A stretch of 64,000 nucleotides of DNA, taken from Botryllus schlosseri. Lineage: Eukaryota. Position numbers and translations under genes: made by a program. Below the pieces are notes generated by a model. That model had not been told where the DNA came from. It searched no databases and saw only the letters and a list, made by a program, of their open reading frames with translations. How positions within the stretch are numbered: position 1 is the stretch's first letter; each line of letters opens with the position of its first letter. The stretch lies in NCBI GenBank assembly GCA_051294905.1, contig CM119384.1, positions 7,440,001 to 7,504,000 on the forward strand. The letters are read 5' to 3'. Below are positions 1 to 64,000 of the stretch, piece by piece.

Positions 1-1804
1 ACACTTATTTCAGTACATGATAGATTGCATTTTTTGCGAGGGCGGTGCGTGTTTCCCATATTAATATCAATACGTAGTATTAAATCGCGCGCAGCACGAA
101 GAAAAATTTCAAATGGCATAAATCTGCTTGAAAGTAATATTATTTATGTTGATTTACGAAAAAAGTTTGAGCCTACTTCAAGCCTTCAAAATTCCGGACA
201 TTTAGGCATATTTTAGAATTTCCTCCCCGACGCAGTTTTTACTGTGAAATTCCGGACATGTCCGGGAAATTTCGGACGTATGGCAACCCTACTCTATCGC
301 CGCGAGAGTCTCCTGCTGGCTTCTCCTGCGCAGCGTGGTTTATCTTGTGTCGTGTTAACGAAAAAGTATCGAGGGGATCGGATCAAGGACGCATGTGCCA
401 AAAAGAAAGACAGCCGAAATATGAATTTCAAACACTGGTACATCGGCGTTGACGCAATAGTAGGTCAAGGTGAACGTTATATGATAGACCGTGCTTGATC
501 GTTTCGAAATTCTCCAACAGTTCAGTAGCCTACATCCAAAAGGCGGTCAAAGTAGTGAACAAAGTTACTGAAGTAGAAGTAAAACCAGTGGCGTCAAATT
601 CTATAAAGGTAGCCTACGTGTAGAAGTAGAGTTCTTCAGAACGGCTTCAAACTACTTCAAGTAGAAGTAGAATTTCTTGGCTTCGAATAATATATTCTCA
701 TATGTTACGTAGTTCCGGAAAAGTCCCGAATACGCTTTCATTGACTGTCTAAGCCTGGAATCTTAATATGTATCCGGGTGGTGCAGTGAGTTCGGTACGT
801 AGGCTACTGCTATATCATAAGTAGCTATTTCATAACATTTCACGCGGGAAGCACGACAGCTATGCAAAATAAGCTGGTATATTTTGTGGAACTTGAACCC
901 TTCAATCAGCATCCATCTAAGCCAGGGGTGGTCAAGCTTTTTGTTATTCACGACCGCATTTCGATTACTTATGTAGCCTACGGTCGCATGCCGGTGAACT
1001 CCGGACTGACCTACTTTTTCATATCGGCTTACTATTCAATTCAATTTATTGCTTATATTTTCATCATTTCAATGCACCACAAGACTGCGATACAATGAAA
1101 AATAGGAAGGTGTCGAAACGACTTGGAGTAGGCTAGTCTTCGAAATCAGACACCGAAATCGCGAGTGGTCATGCTATTAATATTTATCTTTTAGTCAACC
1201 AACTACAAACTCGGAATACATTTACCATTTTTCAAGGATTTTACTATGGTATTTGTAAGTCTGAAAGTTTTGTAAAAATACGGTAGGCCTAACCGTGTAT
1301 TTCTATATGGGGCGCATCATTTTCTAAGTTGTTCGCATCTGTACTGTAGGGCTCAGATTGCAAAGGGCGCTACTGTAGTAAAATCGAAAACTGAAATGGT
1401 ACTGAATCGCGAGCAGCACGAAAAAGATTTCAAGATTAATTAAAATTAACTCATAAATTCAGAAGTCAAATTAAATTTGCATGTCGACCGCCGCCATCAC
1501 ATACTAATTGAATTACATGTTGACGGTCGCACAAATAGATTTGTCTAAATAACTGTTAAAATAAAAGTAGTCTGACTGCTAGCCACCTCGTAAGTAACCG
1601 ACTGCAAGCAGGAAAACCCACTTGGGCACTTCGAAAAAGTGAAAGCACTTCGTTTCTGTCCACCTCTAATGGTTACTGAAATCAGAATATACGATCGACT
1701 CGCTTACCTCAATTAACAGGAGGTTATCTTACTAGCCACTTACTGCTGAAAGACTGAACATGACAGTATAGCTTTCAATACATTGTTAAAATTGACTACT
1801 AAAT

Positions 1805-2075
1805 GATAGTATTTTTGAAGCGTCCTGATTCTTGGTCGGTAGGTCGCGTGTTCGATCCACGGCCGGGTCAGACCAAAGACCTGATGATATACACCGGTAT
1901 CCACGACTTCCCTGCTTGGAGCTCATGCATTACAGGGATAGCATGGAAGGGAGGTGCAAGACTTGCAAAGCCGTACAAGGCTATCTGTCCCTGTCCAGCG
2001 GCATATGCACATCATGCACTCATGGTATGGTATGCATATGCACAGATCTTGTGTATGTATATCACGAGTCGCTGT
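1805..2075 (+). mobile_element. tRNA-derived SINE with Meta-like central domain
   Basis: B box GTTCGATCC followed by CGGCCGGGTCAGACCAAAGACC...TTCCCTGCTTGGAGCTCATGCATT. Homologous to 7892-8172. Confidence 0.7.
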
Positions 2076-3258
2076 TTATACAGCAAAACATCTAGGACAA
2101 AAACGAACTTGTGTCCTTTCCTCACAAACCCTTCACGTCGCAGCTAGTAAATTTGACACAGCCCTTGCGAGACAAGTGTGGAATGAAACATTTTATTACT
2201 AAAGATAAATTTATTCTTCGACCGCGGGAACAGCTACTAAAATATAGAAAAATCATAGACGATGTGATACTAATGGTGGAAGAATCACCGATGCTTACAG
2301 GCAAACAAACATGAATAACGAAAAATATTGAAAATAGTATCACAAAACAGTGTTGATAAAACATGTAAACTACAGATATTATCAAAGCACACAGATTTGG
2401 CGAAACGTAAGTCTTAGCTACATGCACTAGTGTAAGAATAAATACGGAAATCATACGTCAATAGACCACTAGAGATTAAAATGTTGACGGTAGAATTGGC
2501 AATTGTTGATTTTCAACTATGACAAGATATAAAGACTACATCAGTGTTCGAGTACGATTTATACGCACCAGTCAAAAACGATGTCAGCAGCAGCCAGCAG
2601 GCCAAATCAACTGGCTCGTGTGATATAAAGTTTCAGTCGCAGCGAAGGCATTAATGAGGATATGAAGACTGCATCAATTATAAATGGGCGACACAGGCTC
2701 TATCAGCATGACGTTTACAATACATCGACTGCTCAATGCAATGTTCACGCAGTTATTCATTCAACATAACTTTCCTACATATCGGGTTTGAAATGTTTTG
2801 AAAAAGGAGACTGCGCATCGAGTGAATTTAGAGCCATACAACTACAAATCACGCGAGTATGAGGTAAGGTATCCGTTAAGCGATTCTCATTTGTTCGCTG
2901 ATATCAAGCTCTGATGGAATATGTATGCATAGCCAAAGAAGGCGAGTCAGATAGAACACATCTCTGTATAGCACATTCGAAAATAGCTTCCTCTCGGCGA
3001 TTTTTAGTCTTGTGAGCCAACGTTTAGACAGCAGGACGACGAGAACTCGCGCCTAAATTCAACGCGGCGAATATGCCACAAAATATAGACTTTATGACAC
3101 ACGGTTACACTGGGACTGACCATCTCTGCTCATGACCTATTACTAATTAAAAAAAAGTCAGCACTTTCACGACCCCCAGAAAAAAGACAAACGCCAGGCT
3201 GAAAACCACTGCACCAACGAATATCAGACTCCCTGGTGCGAGTTCCAAATTCCTTGAG

Positions 3259-6200
3259 CTACCGATTACTCCTACGCAGGTCTAAAGAATCCTGCAGCGC
3301 TGAATGCGACAGAGACGCCACGTCGGAAAGACTCGTCTTACGCTGATTCACCTCGTTCTTCGATATTCTCTTAATATCCTTCTTGGACACTCTGACTGGA
3401 GTGACGGCCGCGTCAACCTTGCTAGCCTCCGGAAGAAAGTGCAGACCGTCTGGCACCAGCTCCGAGCCTGAATTTAACCTTCGCCCGTTGGCGACTCTCG
3501 AGTTCGTCTGGAGGTTTTGAAATTCGAGATACTCCACCGAATTCTTCGGTATCGAGGAGTATGCTGTGGGATGCTCTTGCCGGGACCTGCGCAGGGACGC
3601 AAAGCCGCCCGCTGCCGAGTTTGTCTTGGTGTTTCGTGCCGGACTTGCCTCCAGGTCAGGGATTTCGACGCTCGACTGATTTTCAAGAGCACGCTTGGAC
3701 TGTCGCTTTGGACTTGCCAAAGAATGTGCGTCACCATCGTTTTCTGTTGCGCTCTCGGAAACTTTGGACCTGGCTGAAGACATCGACGCGTGCGCATCGT
3801 CAGGGGGATGTCCTGTAACGTTTTTCGGTTGTGAATGAAAAAATGCGCACAAATATGAAGTCGTGTGCAAGATAGCAAGAGATTCATGCGAACAATATTG
3901 TAGCCTATCTTTTCATGAGTTTATCCAGAGTAGGGCTCACAATGTAGGCACCACCAGCCACCGCCAGTGTTGGGATCAAGTCACTACCTTCTGGTCACGA
4001 GTCATGGAACATTTTGACTCGAGTCAAGTCAAGTCAATCGATTTTCGAAAGTGACTCGAGTCAAGTCACTCGCATTTTGGAGGTGACTCGAGTCAAGTCG
4101 AGTCAAGTCAAGCCACGAGTCGAGTCAAATTGAATTTTTGAAATATAAGTGATGATTCAAAGACATTACATTTTGCTAGCTGTGTGAAAGACAGATTAAT
4201 TGGCCATATATCTTGAATCAAATAACGAATATGAAGTTAAATACACATGCAAAAATGCATTGTATCGTTTACGCACACGTAGAACTGCTAAAAAAATATG
4301 CGAGTAACTGTACAGTAGGGTTGTTCAAAAAAAACTTTTTTTTCCAAATCTAACTCGCTTGATGACTAAATCGTCAGGTTGTCTAAGAAAACGATGCACA
4401 CCAAATTTGACTCACTTCCAACCAGTGAAGGCCGTGCAATATTGAATGGAAATTTTCAATTTATTAATAGAAATTAAAAAAAAAATTTCAAATTTTTCTG
4501 TCAACCCCATGAAATTGTTGAGCTGTCTTCAAAGACGATGTATAACAAATTTGAGTCAATTCCGACTGGTAGAAGCGGAGTTATTTCTCAGATTATCCTT
4601 GATCCGGGGATTATCAACGAAAAACTCAAATAATTCCGCTTCTACTAGTCATTAAGCGAGTGAGATTTGGAAAAAAAAGTTTTTTTTGTACAACCCTACT
4701 GTACAAGTACAGCCACATCATACAGTCAGTTATTATCAGCCAAATGTAGGACCGAATACGAAGCTTCAAGAAGTTGGAACAAATTGATCTGGTACAATAG
4801 CCTACACCACCCATCTACACATCCGTGAGAATATAAACGCACAAATTATAGTTGTTCGATTTAAATCATACAAGAGAGTTCGTAAAGGTGAGCACTGCGT
4901 AACTTGAGCATTGAGCCGTCTAAGAAACAGAGACACACTGCTATTACATTAATCCACCTACTACTACTACGACAACGTAAGTTGTGATATTTATTTTTGA
5001 TGTAACAATGGAGGGGAGGATCAGTGTAACGTACTATCAGTGAATGGATGGTTGCTCTCACAAGCGACGCCCGGCGCATCTCGAACAATCCGAACATACA
5101 CAAGGATACAGTGATTTAATCAACACCGTTTACTTGATGACTTGAAATTGACTCGTCAAGATTGCTCCGAGTCATGAGTCAATGCTCATTTCTGAAACTC
5201 CAAGTCTAATCAAGTCATTTTTCCAAAGTGATTCGAGTCAAGTCGAGTCATACGAAAAATTTGACTCAAGTCAAGTCCTTACTCGAGTTATGTCAACACT
5301 GCATGACACGCCGACATACCTTCTCTCGCGCTCCGCAAACTACCCCTGCCTTTGATATCCGTTTCCGAATTGCTACGAACCGACAGCGGTATCTCGGCGC
5401 CAGACTCGACCAGTGCGTCACGCAGCCTTTTCTTCAGTTCCCTGTTGGACGACCTGTAATGGTGCAGGTCCCTCTGCAGGGCTTCGATTCGGTTTTGGAG
5501 TTCCCGCGTGGACTGGCCGCCAGTTCCTGCGGAATCGCGATCTGAAATCGAGGGTGTGAAAAGTGAGGTAGAACAAGTGCACCGGTTGAGACGTTTGCGT
5601 TACTCAATTTGCAATACTCGCATATCAGATACTCACAGAGGTGCTCAGTAGGGCTGTTCAAAAACAACCTTTTCCCCTGAATCTTGCTGGTTACTTGATT
5701 AAATCGTTAGGTTGCCTTAAAAAACGACGCACACCAAATTTGAATTCATTCCAACTAATATTCGCGGATTTCGTAGAGTTTGAAAATTTTGAATTCGCCT
5801 AAAAATGCAAAAATTTTTTTTTTTTCAAATTTTCCTTCTAACCTTATGAAATTGTTGCGCTGTCTTCAAAAACAGTGGAAAACAAATTTGACTCAATTCC
5901 AAGCTGCAGAAGCGGAGTTATTCAAGTTTTTTGATGATAATTCTGGGATGATCCACCAATCAAGGATAGTCCCAGAATTATCAAAGAAAAACTGAAATAA
6001 CTCCACTTCTACGGCTTCGAATTGAGTCAAATTTGTTTTGCATCGTTTTTGAAGACAGCGCAACAATTTCATGGGGTTGGCAGAAAAATTTGAAAAAAAA
6101 TTTTTTTGCATTTTTAGGCAAATTCAAAATTTTCAAACTCTTCGAAATCCGCGAATATTGGTTCTTGGTTGGAATGAATTCAAATTTGGGGTGCGTCGTT

Positions 6201-9200
6201 TTTTAAGGTAACGGAGCACTTCTACTTTTCCGAGTACTCCAGTAGGTTTCGGCCACTTGCACTACTTAGTCAAGTGGTTATGATTTTTGACCCAGGGTTG
6301 TAATGACTGGAGTCAATTTGTGTATTGACTAGAGTCATTTTGCATGATTCGACACATTCTATATGACTCATACAAGTCTCGCATATCGGGACTATTAATA
6401 ATAGAAAAATAGGCCGAGAAACTGCCTTTCATCTGTTTGAATAAACATGTTTGGGTGAGTAAAACGAGCATATTATGAATACAAGGCCTACGTTATCACC
6501 TATGAGTTTCACAGAAGTAAGTTGAACCTGACTTGAACTCGATACTGAACAGCCAACACTACGACTTGGACTCGAGTCATAACCCTATGACTCCATCCCG
6601 ACTTTGACTTGACTCGGTGGCGAATTGAAAAGACTGGACTTGACTCGAGTCACAACTATCAAACTCTAATCGACTTGTGCCCCTTGCGACTTGGCTACAA
6701 CTCTGCTGTAACCACCTCAGGTTATGCAATGCATGAACGATTGTAATTTCCCGCAAGGAACACAACTCAAAGTAACAACTATTTTGGCAAAAATGTATCG
6801 CCCAACAAATCCTTGACCAGTTGACCGTGAATTGCTACCGTGACCCTTCGTTTGGTCTCTACGAGATGCTGTTTCAATATCAAAATAGTAGAGAACATTT
6901 TATGCCACAAGGCGACGCCTTATCTGACCTTCAAGTCCGTGCATGCTAAAGGGTTATTATGTAGCCAGCGATGCATTTACCTGAAAGCTGCTTGATCAAC
7001 TGCTGCGTCCTCTGTTCGTATTTCTTCTCCATTTCCATCAGTTTCCTGTCGCTCTCCACAACGTATCTGGAAAAACACGTTGTTTTGCATCAATACAGAT
7101 ACTCGCATATTTATGAAAGATCGTACCGTGGTTTGTCGACAAATTCTGCACATCCAACCAAATCAAAAACATTGGTATAAGGTTAGGTTTGATTCCCTGT
7201 ATTAGTATCAGCACTAGGGCTGAGCCCAATGATGACCTGAGCAGCGTGAGTACCGAATTTTTACTTATTACTCAACTACAAATCCTACGAATAACTAGTT
7301 TTTATACGATACCATCGCGATTAACATTAAGATTAACAGCTACCTGTTCAACGCAGATTCCGACTCCACCACCGTCCTGTCTCTGTCGTTCAGTTTCGCT
7401 TGCAAATCGTTCAGCTGACCTTCGAGGGCCTGTTCCGACTCTCTCAAATCAAGCACCTGTTAGAAAAAAGCAGGTGCTAACACTGTCACCGTGGACCAAA
7501 CATTTCCGAAACGCGGAGTCAGCAACGAAGTAATCCTACTTTTTTGGAGTAATCTGCGGCTATGCTTCCATACTACTAGCACTACTAAACACTTTTCGAT
7601 GTAAAATTACTTACTTTTACACTTTCGCTTTTGCAAAGTAGAAAAGAGTTTCGGGATTGGTTTGAGTCGCATTTGGAAATGAAATCATCGTATCAACCAG
7701 GTGAAATAACCCTTGTGTCATGGTAGCAGGATATATCATCAAGAGTTGCTCTACTAGTGGATTGTTATCAGCAATTTTAATTTGCCGCGAAGTCAAATCT
7801 TGCAATTTCGAAAGGAACACATTTCTGATTTACTACTAAAGTACAGAATAGGATGTAGTATATTTTTGACCTCCATGTTTTTGTAGCATTTACACCGACT
7901 CATGATATACATTCACACAATCTGCACATATGCATACCATGAGTGCATGATGTGCATAAGCTGCTGGATAAGGAAGGTGCAGAAAAAGCCTTGCGCAAGA
8001 CTTTTCAAGTCGCGCACCGCCCCTCCATGCTATCCCGGTAATGCTGAACGCCAGACGGGGAAGCCGTGGATACCAGCGTTACTAATCAGGTCTTTGGTCT
8101 GATCCGGCCGGGAATCGAACCCACGCCCTACCGATCAAGAAGCCAGACGCTTTACAATTACCCTACCTTGTCGACTAGAGCAAATCTACTTTAAAACTAC
8201 CAACTCCAGTAATTCCATTTTCTACTTGAAGTTTTAAATGTCTTGGAAATTGATACTACTACCTCTACTTGGGTGTTGATACTGATTACCTTGACTGCGA
8301 CTGCTGTAATATTAAATTGAAAAATGAAATGTTAACTATATCAATTACTCACCCGTTCGAAACATCTCGTGAGCAGCATGCCGGCGGCCACCCCGTCCAC
8401 GCTTTTCACGTGCTTTTGCAGTGCCGAGCTCCGTTCCCTCGCCAACTTCAGCCGGCTCTCTCGTAAATCGGCCGAGGTGCTAGCGCGGACGATCGTGTCG
8501 TCCTGCCACTCGATGGCGTCGGTTAACGCTTCCACGGCTTCGTCGAGTTCAAAGAGTTCTCTCTCGTCCTGAAGAAAAGGACTTGCCTCAAAACAGGCCA
8601 AAAATCTCAGTCTCCATGTCTAGTACATGATACTTTTCTTCTCGGTACTAGATAGAGGTCCCATTCTGCTGTTTTTACCGCCAAATATTTGAAATCCAGC
8701 CATACTTGCGATTGTTGGACATATTGGCCTATATGCCAACTGCCCATTCCTTTTTCTAGAACATTGTTAGTTCAATATTACTTCTTGAAATAGCTACAGT
8801 TAATCAAGTAATAACGATACGATATCGCAATTCTCTTTATCACATCAATGAAACGCTAAAGTAATCTAAAATAACAACTGTTTGAGGAAGTATTGCAAGC
8901 TGGCAAAACTTACTTGTGTACCTCAATAAAGGATAAGTACTTCTTTACTGACAATCTTTGGTCAAAAGTGAGATAAAAGAGTATAACACGAATGCGAGGG
9001 ATTCGTTTCTCCCAAGCAGAGTTGTCAAAATGAGATGAACGTGTCTTGAACGCAAGACTGAACAGCAATAAACAGTATGACTTGGACTCGACTCGGTGGT
9101 GAATTGAATATGACTTGACTCGAGTAAAACTATAAAAGTAAGACTCACTTGGTTACCCCCCCTCCCCTCGACAGCAACAATCATCAAACCTGTGGGTTCA

Positions 9201-12200
9201 GCACACCGCCGTACTGCAGTTTCTCCTCCAACGCCGCCTTCTTCAGTCCAAGTTGATTTCTCTCTGCGCGGAGCTGCTCGACGGCAGTCTCCAACCGACG
9301 CTGCCTGCCCGAAGCCGTCCGATCGGAACTGTCGTGAAGCTGCTGCTCTCTGGCGTGCAGCTTTTGATCGACCGTCGCCAGTTTCGACGCCACTTGAAGG
9401 ACTTCCGAAGTCATCACCTGCAAAGGTTCTGTTTGTAAAGGGTTTCCGGCACGAAACGAAATACCACACAGATAATTCTAGTTGTCTGATTAGTGCGAAA
9501 TGACAGTAATATAATTCTAATATAATTTGTGAAATGTTTATACGCTTTATTTTAAATTCTAATTTAATTTCTGGTTTTCCTTAAACTACTACAGCAGGAC
9601 TGTATATTGCGAAACTAGTCAAGCCTGGTGTAGAGACAGTTGCCATTCTCATGCTTAGGAAAATGAATAATTGATATTAGTTCAACGTGATTTTTGTTGC
9701 ATTTCTTTCTGATTAGGAAAAATTGTATAACTATACTTGTAATTTGACGATTTGGTCTTCACTTCTCCGGAGACTGCTGCAGTATTCGTGAATTTTACTC
9801 GGGGTTGAGAAGGAACACCATAAAGAAGTAGAAGGAACACCATAAAGTGAACTCGAATTACATGTAGAAGTAGCGATTTTTAGGACATGTCCCTAATAGT
9901 ATGAGCAGAAGTAGAAAAATGATGGTCTGAAAAGTACTCAAGTAATTTCAAAAACTACCGTAGATTCGGTCGCACGCATTGGATCGACGGCGGGTTATTT
10001 CCGAAATTGCAAGACTGATCTCAGCTCACCTGACTGGAGCGCAATTTTTTCGTTTCTAACGCTTCTTTCTGCCGCAGTACTTCCTCTCTCCTGATGACGG
10101 CGCTCTCTCTCGCGCGCAACGCGTCCTCCAGCTGTTTCAGAAGGTTCTGCTGCTCGACCGCCCTCTCAATCTCCTCGTCCAACCACTGCTTCTGGTCGTC
10201 CACGCCGTCCGGGCTGGTTCTCGTTCCCGATTTGGCTGTTCAATGATATTGAAAAAGTATTATGTGCGTCTATTGCCAACGGTCAACCAATCAGTGAACA
10301 GGTCAAGTTCAAAATCAGGGTGGTATTATTAGAGCTGGCCAAAATCGACTGCCCGTATCTGAGTAGATTGACTCCGATTTCATCTTAAGCCCAGTCAGGT
10401 TTTATGCGACCACGAAACAAAAAATGCAAGTTGCACTACTAACACATGCCCCTGACTACTCCGAGTTTCTACTTTCTTGTTTATATCATTTCCAGGTTTA
10501 TTGATGTGACGGGCAAAAACCTAGTTATCATGTCATTATATTGCAATCGTGTGGCGTTTTTGAATCGAATAAAACATCAATATACGACAGACTGACACTT
10601 GATCACCAATTATTTCCTATTATATTGACGCTACTATACCATTACATTGCTATGTCACTGCTACAATGTTAAGTTATTTGTGTGAATGTGGGTGGCCTGT
10701 GTTAAATGTCTTGGATGATATGATACGTCGTACAGAGGACACAGTTATCAGATATTTTACAATGATATTGCCAATCATTAGATAACAATGGGCAAATGAT
10801 TTCAGTACTTGAAAAAATCAATGATTTTCATACAAGTGATGATTCCGATATTCAAATCGTTATTACCAACCCAATTGTTTTTCAATTCATTGCTAAAGCG
10901 TAATCCAATAACAATGTCGCATTAGTTGAGAGAACAAAAATGCATTCTAATTCTGTTAAAGTAAAACTACAAAATATATTTCGACATAGTACCAGCCATA
11001 ATGTTCTGAAAATTATGATTCTACACGTTAAATTTGTTTACGCATCATTGCTAACGTGTATAGAATTTGATTCAGAGTATTTCTTCCAAATAATTCGATT
11101 TAAAATGCCCGTGGGTAATGGTACGGCGAAAATCTTGACATTTTGAAGTAGCAGTCGAACTTCACTTTCAAATGAATTTTACATACAGCTTCGCGACCAG
11201 AACTGAACAAAGTGATGTTACAGGACAGGTTACAGTTGTCATCAAAATAGATCGATGGTTTCCCATAACCGCACACCATCAATAACGCCACCAGACCACG
11301 AAGTGTCACCCTCATCCCTTCCCCCATTGTGACATCGACAGCCACGAGCGATTATTGTGATTGATCGCTCAAACACCGGATCAAATTTTGTCCGCAAAAT
11401 CCTGTATTTGTGGACATGCCATGAAATCTTAAGAGGCATAACCCGTGCCTATCCTTGCGTTTCCATTGTATCAATGTCTTTCAAACATGCCCCACCGCAC
11501 GCGATAATTTGCTACTAAAGTAGGCTATGACACGCTACGCGAAGCGTGAATCGAACTGGTTTCATATTTCGTGTCTGTGTAAATTGACAATAGACGAAGA
11601 AAGTTACAATGTTTGTGTGTATGAGCCACATAGAAAAGCAGCAGATTACATTTCTAATCCAGAAACGCAGACATTATTTAAAAAGGTCTGCTAGCTCGAC
11701 TCATTTGAAATTGTGTCTATGATGTATCATGCTGCATACTGAAATGGCAGCGTTATACAGCAGTGGTCAGTAAGGAGTAATAATTTTTAAAAACTTGAAA
11801 CATTTTGCATAGTAGATCTGTGTGTTGAAGCTGAGGCTGTGTCACAGTCACAGATGGGCAACAGTTGCCTTTGTGCAAATAATCAAGATACCAGTAATAA
11901 TCTGGCAGGACTACGGTACTTTGATGACTCGAGATGAATACCAAATACACTCCGTGTTGAAATGTCAGATTTCCTGGATTGAATTTGGCTTAAATCTGAC
12001 CGGAAAAAGACAAACCCTTCCTTTTGTCCGAATCTGAATTCGCCCTTCTCATTGTTTTGACTGCGGTCAATCGACAATAGTTTATAAAGACCCTTGACAT
12101 GGTAGAATGGATTTGAACATGTGCTAATAAAACCAATTACGTTAATAAGTCATTGAAGTGCCACGATAACATCTGCGCTCGATAAATTAGCCCGAGTCAA

Positions 12201-15200
12201 GTGCTTGTCACTTATGATAATGTGCAGGTTAATTCAAAGAATTTTCATAGTTCAACAACAGTTACCGGCTAGCATATCATAGATACCAGTCTCGAAATCA
12301 AATTAGAATGAATGGATTGAAGTCGGCTGTTATAGGTTTTCATTCAGTTCGAGCTAAGTAGCAGGCTGCGTGCTGACTGTGGATATCGTAAGACAAAAGC
12401 AGTGATGGTCACGGAGCCTAGAAATGGCAAGCTAGAAATCTGGTTTGATATTCCTAACGCAATTACAGAATAGGTTACAAGGAATGCATTTAATAAGTGC
12501 AGCAATAAAGCCTTACAAAGCCTACATCAGTAAACTCTATGGCATCAGAGATGATACAAAGTAGCCATTGTTGGCACTAAGTTGAAGTAGAAAGACAAAG
12601 CCTAAACTTATACTCAATAACATGTAGACATTTTGAGGCAGGGTTGTAATGACTCGAGTCCAACTTGAGTGGCGAATTTTTGGGTTGACTCGACTTGAGT
12701 CAAGTCATATTTTCGAATGCGCAAAATGACTAGACCAGAGTCAATTTTTGTATCAACTCTTCTTGTACTCGAGTCATTCGAACCAAGTCATACGACTCGA
12801 GACTAGGACGGCCAAGGCAGACATTTCATTGTAACTTCGAAGAATAGTAAAGTTATAACACTATTGGTATTTCGTCGGTCCTGATACTCGGAAAATACTG
12901 CCAGAAACTGTTAAAACTGAGGAAAATTACTATATTATGAATGCGAGCCATTCTATGTTACTAGCAGAGTTGAAAAAAGTGGGTTGAACCGGATTGAACG
13001 TAATGACTTGGACTCGGACTCGAGTCAAAACACTGCGACTCGGACCTCGACTAGCTGACTTGGACTTGACTCAGCGGTGAATTGAAAATGACTCGACTTA
13101 ACTCGAGTCAAAACTATAAAAGTGAAATTGACTTGATTGATTACAACCCTGTTTTGAACTAAGTAAAAAGTAGGTATTCTTGGCATAATTTTGTCCAAAA
13201 AACTACATATTGCGAAGTAGAAGTGAATGTAGTCAAAAATCATAAGTACTTGAGTACAGTACGTAATGCAAGTAGGCGTTCTGTTTCGAAAAAGGAGAAA
13301 TACCTAATTATTATCACTTCAGATCACTATCGTGCATGTACCAATTAATAGCGAATACAAAATCACAATATACACGTCATTATTGACAAGGGCATGAAAA
13401 CAGTGTCCTCTGCACAGCCAGTTGAATTCAACGCAAACCCGTTATTTTCAGCAGCATGAAGTTATCTCTAGTCAAACTCACGAATCTCGTGATATTAGGA
13501 TGCGCGATCGCCGACGCCGTCACCACCAGGTTCCTAAGATTCGACGAGAGCCACCAATTTCTTGAATGCAACTGCCCGTTCAAAATCTTCGGCTGTCGCC
13601 AGGTCGAAAACCTCACCCTGGACTGCGACGACTGCGCCTCCCGCACTTTTGACAACATCACCCTGCCGTTCTTAGAACGCACCACGATATGCTGCCGAGA
13701 CAACGAGGATTCATCGGATAAGACACTTTTAAACGTCCAAACCCTCGTGAATTATTTGAACAATTCCGACATACAGCATTTCGCCACGAACGGCTGCGAT
13801 TTCGAACAATCCGCCAACACCACATCGAACACAAGAGATTTTATAGCGATCAACGACTTTTGGAAGATTCGAATCAAAGAGATCGGCAGCGGGACCGTAC
13901 TGGCGCAAGCTAACGTCACAGAAAGCAAGCTGAACGTCTGGGCGAAGGCGCATACGTCTGAGAAAAGAGCCAGAGACTTGACCAACTCGCTCTACGTTAA
14001 GACAGACACGTTTAGCGAGGTGTACAGCGACAACAGCACGGTAAAATCCTTCACTGTCATAGATTGGAGCGGAAACAATTCAGACCCGAGCCTGCGGACA
14101 TACTTGTACGCGACAAGCGATACGGGAGACACTGACCCATGAACACATCCAGATACCAAAATTCATGTGATGTCGCGACAAATTTGCAAAGTACCAAGAT
14201 TCGCAAACGACACATGTCTGCAAGAAGTGACAATAAAGGGATTATTATCCAGTGGCAGGATAGAAATATTTTGCCGGCCGGTTCTATCGCAATAGTCATA
14301 AAATTCTTCAGACGGTTCTGTAAAAAAACTCATTGCCAAGCGGTTTGATGATCACGGAAAATCTTGTGACACGGTTTTATGAAAACGGTGTGAACCGACT
14401 GAATCCGACCGAGACATATTGAGGAAACATGGATTCAATGTATCACTACTGGAATCTGGCAAGAAACCAGGCTTTCGCACAGAATTCGAACTGACAATAA
14501 CATCAGAATTTCTACCGACCATCCCCCGACTCAAGACCTCATTTTACCATCTTTAAAACAATTATCAATGAGACAAAGGCTTTTCACAGTGACTTCCGCC
14601 GGCAAATTCTGCTAAAGCAAAAAATTATCGAAAAGACAGATTTCGCATCGGGAGAGGCTTTTCATTCTTTCGTGTGCCGGCTTTGACCAAAATTCGGCAA
14701 CCTAGTTTGTGACCAAAATTCGGCAACCTAGTTTGTGTCAACAAAAGGAGTACATTGAATTTAAGCCATATGTCCATCTCAATTATTGGAATTTTCATGG
14801 CTGTGACGTCAAATTCGGTGATTTGTTGATGTACAATGGTCTTTTAATTCTCTACTAGTTGCTGACAATCACCCCTTGACGAGTGTCAGCCGGAAATATT
14901 CAGGTTTATTTTCATATGAATATACCATTCATTCAATTGTCCGTTGAAGTTCTGCAGCTCCGAGAGTCTGTTCAAAGTAACCAAACGCGAGACTGGCCGA
15001 CAATCAACTACATACCGCTTCTCAGCTTCCGTTGAATGACGGCCACTTCCTCCGTCTTCCGCTTCAGTATCTTCTGCTGGTTTCTGTTCTTCAGTTCCAG
15101 TTCCTAAAAAGCGTCGGCGCAAAAGGTCACTGTGAATTCCGAACGGAAGGCTCCGCGGACGCGTACTTTAATTTTAGTCTGATCCCGTGTTAGCACCGTT

Positions 15201-18200
15201 TCTAATTTCCGTTTTTGGTCTTGCTCCTGCTTCAATTTCCTCTGCATGTCTTCTTGCATCTGACGCATCGTGGCAATTCCTGTCGTTAATGAATCGCGAT
15301 TAGTGTTACTTCAGTGATCCATGCGACATGGCGAACATTTTAAATGCCAACGACAGTATTATAACAATGGACGAAGGATATCAGTTGCGACTTGCGATAT
15401 CTCGTAATAAAGACTGACCAATATCTCAAATGAGAGTCTGCAGAAAAACGGACAAAGTAATATCGAAATACAGTAATTAACAAGCCGGCATAGCATAGTC
15501 AGGACCGCTTGGGAAGAATAGCAAAATAACTCCGGGAATACAGTCGCTTTGCCGCGTCTGATGGCATTTGATCGCACAAAATATCCTGACTAATTTGGCG
15601 TCGTCGGGAGAAGCCGTTTGATAAAGGTGGTCGGCAATAAAGTTCTTCTGCTCAGGGTTGTAATGACGCGCGTCTGACTCGAGTCGGGATTTTTTTGTGA
15701 CGAGACTTGACTCGAGTCAATTTTTGTATTGACTCGACTTGTACTCGAGTTATTCTGCCTGACTCGAGCCAAGTCACATGACTCGAGACTAGGACTGCCA
15801 AGACAGACATTTCATTGTAATTTCGAAGAACAGTAAAGCTAACACATTATTGGTTTTTCGTCTATCAGACGTGATACTTGAAAATAGGGCCAGAAACTGT
15901 TGAAACTGAGGAAAATTACTATATTAGCCTACCAATGCGAGCTATTCTATATCCCTCGAGCAGAGTTGAAAAATGGGGGTGAACTGAAAACTGAACAGTG
16001 AGCATAATGACATGGACTTGACTCGGTGGTGAGTTGAAAATGACTCGACTTGCCTCGAGTCAAAACTATAAAAGTGAGATAGACTTGCGACTCGGAACCT
16101 TGTGACTTGATTGACTTGATTACAGCCCTGCTTCTACTGTCCTGAGGGCAATCAAGCCTACATGCAGTATAAAATCTATTTAACTTTTACACTTTGGATT
16201 ACATAAAGCAGAAATTAGCTTTGCGATATGTTTGCACTACTTCTATGAGTGAAATTGTCGTAATAACCGGGCGAAATTGCCCATGAATCACAGAAACTGA
16301 ATATATTTTCGGTGTCGTTAGTCATGCCGGCCGGGTTAGCATTCTGCGCTTTGCGAAGTCTCCGATTAACTGCTAACAATCTGCGGCCCATCGTCCAAAT
16401 CTACTTTATGAAATGACTGGAGTACTTTTGATATCTTCATCCGTACTTCATGTTGAAGTAGTTTGTAGACATTGCTACTTCTACTTGTAATTGAGTATAA
16501 ATTTATAGCGTCACTCCTACTTCTAGTTCTACTTCAGCAACAAGCTGTGCAAAAGTCATAGCAGCACATCATTCATTGACTTAGACAGGCGGTTTTACAT
16601 CAGGCCCACAGTGACCCAACATCACTCACCTAACTCCAATTCTTTAATTTTCTTTCTGTTCTGTGCGGGAATCGTTGCGAGACTCTCAGTTTCTCTCTGC
16701 TTCTTCTGAAGCATCTGAACGGAAACAATACAATTCGCCATGCATCCTTGAAAATATCGTCTTTACGACACGAGACTACGAACATGGTAGCAAACTAGCA
16801 TATTTGTTTCAGATCAACAATAATCGGCTGGTAATAATTGACTTGTTCAGATCGAGGGGCTTGCTTTGTGGCACTGGGACACAGCAAAGAGATCTGGTTG
16901 AAATACCAGGGTTTGGCCTATAGTTTACGTATCTTGAAGATGCTTGCTTGAACAAATTTCTGAAAATCAATACACTTTATCTTTATAAAAAAGATGTTAA
17001 CGGAATGGAGAGAAGAACCAAGCATTCCGTATTGTAAGTACAGAGTAGGTGTCCGCATGACCACCTGTGATTAAAATGTGGGTCCTTGGTGATACCTTGA
17101 TGCGCTATGGAATTCAAATGGTCGAAAAAATGTAAGGAAACCAATCACTCCAACCGGATGCAACCATCAATTTCACGAGTGATCAGCAAGCCAAAAACAA
17201 GCCAAAAACAAAAAATGCAGAATACAACAAACCTGAACTTTTGATTTCGCCGCCTTCAGCCTCTGCTCATACTCCACTTTCAATTTCTGCATCTCCTAAA
17301 TCATAAAGAGCGTTGTTTTGAATCAAAATCTGCATCACTACAATTTTATCGGTGCGTCAGCTAGTATGGAGGTACGGACGCGTCATTCAAGACTATTATT
17401 AATCAGCGTACTACAAGGCAATCGTTACCTACACATTTTATAATGCTGAACGCTAAGCACAAAAACTCTAGTCTGGAAGAATGTTGGGATGACTCGGGTC
17501 ACGTTTTTCGAAAGATTTGAACCCGGCGTAATTGGCAAAATAGGAAATCACTCGTGACTCGGATTTTAATTTGAGTCAACGTTGAAGTCATTAAATATTT
17601 CCTTCCCACAGCATTTTAAGCCACTCAGGCAGGTTGAAACGTGATCTCGGCCTCAATACTAATCTGGACTCAAATTCTACTCGCATGGAGCATACCCTTT
17701 TTCTGAGCGGCATTCTCAAATCTCAGCGACGTACTCAAAAATTTCATCCCGTGCACATTAATCAAACTGAAAATATTTGGTGGCCTGGCATTGGAATATT
17801 GGAGACGACTTGAATTGTGACTCCAGTTGAAAATTTTTCAAATCATTTGACTTCATTCCAGTGAAAAATTACGATGACCCGAAACGCCTTCCGACTAGAA
17901 AGTACGGTATTGACTTGATCCCAAGACTGGTCCAGAATAAGTTATGAGTAGGGCGGATTTTTATGACCTAAAAAAGAAAATTTTGACCTAAAAAATCCAA
18001 ATTTTGACTTTTTTGACCTAAACAAACTGAATTTTGACCAAATTTTGACCTAGCGTATGCAAATTAGGTGTTTTCCCACGTAATGTTAAAATTGCACCAC
18101 TTATCTACATTTCTGGTTGGAATAGGCTGTCCTAACGAAGAAGTTTGGCCTGAAAAAACGTTTTTTGCTTAAAAACAGGCAACATTTTACATGAAAAACA

Positions 18201-21200
18201 ACAATATTTAACGAAATCTGGCCCTATGAAAAGAATTCCAGTGGTAACAATACGTATTATGGTGGGAATAATTTAAAAATTTTGTAGTACAACGAGAGAT
18301 ACTTTCCTACATTCTTGGGTAGAAAGTGCATGTCCTTACTATGAAACTTGCCACGAACGTTCAACAGCAGCAGTTGTTGGCTGACAACACTCAAGTTGTG
18401 CGTACACTGCACGCCGTGACACGCCGTGTTGCTTCATTCTGACAATGTTGTCCACATCACAATTTTTCATCATGCGCTTCTCAATATAAGAATGATGCAA
18501 TGCCCAAGAAGTCTTTCTTCGGTTAGGATATTGCGGTGCGTTGACCATAATACCGTGTCTACCTATTTGTTTTATTTGACCGTTCATGATTCACAATGAG
18601 CAGACAATTAGCCGTTTACAACGGTAGGCTCATAAAGTAGGCTGCAAGCTGTAAAATATCAAATGATACGTTCACCGACAGTGCAAAATTTACGATACAA
18701 ACGAAATGCAGACGTCAAAAAAATTTTGACTTCATGAACAATTTTGACGAATTTTGTCCTTACGCTACAATTTTGACAAAATTTTGACAAATTTTGACAT
18801 GTCAAAAAAAAAACGCCCTATAAGTTGTATCATGGGTATATGGTAATAACACTGAGTACCATGGGTCAAGAAATTGCAGCCGACGAAAGTTTAATGAGGA
18901 TTTGAATTCCATGTCACAGGGTCAAAAATAACCAATCGAAGGGTGTGTTAAGTTTGCAAACCGCTGCAAATGTAAATGTTGACTTGGTTACCTGTTCTGT
19001 CCCACCAGAGGATTGCTGCGTCTGTAAGACTCTGTGAGCTTCCAGCAATTCGTGTTTCGCCGTCTGCACCTCTCTCTGAAGCTGCATTATTTTACCCAGA
19101 TACTCGCGATTGACGGCCTCCGCGTCGTTACCTGAAATTTGACTCAACGATCAACATTTTTTAATCAATTCAACAACGCGTAGTCAAATTTACATCATCA
19201 CAATGTCATAAATCATATTGCATGTCATGTGATCACAGTCATGTATAATTATTAAGAAGAAATCATCACAGCATTGAAATATTTGAGTGTGACCTCTTGG
19301 CCTCGGCATTGATGCCGCGTACTCAATTTCCTCAAACGAGGCATTCAAACTACTGATGGTATTTTCCTGAGAATTTCAAACCATCCAAGAGGACATAATG
19401 CGCAAAAGACGATCATCACAAACTGAACAATGTAATGTGAGCGCATTCAATGCGCGTTATTCACACGTGATCAGACTATATGCCATATACATGAATGGTG
19501 TAGAATCCTTGCCGGTCAGTGTATTGACCGTAACACGGGCTGAATTCTCTGCCTTGTGACTGCAAAAACCATTTGTATTGTATGCTAACAATACAGAGTT
19601 AGCCAAGAAGCTTTACTTGAACTATCAATCCCGGGATTTCAATTTAACAGGCAACCATGAAGGACAATGACGACCTATTGCATCCATTACACACAGTTGC
19701 TATATCTCATGCTTTTAAGGAGAACTATGCAAATGAGTATCATGCATAAAACCTGATTGGGCAACAGGTCATTCAGGTTGCGGTTGTCATATTCTCAAGT
19801 TACGTAAACCAAAAAAATGGGAATCAAACCACACCAGTTCGAACCAGTTCCTTGATCAGTCCTTCCTTCATGCGGATGTTGATGGAGAGCTCCCGGATTT
19901 TATTGTTCGAATTTTGAGCGCGAAGCTCGGATTCCTTGAGTCTTCTCAGCGACTGTACCGTGCTCTCCCGAAGATGGTTCAAATCCGCGGTGACATTGTC
20001 TAAAACAGACCCCGTAAAGTCACATGCCGTAAAATTTCACGCACGGGTTTTTGCGCGATTCCTAATTTTGAGTAATGTCTAAGTAATCTGCATTTCTAAT
20101 CGAGTGGAAGGCAGGATTTCCAAGACATGCCAAACATTTCAAGTCTAAGCATAAATGGAAGGTTTGAAAATTACTCGAGTAGCTTCAAAAGTAGATTTTA
20201 CCGAGTAGAGTCACATATTTGGTACAGTATTAAATTGGGGGGGGGGGGGTGGTACTTTTAAAATTTCGAGATTCGCAAAATCACAACAACAATGCAAAAT
20301 TTAGAGTAGCAGTGGAATTAGTTTCAAAACAAAACCACTCGAGTAGTGATAGCAAACAAAACTTACAAGAGTACTACAGAAAACACTTTGTTGCCGACCG
20401 CCACTGGTAATGAACATCGAGAATGAATACCAGATTGTCATCGGACATTATACTCGCTACAAAAACTAGAACCTTCACACGCGGGACTCACCCGATTGGT
20501 CTTGGTCTGCGTTTCCGTCTGACATTTTTTTCGCAGTCGGTATCCTCCACTGTTGCTGCTGAGTCACGCTGTCGATAGCAACGGGACATTATAAAGGCGC
20601 ACTGTAAACTGTCGTTAACAAGGTCTAATTCCGAGCGCTGAAGTAAGTTTTGCCGACATGCACAACTTACTCAAGTGGTGATGGCATTCGATTACTTCTA
20701 CCGTGTCCACCTCAGGCTACGCACTGCATGAATTTACATTACTTCACCACTACTTGGACAGTTATATAGGATAATTACCCATTCTTTTTCTCGGCTTTTA
20801 CAAATTGGATTTTGAAAAGTTGAAAGTCGTTTTGGGACAAGTGGAAAATGCCCATCACTCCTTATATCTATTCGCAGTGTCAGTAGTCATTTTGCGTTAG
20901 TCGCGAATATACAACATGCCATTTCGATTAACTGCCACAAGTAGCCTATACAGCCCGCCAACCAAAGCCGCTCTTTGGAACTACTTCCTGGAGTGCCTTC
21001 GAGAGATTTCCTTTAATAATTCCAATCACAGTAGTTTTTGGAGGTCCCGGTAATATCCGCTTCTACATCCACCCGAGCCGCAAAGCCAGTCACTTTGACC
21101 ACCTCTGTTGAAAACACACTGTAACGCATACGCCACAGTGGACACAAGCTATTGTTTTGTAAATCAACAATGCAAATCTTCCATGAAACTGGGTGTGTGG

Positions 21201-24200
21201 TGGGCAGGGACGACGTCATTTTTCGCGCTCGCGTGTAATTCATAACCGACATTGCCTCGTTAACGACGCTTCGCACGCCACAATGTAATTACACTCGGCC
21301 AAACTCACAAGTTATCCAACTTTCTCGTCGTTGCACTTCTGTCGCTGATCCCGCCATTTTCTTCAGCGGCTTCCTGGTAATTGTTGCCGTCGTCCGTAAC
21401 GAAAGCCTTGTGATCGACCTCGTCTTCTTCCTCTATGCGGTCGGCTATCACGTGGTTTCTGGCGCGAAAACCAGCCATCACTCGTTCGGCCGATATTAAA
21501 GGAGGCGAAGAGTGGGCCTGAAATGGAATGGAGATTTAGCCTGGTACGCAAAATCGACTAGTGGAAGATTTAGAAAGATTACTACTTTCAATTGAGTAGC
21601 AAACGTTGGCTACTTCGGCTCCCTCTGATTGTAAATAATCTTCTGTCTCAATATTATAATGTGCCTTAAGATGACGCATTTTGCACGCGGCCGATGCCAT
21701 TTAGTACTCGATAGCGTGCTTGATTCGTGTCATTAAAATGATGTAAAATCAAAGGTAATTCGAAATGTCATCAAATGGTTAATTCAACCTAACGATAAAT
21801 GAAGGAAACAAAAGAAAACCGACGGCCTACTTTTTACCAGACATGACACCACCAAGTCAAGTGTCACCCACTAATACTACTAATTTACACAAAACAGTAG
21901 CGGTTACACTGATGTTGGATTGTGAACATGAGCGCGTCTTAAGAACCGCGTGAAAAAGCACTCAGGAAAACTTCCCCTCGCGACAAAGACTATGTTTGAA
22001 TTACACCGTGAAGTCCGAAGATCGGTAACACAATCCTGTAAGTCACACATTCGAGAAGTTAATCCCGCATCGTCTGACATTCCTGCGTCTCGAGCAAGAT
22101 CGCTTAATATCCGTTCTAATATTACGGTTACAAATGTTCCAGTATCAATGTACTGTATGTAATATGTGCGAGGTTAAGTGCCATGCAACCATTGGTCAAA
22201 GAATAGAAAATAACCCCGTTTTCGTGTTCAATTTTTGAATTTGATACAACATCAATTCTAAGAATGATATTTCCTTTACATCTGCTACATTGCATTACAT
22301 TTGTTAGGCCTATATCACATTTTCTATTTGGTAAAGCATGAATAAAAATGTTGTACAGAATTAATTGGTCAGCTACTCCTGAGATAGTGAATTTTCACAC
22401 GAGAGCCGCATCGCTTCAAGGTGCGGGTATCGCGGCATTTGATATCTAGCAGACATCATTACTTTCGGCCACTCGTAATAGAATATACTACCGTTCCCCA
22501 AAAGCTTCGAATGTGTGAAGAATCAATTTACGTGCAGAGTGTCGAATTTTCGTGAAATCAAAAGTCGACAAAGTATACAGAGTATTGAGTTCATTTGACG
22601 CGGACCATTTGGTAAGAGAAGACTATAGTTTGCGGCTCCAGCAAAAACGGGGCATTTCCAAAGTGAGGACACAAAGGCACAGAGTAGCATAGAGTCAGGT
22701 AGTCAAAGATATACTATGAAATCTATGTCATTCAAAATATGGGATCTTACATTGCAGGTGAACTAGTAAACCTTGGAAACTACAGGTCATTTTCGGATCA
22801 ATCGCCATACTATATGCCGTTATTTTAAAAGAAGAGGTGATTAATTCAGGAAAACAAAGCATTTAGAAAGGTGCAAATGAGTTAACTTCCAGTGATTTGC
22901 TATTGTTCAAACTATTGTTGAAGTCGGTAGCATACATCAATAGCGTTTGAGCTCAATTCAGGAAAACTCAGAATCTAAGAAAACCAAGGTGAAAATAAAT
23001 GGGTTGCGGTATGACGGATGTCGCAAGCCATCTGACCTAAATAAACCGCTCGCATTTCTGCAATTGCCAGGTAGCAACAATGACACCGTTTCCTGGACGT
23101 AAGAGCAGGCACAATGGGTACTTAAAAAATATCAAATGTCAACAAATTTTAACGGACTGGTGAGCATTCATGTATTGATATTGTCGCGATGAGCACATTG
23201 CGATACCTTATGAGTGACAAACACATTCTGCCAAAATTAAGAAGTTCTCATGTGAAAGTTGGTAACGATTGTTTTAATGCATGCTGTATTTCAGAAGGAT
23301 TACTATGTACACCTTATACATGCGCAAAATTTCCAGTTAATCCATTGATGCGTCCAAATATCCCACGCTAATATTTTCACATAATGTAGAGAAGTGAATC
23401 GTATCATATTGTGCCCACTCAAATGCAATTAATCCTATGCCGGCGCACTGCAACCAAATTCGTAAAAGAGAGCAGCGCAACGTAGCTACCATGGCTAAAT
23501 GAAAAACATTTCAACCCCATGATGTCATCATAATGCAGTGTATACGTTGCCCCAGCAATGGTAAATAAACAATACTAACCATAATCACAAATGACAAATA
23601 TACATATGTTTTGAGGTGAAGTGGGTGGGAATATTATTTGCTAACGCGACGCTGCCTCGTATGGAAATGGACATGAAGGTAATGGATGTGTGACTAACAG
23701 AGATATCATTTCTAATGGATGTAATAATCATCTATTCATCCCTGTACATTTTATTTGCATGTATTTTTAAAAATATAGGTTAGGCAAGGCGTATGTATAA
23801 TGACGGTTGATGGCACTGGTAGTATTTCAGTATCCTGACCAGATTAGGGATTTGTTGTGCAACCCAGAGAGGCAGACTTTGTTTGTGATTTTCTCAATAA
23901 GGTAGCCGGGTTTGAGAAATGAATACTTGAGATGAACGACTTTAGTATTTTGTAACATCCTCACTCGGAATAAGGAATACATTCCAATTGGATATCCGGA
24001 TATTTATGTTGTATACAAACAATGCAGGACTCGATTACATTTCCTGAATATCTAGAACGGACAAGAGAAAGCTACTGTAAGAGCATCAAGTTCAGAGGAC
24101 TAAGATAGGAAATTACTACAAAGGAAATGACTGCATAGTGGCCAAACCAATGACATCAGGACCGTGGCGATTATATAGAGCTCGCTGCAACAGTAAATCT

Positions 24201-27200
24201 TGCAACTTAGAAACTGCCCTGACCCGATAAGAGAGAATGATGCCACTCAGGAAGTTTTGAGTAATCGCGAATTTGGAAAGCTATATATAATGTTGATATA
24301 TGGAACAATGGCAAAGCAGCAGAATGAGCCAGCAACACTATCCCATGACTTTGAAAGGGTCGCTTAACACAGTAGGAAACACCAGAAAGACCAACATTAC
24401 GCAGATTCAAGTCACATGAACCATTGCAGAATGCTGATAACACTGAAATATTCAAAGAGTACCGGCAGGCTAGTGATAGCATAGCAGGAAATGCTTTGAT
24501 CTATTTTTGATTTAAAAAACTATTGTCCTGTAAAACACCAGTGTTGCAAATATATATACAACACCAAATATGGAAGAATGGAATGGGAACTTCCAAGCTA
24601 CGCTATTTTGGCGCGTAGCTGGAAACCTTTTGAATTGGAGGATACGTAGCCACATTATCCATTCATGTGTGCAGTTTCAGAGTGCTACGTCAAATATTTC
24701 AAGATATATTAAGGCATGTAGCAGGTCAGCTCCCGGATGAATGGAAAAATTATGGTGGGTTTGCAAGATTCACGTAATACTCTATCCGATTTACGTAAGC
24801 CTACGTAGCATACTTTTGAAATTTTCCTCGAAGGATATGTCCTACTAGTCTTTCTAAATTACACTTGGTCCAGTGAGTGTCAATATAATTTGAAAAGTCG
24901 CGCCGTGCATATTAGACGAATCGAATTTATGGATTGTATTATTGTACCTGAAACTTGTGTTAGGGTAGACCACTCTTGGACAGTTGCGTAGTGATTTCAA
25001 ATTAAAGAAGATTTGTTGTATTTATTGTGAAGCAACTTTGACTGATATATTTCACTTAGATGGTTAAGATGGCAGATGGCAGTATGATATGCACATAGAA
25101 TAGGCAACCAGGGGGCTGTCATTAAAGATACCGTCACACAACGTTAGAATATGACAGCCTTTGTAGCGGCCGACAGGAACTCACGTAGTGACGCAATGAA
25201 CGTTCTCAAGCCTAATAAAATCATACGGGAGAGATTTCCTGTTGCAGCAAAAGAGCACGCCATCCGGTTGCACGCCCACGTACTATGCCTGTGTGCGCTA
25301 ATGCAGCAGGCCGAATAGCGCTTATGTGTCATTAAGTGTTAGAATGAAAGATACGGAACAGATCGGGTAACATAGCAACAGGCGTTAGTATCTTAGGTAA
25401 GCTATAGCGACATAGTGGTTGACGGCATCAGAGATAAGGCGACACTCTGTCTATCGTTTTCATTTTTAATTATTATTATATTATTGTCTACCAATGTAGT
25501 GGATGTTGTAGCATTTGACTGAGAATTAAATTTCTGATAGTGAACAGCTGTAGTCCCTTTCAATTCATTTAAATTCTAACCTATTCTAAGAATATTGCAG
25601 TACTGACAAATGAGAAACTTGACATTCACCATGCTCCCCCCACCCCCCCAATTACTGATTCACAAGCTGATGAATGTACAATGTACATGTATCCATCATA
25701 CCTTACTGTTTGTGATTATACAGCCAAATTTCATCGTTCAATTCCGTTTTAATAACTGTTACGGTATGTTTACGTTTTTAACACCCCCCATTCAGGAATT
25801 GGTAACTCGTTAGCTATGTACAGTGCAGGCCAGTATTACCAATGGCACATACGTGAAAACTAGGATACCTCCAAGAAGTCTACTCATTGGGACATTATGT
25901 AGTCTTCAAGCTAGTAAGCACTATGGCATTGCAGCATCTTATGGTATCTCTTTTGGTTATATATCGTAAGCAATGTTGAGTTGACTTTGATGTCCAATGT
26001 TATCACATATTCAAAATCATACCGCTTGACAAGAAAACTAGCATAAAAGCTGCTGTATTTCGTATGTGCTTTCATGTGTGTGAGCTATAATGGAACTGTC
26101 ATAATCGGTCGGTCCTAGTTTCTAAATGAACAATATCTTATCCATCCATCTCACTTGAATTTAGTGACATCAATACCGTCGCCATAACATAGTGCCAGCA
26201 CAGTCTGTATACCATGCTGTCAGTACGGTCTTACAACCATACCAGGGATGATCCAACCTCGAGAAATGACAAAATATATCTGGAAGATTATGCAATAGGA
26301 TCCATTTTCAGGAAATAGTCTGACCATAAGAATTCAGGCAAGTTTGTTTTTCATCAAACGAAAACAGAATGATGCAGCAGTAGCAAATGATGACTTTAGA
26401 ATCTGCAAACTGGTTAGATGACTCACTAATTATCCCATACAGCAATGCTGCCTAGAAGCACCGAGTTAGTAATGATGAGGGCATACAGAAATTATTCCTT
26501 AATCCATTACCTAATGTGACAGAAGAAGAATTTCAAGAGGCAGCCTACCTAGCCCATCAATCTCAAATCTAAACCGAGCATGAATCATTATGTTTCCTAA
26601 ACAGTACCTACTCAGGTGACAGGTAGCCGGGCCTTATTTGAAATTTATTAGATATTAACAACAAATGTCTGTCATAGCGCCCCTGCAAGATTAGCTGCAG
26701 GAAATCAAAATAGTACAGCCGAATACGTACCTGTGACACATTTTAAACTTACAATGATCAATTTTTTATTTTCAGTATTAGAATTTTAATAACAAATTTA
26801 CTGTGAACACTAACCCTTTACTTTACTGTGCCACTTTGGAGATACAAGGTCTTAACCACCAAAAAATGGCGGAGCAAGTAACTCTCAAAAAGAAACTGCT
26901 GCAAGAAATTTCCGGGGGCCTGCAGGTTCTGAGACATTCTTCCGCAAGGAGTGAGTAATTATTTGATTTGATTTAGTTTGGGTTGAAGACCAGATTTTTG
27001 ATCTAAGTGCATCAAGAAGAGAAAAGTTTCGTGTTTATAGCCGGTAACATTCCTAAATAAATCACATCAATGGCAATTAGATGAAAACACAATAACAAAA
27101 TGCTAAAATCTTCAGCATGAGGCAGGCCTAATTTACGAATCAAAGTTCAATAGAAGGACGTTATGCAAAATAAGCCAATTTCAAATTAAATATTCAGATA

Positions 27201-30200
27201 AATCATGTACAATGTTTTACGGTTTAAATTGGAACTGCAACTGACACTCCCCAATCCCCAAAGGAGGGGTTGAAGTAATGAGATTTTGATGTAAGCATCA
27301 TCTGTTTAAAATCACGATTACCAGAGCAACAGTCCTGCTTTTACGTAGGCTGACTCATGGGAGAGATAAATGTGATGCTGGAATTTGAAGCAACTGAGTA
27401 TCAGCAGTTATAAAATTAGCTACACAAGGTGAGTCGGTGCTTTCCAAGTGCTTACACTTAACCCCAAATAGTAGCATCAGGTGAACTTGGTCTATTGGTG
27501 TGGTCTGTGATTGACAGGAAGAATAGACTTGGCTCTGCTATTGCTATGGTTACAAATTGGGCATTGGCATCAGGCAAGCGATAGTTGCATTCATCCATTC
27601 AATAGAAAAGATTTAGGAACCTGTATGTGTCTTTGTGGCTAAGAGGTAAGGTATTTGTTCATAATTCCACTGTCATTTCTTTGTTCTTAACATTAGTTTG
27701 TTTATTATAGTGATGTTATGTTTTTCTACTCACGATAACTACTATGAGCTTTGAAATGTTATGATAAAATACTCCCATGATGACTCATCTGTCTATCTCC
27801 CTGTACTATGAAAGACAAAGTTAGATTGAGTTTTATCATCAGCAATACGTCTAGACTGAACAAAGCAAACAGTTCCATATACTTATCAAGAACGCACAAT
27901 ACAGCTGTTCAAATTGCATCCTATAATCTTTAAGTGGTCTATTACGACCAGAATGTAACAATATTGATACTAATTCACGGAAGAACACGCAATCAACTAG
28001 CAAATAAATTATCACTAACCGCGACCAAATGTTTTATAAATAGGAGATGATATTGCCCGAGTATTACAGTATGAATTCGAGTTACGGTAGGTACGAATAC
28101 AATGTCGTCCTAATTATTGAGTGCTATTAGTTGTCAAGTGAAATTGACCGTGTTACGGCATATCTGAAGTTAGAAACAGAAGACTGGGCTAGGCCTAGGC
28201 TATGCATTCAATGTTCAGTTCACGCAATTTTATTAGTAATGTTTGATTCATCCGTAAACATCGTACGTAGGTCAAATCATCCTGCACCTAGGAGTATTAT
28301 TTTGAAACTAGGAATGTAGCAGTCATCAGAATGTGTCTTAAGTGCCGAAGGTCTGCAGACTGTTGTAATGTTGATTCCCAAGAGATGGAGATTGGAACGC
28401 AAAGTGGTAAGGATGCTTGTAAGATTTTCAAAGACAGATTCTATTTTGCACCTTCTATTGATGGCATTGAGGGAAAATCTTGAGAAGCATTTCAAAAGTT
28501 GTGAACAATGTAATACCAATGGGACATTAATCAATAGGAATCAATAGGTCATTGGTATGATGGGCAGGGGATAGAGTCAGGATTGCCATTAGATGTGTAG
28601 GTAGTAGGTCTAAATATATTTGAGTCATACTATCATTTATGAAAGCGAATTGTGGCTTGCAATGCCTAAATAATGGAGTTTGCTCACTAAATGTATCGAT
28701 GATTAATTCTTAATGCTTTCAACAGTGTGTTATCATCAAAGTTGAGTATTAATGTCTTTACAAGATAATTCTGAATTTCACATGCAAATCCATTAAAAGA
28801 GCACTAGCGCACGTAAGGGACACTTTCCTTGACAAATCAAAATATGTTTGTGGTTGAGATTAAGCTATTTTAAAGTGCATCCTGAGCCCGAGCTATCATA
28901 ATATTGTATGGAATACAAGGTCCGAAGAGTGCGACTAGCAAGACAGCAGTAATGACATGGTACTTGTCTACATTGGAATCCAATACGTCTGGAAATTCAA
29001 CACCAAGGAAGGAAAAGGGAAATCCTGTTGGCAGAGTAATCAAGCGGCCTACAATGCAGCAGAAGTCGAAAATATGCGGTTCTTAGCCAGAACCAGACTG
29101 ACAAAACAGAGTTAAGTCCAATGGTTATCCGCAGAGCAGCAACCAACTTTCTGAGATACGAGCACAAGGGCTTAGCGAGTAGGGCAGATCATAAATCCGG
29201 CAAAACGAAAGGTCGTTGAATACCGCAGAAAAAGTATACAAGACCAAGTTTTGCCGCAACAATTACGAAGCACATGAAAATAAGGCTTACTTGAATTCAA
29301 TGCAAAAACTTTAGGTCAGCATTCTAGTGCTGAATGAGCAACGCAATTGCACAATCCTAAGAGTTGATGGGATATACCGCAACGGATCAAAGTGCAAATG
29401 CACGCAAGTGCAGCAACTGCAACTTACTGCCATCCAAGTAGCCAGCATTAACATGTAGCCAAGAATGTAGGAGGAATAGTTCCGCAGAGGACTGAGATTG
29501 CATTTGACATAAGAGTATTCTATTTCAGCATTGCAGAGAATGTACATCATCCTCACGACAGACAAGTGAGAATTGAACACAAATGAGGCAACGAGCACTT
29601 GAACGTATGCTTACCCTCTTGACATGTCCAGTGTAATGAAAGCTTCAATTCAGGAGAGTAATCAATGTAAATTAGTACTTTGAGGTATGCATGGAGAGCT
29701 GTATTGAGTTTGTCATAAGCGCACCTATGTTTTCAGAAACATTAATTCGATCATATTTCAGTGAGGTGACAATGCAGTTAGCCTTTCACTAAATGTGATT
29801 TGATAAATCCGTTACAGAAGTTCTTGATTAAGCGATGATGTTGATGAAAGTCAGGCACATTTCTGTCATCACTTGTCGCGCTATATTAGTTTTGACTATT
29901 AACAACATCAAAACAATTGAGTGATGAACTAAAATTTTTAATCGGCATTGCCTATGATGAGCAATAACGCAGCTTTGGTATAAAATGATCTATTGCTTAA
30001 TTTCCTGTCTGCTTAAGTAATGTACGAATGAAGATCGGCGATTACATCAGAGTTGATTTACATAAACCAGCTGCTAGATGGTGCTACTGAGAGAAAATTG
30101 GCAATTCTGTATTGTAGACCCATCGATTCGCCATGATGTGGTATCGTTTTTAAAGCTTCTATCAACATTATTATCCAGAAAACCCTTCAAAATAAGCGCG

Positions 30201-33200
30201 GTATCTTTTTCTAAAGCTGTCATCAATTCTTATAGAGCTTTCAGGAATAATTAACAATATTTTATAACAGGACCAGTAACGTAACTAATAATAGCGTGTA
30301 TTTCACTTTTTACAGGCAGTAAATCTTCAACAAAGTCGCCTCGACGTTCCAGGTGGTCTAGAAGCGGCAGTAAGAAATCGTCAAGCATCAAGAGATCCTT
30401 TTTATCGTTCCAACCATTCCACCACGCAAAAGAGCCGGTCCATCTCAGCCCGGTGAAAGGATCCAAGACAGATTCCCTCAAGGAAAACGCGGTACGGTCG
30501 GCATCGACCGCAGACAATCAACCCGGTAAATCGTCGAAAAAGCACGCCGGCAAGACCCTCGCATCTAACGACCAAAACAAAACCACGACCAAACATTCTT
30601 CCAGAAAAGCGAAGGCGTTGTCTCAAAAATCAGCACAACAGAAATCATCGAACACCGCTATAAAGCAAGATAAACATTTACCAAACGGCGATGTGCGGTT
30701 ATCGACAAAACCAGCGGTAGAAGTGTATCATAGAGGAGATGCAAACGATCTGGTGTTGGTAGTAAATTTAACCGAAGAGCAGAAAGAATTAACCGAAACC
30801 TCGACAACATCAAGCAAGCCGCGCGAGGTTGCGGACACGAAAAAAGAAACCAAGAAACCGGAAAAACCTCACACGAGATTCGCCTCCAGTATCGAAGTCA
30901 GAAAAACAAACGAGGCCAACACGATTCCCACGTTGATGCCTTCAATTCTCGACAAGACGACGAGAAAAGTTTCAAAATCCCCAAAGTCAACATCTCGAAG
31001 GACCAACTATAAGCTACAGCGTTCGTACAGCGACCCCACAGGGACGCCGCACGAGTCTCAAGTGCTGACCCAGCAAAAGCAGCGAGTCAGTCACGCTAAA
31101 GTCACCAAGACGCACTCCTTCAAAAAGACAGGGAGGCCACGCCATCACAGCATGGATACGCAGGATCCCGAAAAGACAGGTCCAGACGCTTGGAAGCAAG
31201 AGATGAAACATCCGGACGAGGACACCAATTTCAAATTTCAAAACAATGTCAAATTTAGAAACTCCTGCATCGGGGAGTGTTACCCTTTGTTAAAAACAAG
31301 GATTCCGGAGGAGCATGTCAAAGAAGATGGCAGCATCACGCTCAGGGGGTTCGAAAAGAGCGACGTAAATCGGGACTCTGGGGTGGAAGTGGATAACATC
31401 ACTTCCAAAACTGTATTATTCAACAACAGTACCGACGAATCAGAGGCAGATTCGAGAGACAGTGTTTTCGAATCCAGCAACGATGACGAGACGAATTTCG
31501 GCACTTTGAAGCTTAGTAAAGACAAGGAAAAAACAGCCGACGACAACCCTAGTGAAATCGACGACAGTACGTTGACAAGAAGTTCGCGAAAATCTAGAGA
31601 TATCGAAGGTATGCGCCTTGTTTTATAACAAATATATAAACTGTGGCGTTGACAAGCTTTTTTGACCCCAAAATTTGTTTGGATCGTTGCATGAACTTGC
31701 TATTGCGACTTAGCCCAAGATAATTTAAATAATATATATTTCGGATTCACCTAACCGCGGACTTTGGGAGGCTGATGACTAAATAAAAAGGTCATTTCTC
31801 ATGGTCTCATAGCCATAATGGTCTATTTGATGCTTTAAAAGCTAAAAAAAACAGGTCAACACTTTAATACAGTCCTCACCATGTGATTATTACTACTTTA
31901 ATTGTTTTTGTGGCTATTTTGACCTGTGGTGAGCACTGACAATAAGAATGGACGTAAGGACAATGTAGTTTTACAGTTTATCGTAGCAGTTTCAAGATTG
32001 CCATATCGCGGACCCCTTAAAACCACTCCGTAGAGCCCCAAGGCGTCCATGGACAGCAGTTTAAGAACCTGTGTCAGAGCAACAAGCTCCCGATGATAAA
32101 ACGGATTGTAGAATCTTTTTTATATGTTCGAGCTCGCACAGGCCTTCACGTTGCACTATTTCCCATGTGAAAATATATGCTGACATGAAACTGACTAATC
32201 TCATGTTAATCGCCTAATATGTGCAAATACAAGACTGCGTCTTTGCGCTGTGTCAAGGTATCATGTGCCTTGACCTGACGAATTTTTAGATCAATGAGTT
32301 TGATATGAAGATTGTAACAAAATGCAATGAGGTTTCCGTGTAATCAGGAGTATTGGCGGAACGAAACTGCAATTTTGTGAATAGGCAAACACCCTTAGTA
32401 AACGCCTTCCTGTTATTGTATCGTGGGATTCGGTTTCAGTCTAGACTAAACATTCTACATGACCGGACATATCAGCACTATAACCCGTTTGGTTAATTCC
32501 TGTCTTTTCATTGTCTTTTATGCTGAGCTGAATTTATTAATCCTAGCCAATTGCAACCAATTTTATAAATAACATCTGTATTTGTGAATGCAGGGTGCAA
32601 TCAGACCAGTTGACCCTACGTAGAGTTATATCACACCCTGCCCTACACCGTTAAGTTCGTTTGTTATAATTTCATCAGCCAACTTATTTTATTTTCGGTT
32701 GGACAAATCAGTAAATATTTGTCCCTCTCTTTTATATATTACTACGCATATGCCTTGGACCACCCTGCGATATGTCCGCATGGGATACCTAACTGTCAAT
32801 ATCAGATCTACACATACAAAGCCAAAGCGTCATCGCGCACCGCCACCAATGTCAGACAAAAAGAAATAATCGAAAAAAGCCATGATTTTCCTGATCAATC
32901 ACTTTTAAACACGATATTCCAAAACTTCGCATGTAAAACAACCGTCAATAATCGCAGTTGTATCACAGTGTTAGTTTCGTAAATCGATTTGCATTGCATA
33001 CGTGTATACTGCAAAGGCCATATTAATCCTTAATAAAAGGTTAATTGAATGATAATACCATCGTGCTGAGATAAGCGTTTAGAAAATAGAAACATAACCT
33101 TTTTCGTGTGAAACTAGAGATAATATAAAATACGATAGCGTTGCGGCCAAACCATGTATATGTCAGCGGAAAGTCTATTGGACACATCTCTTCTTACAGA

Positions 33201-36200
33201 AGAATCAAAGTGGGACATGTACGCCCTGTTGAAGAAATTCGAAAGCGTGGAATGGGATTTATCGCCGGCGACCTTATTGAAGCAACAGACTCTGGACTTG
33301 GATGACTGCGAGCTGGACGCTGTGCCTGCCGCAGTGACCGAGATTGAGTACTATGCATTCAGAGGTGAGTAGATTTCAGCGTGGTTTTGATTATAAGGGG
33401 TATGTTTATTGCCGTTTTTTCAAGATAAGGTGGAATTGATTAGCAATAATGATTGATTTTATCTAGCGGATTGTAATTGAGAGACTTGACAGGTGAGATA
33501 CTATTACTTAGGCGACGTTAGTCAAAATGCGCCACAACAGCAACATTAGACATGCCGTCATATCAGTGAAATAGGAAATAACAAGATATTTTCGCTTTCT
33601 CAGATGTGGAAGCAGTCAGTCTGAACAACAATAACAAGATCGAAAACGCGGATATTTTGGGCAAATTGACAGACCTACGAATCATAAACATGTGGGGCTG
33701 CAGTCTGAAAACAATACCGCAATCGTGGTCAGCGTTGACTAAGCTACAGGTGAGTTCAGTTCGTCGATTACTAGTTGCCTAGGAAATCGCACTAACACAA
33801 TGCGACCAGTCAATGAATGAAAACAGATCACAGTGTAGAACCGCACTTTGATTAGCAACTACATTCAGTCATTACTGCTCCTGAGTGATCTAATCTTTTT
33901 GCGATGAATGCCAGTGCCGTGTGGAACAACAAGGCAAGAATGAACTATCAATTAGGATAAAAGGTGAAGCTTATGAAATCATATCACAACGGACGGATGT
34001 CAAATTGACTCTGTGCTTAAAAACAAGATGACTTTCTAAATATTCACAGTAGTCTCATTTGGAATATGGCCTAATGCAAATACAAATTTGGATTTGAAAA
34101 AAAATGTACTTGATCCGAATCTTAATGATCTTAGAGAGGAAATACCTAATCATATTCGATTTCCATGTTACTTTTGCACAAATCTCCGTCATCCCCAGAG
34201 TTTGTATCACAATACAAAATTAATTTGATCTTTGGAAATTATATTATTTCAGAAATTAGATTCGTGCATCTTGACAAATTTTATAGTATTCGAGTTGATA
34301 TATATCGTATATATATAAATATAGTTAGTTACAAGTGAGTATATTGATGACACAATTGCACCAAATGTAGCAACAACTCGAATGATAGATTGTCGTTGCA
34401 TATATTGTGTGTTTCTCAGTATTTTTCACGCAATGGCGCAGCGCACTCCGCAATACACATCACTTACGTTACAACATAACCCTTTAGATGCTTGGACTAG
34501 GCGGCAACAGAGACCTGTCCTACTTCAGTCCCTTGAAGCATTTGTGCAATCTCGTCTGGCTGGACTTGGGAGGATGCGGACTAACGAAAATACCCGACGA
34601 AGTCACCAACATGATGAAATTAAGGTAAAAGCCGCGTTGCACCCATACAAGGTTGCATCGAAATCGCAAAATCTCTTTTGTTAAAACACCAGGAAATAAA
34701 ATGAGTCACATGACGCACGGTTGCCAAGTCGATTATCATTTTTGCGTGAGTGCAACATTATATTTGCAGGGTGCTCGCGATTGGAGGAAACCCCGGCATT
34801 GAAATCGGCGACGAGATATGCAGTTTGTGGGATCTGAAACAGCTCGGCTTGAACGATTGCGCGCTGGATTGCATACCGAAGGCGGTGTTCAGCCTCATTA
34901 AACTGACACATTTACATTTGGACAACAATTACATATGGTAGGTAATTATTACGTTGTTTCACGAAGAGCAAGCAAACGATTTCCGGACAGATTCCGAGTC
35001 CATCAGAGGCACATAAATTTAGAAAATAGCGTTGAAGGCCGTCATTTCTGTGTTTATAACAGGAATAGTGACGTTTTTGTACCATATACACCGATTCATG
35101 ACATTTATACACACTATCTGTGCATATGGATACCACATATGGATACCACGAGTGCATGATGTGCATATGCCGTTGTACCAGGTGCAGAAATAGCCTTGTA
35201 AACAAAAATGCTGGAGTGTGTTTGACGTAATACCCGTAAATAGGCATGCCATCAGGGTGAACTCGTTACATAACCCAGCTATAATCAACCATCACACAAT
35301 GGTATGCGGCAGGAAATCATTTACGACCCCTTGTGCAAAGTAATGAATGAAAGGAAACAGCCCAGATTCCATAATCATAATAATAATATTCATCCCGCGT
35401 TAACCAAGCAATGCCAACTCCGTGCTAACTCCATGCTGACACCTGGTGGTCAAATAACTCATTACAGAACAGTGCTGTTGAATTTGAAGCATAATGTGAT
35501 GAAAGACCCGTTAAAAAGAACTTTTTCCGATGAGTGTCTCTGCGTTTCTGTGCTGTGACTTGAGCCGAGAACTACTTTTCAGTTCCACGAACTTATCACA
35601 CCCAATCAGAACTACTTTATGCAAAGAACTGAAACTTTTTGGGGGTGAAATGGTGATAAAGACCAAATGATCTCAACTGCAGAGGCCAGACTCCCCGTAG
35701 ACCTGCTAGTCCCCTAGCCTTATTCGAGATGGTAACTTCAAGCTTGTAACTCTAGCCTCTGTGACAAATTCCAATCTTTATTTACTTGGAAAGACAACTT
35801 GACCCGCATTGAATGACACAAAGTCCAAAAACGGCAAAATTTTTTGTTTTCGCAGTCAAATAAGTCAAGAAATCGTGCAGCTGACAGACTTGGAAGAGCT
35901 CACGGTGACGGGCAACAGCAACGTTTCGTTCCCGAAAATTTTAAGCCAGTGCGACACCATCAAATGTATCATCGTGGATCAGAACAAAAACCTTTCCCGA
36001 ATATCCGGCACTCTGAAGAGTCGCATGAAGCAAATGCCCACCGCGATCGCAACGAACGCAAACGACAAGCCAGAATCGGACACGTGACAGAGTAACTGCC
36101 ATTACGCATTGGCACAGCCGACGTAATGCCAGTGCCCTATCCAAAGCGCGGCAAGCAGTCGAAAGCTCGACGAAAATATGCAATCTCGCAAACATACCGA

Positions 36201-39200
36201 CGGGCATGACAAGAACGCCGCCGAAATCGAAGAGCATCAAAACACAATACCTCATCCGACTAACAGAAATTAAATCGCGAGACGCGGCTTACTACTGAAA
36301 CCCATCCTTTACCAAACTGCCAGAATACCTCTTCATCAGTAAATTTACGAACAAAGCTACCCGATCAACAATGTAACAATTGTTTGCCTAATTATATATT
36401 CAGCATGAATATTTCCATGACCAATCACACCAAGGACACACCGCTATTGTGTACTTACACGTTCTAACGGATTCAGGCGCAATAGTTCGAGTGACGTAAA
36501 GAAGACAAGTTTTCTCAAACATGCTTAAATGAGATTACTTTGCAGCACTTGGAATTACTCGGACATTTAAAAATATCGTGGGCTAACGTACCGAAAGTTT
36601 AATGACGCCCAAGCTTAGTTAACCTAGTTAATGAGTGACTGAAATTTCCTGATGGAATCGGGGGATTGCTACAAAAGTCACTACATGACAACGGTAGAAG
36701 AGTGTGGGCTGATTCATTTCCAGTGCTACCTGGAACGATAATACCGGTCGTTTCCTGCCCATTTTGCTTTGAATTTCTGCAATTCAGTATAGCCAGAGTG
36801 TTGTCACGCATATTGTGTGAATAGTGTGGTTTTGCTATTTGTGTTTTCATCATTTTTTCTAGATTTCCTTTTAAATTAAGCGTGTCAGTGCTGGTTTTCT
36901 TCGCGACAGTTCTTCAAAACATCTCAGTCGTTTGCTTTTTATCGAACAATTTTTAAAGATTTTCTCGTCCTTTTCAGCTTCAACGATATTTCTTCCGATG
37001 CTATTTGTTAAAAATAAATGACGTTCAATGATGTTTGCTGTGTAACACGTGAGAATGAGATGGGTTTCTGGTTATAACGATTGAGAGTTTGGCTCAACGT
37101 TGATTTAGACGAATTATTAAGCTCGTGGACAGTAAGCAAGGTACAAGCTCATGTCTTTTGTGAAATATAAAACAAGATTGCGGCTATTTGAATTTTGAAT
37201 CCACAATTGGATAGTCAGTAACATACATAATCACATAGTTATCATAGCAAGGAAAACATCTCCGCAACTTGAATATGTCATCGCCTACACTATTCATTAT
37301 GAAGGCATATAAAGTAAGAATGTATTTTAAGAGCATTTTAGAGGTACCGAACTTCAATATACGATAGAACGGTATATTCATTTTAATATGAATATACTAT
37401 ACAATTGTATAAGAATGAATTGCAAAGTTCAAACTTGTATCTTTTACACAATTAGAACGAAGACAATGCTAGTTGCACGACCAAAGTCAGTATTTTGATA
37501 TCTGTAAACCCAACCAATATGACTATAGAGTTTCGATACAATGTCGCTACATGTCAGGGTTGTAACCAAGTCACAAGGTTCCGAGTAACAAGTCAATCTC
37601 ACTTTTAAAGTTTTGACTATAGTCATTTTCAATTTACCACCGAGTCAGCTAGCAGAGGGTCGAGTCCGAGTCAAAGTGTTTTGACTCGAATTCACTGTTC
37701 AGTTTTCAGTGCATTCAGGTTCAACCCACTTTTTCAAAAATTTCCTACAGTCGTAACAGTTTCTGGCCCTATTTTCCAAGTATCAGGACTGGTAGGTACT
37801 AAATACCAATAATGTGGTAACCTTAATTCTTTGAAGTTACAATGACATTGACATGTATGTCTTGGCCGTCCTAGTCTCGAGTCATATGATTTGGTTCGAG
37901 TCATGTACAATGACTCAAGTACAAGAGAAGTCAATAAAAAAATTGACTCGAGTCGAGTCATTTTACTTATTTGAAAAAATGACTCGAGTCGAGTCGAGTC
38001 ACCAAAAAATCGTGACTCGAGTCATTACCCCCTGTTACATGTTTTCCATGTTGTGATAAAGCCAATTGAGGTTGCAAGTGGTAAGAAAGTGTCAAAACCA
38101 TAATTTCTGGTGATAAAATATTTGTTACAAATGGGCATGTAGTTTTGGTACTCGAAAAAAAAAAACAGACTCTTACTATTCGCTCCGAATGATTGTGCCC
38201 AGCCCGACCTGCTATGCAGTAGTACAGCAGAACAACAAACGTCAACTTTTCGCTATGCACACTTGCACAGTAGCTTGCAACCTGCTTGCCAAATAATGTT
38301 GACAGATTCCATGTCGACCTAGTCACTTACCCTTTTTGCGTCGTCTGAATGTAGCCTCACGTCTGCGCTGAACCAAGCGCCTCTCGAAGGATGGGGCACA
38401 GAACGGGCTCTGCTGTACTTGTTTGAACGAGACGAATCGTTCGAGAGAGTCGTGTTTTGCATCTGCAGGTGAAACTCCTCCCTCAGGTACATGATTTCTT
38501 CCTGCAGCTGCTCGATCACTACGTTCTGTTCGATGAGCTTTTCGCTCTGAAAAATATCAGCGGTACCGATTTATGGCTTCTCTGCATGGTTAACGAAATT
38601 CGCAGAACTTTTCGAGCATAACCAGAGGTGGTCAGTTACCAAGTACTTCTATTTTGCATGCTCAAGTGGTTACGTTTTTAGACTTCTTTCACATCTGTAA
38701 GAACATTTTCGAAGCAAAACTAATTACTTGTTACACATGGGACCTTAAGAGCTTCTTGGAGGTACCGAATTTCAATATACAATTGAATATTTGCGGCTGA
38801 CACTCGTCAGGGATAATCGTCAGCAATTAGTAGAGAATTGGAAAGAACATTGTATATCATCAACAACACTTTGGATTTTGAAAAGCGGAATTAGTATCAG
38901 GATCAGTTTGCAAAACTTTTACGAGTGAAAGTGCAATAAGAACCACGTGAAATAGCCCCTGTATCACAGTAATGAAACATATTTAAAAGATACTATCGAT
39001 TTGTAGTGCCATTTGTCACTATGCACTAGTCGCAAAGATACATCTACTACTACTCATATCGAAAGTATTCACCTCAGATCAACTGCCAAAGCACAAAGGT
39101 ACGCGATCTCTCGACTATTCTTACATCTCTTACTTATACTTCAAGTAGTTTTGACATGACTTGTAAATTGTTTTCTACTTGAAATTGAGTAAAAATTTAC

Positions 39201-42200
39201 CGCTTTACTTCTACTTGAGTAGGAACCATGACGACATTGACCAGCTCCTAGCATAACTAGCTCTTCTGCGTTGAATTACAGCGATGATGTACTGTCACTG
39301 ATCAAGTTAAGCATACGATCACATCTAATCGATAATTACTATGTATATACACATTGTATACACTCGCAGCTTAAGATTTCTACATGAAAACGGCTAACTT
39401 ACTCACCAATAACACTAACATCGCAAACGGCGGCATCGTAAAAGATGTTCGTGAATGAGCTAGAAAGGCGGATGTGTGAAGGCAAAAAGACCGAGCCTAA
39501 TGACTTACATGTACAATGACATGAATTATTCATAATATTTCCACATCATATAGACAGAATATGCAATTTTTTTTCATTTCATGTCATCAAAAAAAAAAGG
39601 TTTGCATCTCGCATTCGACTGCTGAAACGGCGCCGAAATACCAAATGGCAAATTTTCTTACACACTCCTGCGTTTACTCAACTATCATATAATTTACATG
39701 TTTTAGGATAGAAATGCCAGTTTTTTTATCATTCTGCTGCGGTTGATTTGCAAATAAATATAGATATGCTAGTTTTTTTATCACTTCGTTGCGGTTGCAT
39801 AGTATAGGTGAAACATGTCACGCATCGGTAGAAAGTACCTGTTTACTGGCAAAAATATGTTATATCGTTGATAGCGGTATCGTTTGATAATTCTGCTATC
39901 AGCTGATCGGCTGACACCACCTGATTACACAAACTCACACTCAAATTCCAAGTCATTTTCACTCACAAAACTTAACCATGGCAGGAATTCTTTTACAGGC
40001 GTAATTAATGGTAACGGTCGTCAGACCTTTTCAACCGGCTGGCACCGACGGGTTTTTCCGAAAAATTTTGCTTCACTTTTTAAAACTGTTAACCACGAAA
40101 CCAACAAGTGATATTTCGCTCAGAACGTCAGCGCCTAACCAACCACGCCACGAAGACAGACGAGAGAAGGTCGACCGTGCATGTATAGAATCAAGAAGAC
40201 GAGAAAACCTTGACGCAAAAATTTACCTGTCTTTGATGCATCCTTATAGAGTCCACAACGTATACCTAGTGCGAATAAGCACGCACTATTCCCAGCGACA
40301 GATATAACATCTTTCGAACAATCCAAGAGTGACCGTTTTTGCTCAACTTATTCCATCGACACTATTAAAGCAGGTTAACAACTGACCTGCTGTTCTTTCG
40401 TTTCGTCCGCAATCTGAAGCGATTCTTCCTTTTCCCTTGCGTCATGACGCGCTTCCGATAACGCCGCACTGAGTTGCTCAATCTTAGAATCAAACGCAAG
40501 CGCCGTCTATTATAGCTCAAAGAACTCCGTTCGAGCAACACAGCATATGTTCGGCCTAAAAAATTTGTACCTTCGCGTCTCTACTCGCTAGAAGTTTGTC
40601 GTCACTTTCCAAAACAACTTTGCCTCCATCTACGTCAAGGCTTTCCTTGTACGAGTCTAAAAAAAATTACAGAGTCGAACGGCTTTGTTATCTTTACGTA
40701 TTTTAAAATGCAGAACAGCCCTTCGGTCATTCATGCCAGGGAAGTATTTGCGGGGATCGCTGAAAGTATGCGTCTGTACCGAGAACTCTGCACCACGAGC
40801 GGTTACTTGTGAAATGAGCTTGATGGGAATACGATATGGGCGTTTTAAAAGCAGAGGTGGTCAGTCCAATGTACTTGTAATTTTGGAAAATTGTTTCAAG
40901 TATTCGTCTGGTTATATTTTTAGGCAATATTTTCGGCATAACCATTTACTTTTCAGGTTTCACACTATGGATTTTGTAGAGTAGTAAGTGTAGGTCTGGT
41001 TCTGGGATGTGTTCTCGTTGCTTTTACAGGTGAAATTGTCATAAGGACAGCCTGGATAAGCTTGAAATTACAGAAACTTAACCATCTGTAGTGTCACAGC
41101 TGTTTTTTTGCGTTAGTCGCGAAGATACATCCTGCAATTTCAAAAGTCGCAACCCTCAATCCAAGGCTGAAAGAATGTCGCCCCTGAACCAAATCTACTT
41201 TTAGAGACTTTTTTGACATTGACATTCACGTTTCCGTCTTAAAAATCGCTATTCCTACTCCTGTGATTTATGGTGTCAGAGTCGCGCTGGTTTTTGCATT
41301 ATTTCCTTGAAATTTCGTTAAGAACGAAGTGCGTTCTCAACTTACCATGAGCAATGTCCGAAACGCTATCCAGCCACCTTCTCATTTGCGCCTTCCCGAT
41401 CAGCTTGCCAGAGCAAATGGCTTTGACGTACCGCGTGGCCTGATTGATTTGCTCCTGATACAGCCGGCATTCGCCTTGGAGGTCTTGGACCTCCTGCTCC
41501 AAAACCTGAACGGATAGAATTTTTACAGGGATGCATCAACGGTACAGTGCTAAGATTGCTCTAGAGGAGACAGATGTAATTTAAGTCGCTACTCAAAGTA
41601 AGCAGCCTCACTTGTAGTTCCACGCAAACATGGGCAGCGAATTCCAGGGATGGCAAATATAACATCAAGTAAAAGAAAAAAAGAAATTATCGGAAAAGTG
41701 GCTTTCAGCAGTAAATCGGGCATTAACTTCTCATGCAAAACATGGAAATTCTCAACTTCAAGGTTTCACTGGTCCAGCCTAGATGCGTTCTGATTTCGAG
41801 AACTTCTGAAAAAGATCCAGCTCAAAGAGTGAAACCGCTCGGAAAGGTGACGTACACATTTCCAAACTAGGGAACTGAGAATATACAAACTACTTCATTA
41901 CCGACCGGCGATCAAAAGCCATATCTGAAAATTACTGTGAAGATAACGAAAAATCAGCATAAGTCGGTAATCTCACCTTCTGCCGTTCCATTGCAACTTC
42001 CCTAGTGGTCGGACGAGACTGCAGCTGTTGCTTCAACTCCTCAATCTCATCTTGCATTTCCTCGATCAGAACCTAGAAAAACAAACATATAAGCTCAGGG
42101 GAGTGTGACCTATTTTTTAGTAAGATTCGATATCGGACCACACAACAATTGTGAATGGAATTAAGGATATCACGCGAAGCACGCAAAATAAATTTGGGTT

Positions 42201-45200
42201 ATTGAATAAAAATTGAAGAGCTTCTTGGAGGTACAAAACTTGAATAGGCTATATAATTGAATAGTAGCGTATATTCATATCAAGATAAACCCGACTATTT
42301 CTCACTGGGCAGCAAGCCTTTTCTCCGTAGGCCGCAGGCTGAACACCTCTGAGTTACAAGACAGTCGATAAGTAAAACTAAAGCAATCAAGACCAGGTAA
42401 ACATAAGAAAACTACTCTATCATAGAAAAAATATACATCAACCCACAGACCTGCTGCGGATCCCGATTAACGACCGGCTTGTTTGTGATGTTCTTTGCGC
42501 GATTCGCATATTTCAACGCGTTTATGGTCTCAGCGAAGCTCGTCGACGACGGACTGATGCAGGTTATCATCACAGTGTGCGCGTTACCTCCGAGGGAATC
42601 TTTCAAAACTCTAAAAACAGCAAAAGCGATTACTGGCGTTCTAGCGTTTTCATACCGATTAACTAAATAGTATATTCATATTGAAATGAACCCGAATATT
42701 TTCGGCTGACACTCGTCAGGGGTAATCGTCAGCAACTAGTAGAGAATTGGAAAGAACATTGTATATCAACAATCGTATCACAAAATATGACGTCACCAGC
42801 ATGAAAGAGAGAGCGTTCTTTCATGCTGGTGACGTCATATTTTGTGATACGATTGTTGATATACAATGTTCTTTCCAATTCTCTACTAGTTGCTGACGAT
42901 TACCCCTGACGAGTGTCAGCCGAAAATATTCGGGTTCATTTCAATATGAATATACTATTTAATTGTATATTGAAGTTCTGTACCTCCAAGAAGCTCTTCA
43001 AATACCGATTAACGTAAAAAGTTGGTAGTTTAACCAAAAAAATTGGTAGGTAGAAGTGAAAGCAGTCAACTAGGCAAAAACCTGCCTCAATACGTTAAAA
43101 AAAATGTGAAGTACCTCGTTACTGGCCACCGCTGTATATTCTACACAAGAACGGGTACCGTAATATGTCACCTGGTGATCTTGGAATCTCGATACGGAAC
43201 GTGCCCCATTTTCTTCTTCTTTGGATCGCTCAGGGCGCTGATGACATTCCCCAACGCCAGGAGCCCGGTGTTGATTTGCACGGATTCCTTGAACCTGTCC
43301 CAAACCGATACCCTGATATTAATCTTTGCCGAATCGGGTCATCGTTCGAACTGGGAAAAATCGAGAATCTATGTGATTCCATTACGAATTGTGTATTAGG
43401 CATCTAGTTGAATCGAGGAACATTTATTATGACTTGATAACAGTATCGATGACGTGGAAAATCTAAATATGTACCTTTATTTGCAGCCACTAAGACAATA
43501 ATGGAAGTTCTACATCACATTAAAATTATTCGGTATTTTTTCGACGATACCTATTTCATCACACTTTGTGACAATGCTGATCATGACTTCAGAGAAATGT
43601 CATTTCCACTAAAGCGCTTAGTTTTGTACTAGATGTTTTGGAGGCTGCGATACGACCAACTGAAGTTTTAAGCTTCCCGCGTTGGGAACAAACAATCAAA
43701 CAATAATTCTTGTTCAGAACAGAACTCTTAACGGAAAGGAGGTATAATTTCAGTATTAGAAAATAATCGTCTTTCACTACTCAACTCGATTCATAACAAT
43801 TAACACTCGATTGGAATTTGAGCACTCGAATCATTGTTCCCAGCCCTCGTCATCTCCAGTTGTGATTGCCGCGGACGCAAGCTCAGGCAAAAGCCACAAT
43901 ATAATTTCCAGGGGCAATGTAAGGACATGACGGGTGTATTATGAATCTAAATGACAGACTGAAGTCAACTTATATGATTTTGCTACGGTGGTGCATATTG
44001 ACAATATTTCAAATATAGATTGCGATAATATTTATGATTTACACCAAATACAGTGTAAATAATAAATTACAAATTACGGTTCTAGTATCAACTACCTTTC
44101 GCCCGTATTCCCAGTTCTGTTCGCTCTTTCCGACCCCGCCAGATCAACGAAATGAAATTTAGAAGACATGACGTTAACCAACTTCTCTTCGTTGAGATCG
44201 GTGCTTGCGATGCTGCTCAGAATATCCACCGAAGAAGAATTGTTGTTGTTATTGTCGTTTTGGGGTCTGGGCGTACACGGCCATGTCTGGAAGACACAAC
44301 AAATGACCCACATGAAGACACTTCCCTGATGCAATGAGGTGCCGACGCTCCTTGAGCAAGCACGATAAGAATGACAAAGTGTGAAATCAAACACGTCTTA
44401 TTTCCGATATACTACCATCTGTGAGACATGCTATTAAAGAAAACTCTGTTCTGTCTTGCAAATCATGGAAATTCCGCATGATCGGGGTTCGATCAAGGAT
44501 GCAACAATCATTAATACAACTAGATCGCTGGTTGAGTCCATATAAAATGAAATTATCAAAACCTCCTCCGGGCAAGCTACAAGTATACAAACCAGGGTCG
44601 TAACCAAGTCACAAGGTTCCGAGTCACAAGTCAATCTCACTTTTATACTTTTGACTCAAGTCGAGTCATTTTCATTTCACCACCTAGTCAAGTCCGAGTC
44701 AACTAGTAGAGGTTCAAGTCCGAGTCACAGTGTTTTGACTCGAGTCCAAGTTGTTGTTTTCACTGTTCAGTTTTCAGTTCAATGCTGCTCTGCTCGAGTG
44801 ATATAAAATAACTTTAGTATTCTTGGAAATAACAATGAAATGTCTGTCTTGGCCGTGTCAGTCTCGGGTCATGCAAAATGACTCAGGTACAAGTCGAGTC
44901 AATACACAATAGGACTCGAGTCGAGTCGAGTCACCACAAAATCACGACTGGAGTCAGACTCGAGCCATTACAACCCCGATACAAACCATGTTATATTTGT
45001 TACAATGCTGAGTTTGGTATCGAGGATGCATATTGCATAACTCACGCATGCTGTTGTATTCTTACTGCCAAGGGTCAAATGTACCACTTGATACAGCAAG
45101 GTCGAACGGTACCTGGATCAGATGAAGGCTGAAGATTGCGTGCGATCGGCTGGACAGTTCGTTCATCTGCGTTGCGCCGGTGTGCCGGACCGCACTGCCT

Positions 45201-46903
45201 TTTTGTAATAGACTCATCACTTCCTCGGCGGTGATGCATACTTCTTCTCGAGCCCCGATTATCACTAAAACAATTTTCCTATTGTAAGGTATAACTGGAA
45301 AAAATCCAACCACGGAAAAATATAGCAATAGCATTGTCACAGCATTTGTAGAGCGATTATTTACAAGAAAAGTACATGGTGTGGCACTTGCTAACAAAAC
45401 ACCATGCAACTTTCAATAAGCATTTGAAGAAGAATTTAACGACTACGAGTAATTTCACATACTGGTATTCCAATTTTGAGAGTTACCTTAGGGTACCATA
45501 CAATAAGACTCCAAATTATTGGCATGGCAAGTTTGGTTACGTATCAAAGCCAAAGTAAGTATTTCTCCATTTTAAAAGCTACTTTTTGATCTTACCAAAT
45601 ATCGTAACATTGTATTTCCAGGCTACGGCTGTAGTGAGAGAATTCGTATCTAACAATGAAAGCGCTACAGCGGCAATGTAGACCACAATAACAATCACAG
45701 ATACGGAGTGGACATTTGGAGAAAAATTGCTAATTATATTGATCAATGATCAATGCAACCAACAACGCATAAGTTTTGATTATTATCATCAGTGTCTTAC
45801 CAGTGTTACCATTCTGGTCTTCACGTATGTGCACGTCTTGACATTTTTGCAAGTCCACCTCCAGCAAATCTCTCACTTCCTCTTTATAAATCTCGACGTA
45901 AGACACCTGATAGAATGAAAAGCTTATCAAAGTGTTTAACTACCGAGATGATTAAAGACAAACCTTTAAGCTGTGATCGATATGCTTTCTGCCAAGCTGT
46001 TTCATTTCGCTGAAAATATTATCAACTGCTCTCGGTATGATGCCGCGTTCCTCTTTCGTAATATTAGCAGGATTGCTACCGCCGATAGTATATGTTTTTC
46101 CAGAGCCTGTCTGGCCGTAAGCAAATACGGTGGCATTATATCCTTGGAAGTATGTTGCGATGAGAGGCTTGATTGTGGTCTTGTATATTTCCTGAAATTG
46201 AAAATGCATAGTAGTTTCTATCCGAGAATGTGGGAAAGTATCTTTTGTTGTACTACAATAAATTTCAATTATTTGTACCATATTATGTGATGTAACTTAC
46301 TGGAATTCTTCATGGGTCCAGATTTTGTTAAAATACAGTTTTTTCATGTAAACATTTGGCAGCTTTTTCAAGTCAAAAAAGTTTTTTTTGGGCCAAACTA
46401 ATTCGTAAAGACAGACAGTTCCAACCAGAAATGAAGATAAGTAGTACAATTCTAACATTATGTGAGAAAACAACTCATTTACATACGTGAAGTAAAAATA
46501 TTGCCAAAATTAAGTTTTTCAAGGTCAAAAAATGTCAAAAGTTTGATTTTTTTGGTCAAAATCTTTCTTTTTCAAGTAAAAAAAAATTGCCCTAATTATT
46601 ACTATACAATATGGAGAGATATGTATACCTGTTGCTTGGCACTCCACCAGTGCAGATGGTCAAATGTGAAGGACCGATCTTTGCCAACTATGAGCTGATT
46701 CTTTGATTTCGGAACTTTTTTAACGCAAACCTAAATCACGGAAATGCATTTAGTTTGAATTTACCAAAAGAACGCATGTGAAACGGTTGTGCCAAATATA
46801 TAGTACGCCTAGCACACCATACCTGATGACTGTGAAGTCTTTCACCAGGTAAGAGAGGACGCACTCTTACAGCAACGCAAACATTCACAGGAGTTTCAGC
46901 CAT
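3259..46903 (-). CDS. KIF27: Kinesin-4 family motor, KIF27/KIF7 (Costal2-like), 28 coding exons, about 1461 aa
   Basis: Manually spliced GT-AG exons in 5'->3' order, all phase-compatible, total 4386 nt: 46903-46823, 46730-46629, 46191-45964, 45906-45801, 45264-45113, 44286-44096, 43294-43172, 42610-42451, 42072-41977, 41505-41346, 40656-40571, 40506-40387, 38546-38331, 21517-21309, 20568-20492, 19999-19835, 19131-18992, 17295-17233, 16714-16630, 15279-15167, 15103-15016, 10235-10030, 9417-9190, 8568-8353, 7456-7344, 7066-6981, 5541-5320, 3812-3259. Kinesin motifs: [14 protein letters not shown]-loop, [26 protein letters not shown]7/27-like tail motifs: [44 protein letters not shown]7 versus KIF27 cannot be resolved by eye. 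Confidence 0.92.
3965..5301. mobile_element. Related GACTCGAGTC-rich element with CAGTGTTG ends, containing a Tc1-like MITE
   Basis: CAGTGTTG...CAACACTG termini and GAGTC arrays at both ends. No clear TSD. Confidence 0.55.
4313..4701. mobile_element. Tc1/mariner-type fold-back MITE
   Basis: TIR CAGTAGGGTTGT...ACAACCCTACTG flanked by a TA duplication. Confidence 0.75.
5646..6212. mobile_element. Second copy of the Tc1-like fold-back MITE (about 250-bp imperfect arms, right end lost)
   Basis: Starts CAGTAGGGCTGTTCAAAAA. 5706-5945 pairs with 5965-6210. Homologous to 4313-4701. Confidence 0.7.
6293..6705. mobile_element. Older GACTCGAGTC-rich hAT MITE
   Basis: CAGGGTTGTAAT...CTACAACTCTG, with a degenerate TSD (5/8 match). 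Confidence 0.65.
7892..8172 (-). mobile_element. tRNA-derived SINE with Meta-like central domain, full length
   Basis: Reverse complement has an A-box-like TAGGGTAATTGT, B box GGTTCGATTCC and GGATCAGACCAAAGACC...CTTCCCCGTCTGGCGTTCAGCATTA. Confidence 0.75.
12639..13151. mobile_element. GACTCGAGTC-rich hAT MITE
   Basis: TIR CAGGGTTGTAAT...ATTACAACCCTG and TSD TTTTGAGG/TTTTGAAC. Confidence 0.8.
13456..14142 (+). CDS. Single-exon secreted Cys-rich glycoprotein, EPCIP/C21orf62-like, nested antisense in KIF27 intron 21
   Basis: 228-aa ORF with a hydrophobic N-terminal signal-like segment, a CxC-x6-C-x9-C-x2-C motif and 7 N-glycosylation sequons. [13 protein letters not shown] and [22 protein letters not shown] resemble the recalled human EPCIP segments EYLAICGLKRLRI and YISFLDMALFNRDSALKSYSI. 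A TTATTTTCAG acceptor lies 4 nt before the ATG. The family call is from memory. Confidence 0.7.
   Translation: MKLSLVKLTNLVILGCAIADAVTTRFLRFDESHQFLECNCPFKIFGCRQVENLTLDCDDCASRTFDNITLPFLERTTICCRDNEDSSDKTLLNVQTLVNYLNNSDIQHFATNGCDFEQSANTTSNTRDFIAINDFWKIRIKEIGSGTVLAQANVTESKLNVWAKAHTSEKRARDLTNSLYVKTDTFSEVYSDNSTVKSFTVIDWSGNNSDPSLRTYLYATSDTGDTDP
14791..14975 (+). mobile_element. Diverged full-length monomer (about 185 bp) of the hammerhead repeat family
   Basis: Aligns along 42817-43001. Core is degenerate (UUGACGA...GGAA). Confidence 0.7.
15653..16130. mobile_element. GACTCGAGTC-rich hAT MITE
   Basis: CAGGGTTGTAAT...ATTACAGCCCTG and TSD CTTCTGCT/CTTCTACT. Confidence 0.82.
17949..18820 (-). mobile_element. 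Internally deleted hAT element with a transposase C-terminal relic
   Basis: TAGGGCG...CGCCCTA termini and TTTTGAC subterminal arrays. The minus strand encodes [12 protein letters not shown], then after a frameshift [15 protein letters not shown], resembling the hAT dimerisation motif PxSSxxxERxFS. Confidence 0.6.
26866..36087 (+). CDS. Leucine-rich-repeat protein with long Ser/Lys/Thr-rich low-complexity N-terminus, about 752 aa, nested antisense in KIF27 intron 13
   Basis: Phase-compatible GT-AG exons 26866-26950 (tentative first exon), 30316-31608, 33167-33364, 33604-33749, 34488-34624, 34770-34937, 35856-36087, total 2259 nt. LRR units include [60 protein letters not shown] and [11 protein letters not shown]. 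Confidence 0.78.
35085..35215 (-). mobile_element. 3' fragment of the same SINE, in the last intron of the LRR gene
   Basis: Shares GAGTGCATGATGTGCATA and CTGTGCATATG with the other copies. Confidence 0.6.
37327..37410. repeat. Short fold-back fragment of the hammerhead repeat family 3' end
   Basis: AAGAGCATTTTAGAGGTACCGAACTTCAATATAC followed by an inverted ATATGAATATACTAT segment. Confidence 0.5.
37555..38034. mobile_element. GACTCGAGTC-rich hAT MITE, opposite orientation
   Basis: CAGGGTTGTAA...TTACCCCCTG and TSD CTACATGT/TTACATGT. Confidence 0.82.
38623..39249. mobile_element. AGTAG/TACTT-rich hAT-like MITE, hosting a hammerhead-family insert
   Basis: CAGAGGTGGTC...GACCAGCTCCT and an 8-bp direct repeat AGCATAAC on both sides. 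Related fragments at about 520-700, 8180-8280, 9780-9960, 16390-16540, 20150-20406 and 63860-63990. Confidence 0.6.
38747..38866 (-). mobile_element. Hammerhead-family copy with degenerate core, nested in a hAT MITE
   Basis: Reverse complement reads CCCTGACGAGTGTCAGCCGCAAATATTC...GAAGCTCTT, with helix I 3' strand deleted. Confidence 0.7.
42213..42280 (-). repeat. 3' fragment of the hammerhead repeat family
   Basis: TTGAAGAGCTTCTTGGAGGTAC matches the reverse complement of the family 3' end. Confidence 0.6.
42690..42723 (-). ncRNA. Minimal hammerhead ribozyme motif, mirror copy, sense in the KIF27 pre-mRNA
   Basis: Exact reverse complement of 42902-42935 within the palindrome. Confidence 0.7.
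42902..42935 (+). ncRNA. Minimal type I hammerhead ribozyme motif
   Basis: ACCC-CUGACGA-G(UGUCAGC)C-GAA-AAUAUU-C-GGGU. Helix I is ACCC/GGGU, the core is CUGANGA...GAAA, helix III is the palindrome AAUAUU, and the predicted cleavage is after C42931. Confidence 0.72.
44593..44978. mobile_element. GACTCGAGTC-rich hAT MITE
   Basis: CAGGGTCGTAA...TTACAACCCCG and perfect TSD ATACAAAC. Confidence 0.85.
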
Positions 46904-47739
46904 ATTCCAGTTTCAATTCATTTGTCCTAACAATACATGTTTAAAAAAGACTACGGCTGTAGAAATGATAAATACCTCATAATCTCATTCCAATGAAATC
47001 TTATCAGGTGTCAGAAGCAAAGCAATCCTGCTGCGACTCGGTACACATGTGGGTGGTCATACTTTCAGATCTACTTTTACAACAGTTACTATAAATGCTC
47101 TTTTATGACTTTTTCCTCAAAAGAATTCCAAAGAGCAAAAATTTGGCATCTGCTTGTTTGCTAAAAACAGTTCAATTTTCAAACACATGACCACGGGCAA
47201 GAGGATTCTACCATGCTGCTACCTCTGATGGAGCTTGCAGTTTTAAGAAATTTGAACAGAGGAAAAAGGTTCCAAAATAAAAGCACTTTGAAACGTGATC
47301 CATCATTGACCATTGAACAAAGATATCAATTTGATATTTTGAATGATTTGTCCTGGACTGTAGGAAAGGATCAGTCTAGGACATACGCTGTGTTTCTAAA
47401 ATCCTACAATTTTTAAGAATACTTGAAAGTGATTTAGGAAAGTCCTACTTTTCAAGTAGTTACTTGGGCGGGAATTTCAGTTGGCGAGCTGTAGATTGTA
47501 AAAGTTCGAAAATACAGCTTTAAACCTTGATGTGGTTCTCAACTTCTGAGAAGGCAAAATAGTATAAACACTCAAAGCAATAAGATGGAAAATACTGCAG
47601 GATTGATGAAGAGACAACAACACCAATATTCCAAGTATACGAAATCAGTTAACAAATCCATCATGATAGTACCACAGTCTTCTGACACCGGCCAAAGACA
47701 ATTTCAGCGCTTATCACATCAGCTCACAAAAACAAGATG

Positions 47740-48153
47740 TCATTTGGCCCGAAGCCTTTTAATAAATATTATTTCATCATGATTGTTTATTCCGTATTCC
47801 TTCAAAACTTTTTTATCATCTTGTAATTTCTGACGGTTGAAAGACAGCCAGTAGCTCTTCCAGACATACTTCCAATTGACTTTCCTCGAATCATTGCTCC
47901 GTTGCATTTGCAAGGTGACATACCGCTGAATAGCATTTTTCAAATCGAGAACGGTGGCGTTCAAGTTTACGATAACGGAATAGCTATCGCCGTCGGCCCG
48001 ACATATTGTTAGTGACATTGCCTGACCATATTCCAATCCAGTCAGAGCATTAACTTCTTCAATGGTTGTATCTTGGTTTACATCAACAAGCAAAGGATCT
48101 CCCAGCATTTCGTCAAGTTTCTGGTTGCAATAATTTTCAATGTCAAAATCCAT
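47740..48153 (-). CDS. SNRNP25: U11/U12 snRNP 25-kDa protein (minor spliceosome), uninterrupted CDS
   Basis: 137-aa ORF with DPLLVDV...IEEVNALTGLEYGQAM, ATVLDLKNAIQRY, VNWKYVWKSYWLSF and YGINNHDEIIFIKRLR, matching the recalled SNRNP25 ubiquitin-like domain. Confidence 0.92.
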   Translation of the reverse strand: MDFDIENYCNQKLDEMLGDPLLVDVNQDTTIEEVNALTGLEYGQAMSLTICRADGDSYSVIVNLNATVLDLKNAIQRYVTLQMQRSNDSRKVNWKYVWKSYWLSFNRQKLQDDKKVLKEYGINNHDEIIFIKRLRAK

Positions 48154-49232
48154 CTTTTATATAATACGCTTGACAATCTTTTTGCTTTAAGATGATTTCA
48201 ATTTCGTATCTTGTTATCAGACTGATCTATTTTGATATGCATTATTGGTTCACACTATAAATCCTATTATTTATATATAACATGGAGTGATCTGAATGAA
48301 GGTAAAATTAAGTTTGAGGGCATTCGTCGGTCAAACTAAGTGTGCTCAATGCCACAATAACGAGTGGCGGTAACCGAACTGTAGTGCTGAAACATCAGGT
48401 CCTCTTATTTCACCCATCACACTATTTTCGCTCATTGATGCACTCGATAAGTTTTTTTTTTCAACCCAATGTTTTGTTTCCGTTTCGCTATAGTCTTGAA
48501 TAAGAGCGAATTGAAACCTTGTCCTAAAGAACGATTACCTGCACCATTAATGATTCCTCAACGTCTTCGTTTCAGCCTGACCCTCAATAATTCCGGATAT
48601 ATTCTCTTAATCCTTTTAAATTTAATAAATCACGAAACTACACAACTGCCCGCCGCGAATGGTATTTATATTTTGTTTGACAACGGTGAACTACCGGAGC
48701 GTATCGATTCTATTCGAGCCACTTTTGATTGAATACTATGGATTGAATCTGCTTTTATTATTTTCGCTCAGTATAATTTCATGATTTCAAAACACCTCAA
48801 GATTACGATACAAGGAGAACATAGGAAGGAGTCAAAACATCTTGGAGTAGTATTTCAACCAAACACTCACCTTTCCGTACTACATGTAAATAAAAAAACA
48901 GGTACAGTGTAGTACAAGCATAGCCTTTATATAAAGGCTATGGTACAAGCAATGATATATATATCATTGGGTACAAGGAATTAAAAGTAACAAAAGCTGG
49001 AACAAAAAGGGCAAGCGATTAAAATAGTGAAATAGTGACAAATGTCGGCACTCGGTAGGTGAAATAGCTATATCACATTGTGGTCCGGTAATCTCGACCA
49101 CAGACTATAGCAATCATTCTGTAGAATATGCCTGTATTTTGTCTTCAATGTGGATCATATATACACTGGATATGCTCAACAAATGTCGAATCACCTACGG
49201 GCTTAATACAGGGGCATATTTTTTGCTACGAT

Positions 49233-49492
49233 TAGGGTTACCATATTTTGAAATTGGGAAAGGAGGACACTTTTACCAAATCTCAAAAGTTAATTGATTA
49301 AGACTGGAATCAGCCGATCTCGCTATTTCTGTTGAAAATTTTGGTGGGTCGACTAAAAAAAGGTCACTACTTCCGTGGGAATCCCACATAAAATTGGTGG
49401 TGTTGACTAAAGAAAGAGGTCCTCCGAGGACATTTTCAAAAGCCTGAAAAAGGAGGACAAATCCTCTTAAAGGAGGGCGTATGTTAACCCTA
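49233..49492. mobile_element. hAT (Tip100-like) MITE between the divergent SNRNP25 and SNRPE genes
   Basis: TIR TAGGGTTACCAT...ATGTTAACCCTA and TSD GCTACGAT/GCTAAGAT. Confidence 0.75.
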
Positions 49493-49770
49493 GCTAAGAT
49501 GGACGATATGCATTTATAAAACAGCAGCAGCTCTATATGTTTCGTATATCTTCAGAAATTTTTCAGCAACAATAATTTCTGTCCAGAATAAGTCATGCAT
49601 AGCGTACGGCAGAGACGCGGTAACTCATTAGCGCTATCGTGCGTCTAAAGCCCTATACGAGAGCAAAACGTTTTTCACGCTGCACTGTATATTCACTCAT
49701 CAGGCGGATTGTTGGCTAACTTTGCCGAAATTTTGTTGCACTTCGTTGTCGCGAAGAAAAAAAAAAGAAA

Positions 49771-50064
49771 ATGGCTTTTAAGGGAGGCACCAAGGTTCAA
49801 AAGGTGATGGTCCAGCCCATCAACCTGATTTTTCGTTACCTGCAAAATCGCTCGAGAGTATCGATTTGGTTGTACGACCAAATAAATATTCGCGTGGAAG
49901 GGCACATCGTTGGATTCGACGAATACATGAACCTTGTACTGGACGACGCTGCCGAAGTTCACCTCAAAAAGAACACTAAAAAGAACTTGGGAAGAATCAT
50001 GCTCAAAGGGGACAATATAACAGTCATACAGCAAGTCCAAGATTTTGAGGGTATGGCAGCTTGA
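49771..50064 (+). CDS. SNRPE: Small nuclear ribonucleoprotein E (SmE), uninterrupted CDS
   Basis: [28 protein letters not shown]...[18 protein letters not shown]...[12 protein letters not shown] is near-invariant SmE sequence. Confidence 0.97.
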
Positions 50065-51402
50065 ATCTCATCGAAGTCCTGATAAGCTTTCAATACTACC
50101 CATGCTCGATCCTCTTTGAATGACGTTTTCCAAAATAATGTGATTAAAAAACTTTTTCGTACTGTACAGTGTACACCTGTTTTCTCAACAGCTTTGTGCA
50201 AATATCGAAGTAGGTGTCATTTGAATGAAATGCAATGTTGCCTTAAGCCTTGTACGAGTAACGAGTGTAAATGTATCCATATTGCACTAAATAACAAAGG
50301 CTATTGATTTCGATGGCGGAACTACTTGGTGAAGCAATTCTCAAGCTGTAACCTGAACATGTCTTGAAATCTGATCTTGCTACAATATGGAATTGGAATG
50401 GACAACCCTCCAGCCCATAATAGAGAAATGAAACAAAGTTTTAGTTACAAGGTCTGCAGTTGATAACACTTGAATTAGTAGCCTACTGCAAAAAAAATTG
50501 CTGTGGGGCATCCTTTTGAATGTTAGGTCTTGAAGGGGAAGCGTGAGAGACCTGAATAGTGTTGGGATATTACTGAGCCAAGACGTTCACTATATACTGT
50601 TATCAAGGTACATGCCACTTACCACTCAATATGTCAAATTCAGAACAATGTATACGGCCACTTACCACTCAATATGTAAACTTGGAACAATGTATAGACT
50701 ATGGCTGTCAATTCTAACATTTGTGGTGGCGGGTCTGACATTTGAAGACCAGACTAACTTAGTTCTAAAAATATTCACTCACACGACAAAGTCTCTGTCT
50801 CTGACACAGCAAACACAAAGAGAAAATTAGTAAATGAAAGGGTCCCCCACCCCTTCGATTTCATGTGAAGTAAGTAGAAGTGGTTTGAAATACAGAGTAT
50901 GGTACTTGAAGAGAAATATTTTATGAAAGTGTCATTATCGTTGCCAACAAGGCTTCTCTTTGAAAAATGATGGTCATAATGCCTAGTTACATAATAGACA
51001 GTTTCAACATTAGCATATGTTGGCAAATGCTATGCAGGCTCATTGTGATTGTCACACTGTCTTCACTGTAAAAAATATAACCACTGGATCCAAGTCCTGT
51101 CTGTACTAGTGCAAAGTACATACGCTATCTTACTAAAATACTTCGTCATTTGATCAACGTGCCATGAGCGGAATGCCTCCTCTCAACAATCTGCACTCCT
51201 AACAGTTCACAGCTGATGTTCACTGTTAGAAACTCGACAAAATACCTGATGTAAAACAGGAACAAGGTTACGTACAGAGATCTTTCGCAACAACCATTTC
51301 TCGGCTTTATTTCACAGTGCATGATTGTCACAGGCAACACGCTAGCCTGTGGTGGTGGTGCAACAGCATAGAACTAGGAAACAGGCAGCAGCCGTGGACA
51401 CA

Positions 51403-51828
51403 TCAACCGGGTTTCCATTCATCAACTTCGGCTTGTTCAAGCTTATCTGTTTTATTCTGGTTAGATTCTTGATCGGTGCGCGACTTCTCTCCCTTCGCCC
51501 TTGATTCCAATTTTTCCACTTTGTGCTTCATCGATTGCCTCTTTGCAATATTACGCTCCACCTCTCCGTCACCTGGAGGATCGGACCTCGTGTGCTGTAA
51601 CCATGAGAGCCATTCGATAGGAACATGTTTACTTGCTTCTACCGCACTGAAAATGGAGTCGTCCGTGTTGGGCGTTTCCACTGTCCGTTTCAACTTGACT
51701 ATCTCTCTCCGATCAAAGTAGTATTTTTGAGGTGGTATTTCATAATACTTGTTCCCGTACGAATCAATTCCTCTGAGATGTTTTGTCGGTTCAAGGCGAA
51801 ATATTCTCGAGACTACCCTGCTAAACAT
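51403..51828 (-). CDS. NDUFAF2: Complex I assembly factor 2 (mimitin, NDUFA12 family), uninterrupted CDS
   Basis: 141 aa with GIDSYGNKYYEIP and VPIEWLSWLQHTRSDPP motifs and a basic amphipathic N-terminus. Confidence 0.85.
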   Translation of the reverse strand: MFSRVVSRIFRLEPTKHLRGIDSYGNKYYEIPPQKYYFDRREIVKLKRTVETPNTDDSIFSAVEASKHVPIEWLSWLQHTRSDPPGDGEVERNIAKRQSMKHKVEKLESRAKGEKSRTDQESNQNKTDKLEQAEVDEWKPG

Positions 51829-52093
51829 TTCATCCGAAACGTACCTAATCTGTAATTATAAATCATTCGTAAAAGTAATCTTCATTGCACAATTCTCACA
51901 ATGGCAATATCTGTTGGCTATCGAGAAATCGGGATAAGAATACACCTATTAACAATACCATTCACTCTCAAACTCAATGCTGTGATATAAATCGATGAAA
52001 GCTTTAAAAAAAATATGCTCTAGCTACAATCTCCTGATAAAATATACGAACAGAGCGGAATGGTACAGATATGAAATCGGCAGTTCATAAAAA

Positions 52094-53932
52094 TTACTCT
52101 AAAAATTCACTTACAGAGCTCACATGAGTGATTACAGCATCACGATCCGCACTATGAATAATGTCTAGTAATTGTACATTCAAGCTCGCCATTGAAACAG
52201 AAACGTCAATTTTGGCAAGTTCTTCCGCTAGTTCAACAATGCTCGAAACACAAGTGTAATCAAGATTAGTAAGATTCGAAGCATCAACAACCACATAATC
52301 TAAGGAGCCTTCGCTAATCCTCTCGTGGACGATGTCACGTATGGAATCTGTGACATATTCCGCAGAAGGATAGTGAATACCCTGCTTGGGTGTAATGACC
52401 AAAACAGATTCAGACGAATCATTGTAGGCGAGACGCTGATCAATTGTCGGGAAAGTAACAGGGTACAACATTATAATCATGGAAACCGCGATTCCCGCTA
52501 AAATCCCGTAAGGTATTTGCCAGAAACAGACAAAAAATGTTGCCAACAAAGGCAGTAAGTCGATTCTTTTCACTTTCCACAATGTTATCACTGTTTTGAA
52601 ATCGATCATGTACACGACAGCGCAAATAATTACTGCTGCAAGTGCTGATTTCGGAATGAAATAAAACGACGGAGTCAGCACTGCCAAACTTAACAAGACA
52701 AGAGCGCCGGTGAAGAGTCCGCCCGCAGGAGTTTTGACGTTACTCTGAGCATTGATCGCGGTGCGCGAAAAACTACCAGTAACGCAATAAGAAGATACAA
52801 AAGAGCTCATGATATTGGAAAAACCGATAGCTATCATATCCTGATTGATATTCAAGGTATATCCGTTCTTGCTAGCAAATGATTTACCAATCGCGATACT
52901 CTCCAGCAACCCCATAAAAGGAACCACAAACAAGCCAGCTCCCATTCTACCGAGAAGTTCACCGGCATGTACAGTCGAATTACCATTAGTTTCTTGAAAC
53001 GCAGGTGCCTCGAAAGGTGGCAAGCCTTCTTCAATTTCTCCTGTTAACGTGAGGCAGTCTTTATGTTTACATTTGGTAACGCTATCTTGAGTGTGAACGG
53101 CGTACGCGACAAGTCCAGCAGAAATCACAACGATTGCATTGCGAGCTATGCTGATTAACCATATGAATTTCTTTGAAATTTTTTGGCACATGCTGTCTTC
53201 CGGAGAGGTGGGGGCAATCCACTGTCTGATGTATCGCAACAGTGTGAGACAAATAATACAACTCAATCCCATTACGATGTCCCAAACGTTTGCATTTTTC
53301 AACGACTTCAAAGTTTCTGCCAGCTGTGGAAAAAAGCTTTGCGATGTTGTCTTGACGCCGAAGATATGCTTCAACTGACCCAAGCCAATCGTAATCGCGG
53401 CTGCCGAGGTAAATCCACTTATAACCGGGACAGAAACAAACCTCATTATAAACCCAAGTCTGAATATTCCCATTGCAAACTGAATCAACCCAGCTATCAG
53501 AGTTAGCAGGACGGCTTGTACTGGGTCTCTGTTGCCATACGTATATACCAGCAGGGACATAATTGCAGTCGGCCCAAGGGTAACATCTTTGCTTGTTCCA
53601 AATATGCAGTAAATAAAACCACCCATAAACGAACTGTACAGTCCAAATTGCACGGGCAGGCCTGCGATTTGCGCATACGCCAAACCTTGCGGGACGACAG
53701 TCAATCCCACAGTGAGTCCAGCGACCAAATCGCACTGTAACCAGTTCCATTCATACTTTGGCAACCAGACTAAGATAGGGAAGAATGACTTGAAGACTTG
53801 CAAGCATTTGCTGCTGTTGCAATTCAAGTCTTTCAACTTTGAGGTTAAAAAGTTTGTTCCCTTTTCACCTTTCTTTGATGAATTAAGGGATGAAGAATTC
53901 AACAATGATTCTTCTTCGGCACTTCTATCCAT
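52094..53932 (-). CDS. SLC26A11: SLC26/SulP anion transporter, SLC26A11-like, with C-terminal STAS domain, uninterrupted CDS
   Basis: DLVAGLTVGLTVVPQGLAYAQIAGLP...GTSKDVTLGPTAIMSLL and TGSFSRTAINAQSNVKTP motifs. The first in-frame ATG is at 53932 (the ORF track start at 53956 is a TTG). Confidence 0.92.
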   Translation of the reverse strand: MDRSAEEESLLNSSSLNSSKKGEKGTNFLTSKLKDLNCNSSKCLQVFKSFFPILVWLPKYEWNWLQCDLVAGLTVGLTVVPQGLAYAQIAGLPVQFGLYSSFMGGFIYCIFGTSKDVTLGPTAIMSLLVYTYGNRDPVQAVLLTLIAGLIQFAMGIFRLGFIMRFVSVPVISGFTSAAAITIGLGQLKHIFGVKTTSQSFFPQLAETLKSLKNANVWDIVMGLSCIICLTLLRYIRQWIAPTSPEDSMCQKISKKFIWLISIARNAIVVISAGLVAYAVHTQDSVTKCKHKDCLTLTGEIEEGLPPFEAPAFQETNGNSTVHAGELLGRMGAGLFVVPFMGLLESIAIGKSFASKNGYTLNINQDMIAIGFSNIMSSFVSSYCVTGSFSRTAINAQSNVKTPAGGLFTGALVLLSLAVLTPSFYFIPKSALAAVIICAVVYMIDFKTVITLWKVKRIDLLPLLATFFVCFWQIPYGILAGIAVSMIIMLYPVTFPTIDQRLAYNDSSESVLVITPKQGIHYPSAEYVTDSIRDIVHERISEGSLDYVVVDASNLTNLDYTCVSSIVELAEELAKIDVSVSMASLNVQLLDIIHSADRDAVITHVSSVSEFLE

Positions 53933-54041
53933 CTTTACTGTCTTTGAGATTTGCAATCAAACAAGAGTCACACATACGCAAGCTTGCTGTTACATTACTC
54001 TATGAGTAATACTAGTGTAGCCTATAGCATACAATGGATTT

Positions 54042-54055
54042 CTGAAAATATAAAA
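54042..54055 (-). promoter_or_regulatory. Candidate trans-splice acceptor for SLC26A11
   Basis: TTTTATATTTTCAG on the minus strand, with the AG 37 nt after the PRMT9 stop codon. No obvious upstream donor exon space. Confidence 0.5.
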
Positions 54056-54080
54056 TAGGTCAAAGTCTCTTAATCGGTTG

Positions 54081-56447
54081 TTATTCTATATCAAACGAAA
54101 TGTAGCTTGATCTCCTCTGATATACAACAGAAATCGATTGATTTTCCACCGTCAGCAAATTGCCTTTATGCATGATAACACATTGCTGCCAAGAATTTTT
54201 AGGGTCGGATGTGTCAAACGCATCATCACCATCTGACATCAAGATATACCAATACAAAATCCCATGGACAAAACCTGCATTCGCATCAACACTAATGTTC
54301 ATTTTTTTATCCATCAGGTCTTTAGCCGAGTCATGTTTGAAATCTACCTCTTCGCACAGAAAAGGTGCTGACAGTACCTTATGATTGATATTCTGCATAT
54401 TTAAATGAGACAACGTAGTGGGTTGGAACGGTACCAGGTGGACACCTATATTCAAGCCCATAGTTGCAGCCATGTCAGGAATGGTACATCTCCGAATAAG
54501 TTGCTCAGACTCGATAATTTGTGCCATGATTCTAAACTTACTGGGGAAAATGGCGCCTTCAGGTTGTATAAAGCGCCTATTCTCAATGACATTTGTAAAT
54601 ATCGATTCATTGAGCAAGCCACTTGATTCGACGACATCAATAATAGCAGCATTGTAACGAGAACCAGACACTAGTTTACCACATCGCATGTTGAGTAGAG
54701 ACAATTTGTCTGCACAGTCTTGAAATTGCAATGAGTGTGTTGAATTATCTGACAATTTGGAAATGGAGAAGTGAGGATATTTGCTGGCTGTATGTAAGGA
54801 TAGCAGTGGTGAAGTTTGTGTAAGGTCGAGTATAGTCTGATGACTGGTAGTGTTTTGCAAAATTTCTGATGAAGATAATAAACAATCATAAAAGCCAGTG
54901 AAGCAGTCATTATTCATTCTGTACACATCATCATCTTGCATATAAACGATTGCGACATTGTCAGTAATAGGAATACTTTTTAGCGGGTTTGCTTGTGGAA
55001 AAATTTTGGATTCACGGCCGTCAATGATGACACAGCTTTCCAGCACAAGCTTGTCTGAATATTGGAGAAAATTCAATATGATTTTTGAATTTTGTTTTAC
55101 GAATATTCTGGCATAATCAAAACCATTTTCAGAATGAACTATTCTGCGGATTGGGTATACACATTGTTCCCAGCAAAGCTCAGAACCGATATGTGTTTTC
55201 AGAAGTTGCACCTGGCCGATGTCACTTACTAATAGATCAAATGACATAACTACAGCATCAAGATATCCTTCGCAGACACACAACAGCTCAAATATATATG
55301 GCTCACCGCGGGACTTGGCAAGACGAGATATTTCATGAGCATTGTTGAAATTTATGTCCATGAAAGGTTTGCAATCAGTGATTGTCTTGTGAGGTACTTT
55401 AGCAATTCGTTCGCAGGTGTATGGTTCGTGCGTGGAGGATAGTGGACACCACCTTCCCTTCATTTCTCCAGAGTCAACTTTGATACCGATGTTACTGAGT
55501 GTGAGAACAGCTCCTGTTGCGGATGGCATTTTTCCGCAATGTTTTTTGTGAATCTTTTCGCTCTCAATACAAGTGACATACAGCATTGCTTTTGATGGAA
55601 TGATTCTTCCTCCATCGTCATGAGGAACAAGCAATTCTCTCCATGCATGATCGATTGCAGGAATAATCCCCTCTCCAAACACCCCAGCATCTAACAGTTC
55701 GCATATCACAATGTCGGCTCTCTTTTTAAAAGGCAATTTATATTGGCCATATTCGACGCAGAGTTCGGTAGATACGCAGTTGTAAAATTTTATGTTTTCC
55801 TTGAATCCATTGGCAGCAACAATATCTTCGCCCAATTTGGACATGACAGGATCGCATTCACATGCAACTGCATTTGTATTCCCACCAATCGAGCTGAACA
55901 TGCCTAATAATCCAGTACCAGCTCCTATGTCTATGATATTTATGCTTCGGAAGCTGTTGTACCTTGAACTTTCCGTTACGCAATCTTTTATTGCGTTGTA
56001 AAAGCATTGATTGCGATTTTTATCATTCAGCATTTCATAATGCCAGTTATCGATAATTGATCGACATAAATTATCAGAACTTTCACGCGCATCCATATTG
56101 TCGGGGTTCATTTCCAATACGGATTGATAGACGCTGTGTGCTCTTAGCTTATTGTGCAATTGATAAAACCAGTTGCCTGTTATCAAATGAAAACGTTCAC
56201 ATTCTGGAAAATACTCACATCCCGTATGATAGAGTTCCATCATCTTGCTTGACATATTTAGTTGAACAAGTTCTCCACCCCAAGCGTTCCATATATCGCA
56301 AAAATCGTCTTCTAGGGTGTTTTTCATTTCCGGCTTGAGTTTAAGCAGAAGAAGAAAATACGCATAGGCTTGACCAAACTTGCCATCTCTTCTACATAAT
56401 TGTGCATGAGACCAAGTTTCATCGAATAATCGCTGTCTTGCGTCCAT
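54081..56447 (-). CDS. PRMT9: Protein arginine N-methyltransferase 9 (TPR plus two methyltransferase modules), uninterrupted CDS
   Basis: 788 aa with an N-terminal TPR-like region, IDNWHYEMLNDKNRN, SAM motif IIDIGAGTGLLG, ELLDAGVFGEGI and a THW-like CWEQCVYP, plus a degenerate second module ending SWQQCV. Confidence 0.9.
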   Translation of the reverse strand: MDARQRLFDETWSHAQLCRRDGKFGQAYAYFLLLLKLKPEMKNTLEDDFCDIWNAWGGELVQLNMSSKMMELYHTGCEYFPECERFHLITGNWFYQLHNKLRAHSVYQSVLEMNPDNMDARESSDNLCRSIIDNWHYEMLNDKNRNQCFYNAIKDCVTESSRYNSFRSINIIDIGAGTGLLGMFSSIGGNTNAVACECDPVMSKLGEDIVAANGFKENIKFYNCVSTELCVEYGQYKLPFKKRADIVICELLDAGVFGEGIIPAIDHAWRELLVPHDDGGRIIPSKAMLYVTCIESEKIHKKHCGKMPSATGAVLTLSNIGIKVDSGEMKGRWCPLSSTHEPYTCERIAKVPHKTITDCKPFMDINFNNAHEISRLAKSRGEPYIFELLCVCEGYLDAVVMSFDLLVSDIGQVQLLKTHIGSELCWEQCVYPIRRIVHSENGFDYARIFVKQNSKIILNFLQYSDKLVLESCVIIDGRESKIFPQANPLKSIPITDNVAIVYMQDDDVYRMNNDCFTGFYDCLLSSSEILQNTTSHQTILDLTQTSPLLSLHTASKYPHFSISKLSDNSTHSLQFQDCADKLSLLNMRCGKLVSGSRYNAAIIDVVESSGLLNESIFTNVIENRRFIQPEGAIFPSKFRIMAQIIESEQLIRRCTIPDMAATMGLNIGVHLVPFQPTTLSHLNMQNINHKVLSAPFLCEEVDFKHDSAKDLMDKKMNISVDANAGFVHGILYWYILMSDGDDAFDTSDPKNSWQQCVIMHKGNLLTVENQSISVVYQRRSSYISFDIE

Positions 56448-57012
56448 TCCAGTGTTGTCAGCTAAAATACCCTTACAGAAATGGACCTTAACACGTCAAT
56501 ATCGCAGAAAGCACATTCGCTTACGCAAGATAATAATACCCACTCAACAACGAAAACAAAAGTTCATTTGCACTTTGCAGCAAAGATAAGTATTTACATA
56601 TCCAAATCCGGATATGTGTATGAAGTCCGAATTATGAATACATTTCGCGTTACATTCTACTCTTGAGTTCAATTTATTGCTAATTTATTGCATGTCTATT
56701 CAAGAACATTCGTTAAAATGGCATACGAAAATTCAATTATTCGTCTTTCCGCATTTCTATCCAGTTTGCAAAATCTAAACAGATGAAAATCCCCAATCCC
56801 GGTTTTACAATGTCAATCCCTGACCATTGCCCGGTTCAGTGGAAGAAATCGATTTTTACATGGAATCAATTCTTGAATATGTATTGAATTCTAAAAAATG
56901 AGAAAATATGTCAAATCAGTGGATCAGATCTCAAATTTTACGCGTCTAGAATAGATATAGATAGAGGGTAGTTCAGTTCAGTTCAGTTCGGTTTATAAGC
57001 AATTTTCGTCAG

Positions 57013-57468
57013 TTCAATACACCACAAAAATTGCGATACAAGAAAAGATAAGAAGTTGTCGAAGCGACTTCGACTGGTCTTTGGAATCACACACCCACCT
57101 TGGCCTAGGCCCTAGACAATGTAAAGAGGGGGCATGCACACTGAATGAAAAGTAAAAGAAGATAATATAGAAAAGCAAAATACAAAATTGGGGAGGCATG
57201 TCACGGAGGCGAGTTCGATAGTCCATCCTCATACTAGTCTATCCTCAAGATTACCGGACCACGACCTGACCTATCGATCTCGCCCACCGTGACATGCCAC
57301 CCCATTTCTGTCGCTTGCATTTTTCTATACTATCTTCCTTTACTTTTCATTCAGTGTGCATGCCTCCTCCTTACATCGCCTAGGCCAAGGCCTGTTCCAT
57401 AGACTACTCCAAGTCGCTTCGACACCTTCCTATCTTTTCTTGTATCGCAATTTTTGTGGTGTATTGAA
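57013..57468. repeat. Imperfect fold-back element (about 200-bp arms) between the divergent PRMT9 and TUFM genes
   Basis: TTCAATACACCACAAAAATTGCGATACAAGAAAAGATA at 57013 is the exact reverse complement of the end at 57468. Inner arms align with gaps. No TSD seen. Confidence 0.8.
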
Positions 57469-57878
57469 ATGGTTGAGATCTGCTTCATATATTGCAGATA
57501 ATATGTAGATCCCGTCAATCAATATTTAAATGTCAATATATATTACTAAATCGTGGCATTGAAAGCAAACTGTGCATGTTAGGTATTGACATCATTCCAT
57601 CAGCGTGTATATAGCTCAGTGGTATTCACACTGGTATTCACGCTGGTTTCAAATCGCCCGTTGAAACATAAACCGAGGACACATTGCTATTTAGAAGTGA
57701 CGGTCAATGCACAAATGTGAAATTTGATGTTGCATGTGGTGATTTGGAGGTTGTTATTGAAATATACAAGATTTCGTACGGCAACTACGCGGCATCAATT
57801 GATCAAGTACAATTACAAATCATTGATCGTTTCAGAAAGTTTTGATCCAACTTGGTTTACAGTAACTAATAAATTGTC

Positions 57879-60800
57879 ATGGCGTCTTCAATTTGCAGGG
57901 GCATTATTCAAGGTATGAACGACTGCGTGGTCAGAGTTCACTTTTTACGAAGTGGACCTGTTTCGCGAGAATCTCGATTACACAATTGAATGTTTCATTA
58001 ACAGGTTCCTCACAGCGTGCTTCAGTTCTACGTAGATGGAATGCACTGGTGAGTACGGTATATTATTTTTTCGTTGTATCTTCATAATTTATTGATATAG
58101 GCACTTTAGGTGTAATAATAGTCTTATGATATGTCGTGATGACATTTTGCATTAAATTTACTTGCAGGGTATCCACAACACCGAGTCTGTTGGAGAATGC
58201 CGAAGGTGCTATGCAAAACCTGCCAAGCAAGTTTATAAAAGAGAGAAGCCCCATGTTAACATGGGTACAATCGGTCATGTTGATCATGGAAAAACGACTT
58301 TGACAGCTGCAATAACGAAATGTAAGCAAAATCGGCGCTTCTTCGTTTTACGATTGGAGAGAACCAGTGTTCCCCCATGATACCAACAAATGTTGGCACT
58401 TCTTCGTTATTCCCCGCACATCCAGAAGTGATCACCATGAAAACAATCAATGATTCCCATTAACATGCGAAAATTTATAAACGTCATAATGAATTTCGCG
58501 TTTTTCGCGTTGGGATTAGGGCTAAGGGAATATTAGGGACGGGGTGGGAGATATAAGGGTCGTGGGACGGAGGTGTAAGGGTGGGTTAGGGTCAAGGTTG
58601 GGATATCCTAAGATTAGGGTTGCGGGACGCTGGTGCTAGGGTAGGTCAGGATCAAGGTTGAGGTAGGATATCCCAAGATTAGGGTTGGGAATATTGTAAT
58701 TTTCACCCCCAACCCTAATCTTAGGATATCCTAACCTCATCCTTGACCCTCACCCACCCTAATATCCCCAACCGTTATCTTTGGAATCCTAACCCTAATA
58801 TCCCCTCCCCATCCCTAATATCTACCAACCCTAATCTTGGGATATCCCAACCTTGACCCTAACCCACCCTAATATCCGAATACCCATCCCTATTATTAGA
58901 ATATCCTAACCCACCCTAATATCCCCCTTCCCATCCCTACTATCTCCGGATCCCTAATATCCCCAACCCTAATCTTAGGACATGCTAACCCACCCAAATA
59001 TCCGTCTACCCCACCCCAACGCGAAAAACAATTCATTTTGACATTTATAAATTTTTCTGTTAATGTTCATGGGAAGCATTTATTGATGTCATGGGGATCA
59101 TTTTTTCGATGTGTGGGGAATAACGAAGAAGTGCCCAAATGTTTTCCATGAACACGAACAAAAATTTATAAACGTCAAAATAAATTGTTTTATTTTGTGC
59201 CTTTGGAGAGACGGATATTAGGGTGGGGATGGGGGATTTGAGGGTTGGAGGTGGGTTCGGGTATCCCAAGATTAGGGTTGGAGTGAGGGTTAGGGGAAAG
59301 GGGGATATTAGGGTTTCCCCAACCCTAATCTTGGGATACCCTAACCCAGTGGTTCTTGACCTTGCCCCCAGCGCCCCCCAGGGGGCGCTGGCGATGTTGA
59401 AGGGGGGCGGAAACGCTCAGGGGGCGATATGGGGGGCGCTGGAGAAAAATGGCTTCGCAGTAGATGATGTGGTGATAGGACATATCCTTAATGAGTATTC
59501 AGAGCAAATTAACACCGAAAACTTCGTTACATATAACCTTCAAAATACATATAGGTTTAATTGTCCATGGGCGCCTAAATGACTGACACCAAATGTTCGT
59601 GTCTTGGAAATCTGAACCCCAGAAGACGAATTCCATCAGGCAGGGAAAAATTATATGTCAGTGAAGAAATACCGGCGCTTCTTCGATATACGCCCCAGAT
59701 CGAAACAGTGTTTCACACGTAACCAGCAAGTGTTTCACATGAACACGATCAAATTTTATAAACGTCAAAATAAATTGCTTTTTGCCTGTGGAGAGACGGA
59801 TATTAGGGTTGGATGTGGTCAAAGTTGGGGTTAGGGATATCAGAGTTGGGGGAGATTATGGTTAGGGATAGGTGGATATTAGGGTTGTGTTAGGGTATCC
59901 CAGGATTAGAGACGGGGAAGGGGGATATTAGGGTTGGAGTGGGTAAGGGTCAAAGTTGTTGTTAGTGTATCCCAAGATTAGGGTTGGGGATATTATGGTC
60001 GGGAGAGTGTGGAATATCGTGTCCTGCACTCCAAACCTATTCTTGGGTCACCCTAACCCTAACACAGCTCTAACCCCAACCCAGCTCTAACCCTAACTCT
60101 AAACCCATCCCCTAACCCTAATATCCCCCTCCCCAACCCTAATATCCCCCCCTCCTCCAACCCTAATATCCCCATTTCCTAACCCTAACACAGCTCTAAC
60201 CCTAACCCAGCTTTAACCCTAACCCTAAACCCATCCCCTAACCCTAATATCCCCCTTTCCCAACCCTAATATCCATCATTCCTCGAACCCTAATATCTCC
60301 AACTCTAATATCCCCCTCTACTTTACCCTAAAATCCTCCCTCCCCAGTCCTAATATCCCCCTCTCCTCCAACCATAATATCCCCTTCTACAACAAAGGCA
60401 AAAAACAAATTGTTTTGACGTTTATAAATTTTATTGTGTTCACGTGAAACATTTGTTGGTGTCATGGGGAGCACTGTTTCGATCTGGGGCGTATATCGAA
60501 GAAGCGCCGAAATACCAATCTGAAATCGTGTGCATCTTTTAGTTTAGTACGATTGGGCGACAGGGATATTCCTGCTGGGCGATATCCCCGTTGAGCGATT
60601 CTATATTTTTTGATATTGCAGACAGGGGGTCACGAAATAACATCATACAACGAGGTCATACCAACGGGTTCGCCTGCCCGAATATGTTTAATTATTGGTA
60701 ACGGGCCCTACAGTTTCCAAGAAAGCTCACAATGTTCGCTTTAACTTTTGATGAGTCTGCGCACACTCAACAACTCACTGCGCTGACCCCTGGACAACAG

Positions 60801-63800
60801 TGCGTAACGACTAAAAAAAGGTAATAACTCCGGATTTGTTGTGCGCAACGTAGATTTTCTGTGCGTAGAGACCGTGTCAGCACTGCGCACGTGTGCAGCT
60901 TAGAGGGAACATTGTACCTAACTCAGCTCTACCGGTAAATGTATTTACGTGAGCAGAGAGAGGATAAAAATTGATCTCAATTTACATGCAATTCCCGATG
61001 ATATTGACCAATTCAATCATGAATTAGTGAAATTTTTCGCACTTCGCGCGACTAGGCGAGAAAAGCTCCCTCAGTAAATGTACACCCAATGTAGATACCT
61101 AATAGGCTATCAGCAAATAGCGGACAGCCTAATGGGGGTCTGGGAGCGAAGTCCCACGGAAGTTTGGTTTATCACCCGATGGGGGCCCAGGACCAGCGTT
61201 TTTCGTTTGGGGAGGGGGGCTGACGAAGTGCTGTTACGGCCCTGGTAACGAATAATTGTACCTGCGGGAACGCCCGAATATGTTTAATTATTAATTACGT
61301 GCCCCTTATTTTCCTATACAACAGCTCACTCAGTGCTACTGGTAAATCTGATTACGTGGGCTGATAGGATAAAAAGTTTATAGCGACTTATAAATGTAAT
61401 TACCATGCATTATAGCAAATTTTGGTACCTAGAGCGACCAGGCCACACAAACTTTGCTGACCATCAAAATCACGATATGGGGTTTGTGGGGGCGAAGCCC
61501 TCAAAAGTTCGGTTTATCACGCTATGGGTGCGCAAGGCAATCGTTTTTAGGAGGGTTGACGAAGTGCTGTTACGGCCCTCCCTCTTACTCATTGTCTTTA
61601 TTACATTCCTTACAATATGAAGTTGAGGGGGGCGCTGGAGCACGATAATTTTTGAAAGGGGGCGCTGGACGAAAAAAGGTTAAGAACCACTGCCCTAACC
61701 CACCTACAATCTCCCTTTCCCCAACCCTAATATATCCCCCCTCCCACAACCCTAATTTCCCCTAACCCTAACATCCCCACAAAGGCACAAAAAAACACAA
61801 TTTTGACGTTTATAAATTTTTGTACGTGTTCATGGGAAACATTTGTTGGTATCATGTGGGAACACTAGCTCTCTACGATCGTAAAACGAAGAAGCGCCTC
61901 AAAATCTATGATTTCATCAGATACCCAATCCTATACCGTACCCAAGGACTGCTCATCCAATTTTATGGCATTGATATATGCTACGGTATATGAGTGTAAA
62001 TGCCGGATAAACGTCAAGGACAGAAATACAGATATCCTAAATGCATGTTCCTATCGCTAACCAACTTATTGGGTTGTCGTCATTGATGTTTTCACAGATT
62101 TGTCTCAAAAGACCGGATCATCTTTCAAAAAATATGAAGAGATCGACAATGCCCCGGAAGAAGTCAAAAGAGGAATCACCATCAACGCAGCCCATTTGGA
62201 ATACGAGTCGGAAAACAGACATTACGGACATGTCGACTGTCCGGGACATGCGGATTTCATAAAAGTATGGAGTTTTCAGTTTTGTGACAGTAGAACATGC
62301 TTGAACATTTCCAAATTCGCTTTACTAGAACATGATTACTGGCGCATCAATGATGGACGGTGGAATATTAGTGGTAGCGGCCACAGACGGAACAATGCCT
62401 CAGACAAGAGAACATCTCTTGCTTGCCAAACAAATCGGCGTTAAACACTTAGTAGTATATATCAATAAGGCAGACGCCGTCGATGAGGAAGTTTTGGAGC
62501 TGGTATGATTTACCAAATCATTCTGTGGGCGGTTTCCCCTGCATGTTGGTTTTCGACAGGTTGAAATGGAGATTAGAGAAACACTCTCGGAATTCGGCTT
62601 CGATGGCGAGAATGGAAAAATTGTCGTGGGGTCAGCATTGTGTGCACTAGAGGTAAGATTGTGTGACTACCTGAATATTTTATTTATGGCGAGTGAATTT
62701 AAACAAGAATGATATCGAATGGGTGTCGGTAATTTTAAACTCGTCGGTTCTTTCCTAATCTAGGGAACCCTTGCGCAAATTGACAAGCCTTTAAGGAACT
62801 GTAAATTTTCGCCTAGTCGCAGAAACAAAAGCCTACCACATGTAGGGTTACACAACAGATCTATTATATGAAAGTTGCAAATAGTTGCTTGAAAGGACAA
62901 AAAAAATTGAAACACGATTTTCATACAAAACAAAATTATTATATATAATGAATATCCACTGCAAATATTTGTGAATTCTGCTGTATGAGTTGGTTGTGTG
63001 TCTAGACCTCCAGCGAACCCTGGGGTTCGTGTGATGTGGACAGCTGATAACTAACTCATTTCACACTGAAATAATCTTATACGGCTGACATAGCGAAGAA
63101 CGCATTGCTATAAAAATCTCGCACTTAATTATAGCAATAGTTTTCTGTAGTGAAATGGATCATTGTACAATTTGAATGAATATTGTCGTTAGCCGTTGAT
63201 CGAGGACTGGAATTAGTAATTGGTACACATTAAAATCGCCCGTCTCTTTACCTGACGCCTTATATTCCTGTTATGACTCGTGTTTATTCAGGATCGTGAA
63301 CCGAAAATCGGGGAAGAATCTATAAAAGAACTTGTCGCTGCGATTGACGAGCACATTCCATTACCCGAACGCGATCTCGAAAGCCCTCCGTACCTGCCTG
63401 TGGAGCATGTTTATAATATCCCGGGCCGAGGTGAGAATTGATGTGGGTATTCTTTTGTTGGTGTCACAATACTGTGCATTTTCTTGTAGGCACTGTTGTG
63501 AGCGGGAAACTGATTCAGGGCGTGTTGAAGAAAGGAGACTCGGTCGAAGTCGGCGGCTTCGGGAAGATCGTTAAATCCACAGCGTCTGGTATGAATTTTG
63601 CCAGGAAAGAGTTTCACGGCGTGATCGTGAGCATTGCGGTTCTTCGTAGGCATCGAAACGTTTCATAAGACATGCGACGTGGGCGAGGCCGGCGATCAGT
63701 TGGGGGTGCTGCTCAGAGGCATCAAAAGGGATGAGGTTAAGAGAGGGATGGTCTTGGGAAAAACAGGATTGGTGAAGATGTATCAGAAATTTGAAGCTTC

Positions 63801-63801
63801 G
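57879..63801 (+). CDS. TUFM: Mitochondrial elongation factor Tu, 5'-partial view (gene continues past the window)
   Basis: Exons 57879-57912, 58005-58048, 58168-58321, 62098-62264, 62329-62502, 62560-62652, 63292-63430, 63490-63588, 63650-63801. Motifs [39 protein letters not shown] and NKAD. Arg-rich transit peptide and spliceosomal introns. Confidence 0.96.
58395..59135. mobile_element. Merlin-like element A (741 bp), inserted in the left TIR of the outer element
   Basis: TIR GGCACTTCTTCGTTATTCCCC...GGGGAATAACGAAGAAGTGCC and perfect TSD CAAATGTT. G-rich left half and C-rich right half. Confidence 0.85.
59347..61692. mobile_element. Non-autonomous hAT (Charlie-like) element, 2346 bp including its own insert
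   Basis: TIR CAGTGGTTCTT...AAGAACCACTG and perfect 8-bp TSD CCCTAACC. Internal direct repeats at about 60680/61270 and 61135/61480. Confidence 0.85.
59674..60508. mobile_element. Merlin-like element B (835 bp), inserted in the hAT element
   Basis: TIR GGCGCTTCTTCGATATACGCCCCAGATCG and perfect TSD GAAATACC. Tandem CCCTAA-variant arrays at 60050-60390. Confidence 0.85.
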
Positions 63802-64000
63802 GTGAGTAATGCTAGTTGCTATGACATGTTCTGTGTCGTACTCGCAATCCCGGTATGAATGGAGGTGGTCGGTAACAAAGTACTTGTACTTTTGTCAACG
63901 TACTCCTGTTGGTTTTGCCTCCTTGCATTATCTACTCAAGTGGTTATGACTTTGAACTACTTGTACTTCAGTTCTCAGTTATTTATGCAAAACCAGGCCT

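What the first reader, a model, noticed from the sequence alone, without database searches (positions are those of the whole stretch)
13441..14142. Probable invertebrate EPCIP (C21orf62/CU062) homologue nested antisense in a ciliary kinesin gene
Seen: an intact 228-aa single-exon ORF with a signal-like N-terminus, a Cys cluster and 7 sequons. Recalled: human EPCIP is about 219 aa with a single coding exon, a CxC-x6-C-x8-CxC motif and the segments YLAICGLKRLRI and FNRDSALKSYSI, which fall in the same order as [12 protein letters not shown] and [12 protein letters not shown] here. EPCIP is a polycystin-1-binding exosomal protein known mainly from vertebrates, and KIF7/27 act in cilia. Inference: this would extend the family to an invertebrate chordate. 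Any functional link from the nesting is speculative.
Basis: partly seen in the sequence, partly recalled or inferred. Interest (0 to 1): 0.7.

Follow-up and report, generated by a model that had tools for sequence, protein, structure and literature searches.

The report
Sea-squirt relative of vertebrate EPCIP
A small, expressed, single-exon gene for a secreted sugar-coated protein sits backwards inside an intron of a cilia-type kinesin gene, and predicted-structure searches repeatedly pick the vertebrate polycystin-1 partner EPCIP as its closest relative, a family that the literature calls vertebrate-only.

Summary
A 228-aa ORF lies at 13456-14142 (+). It has one N-terminal hydrophobic segment, nine Cys (eight invariant in the family) and seven N-glycosylation sequons.

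It is a real gene:
- Single copy in the genome.
- Three 221-246-aa relatives in other assemblies, at 54, 32 and 27% identity.
- A discrete 1.4-kb RNA contig (13450-14876), plus raw RNA-seq reads.

A spliced RNA contig joining 10235 to 15016 shows that it lies antisense in a 4,780-nt intron of a KIF7-like kinesin.

EPCIP homology could only be tested through structure:
- The two AlphaFold models are poor (pLDDT 42-43). One is the window protein, the other a 32%-identical relative without its signal peptide.
- Searched in two libraries each, they put EPCIP/C21orf62 (Pfam PF15137) first in all four searches.
- Best Foldseek E-value is 3.5e-5 with probability 1.00; the next hits are at E 0.03-0.1.
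- A PDB search, where I saw no EPCIP entry, gave nothing.

Sequence methods do not support membership:
- The Pfam model does not score any of the four family members.
- Protein-language-model searches give no match.
- TM-scores stay at 0.34-0.45.

I read it as a divergent EPCIP homologue (about 0.7), in what earlier scan notes call a sea-squirt genome. PMC10487028 states the family is absent outside vertebrates. Any function with polycystin is inference only.

The parts
13441..13455 (+). Pyrimidine tract plus AG (acceptor-like) and 4-nt leader just before the ATG. This is a possible cis- or trans-splice acceptor.
   Evidence: Sequence ...gttattttcag/cagc ATG. The longest RNA contig of run X2 starts exactly at 13450. 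No joint at this site was listed, and a contig of run X1 reads through it from 13236, so splicing here is inferred, not shown.
13456..14142 (+). Complete coding sequence, 228 aa plus stop, in a single exon: the EPCIP-like secreted glycoprotein.
   Evidence: ORF listing. Single copy in the genome. Relatives P0001, P0002 and P0003. RNA contigs and raw RNA reads. EPCIP ranks first in four structure searches.
13456..13515 (+). Probable signal peptide (residues 1-20).
   Evidence: It is the only hydrophobic segment of the protein (Kyte-Doolittle maximum 2.0 at residues 5-19). All four family members start with one. SignalP was not run.
13567..13797 (+). Cysteine-bearing core: C38-x-C40-x6-C47-x9-C57-xx-C60, then C79-C80 and C114. 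Includes the conserved sequon N102.
   Evidence: All eight Cys are invariant in the four-sequence alignment A1, and the sequon at N102 is present in all four.
14143..14876 (+). 3' untranslated region. AATAAA at 14232, and a perfect 26-nt tandem duplication at 14684-14735.
   Evidence: The X2 contig runs 13450-14876 without a difference. X1 contigs stop at 14184. 3'-tag single-cell reads at 14601-14800 lie in the sense expected of a + strand mRNA. Poly(A) signal; duplication.
10236..15015 (-). Host intron of the kinesin gene (4,780 nt) that holds the whole nested gene.
   Evidence: A 2,716-nt RNA contig of X2 joins 10235 to 15016. The skipped ends are CT..AC, which is GT..AG on the - strand.
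10026..10235 (-). Kinesin coiled-coil exon downstream (in the kinesin's sense) of the host intron.
   Evidence: RNA contig pieces in X1 and X2. Open - strand frame with heptad-like sequence.
15016..15281 (-). Kinesin exon(s) upstream of the host intron, with an optional 63-nt intron at 15103-15165.
   Evidence: X1 and X2 contigs join 15102 to 15166 (CT..AC). Open - strand frame.
44095..46296 (-). Kinesin motor-domain exons of the host gene (P-loop, SSRSH and DLAGSE motifs).
   Evidence: Motif scan. Pfam Kinesin hit at 26.5 bits, below the family's 29.3-bit cut-off. The best solved-structure match of two exons is KIF7.

Best explanation
This is an expressed, single-coding-exon gene for a small secreted protein. 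The protein is probably N-glycosylated and disulfide-bonded, and it is a strongly diverged homologue of vertebrate EPCIP (C21orf62/CU062, Pfam PF15137). It lies antisense inside a 4.8-kb intron of a KIF7/27-type kinesin gene, but it is transcribed as its own unit. Shown here: the ORF, its conservation in three other species' assemblies, its RNA, the nesting, and EPCIP as the best structural match. Inferred from sequence: the protein enters the ER through an N-terminal signal peptide, forms up to four disulfides from eight invariant Cys, carries N-glycans (N102 conserved in all members, N153 in three) and is released as a soluble protein. Inferred only by analogy with human EPCIP: it binds the ectodomain (PKD repeats) of a polycystin-1-like receptor on vesicles or cilia, and self-associates.
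For: Gene reality: the ORF is intact, with raised GC and a single genomic copy. Relatives of 246, 243 and 221 aa score E 2.3e-74, 9.9e-18 and 5.4e-7, with 23 invariant columns including eight Cys. One relative is also a single-exon ORF on a genomic contig.

RNA: the X2 contig covers 13450-14876 at depth 20, while most of the surrounding intron has depth 0. Raw RNA-seq reads in X23 cover the ORF at depth 2-6, while the kinesin exon at 10.0-10.2 kb has none.

Homology: Foldseek against AFDB Swiss-Prot ranks mouse and human EPCIP first and second, at E 3.5e-5 and 4.3e-5, probability 1.00, query 2-218 against hit 9-219, with the next hit at E 0.11. A model of the mature part of P0002 again ranks them first and second, at E 2.5e-3 and 4.3e-3, matched to mature EPCIP (human residues 30-219). 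The ESM Atlas shape search puts the cluster 'C21orf62 homolog' (PF15137 in 100% of members) first for both models, at TM 0.44 and 0.45. As a control, the PDB search, where I saw no EPCIP entry, gave no hit better than E 0.28.

Shared gross features with human EPCIP as described in PMC10487028: about 219 aa, a signal peptide and no transmembrane segment, several N-glycan sites, and the whole ORF in one exon.
Against: The Pfam ECPIP model (PF15137, cut-off 27 bits) reports no match at E <= 10 for this protein or its three relatives. A six-frame search of the whole genome with that model did not even pick this locus as a candidate. Language-model feature searches gave no usable hit, or chance-level NIDO hits. 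Both AlphaFold models are poor (mean pLDDT 43.2 and 41.7). TM-scores are 0.34-0.45 with large rmsd, and sequence identity in the structural alignments is 8-15%. No profile-profile comparison could be run, because no EPCIP sequence could be obtained from a tool. PMC10487028 says the family was not seen in Tunicata or Cephalochordata. No binding or localisation data exist.
Confidence: 0.7

Rival explanations
1. A lineage-restricted secreted Cys-rich glycoprotein that is not descended from the EPCIP ancestor. On this reading, the rank-1 EPCIP matches reflect a similar size, a similar beta/alpha order and a generic CxC-x6-C cap-like motif shared by convergence, made to look stronger by two low-confidence models.
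For: No sequence-based method links the two families. TM-scores are below 0.5 and pLDDT is about 42.
Against: The same family came first in four of four searches over two libraries of 0.55 million entries and 7.7 million clusters, using two proteins only 32% identical. The first match stands about 3,000-fold, and the second about 10-fold, above the next hit in E-value. The match is end to end and persists without the signal peptide. The PDB control was empty.
Confidence: 0.24
2. Not a protein-coding gene: a chance or decaying ORF inside an intronic or antisense non-coding transcript.
For: The exact protein is not in a 15-billion-protein collection. One RNA sample shows a 2-nt deletion at 14055 in 4 of 7 reads, and six of eight SNPs seen in the ORF change the residue.
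Against: Full-length intact relatives exist at 27-54% identity, with invariant Cys and a conserved sequon. The transcript is discrete and GC is raised. The deletion rests on reads starting at only two places.
Confidence: 0.03

Closest known systems
EPCIP / CU062 / C21orf62 (Pfam PF15137 'ECPIP', formerly DUF4571), the exosomal polycystin-1-interacting protein of vertebrates
   Same: Similar length (228 against 219 aa). Signal peptide without a transmembrane segment, and multiple N-glycan sequons. The whole ORF is in one exon. There is an N-terminal Cys cluster. EPCIP is the best, end-to-end match of two predicted structures in two libraries.
   Different: It does not reach, or even register with, the Pfam model. 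Identity is only 8-15% in the structural alignments. The motif spacing is CxC-x6-C-x9-CxxC, with an extra CC doublet. It is found in a genome that earlier scan notes take for a sea squirt's, whereas the family is described as vertebrate-only (PMC10487028). No binding to polycystin-1 has been shown.
LRR N-terminal cap (LRRNT) proteins such as small leucine-rich proteoglycans
   Same: From my own knowledge, a CxC-x6-C cluster at the start of a secreted beta/alpha protein is the LRRNT signature. Fungal F-box/LRR-type clusters were the second rows of one Atlas search.
   Different: No Pfam LRR or LRRNT hit and no PDB match. The F-box rows match only part of much longer proteins. This is a lead on fold class, not a membership claim.
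Intron-nested antisense genes of animals
   Same: A complete small gene with its own transcript lies inside one intron of a larger gene on the other strand.
   Different: Nothing indicates a regulatory or functional tie. Expression is uncoupled in one RNA sample. The nesting is not seen around relative P0002, whose neighbour is a PLP-dependent enzyme gene.

Membership tests
EPCIP (Pfam PF15137 ECPIP / DUF4571) | Score above the Pfam gathering threshold (27 bits) for PF15137 | tested here: not met
   hmmscan at E <= 10 returns no family for the window protein, and no PF15137 hit for P0001-P0003. A genome-wide six-frame search with PF15137 finds only a 16-bit hit elsewhere, with stop codons in it.
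EPCIP (Pfam PF15137 ECPIP / DUF4571) | Same fold as EPCIP over the whole domain | tested here: inconclusive
   EPCIP ranks first in four of four searches (E 3.5e-5 to 4.3e-3, probability 0.95-1.00). But TM is 0.34-0.45 and the models have pLDDT of about 42.
EPCIP (Pfam PF15137 ECPIP / DUF4571) | Small secreted protein: signal peptide, no transmembrane segment, about 220 aa, single domain | tested here: met
   228 aa, and the only hydrophobic segment is at residues 3-20. Compared with the description in PMC10487028. SignalP was not available.
EPCIP (Pfam PF15137 ECPIP / DUF4571) | Several N-linked glycan sites, partly conserved | tested here: met
   Seven sequons. The one at N102 is present in all four members and the one at N153 in three. 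Actual glycosylation was not tested.
EPCIP (Pfam PF15137 ECPIP / DUF4571) | Whole ORF in a single coding exon | tested here: met
   Uninterrupted ORF. The RNA contig is collinear with the genome over 13450-14876. The same holds for P0002 on genomic contig L002. The human gene structure is from PMC10487028.
EPCIP (Pfam PF15137 ECPIP / DUF4571) | Significant profile-profile (HMM-HMM) match to the family alignment | not testable with these tools
   No EPCIP sequence or seed alignment could be obtained from any tool, and typing one from memory was not acceptable.
EPCIP (Pfam PF15137 ECPIP / DUF4571) | Binds the polycystin-1 ectodomain and self-associates | not tested
   Needs experiments. Earlier scan notes report polycystin-1-like receptor genes in this genome.
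Kinesin-4, KIF7/KIF27 type (host gene) | Kinesin motor domain closest to KIF7/KIF27 | tested here: met
   Motor motifs on - strand exons at 44-46 kb. Pfam Kinesin hit at 26.5 bits, below the 29.3-bit cut-off for this single exon. KIF7 is the top solved match for two exons. KIF7 and KIF27 were not told apart.

The most novel reading that the evidence does not exclude
EPCIP is not a vertebrate invention. On this reading, a true orthologue exists in tunicates and still works with polycystin-1-like receptors on cilia or extracellular vesicles. That would date the polycystin-EPCIP partnership to the common ancestor of tunicates and vertebrates, and would give a simple, genetically tractable chordate in which to test what EPCIP does.
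Probability: 0.3. Interest if true: 0.6.

Novelty: new member of a known kind. Interest (0 to 1): 0.5.

Why it matters
EPCIP is a recently named, poorly understood partner of polycystin-1, the protein mutated in most dominant polycystic kidney disease. The paper that described it states that its domain exists only in vertebrates and was not seen in tunicates or cephalochordates (PMC10487028). A diverged homologue in a sea squirt would move the family's origin back to at least the tunicate-vertebrate ancestor. It would also show that the Pfam model is too narrow, and would provide a small family of far-diverged sequences that mark the truly constrained positions: eight Cys, one sequon and a few aromatic and charged residues. 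It would allow knock-out and localisation tests in a simple chordate. It is a modest advance for genome annotation and a useful lead for polycystin biology, not a new kind of system.

Tried and rejected
- Pfam scans of the ORF and its three relatives gave nothing relevant. The only hits were sub-threshold Glyco_transf_52 and Phlebovirus_G1, taken as chance.
- A whole-genome six-frame search with PF15137 found only a 16-bit CxC-x6-C match on another contig, interrupted by stops. I judged it chance.
- ESM Atlas feature searches gave no usable hit for the ORF and chance-level NIDO hits (0.80) for P0002.
- The word-indexed search with profile A1 found only the three known relatives. A further search with P0003 alone found only itself.
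- Profile A1 against PDB sequences gave only two hits at E 0.2, ignored.
- P0004, a 3,386-aa protein with seven weak matches to residues 126-178, is a giant immunoglobulin-repeat protein. I take the match as repeat-amplified chance.
- Fetching EPCIP by UniProt accession is not possible, so no hhalign was run.
- The DNA of the closest relative, P0001, could not be fetched, so no dN/dS was computed.
- Searching papers for the SRA run numbers of the relatives found nothing, so their organisms remain unknown.
It is not clearly enriched in this genome (30 matches against 11 for the control, at up to one mismatch). I therefore neither confirm the taxon myself nor claim trans-splicing of this gene.
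- The two repeat copies flanking the ORF are not a composite element that carried the gene, because kinesin exons lie between them.
- No complex prediction was run, because I make no binding claim.

Full report
**The observation**

An ATG-to-TGA ORF of 228 codons lies at 13456-14142 on the + strand.

The translated protein has these features:
- one hydrophobic segment, at residues 3-20, and no other;
- nine cysteines, one of them in the leader;
- seven N-x-S/T sequons.

GC is 0.48-0.52 over the ORF against 0.35-0.41 beside it. It is the second longest ORF in the first 50 kb. The window has no N.

**Is it a gene?**

- It is single copy in the 495-Mb genome, so it is not a repeat-borne ORF.
- An exhaustive phmmer search of 1.8 billion cluster representatives found three full-length relatives: P0001 (246 aa, 55% identity, E 2e-74), P0002 (243 aa, E 1e-17) and P0003 (221 aa, E 5e-7). 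All three are known only from Logan assemblies of sequencing runs and carry no names.
- The four sequences align end to end with 23 invariant columns. Eight of these are Cys, in the pattern C-x-C-x6-C-x9(11)-C-x(1-2)-C ... CC ... GC.
- The sequon at N102 is present in all four, and that at N153 in three.
- P0002 sits on an 8-kb genomic contig as an uninterrupted ORF. Its downstream neighbour is an intron-bearing PLP-dependent enzyme gene.
- The exact window protein is absent from a 15-billion-protein collection, so it appears to be unannotated.

**Transcription and context**

- In run X2, a 2,716-nt contig joins 10235 to 15016, skipping 4,780 nt with GT..AG ends on the - strand. Another contig joins 15102 to 15166. 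The run therefore holds spliced RNA, and 10236-15015 is an intron of a - strand gene.
- In the same run, a 1,427-nt contig matches 13450-14876 without a single difference at depth 20, while most of the rest of the intron has depth 0. This is a discrete unit, not retained intron.
- Run X1 has contigs covering 13236-14184.
- Raw RNA-seq reads of run X23 cover the ORF at depth 2-6, while the kinesin exon at 10.0-10.2 kb has none. Expression is therefore not tied to the host gene.
- 3'-tag single-cell reads at 14601-14800 lie in the direction expected of a + strand mRNA ending near 14.9 kb.

The - strand gene has motor-domain exons at 44-46 kb with P-loop, SSRSH and DLAGSE motifs. The best solved match of two of these exons is KIF7. 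Coiled-coil exons continue down to about 3 kb. The nesting in a KIF7/27-type kinesin is therefore confirmed.

**The EPCIP question: sequence methods**

All sequence methods failed.
- Pfam reports nothing for the ORF at E <= 10, and no PF15137 hit for the relatives.
- PF15137 is the ECPIP model, with 218 positions and a 27-bit cut-off. A six-frame search of the whole genome with it returned only a 16-bit CxC-x6-C match on another contig, with stops in it.
- A profile of the four sequences found no further proteins.
- Language-model features gave nothing useful.
- I could not obtain any EPCIP sequence from a tool, so no profile-profile comparison was possible.

**The EPCIP question: structure methods**

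AlphaFold2 on the four-sequence alignment gave a poor model (pLDDT 43.2).
- Foldseek against 550,129 AlphaFold Swiss-Prot entries nevertheless ranked mouse and human EPCIP first and second. E-values were 3.5e-5 and 4.3e-5, probability 1.00, with residues 2-218 aligned to 9-219 of the human protein. The third hit had E 0.11.
- As a replicate, I folded the mature part of P0002, which is 32% identical to the window protein (pLDDT 41.7). Mouse and human EPCIP again came first and second (E 2.5e-3 and 4.3e-3), now aligned to mature EPCIP.
- The ESM Atlas shape search put the cluster 'Uncharacterized protein C21orf62 homolog' first for both models. That cluster has PF15137 in 100% of its 178 members. 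TM was 0.44 and 0.45, with 160 and 133 residues aligned at 5.2 and 4.2 A.
- As a control, Foldseek against the PDB, where I saw no EPCIP entry, gave nothing better than E 0.28.

Four of four searches returning a family that had been named beforehand is very unlikely by chance. Still, TM stays below 0.5, and both sides of every comparison are predictions.

**What it most likely is and does**

The most likely reading (about 0.7) is a far-diverged homologue of EPCIP. By sequence, it enters the secretory pathway, forms up to four disulfides, is N-glycosylated and is released as a soluble protein.

Human EPCIP is a secreted glycoprotein of 219 aa. It has a 26-aa signal peptide and five glycan sites, and its ORF lies in one exon. 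It self-associates, binds the polycystin-1 ectodomain (PKD repeats), and is found on urinary vesicles, migrasomes and vesicles attached to cilia (PMC10487028; PMC11781568).

That the window protein does the same with one of this genome's polycystin-1-like receptors (earlier scan notes) is inference only. The nesting in a ciliary kinesin gives no functional evidence. Expression is uncoupled in one sample, and the neighbourhood differs in a relative.

**Rivals**

- A lineage-restricted secreted protein with a convergent fold (about 0.24). It is favoured by the failure of all sequence methods and by the poor models.
- A non-coding transcript with a chance ORF (about 0.03). It is disfavoured by conservation. 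Two points are worth noting, though. Six of eight SNPs seen in reads change the residue. A 2-nt deletion at 14055 appears in 4 of 7 reads of one run, from only two read starts.

**Novelty**

PMC10487028 states that DUF4571 occurs only in vertebrates, back to sharks, and is not seen in Tunicata or Cephalochordata. I found no paper linking C21orf62 with tunicates or Ciona.

Earlier notes of this scan take the genome for a sea squirt's. I did not verify the taxon.

If the homology holds, this is a new and very divergent member of a known family. It extends the family beyond vertebrates.

Noticed in passing
window 12639-13135 and 15653-16087: Two direct copies (81-94% identical over five matched blocks of 43-99 nt) of a dispersed repeat about 450-500 nt long flank the nested gene. 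In RNA-derived contigs the repeat reaches summed depths of thousands, and it produces many false 'joints' between the two copies. Kinesin exons lie between them, so this is not a composite element carrying the gene.
   Followed up: partly
window 30453-31628 (+): A second single-copy ORF of 391 aa (open frame 447 aa) lies on the + strand inside the same kinesin gene. It is rich in Lys, Ser and Thr, looks disordered and has no Pfam family. It is possibly another nested gene or a large exon.
   Followed up: partly
window 14055: A 2-nt deletion inside the ORF (codon 200, before the conserved D203 and Y218) appears in 4 of 7 RNA reads of run X23, but from only two read starts. It could be a frameshifting allele or an artefact. 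Another polymorphism, T195M, would remove the N193 sequon.
   Followed up: no
window 15103-15165 (-): A 63-nt optional intron within the kinesin exon block 15016-15281. Contigs of two runs show the joint. Another contig (14847-15045) crosses the intron-exon border unspliced, and low-depth + sense 3'-tag reads reach 15.4 kb. A longer 3' UTR of the nested gene may therefore overlap the kinesin exon in antisense.
   Followed up: no
window 14684-14735: A perfect tandem duplication of a 26-nt unit in the 3' UTR of the nested gene.
   Followed up: no
L005:1501-1668 (G000 contig 13, 8515440-8515607): The only genome-wide candidate for the Pfam ECPIP model: 16 bits, a CxC-x6-C stretch in a frame broken by stop codons. 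Probably chance.
   Followed up: partly
L002:2245-3700: Next to relative P0002 lies an intron-bearing gene for a PLP-dependent enzyme of the threonine dehydratase/serine racemase type, on the same strand. The kinesin nesting is therefore not conserved there.
   Followed up: partly

What the first reader, a model, noticed from the sequence alone, without database searches (positions are those of the whole stretch)
42690..42935. Pair of minimal hammerhead ribozymes of the Penelope-associated, dimer-acting type inside a KIF27 intron
Seen: 42902-42935 reads ACCC-CUGACGA-GUGUCAGCC-GAAAAUAUU-C-GGGU. This gives a complete hammerhead core, a 4-bp helix I, a 1-bp helix II, a self-complementary helix III (AAUAUU) and a UUC cleavage triplet. 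An exact mirror copy lies on the minus strand at 42690-42723. Loop II (GUCAGC) is complementary to GCUGAC just upstream (42892-42897; 7 bp in the 14861 copy), which suggests a pseudoknot. Known: minimal type I hammerheads with a palindromic helix III are characteristic of Penelope-like retroelements and cleave as dimers. Inference: the core's own CUGAC can also pair with GUCAG in an inactive hairpin, so the upstream GCUGAC could act as a built-in activator by sequestering loop II. This may be an uncatalogued ribozyme and retroelement family.
Basis: partly seen in the sequence, partly recalled or inferred. Interest (0 to 1): 0.85.

Follow-up and report, generated by a model that had tools for sequence, protein, structure and literature searches.

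The report
Penelope retrotransposon fragment with hammerhead motifs
The two hammerhead ribozyme motifs are real, but they are the tail ends of one dead, back-to-back insertion of a very young, roughly 2,500-copy Penelope-like retrotransposon in a kinesin intron; this is a known kind of element, and the less ordinary part is that the ribozyme's second helix is made by pairing with a box just upstream.

Summary
An intact type-I hammerhead core lies at 42902-42935 (+), with an exact mirror at 42690-42723 (-).

The two motifs are not an independent pair. They are the arms of one insertion (42664-43004) flanked by a 12-bp target duplication. It consists of a 188-nt 3' end of a Penelope-like element (PLE) joined to an inverted, tail-less partial copy, which is the classic PLE insertion shape.

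The full element is a 2,692-nt tandem unit. It encodes a reverse transcriptase plus a C-terminal GIY-YIG endonuclease. The 44-nt box-plus-ribozyme occurs 2,539 times exactly in this 495-Mb genome.

Across 9 related PLEs, and in further lineages in this genome, the upstream box and "loop II" are fully complementary, with compensatory changes at 5 of 6 pairs. Helix I covaries and helix III is always palindromic.

The "built-in activator" idea is not conserved. The two copies here cannot form a dimer, because they lie on opposite strands and would fold into a roughly 150-bp hairpin. RNA reads show no ends at the cleavage site.

PLE hammerheads that cleave as dimers are already published, so this is a new member of a known kind. 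The scan had already noted the same element elsewhere in this genome (s1-231978).

The parts
42652..42663 (.). Left copy of the 12-bp target-site duplication (ATACCGATTAAC)
   Evidence: The exact string occurs only at 42652-63 and 43002-13. Its first 3 nt overlap the element's own 3' end, so the duplication is 9-12 bp.
42664..42816 (-). Inverted, 5'-truncated PLE fragment that lacks the terminal 'tail' (about unit positions 2497-2648 of 2692)
   Evidence: It forms an inverted repeat with the direct copy. blastn to the 2692-nt unit gives 99.3% identity. The same kind of inverted partner, ending 26-46 nt short of the 3' end, is seen in about half of 30 other loci.
42690..42723 (-). Hammerhead motif of the inverted copy; this is the sense orientation for the host kinesin pre-mRNA
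   Evidence: Exact reverse complement of 42902-42935.
42728..42733 (-). Upstream pseudoknot box (GCUGAC) of the inverted copy
   Evidence: The 44-nt box plus ribozyme matches on the minus strand at 42690-42733.
42817..43004 (+). Direct 5'-truncated PLE 3' end, 188 nt including the tail (unit positions 2505-2692)
   Evidence: 100% identical to 40 or more other genomic copies, which share the fixed 3' end ...CUUCAAAUA followed by unrelated flanks.
42892..42897 (+). Pseudoknot 5' box (GCUGAC), 4 nt upstream of helix I
   Evidence: It pairs with 42915-42920. Across 9 lineages 52 of 52 cells are paired, and 5 of 6 pairs show changes on both sides.
42902..42935 (+). Type-I minimal hammerhead. Helix I is 42902-05 / 42932-35, the core is 42906-12, G10.1 is 42913 and the pseudoknot 3' strand is 42915-20. 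C11.1 is 42921, GAA is 42922-24, palindromic helix III is 42925-30 and C17 is 42931. The predicted cut falls between 42931 and 42932.
   Evidence: Sequence. Helix I shows compensatory changes at 4 of 4 pairs, and G10.1-C11.1 is invariant in 6 of 6 aligned relatives. Helix III is a perfect palindrome in all 9 lineages.
42946..42948 (+). ATG that starts the 848-aa RT-endonuclease ORF in full-length tandem copies, 14 nt after the predicted cut; it has no ORF behind it at this locus
   Evidence: It is in frame with the ORF in L036. In all nine relatives the called ORF start lies about 3-70 nt after the cut.
42961..43004 (+). 'Tail': the terminal 44 nt present in the direct copy but missing from the inverted copy
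   Evidence: Palindrome extent. This matches the optional 30-40 bp PLE tail described in PMC8557442 and PMC11167929.
43002..43013 (.). Right copy of the target-site duplication
14785..14976 (+). Older, decayed 3'-end fragment of the same family (81% identity), with a mutated hammerhead core
38747..38863 (-). Older fragment (93-95% identity) with GAAA mutated to CAAA and a 24-nt internal deletion (unit positions 2620-2643) that removes the 3' strand of helix I
42213..42300 (-). Old fragment of the last roughly 80 nt (80% identity), truncated inside the hammerhead
37323..37411 (.). Small pair of opposed tail-region fragments of the same family

Best explanation
The region is one dead-on-arrival insertion of a young, highly amplified Penelope-like retrotransposon (PLE) in an intron of a KIF7/27-like kinesin gene. 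The PLE has the Penelope/Poseidon-type architecture. The insertion holds only the last 188 nt of the 2,692-nt element, joined head-to-head to an inverted partial copy that lacks the terminal 'tail', and is flanked by a 9-12-bp target duplication. This is the signature product of PLE integration. Each arm carries the element's own hammerhead ribozyme.

In the active element the ribozyme sits about 100 nt before the 3' end of the unit, that is, in the pseudo-LTR of tandem copies, and 14 nt upstream of the ORF's start codon.

Inferred mechanism. In transcripts of tandem copies, two sense ribozymes pair through their palindromic helix III to form a double hammerhead. Helix II is only the G10.1-C11.1 pair. 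It is extended or replaced by a 5-6-bp pseudoknot between the nucleotides after G10.1 and a box 3-4 nt upstream of helix I, which holds helices I and II side by side. Cleavage after C17 would release unit-length RNA whose 5' end lies just upstream of the AUG.

At this locus neither copy is expected to act. They are on opposite strands, and host transcripts would fold the whole insertion into a roughly 150-bp perfect hairpin.
For: Shown by tool results:
- Copy number and insertion shape: the exact motif has 2,539 copies. Copies share a fixed 3' end and variable 5' truncation, and often have inverted tail-less partners.
- Element structure: the tandem period is 2,692 nt, with hammerheads 2,692 nt apart. 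The open frame is 859-860 aa and hits RVT_1. [quoted passage not shown] Two homologues carry Pfam GIY-YIG PF01541.
- Target duplication.
- Ribozyme selection: the pseudoknot is paired in 52 of 52 cells, with 17 double-changed cells, against 25-35% pairing in slid controls. Helix I shows 4 of 4 compensatory pairs. Three relatives carry the C3-G8 to U3-A8 core covariation, a variant also reported in PMC4209133. Helix III is palindromic in 9 of 9 lineages. Other lineages in this genome have compensated boxes.
- A 58-nt stretch (42877-42934) covering the box and ribozyme is the longest invariant run between two subfamilies that share only 87-88% protein identity.

From the literature:
- PLE pseudo-LTRs carry minimal hammerheads that are thought to act as dimers, and opposite-strand pairs 100-700 bp apart are noted (PMC4209133).
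- Inverted 5'-truncated copies and a 30-40-bp tail are PLE hallmarks (PMC8557442, PMC11167929).
Against: No cleavage was seen. In three raw-read RNA runs, reads cross the predicted cut at depth of about 200-650, and no pile-up of read starts or ends was reported. Most of those reads run on into unrelated flanks, so they come from single truncated copies embedded in other transcripts. Full-length element RNA was nearly absent, so the test has little power for the tandem or dimer case.

Other weak points:
- Helix III of this family (AAUAUU) is very weak as a duplex, at -0.2 kcal/mol.
- The minimum-energy fold of the monomer is an inactive pair of hairpins.
- Covariation cannot show that the pseudoknot and the catalytic fold exist at the same time.
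- Rfam hammerhead models give no hit even at E<=10.
Confidence: 0.85

Rival explanations
1. The conserved box-to-loop pairing is not part of the catalytic fold. It would instead be an alternative or independent hairpin, for example a recognition element for the element's RT/endonuclease or an 'off' state, and the hammerhead would be a weakly active or inactive passenger.
For: In most relatives the nested minimum-energy fold is simply this hairpin enclosing the core. No in vivo cleavage signal was seen. Published PLE hammerheads cleave poorly in vitro (PMC4209133), and catalytic mutants did not affect insertion in vitro in Anolis (PMC11167929).
Against: All catalytic nucleotides, G10.1-C11.1, helix I covariation and the C3-G8/U3-A8 co-change are kept across lineages with only 40-64% protein identity. 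Without the pseudoknot there would be no helix II at all. A hammerhead with a 1-bp stem II plus a 6-bp pseudoknot is a proven active design (PMC3088659).
Confidence: 0.12
2. The repeat is a non-autonomous 'retrozyme' or SINE-like element: a short hammerhead-bearing repeat mobilised in trans and propagated through small circular RNAs.
For: Most copies are short and non-coding. Animal retrozymes are related to PLE pseudo-LTRs (bioRxiv 10.64898/2026.07.22.740005).
Against: The short copies are collinear 3' ends of the 2,692-nt coding unit, truncated at many different 5' points. They are not tandem arrays of 150-400-nt units. No short tandem period was seen around the copies examined.
Confidence: 0.04
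3. The pair is a locus-specific functional device: the ribozymes cut the kinesin pre-mRNA, or the palindrome is a DNA-transposon (MITE) or microRNA-type hairpin gene.
For: It is a long perfect hairpin. There are sub-threshold Rfam hits to long plant miRNA precursor models. The location is intronic, on the host's transcribed strand.
Against: The same sequence sits at about 2,500 other places. The Rfam hits are far below gathering scores and only reflect a long stem. The arms are unequal (148 against 188 nt) and continuous with a retroelement rather than terminal inverted repeats. The insertion is essentially undiverged (99-100% identity), so there is no sign of host-level conservation.
Confidence: 0.03

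Closest known systems
Minimal (min-)hammerheads of Penelope-like elements (Cervera & De la Pena 2014, PMC4209133; Lunse, Weinberg & Breaker 2017, RNA Biol 14:1499, not readable here)
   Same: Both are type-I topology with a short helix I and a helix III reduced to a palindrome, which implies a double-hammerhead dimer. Both sit in the pseudo-LTR of an RT/GIY-YIG element, occur in thousands of dispersed copies, sometimes form opposite-strand pairs, and include the U3-A8 core variant in relatives.
   Different: Published examples that I could read have a long hairpin helix II (6-8 bp), and reviews describe them as lacking tertiary contacts (PMC6155905, PMC7761336). Here helix II is a single G-C pair plus a covarying 5-6-bp pseudoknot to a box upstream of helix I. 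I could not check whether Lunse et al. already show this.
Pseudoknot-stabilised hammerheads (Perreault et al. [quoted passage not shown]
   Same: Watson-Crick pairing links the stem II loop region with sequence next to stem I. Stem II can be as short as 1-2 bp, and the pseudoknot is needed for fast cleavage in the tested cases.
   Different: Those ribozymes are monomeric with a real stem III, and the one-base-pair case is type II. Here the pseudoknot is combined with a dimer-type palindromic helix III in a retrotransposon.
Penelope/Poseidon-clade EN+ PLEs (Arkhipova 2006; Craig et al. 2021, PMC8557442; Frangieh et al. 2024, PMC11167929)
   Same: [quoted passage not shown] Both show partial tandems, inverted 5'-truncated copies, an optional tail, variable target duplications and a hammerhead in the pseudo-LTR.
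   Different: The unit is compact at 2.69 kb. The start codon lies 14 nt downstream of the predicted cut, whereas in the Anolis element the cut is 26 bp inside the ORF. Clade placement rests on motifs only; no tree was built.
HDV-like ribozymes at the 5' end of R2/L1Tc elements and hammerheads before ORFs in RNA viruses (Ruminski et al. 2011; PMC13725137)
   Same: A self-cleaving ribozyme sits immediately upstream of the coding start, so cleavage would define a very short uncapped leader.
   Different: A role in translation is shown for those systems. Here it is inferred only from position.

Membership tests
Hammerhead ribozyme (type I) | Conserved core: C3-U4-G5-A6-N7-G8-A9, G12-A13-A14, the A15.1-U16.1 pair, and H17 (not G) at the cut | tested here: met
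   All are present at 42906-42931. They are kept in 9 lineages, and C3/G8 change together to U3/A8 in three of them.
Hammerhead ribozyme (type I) | Helix I formed by the 5' and 3' ends, supported by covariation | tested here: met
   All 4 pairs show changes on both sides, and 100% of cells are paired.
Hammerhead ribozyme (type I) | Helix II hairpin starting with G10.1-C11.1 | tested here: inconclusive
   G10.1-C11.1 is present (U-A in one relative), but there is no hairpin stem beyond it. A covarying pseudoknot takes its place. A 1-bp stem II plus pseudoknot has a precedent (PMC3088659).
Hammerhead ribozyme (type I) | Site-specific self-cleavage giving 5'-OH and 2',3'-cyclic phosphate ends | tested here: inconclusive
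   No pile-up of read starts or ends at the predicted site in 3 raw-read RNA runs. The reads came almost entirely from single embedded copies, and the libraries are not end-specific.
Rfam hammerhead families | A score at or above the gathering threshold of a curated covariance model | tested here: not met
   No hammerhead hit at the gathering threshold on the window, and none at E<=10 on 42600-43020. The models expect a real stem III and stem II.
PLE-type dimeric min-hammerhead | Helix III reduced to a short palindrome that can pair only between two copies | tested here: met
   Perfect 6-8-nt palindromes with 7 different sequences occur across the 9 lineages.
PLE-type dimeric min-hammerhead | Location in the pseudo-LTR of an element that encodes RT plus GIY-YIG | tested here: met
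   The ribozyme recurs every 2,692 nt in tandem arrays, flanking the ORF.
Penelope-like element (EN+) | Reverse transcriptase with the PLE-type DKG motif | tested here: met
   RVT_1 hit at E=8e-9. The 'PDKGSG' motif is in the translation. 842 homologues were found at E<=1e-10; the ones listed carry RVT_1 and two animal-retroelement domains.
Penelope-like element (EN+) | C-terminal GIY-YIG endonuclease with cysteines between GIY and YIG (CCHH motif) | tested here: met
   The motif VVY-x3-C-x-C-x-C-x-YVG, followed by R...H, lies at the C-terminus. Pfam GIY-YIG did not score on this protein but is recorded on two homologues.
Penelope-like element (EN+) | Insertion anatomy: 5' truncation, partial tandems, an adjacent inverted 5'-truncated copy, an optional 30-40-bp tail, and a target duplication | tested here: met
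   The criteria come from PMC8557442 and PMC11167929.
Penelope/Poseidon clade specifically | Phylogenetic placement of the RT, and absence of the CX2-5CxxC linker | tested here: inconclusive
   The linker motif is absent by eye. No tree was built.
Animal non-LTR retrozyme | Short (about 150-400 nt) non-coding units in tandem, each with a hammerhead | tested here: not met
   The copies are truncated ends of a coding 2.69-kb unit. No short tandem period was found.

The most novel reading that the evidence does not exclude
This PLE lineage is widespread in marine metagenomes and highly active in this genome. It may use a hammerhead design not yet described for retrotransposons. In that design the hairpin helix II is replaced by a pseudoknot with a box upstream of helix I, helix III is dimer-only, and the cut falls a few nucleotides before the AUG. 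The ribozyme would then both define the 5' end of the element's mRNA and prime its cap-independent translation, as HDV-like ribozymes do for R2 and L1Tc.
Probability: 0.25. Interest if true: 0.6.

Novelty: new member of a known kind. Interest (0 to 1): 0.3.

Why it matters
At this locus it matters little. It is one of about 2,500 near-identical retrotransposon ends, although it places a roughly 150-bp perfect inverted repeat inside a kinesin intron.

For the ribozyme field the useful points are these:
- Reviews describe PLE hammerheads as minimal motifs without tertiary contacts and of unknown role. In this lineage they carry a strongly covarying pseudoknot and sit immediately upstream of the start codon. 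This argues that the catalytic fold is under selection and gives clear mutants to test.
- The family is very young: copies are 99-100% identical and many open frames are intact. This organism could therefore be a good system in which to look for PLE ribozyme cleavage in vivo, which has not been seen elsewhere (PMC11167929).

Tried and rejected
- Rfam scans at the gathering threshold and at E<=10 found no hammerhead. The only hits were sub-threshold long-hairpin miRNA models, explained by the palindrome.
- Covariation could not be tested inside the family itself. The 87-88% subfamily has an identical ribozyme, so I turned to homologues from other organisms and to a covariance-model search of the genome.
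- One homologue contig (L064) did not reach the ribozyme.
- RNA read laying gave no cleavage signal. This is reported as uninformative rather than negative, because full-length transcripts were almost absent.
- The MITE / DNA-transposon reading is rejected, because the 5' ends are variable and continuous with an RT ORF.
- Lunse et al. 2017 (PMC5785218) is not held. I therefore could not check whether this exact pseudoknot architecture is already drawn there. My recollection is that its abstract mentions pseudoknots between nucleotides preceding stem I and the stem II loop; that is from memory only.
- No RT tree was built, and no element consensus was made.
Full report
**1. What is in the sequence**

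All catalytic hammerhead positions are intact:
- the CUGACGA core;
- a G10.1-C11.1 pair;
- GAA;
- an A15.1...U16.1 palindrome (AAUAUU);
- C17;
- a 4-bp helix I.

The upstream GCUGAC (42892-97) is complementary to 42915-20. This is far from chance. A relaxed pattern finds 5 window matches where 0.07 are expected. The exact 44-nt box plus ribozyme occurs 1311 + 1228 times in the 495-Mb genome, while the reversed control occurs 0 times.

**2. The two motifs belong to one insertion**

They sit in the arms of a 148-nt, 99% inverted repeat with 8 nt between the arms. Comparison with 30 other genomic copies shows three things:
- The plus-strand arm is the last 188 nt of a repeat with a fixed 3' end, at window 43004.
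- Other copies extend leftwards for very different distances, that is, they are variably 5'-truncated.
- About half carry an inverted partial copy abutting the truncation point, and that partner always stops 26-46 nt short of the 3' end.

In the window the inverted copy lacks the last 44 nt. The whole structure is flanked by the 12-nt string ATACCGATTAAC at 42652-63 and 43002-13.

**3. The parent element**

Upstream of longer copies lies a reverse-transcriptase ORF. A genome search with it found many copies with uninterrupted frames of up to 860 codons, including head-to-tail arrays with a 2,692-nt period. In those arrays the hammerhead recurs every 2,692 nt.

The ORF carries three relevant features:
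- an RVT_1 domain;
- the PLE 'DKG' motif;
- a C-terminal GIY...YIG core with cysteines between the two halves, followed by R and H.

There is no CX2-5CxxC linker. By the criteria in Craig et al. 2021 (PMC8557442) this is the domain pattern of Penelope/Poseidon-type PLEs. The database holds 842 homologues at E<=1e-10. Those I traced came mostly from marine metagenome assemblies, and two of the listed ones carry Pfam GIY-YIG.

The same papers describe partial tandems (pseudo-LTRs), an inverted 5'-truncated copy at the 5' side, and a 30-40-bp 'tail' at one end only as PLE hallmarks. Frangieh et al. 2024 trace the tail to two internal RT start sites (PMC11167929; PMC8557442). The window's palindrome is therefore a textbook PLE insertion, very recent (99-100% identity) and non-coding. 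Four to five older, decayed fragments of the same family lie elsewhere in the window.

**4. Is the ribozyme under selection, and is the pseudoknot real?**

Within the family there is no variation to use. A subfamily with only 87-88% protein identity has an identical ribozyme, and the longest invariant run between the subfamilies is 58 nt (42877-42934), covering box and ribozyme.

I therefore fetched the DNA around eight homologues with 40-64% protein identity from other organisms. Every one has a hammerhead at the same place, just upstream of the ORF start. In an alignment of all nine sequences:
- The upstream box and the strand after G10.1 are Watson-Crick complementary in 52 of 52 cells.
- Five of six pairs show changes on both sides (17 cells).
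- Sliding the partner by 1-3 columns drops pairing to 25-35%.

Further points from these relatives:
- On six cleanly aligned sequences, helix I shows compensatory changes at all four pairs, and G10.1-C11.1 never varies.
- Helix III is a perfect 6-8-nt palindrome in all nine, with seven different sequences.
- Three relatives have U3...A8 in place of C3...G8, the core co-variation reported for other PLEs (PMC4209133).
- A covariance model built from these sequences found further lineages in this genome with compensated boxes, for example ACUGGC/GCCAGU and UCUGGC/GCCAGA.

The pseudoknot is thus as well supported as comparative analysis allows.

**5. How it most likely works (inference)**

Beyond the single G10.1-C11.1 pair there is no hairpin helix II. 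The 5-6-bp pseudoknot stacked on that pair most plausibly is helix II, or at least the contact that holds helices I and II parallel. There are precedents. [quoted passage not shown] 2011, PMC3088659).

The palindromic helix III can pair only between two ribozymes, as in the double hammerheads proposed for PLEs (PMC4209133; PMC6765202 citing Lunse et al. 2017).

In full-length tandem copies the start codon lies 14 nt after the predicted cut and is in frame with the 848-aa ORF. In the relatives the called start lies about 3-70 nt after it. Cleavage would therefore yield unit-length RNA with a very short leader. This recalls ribozyme-assisted translation in R2 and L1Tc elements and in some RNA viruses (PMC13725137). 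That last step is analogy only.

**6. What is not supported**

In five of the nine lineages that alternative pairing is weak or absent, yet the pseudoknot persists.
- The two copies in the window cannot cooperate. They are on opposite strands, so any transcript has one sense ribozyme next to its perfect complement. The host-sense RNA of 42650-42975 folds into a roughly 150-bp hairpin at -265 kcal/mol.
- Three raw-read RNA runs laid on a tandem junction show reads crossing the cut site at depth of about 200-650, on both strands. No place was reported where molecules begin or end. Between 63% and 96% of the reads run on into unrelated sequence. The ORF part has depth of about 0-28 and the 5' part of the next unit almost none. 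The reads therefore come from embedded fragments, and the test says little about tandem transcripts. It agrees with the negative result reported in Anolis (PMC11167929).

**7. Context and novelty**

The host is a minus-strand kinesin gene with motor-domain exons at 44092-46281. Its best solved relatives are KIF7, so 'KIF7/KIF27-like' is fair.

Hammerheads in PLE pseudo-LTRs, their dimer architecture, their thousands of dispersed copies and even opposite-strand pairs are published (PMC4209133). This is a new member of a known kind.

The one less ordinary feature is the pseudoknot that stands in for helix II. Reviews describe PLE hammerheads as lacking tertiary contacts (PMC6155905, PMC7761336). 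I could not read Lunse et al. 2017 to exclude prior description.

The scan had already met this element elsewhere in this genome. An earlier follow-up (s1-231978) reached the same reading of the pseudoknot helix, which my independent covariation test confirms.

Noticed in passing
window 42664-42964: In the kinesin pre-mRNA the insertion would form a perfect double-stranded RNA hairpin of about 150 bp (-265 kcal/mol). That makes it a candidate substrate for Dicer or ADAR and a possible source of small RNAs against the PLE family. Many similar close inverted pairs exist genome-wide (for example 62-225 nt apart on contig C1).
   Followed up: partly
L060, L064, L061 and other homologue contigs: Several metagenome and Logan contigs that encode homologous PLEs are 2,685-2,808 nt long, almost exactly one unit. 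L060 begins and ends with the same sequence, as expected when a tandem or circular template is assembled.
   Followed up: no
G000:C18:588410-642033: Five covariance-model hits lie exactly 13,395 nt apart on contig C18, so a hammerhead-bearing PLE fragment is embedded in a large tandem repeat.
   Followed up: no
window 47740-48153 (-): An ORF with a strong Ubiquitin_4 ubiquitin-like domain (E=6e-32) lies just upstream of the kinesin motor exons on the same strand. It could be a separate gene or an N-terminal exon.
   Followed up: no
L036:1498-4077 and L005 flank: The first 19-20 codons of the ORF, including the ATG, are encoded by the 3' end of the preceding unit. A solitary unit therefore lacks its own start codon, and only tandem copies or copies bearing a pseudo-LTR can be translated from this ATG.
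   Followed up: partly
table 1 and table 2: RNA coverage of the PLE 3' end is equal on both strands and mostly chimeric with unrelated flanks, so this family contributes many exonised or intronic fragments to host transcripts.
   Followed up: no
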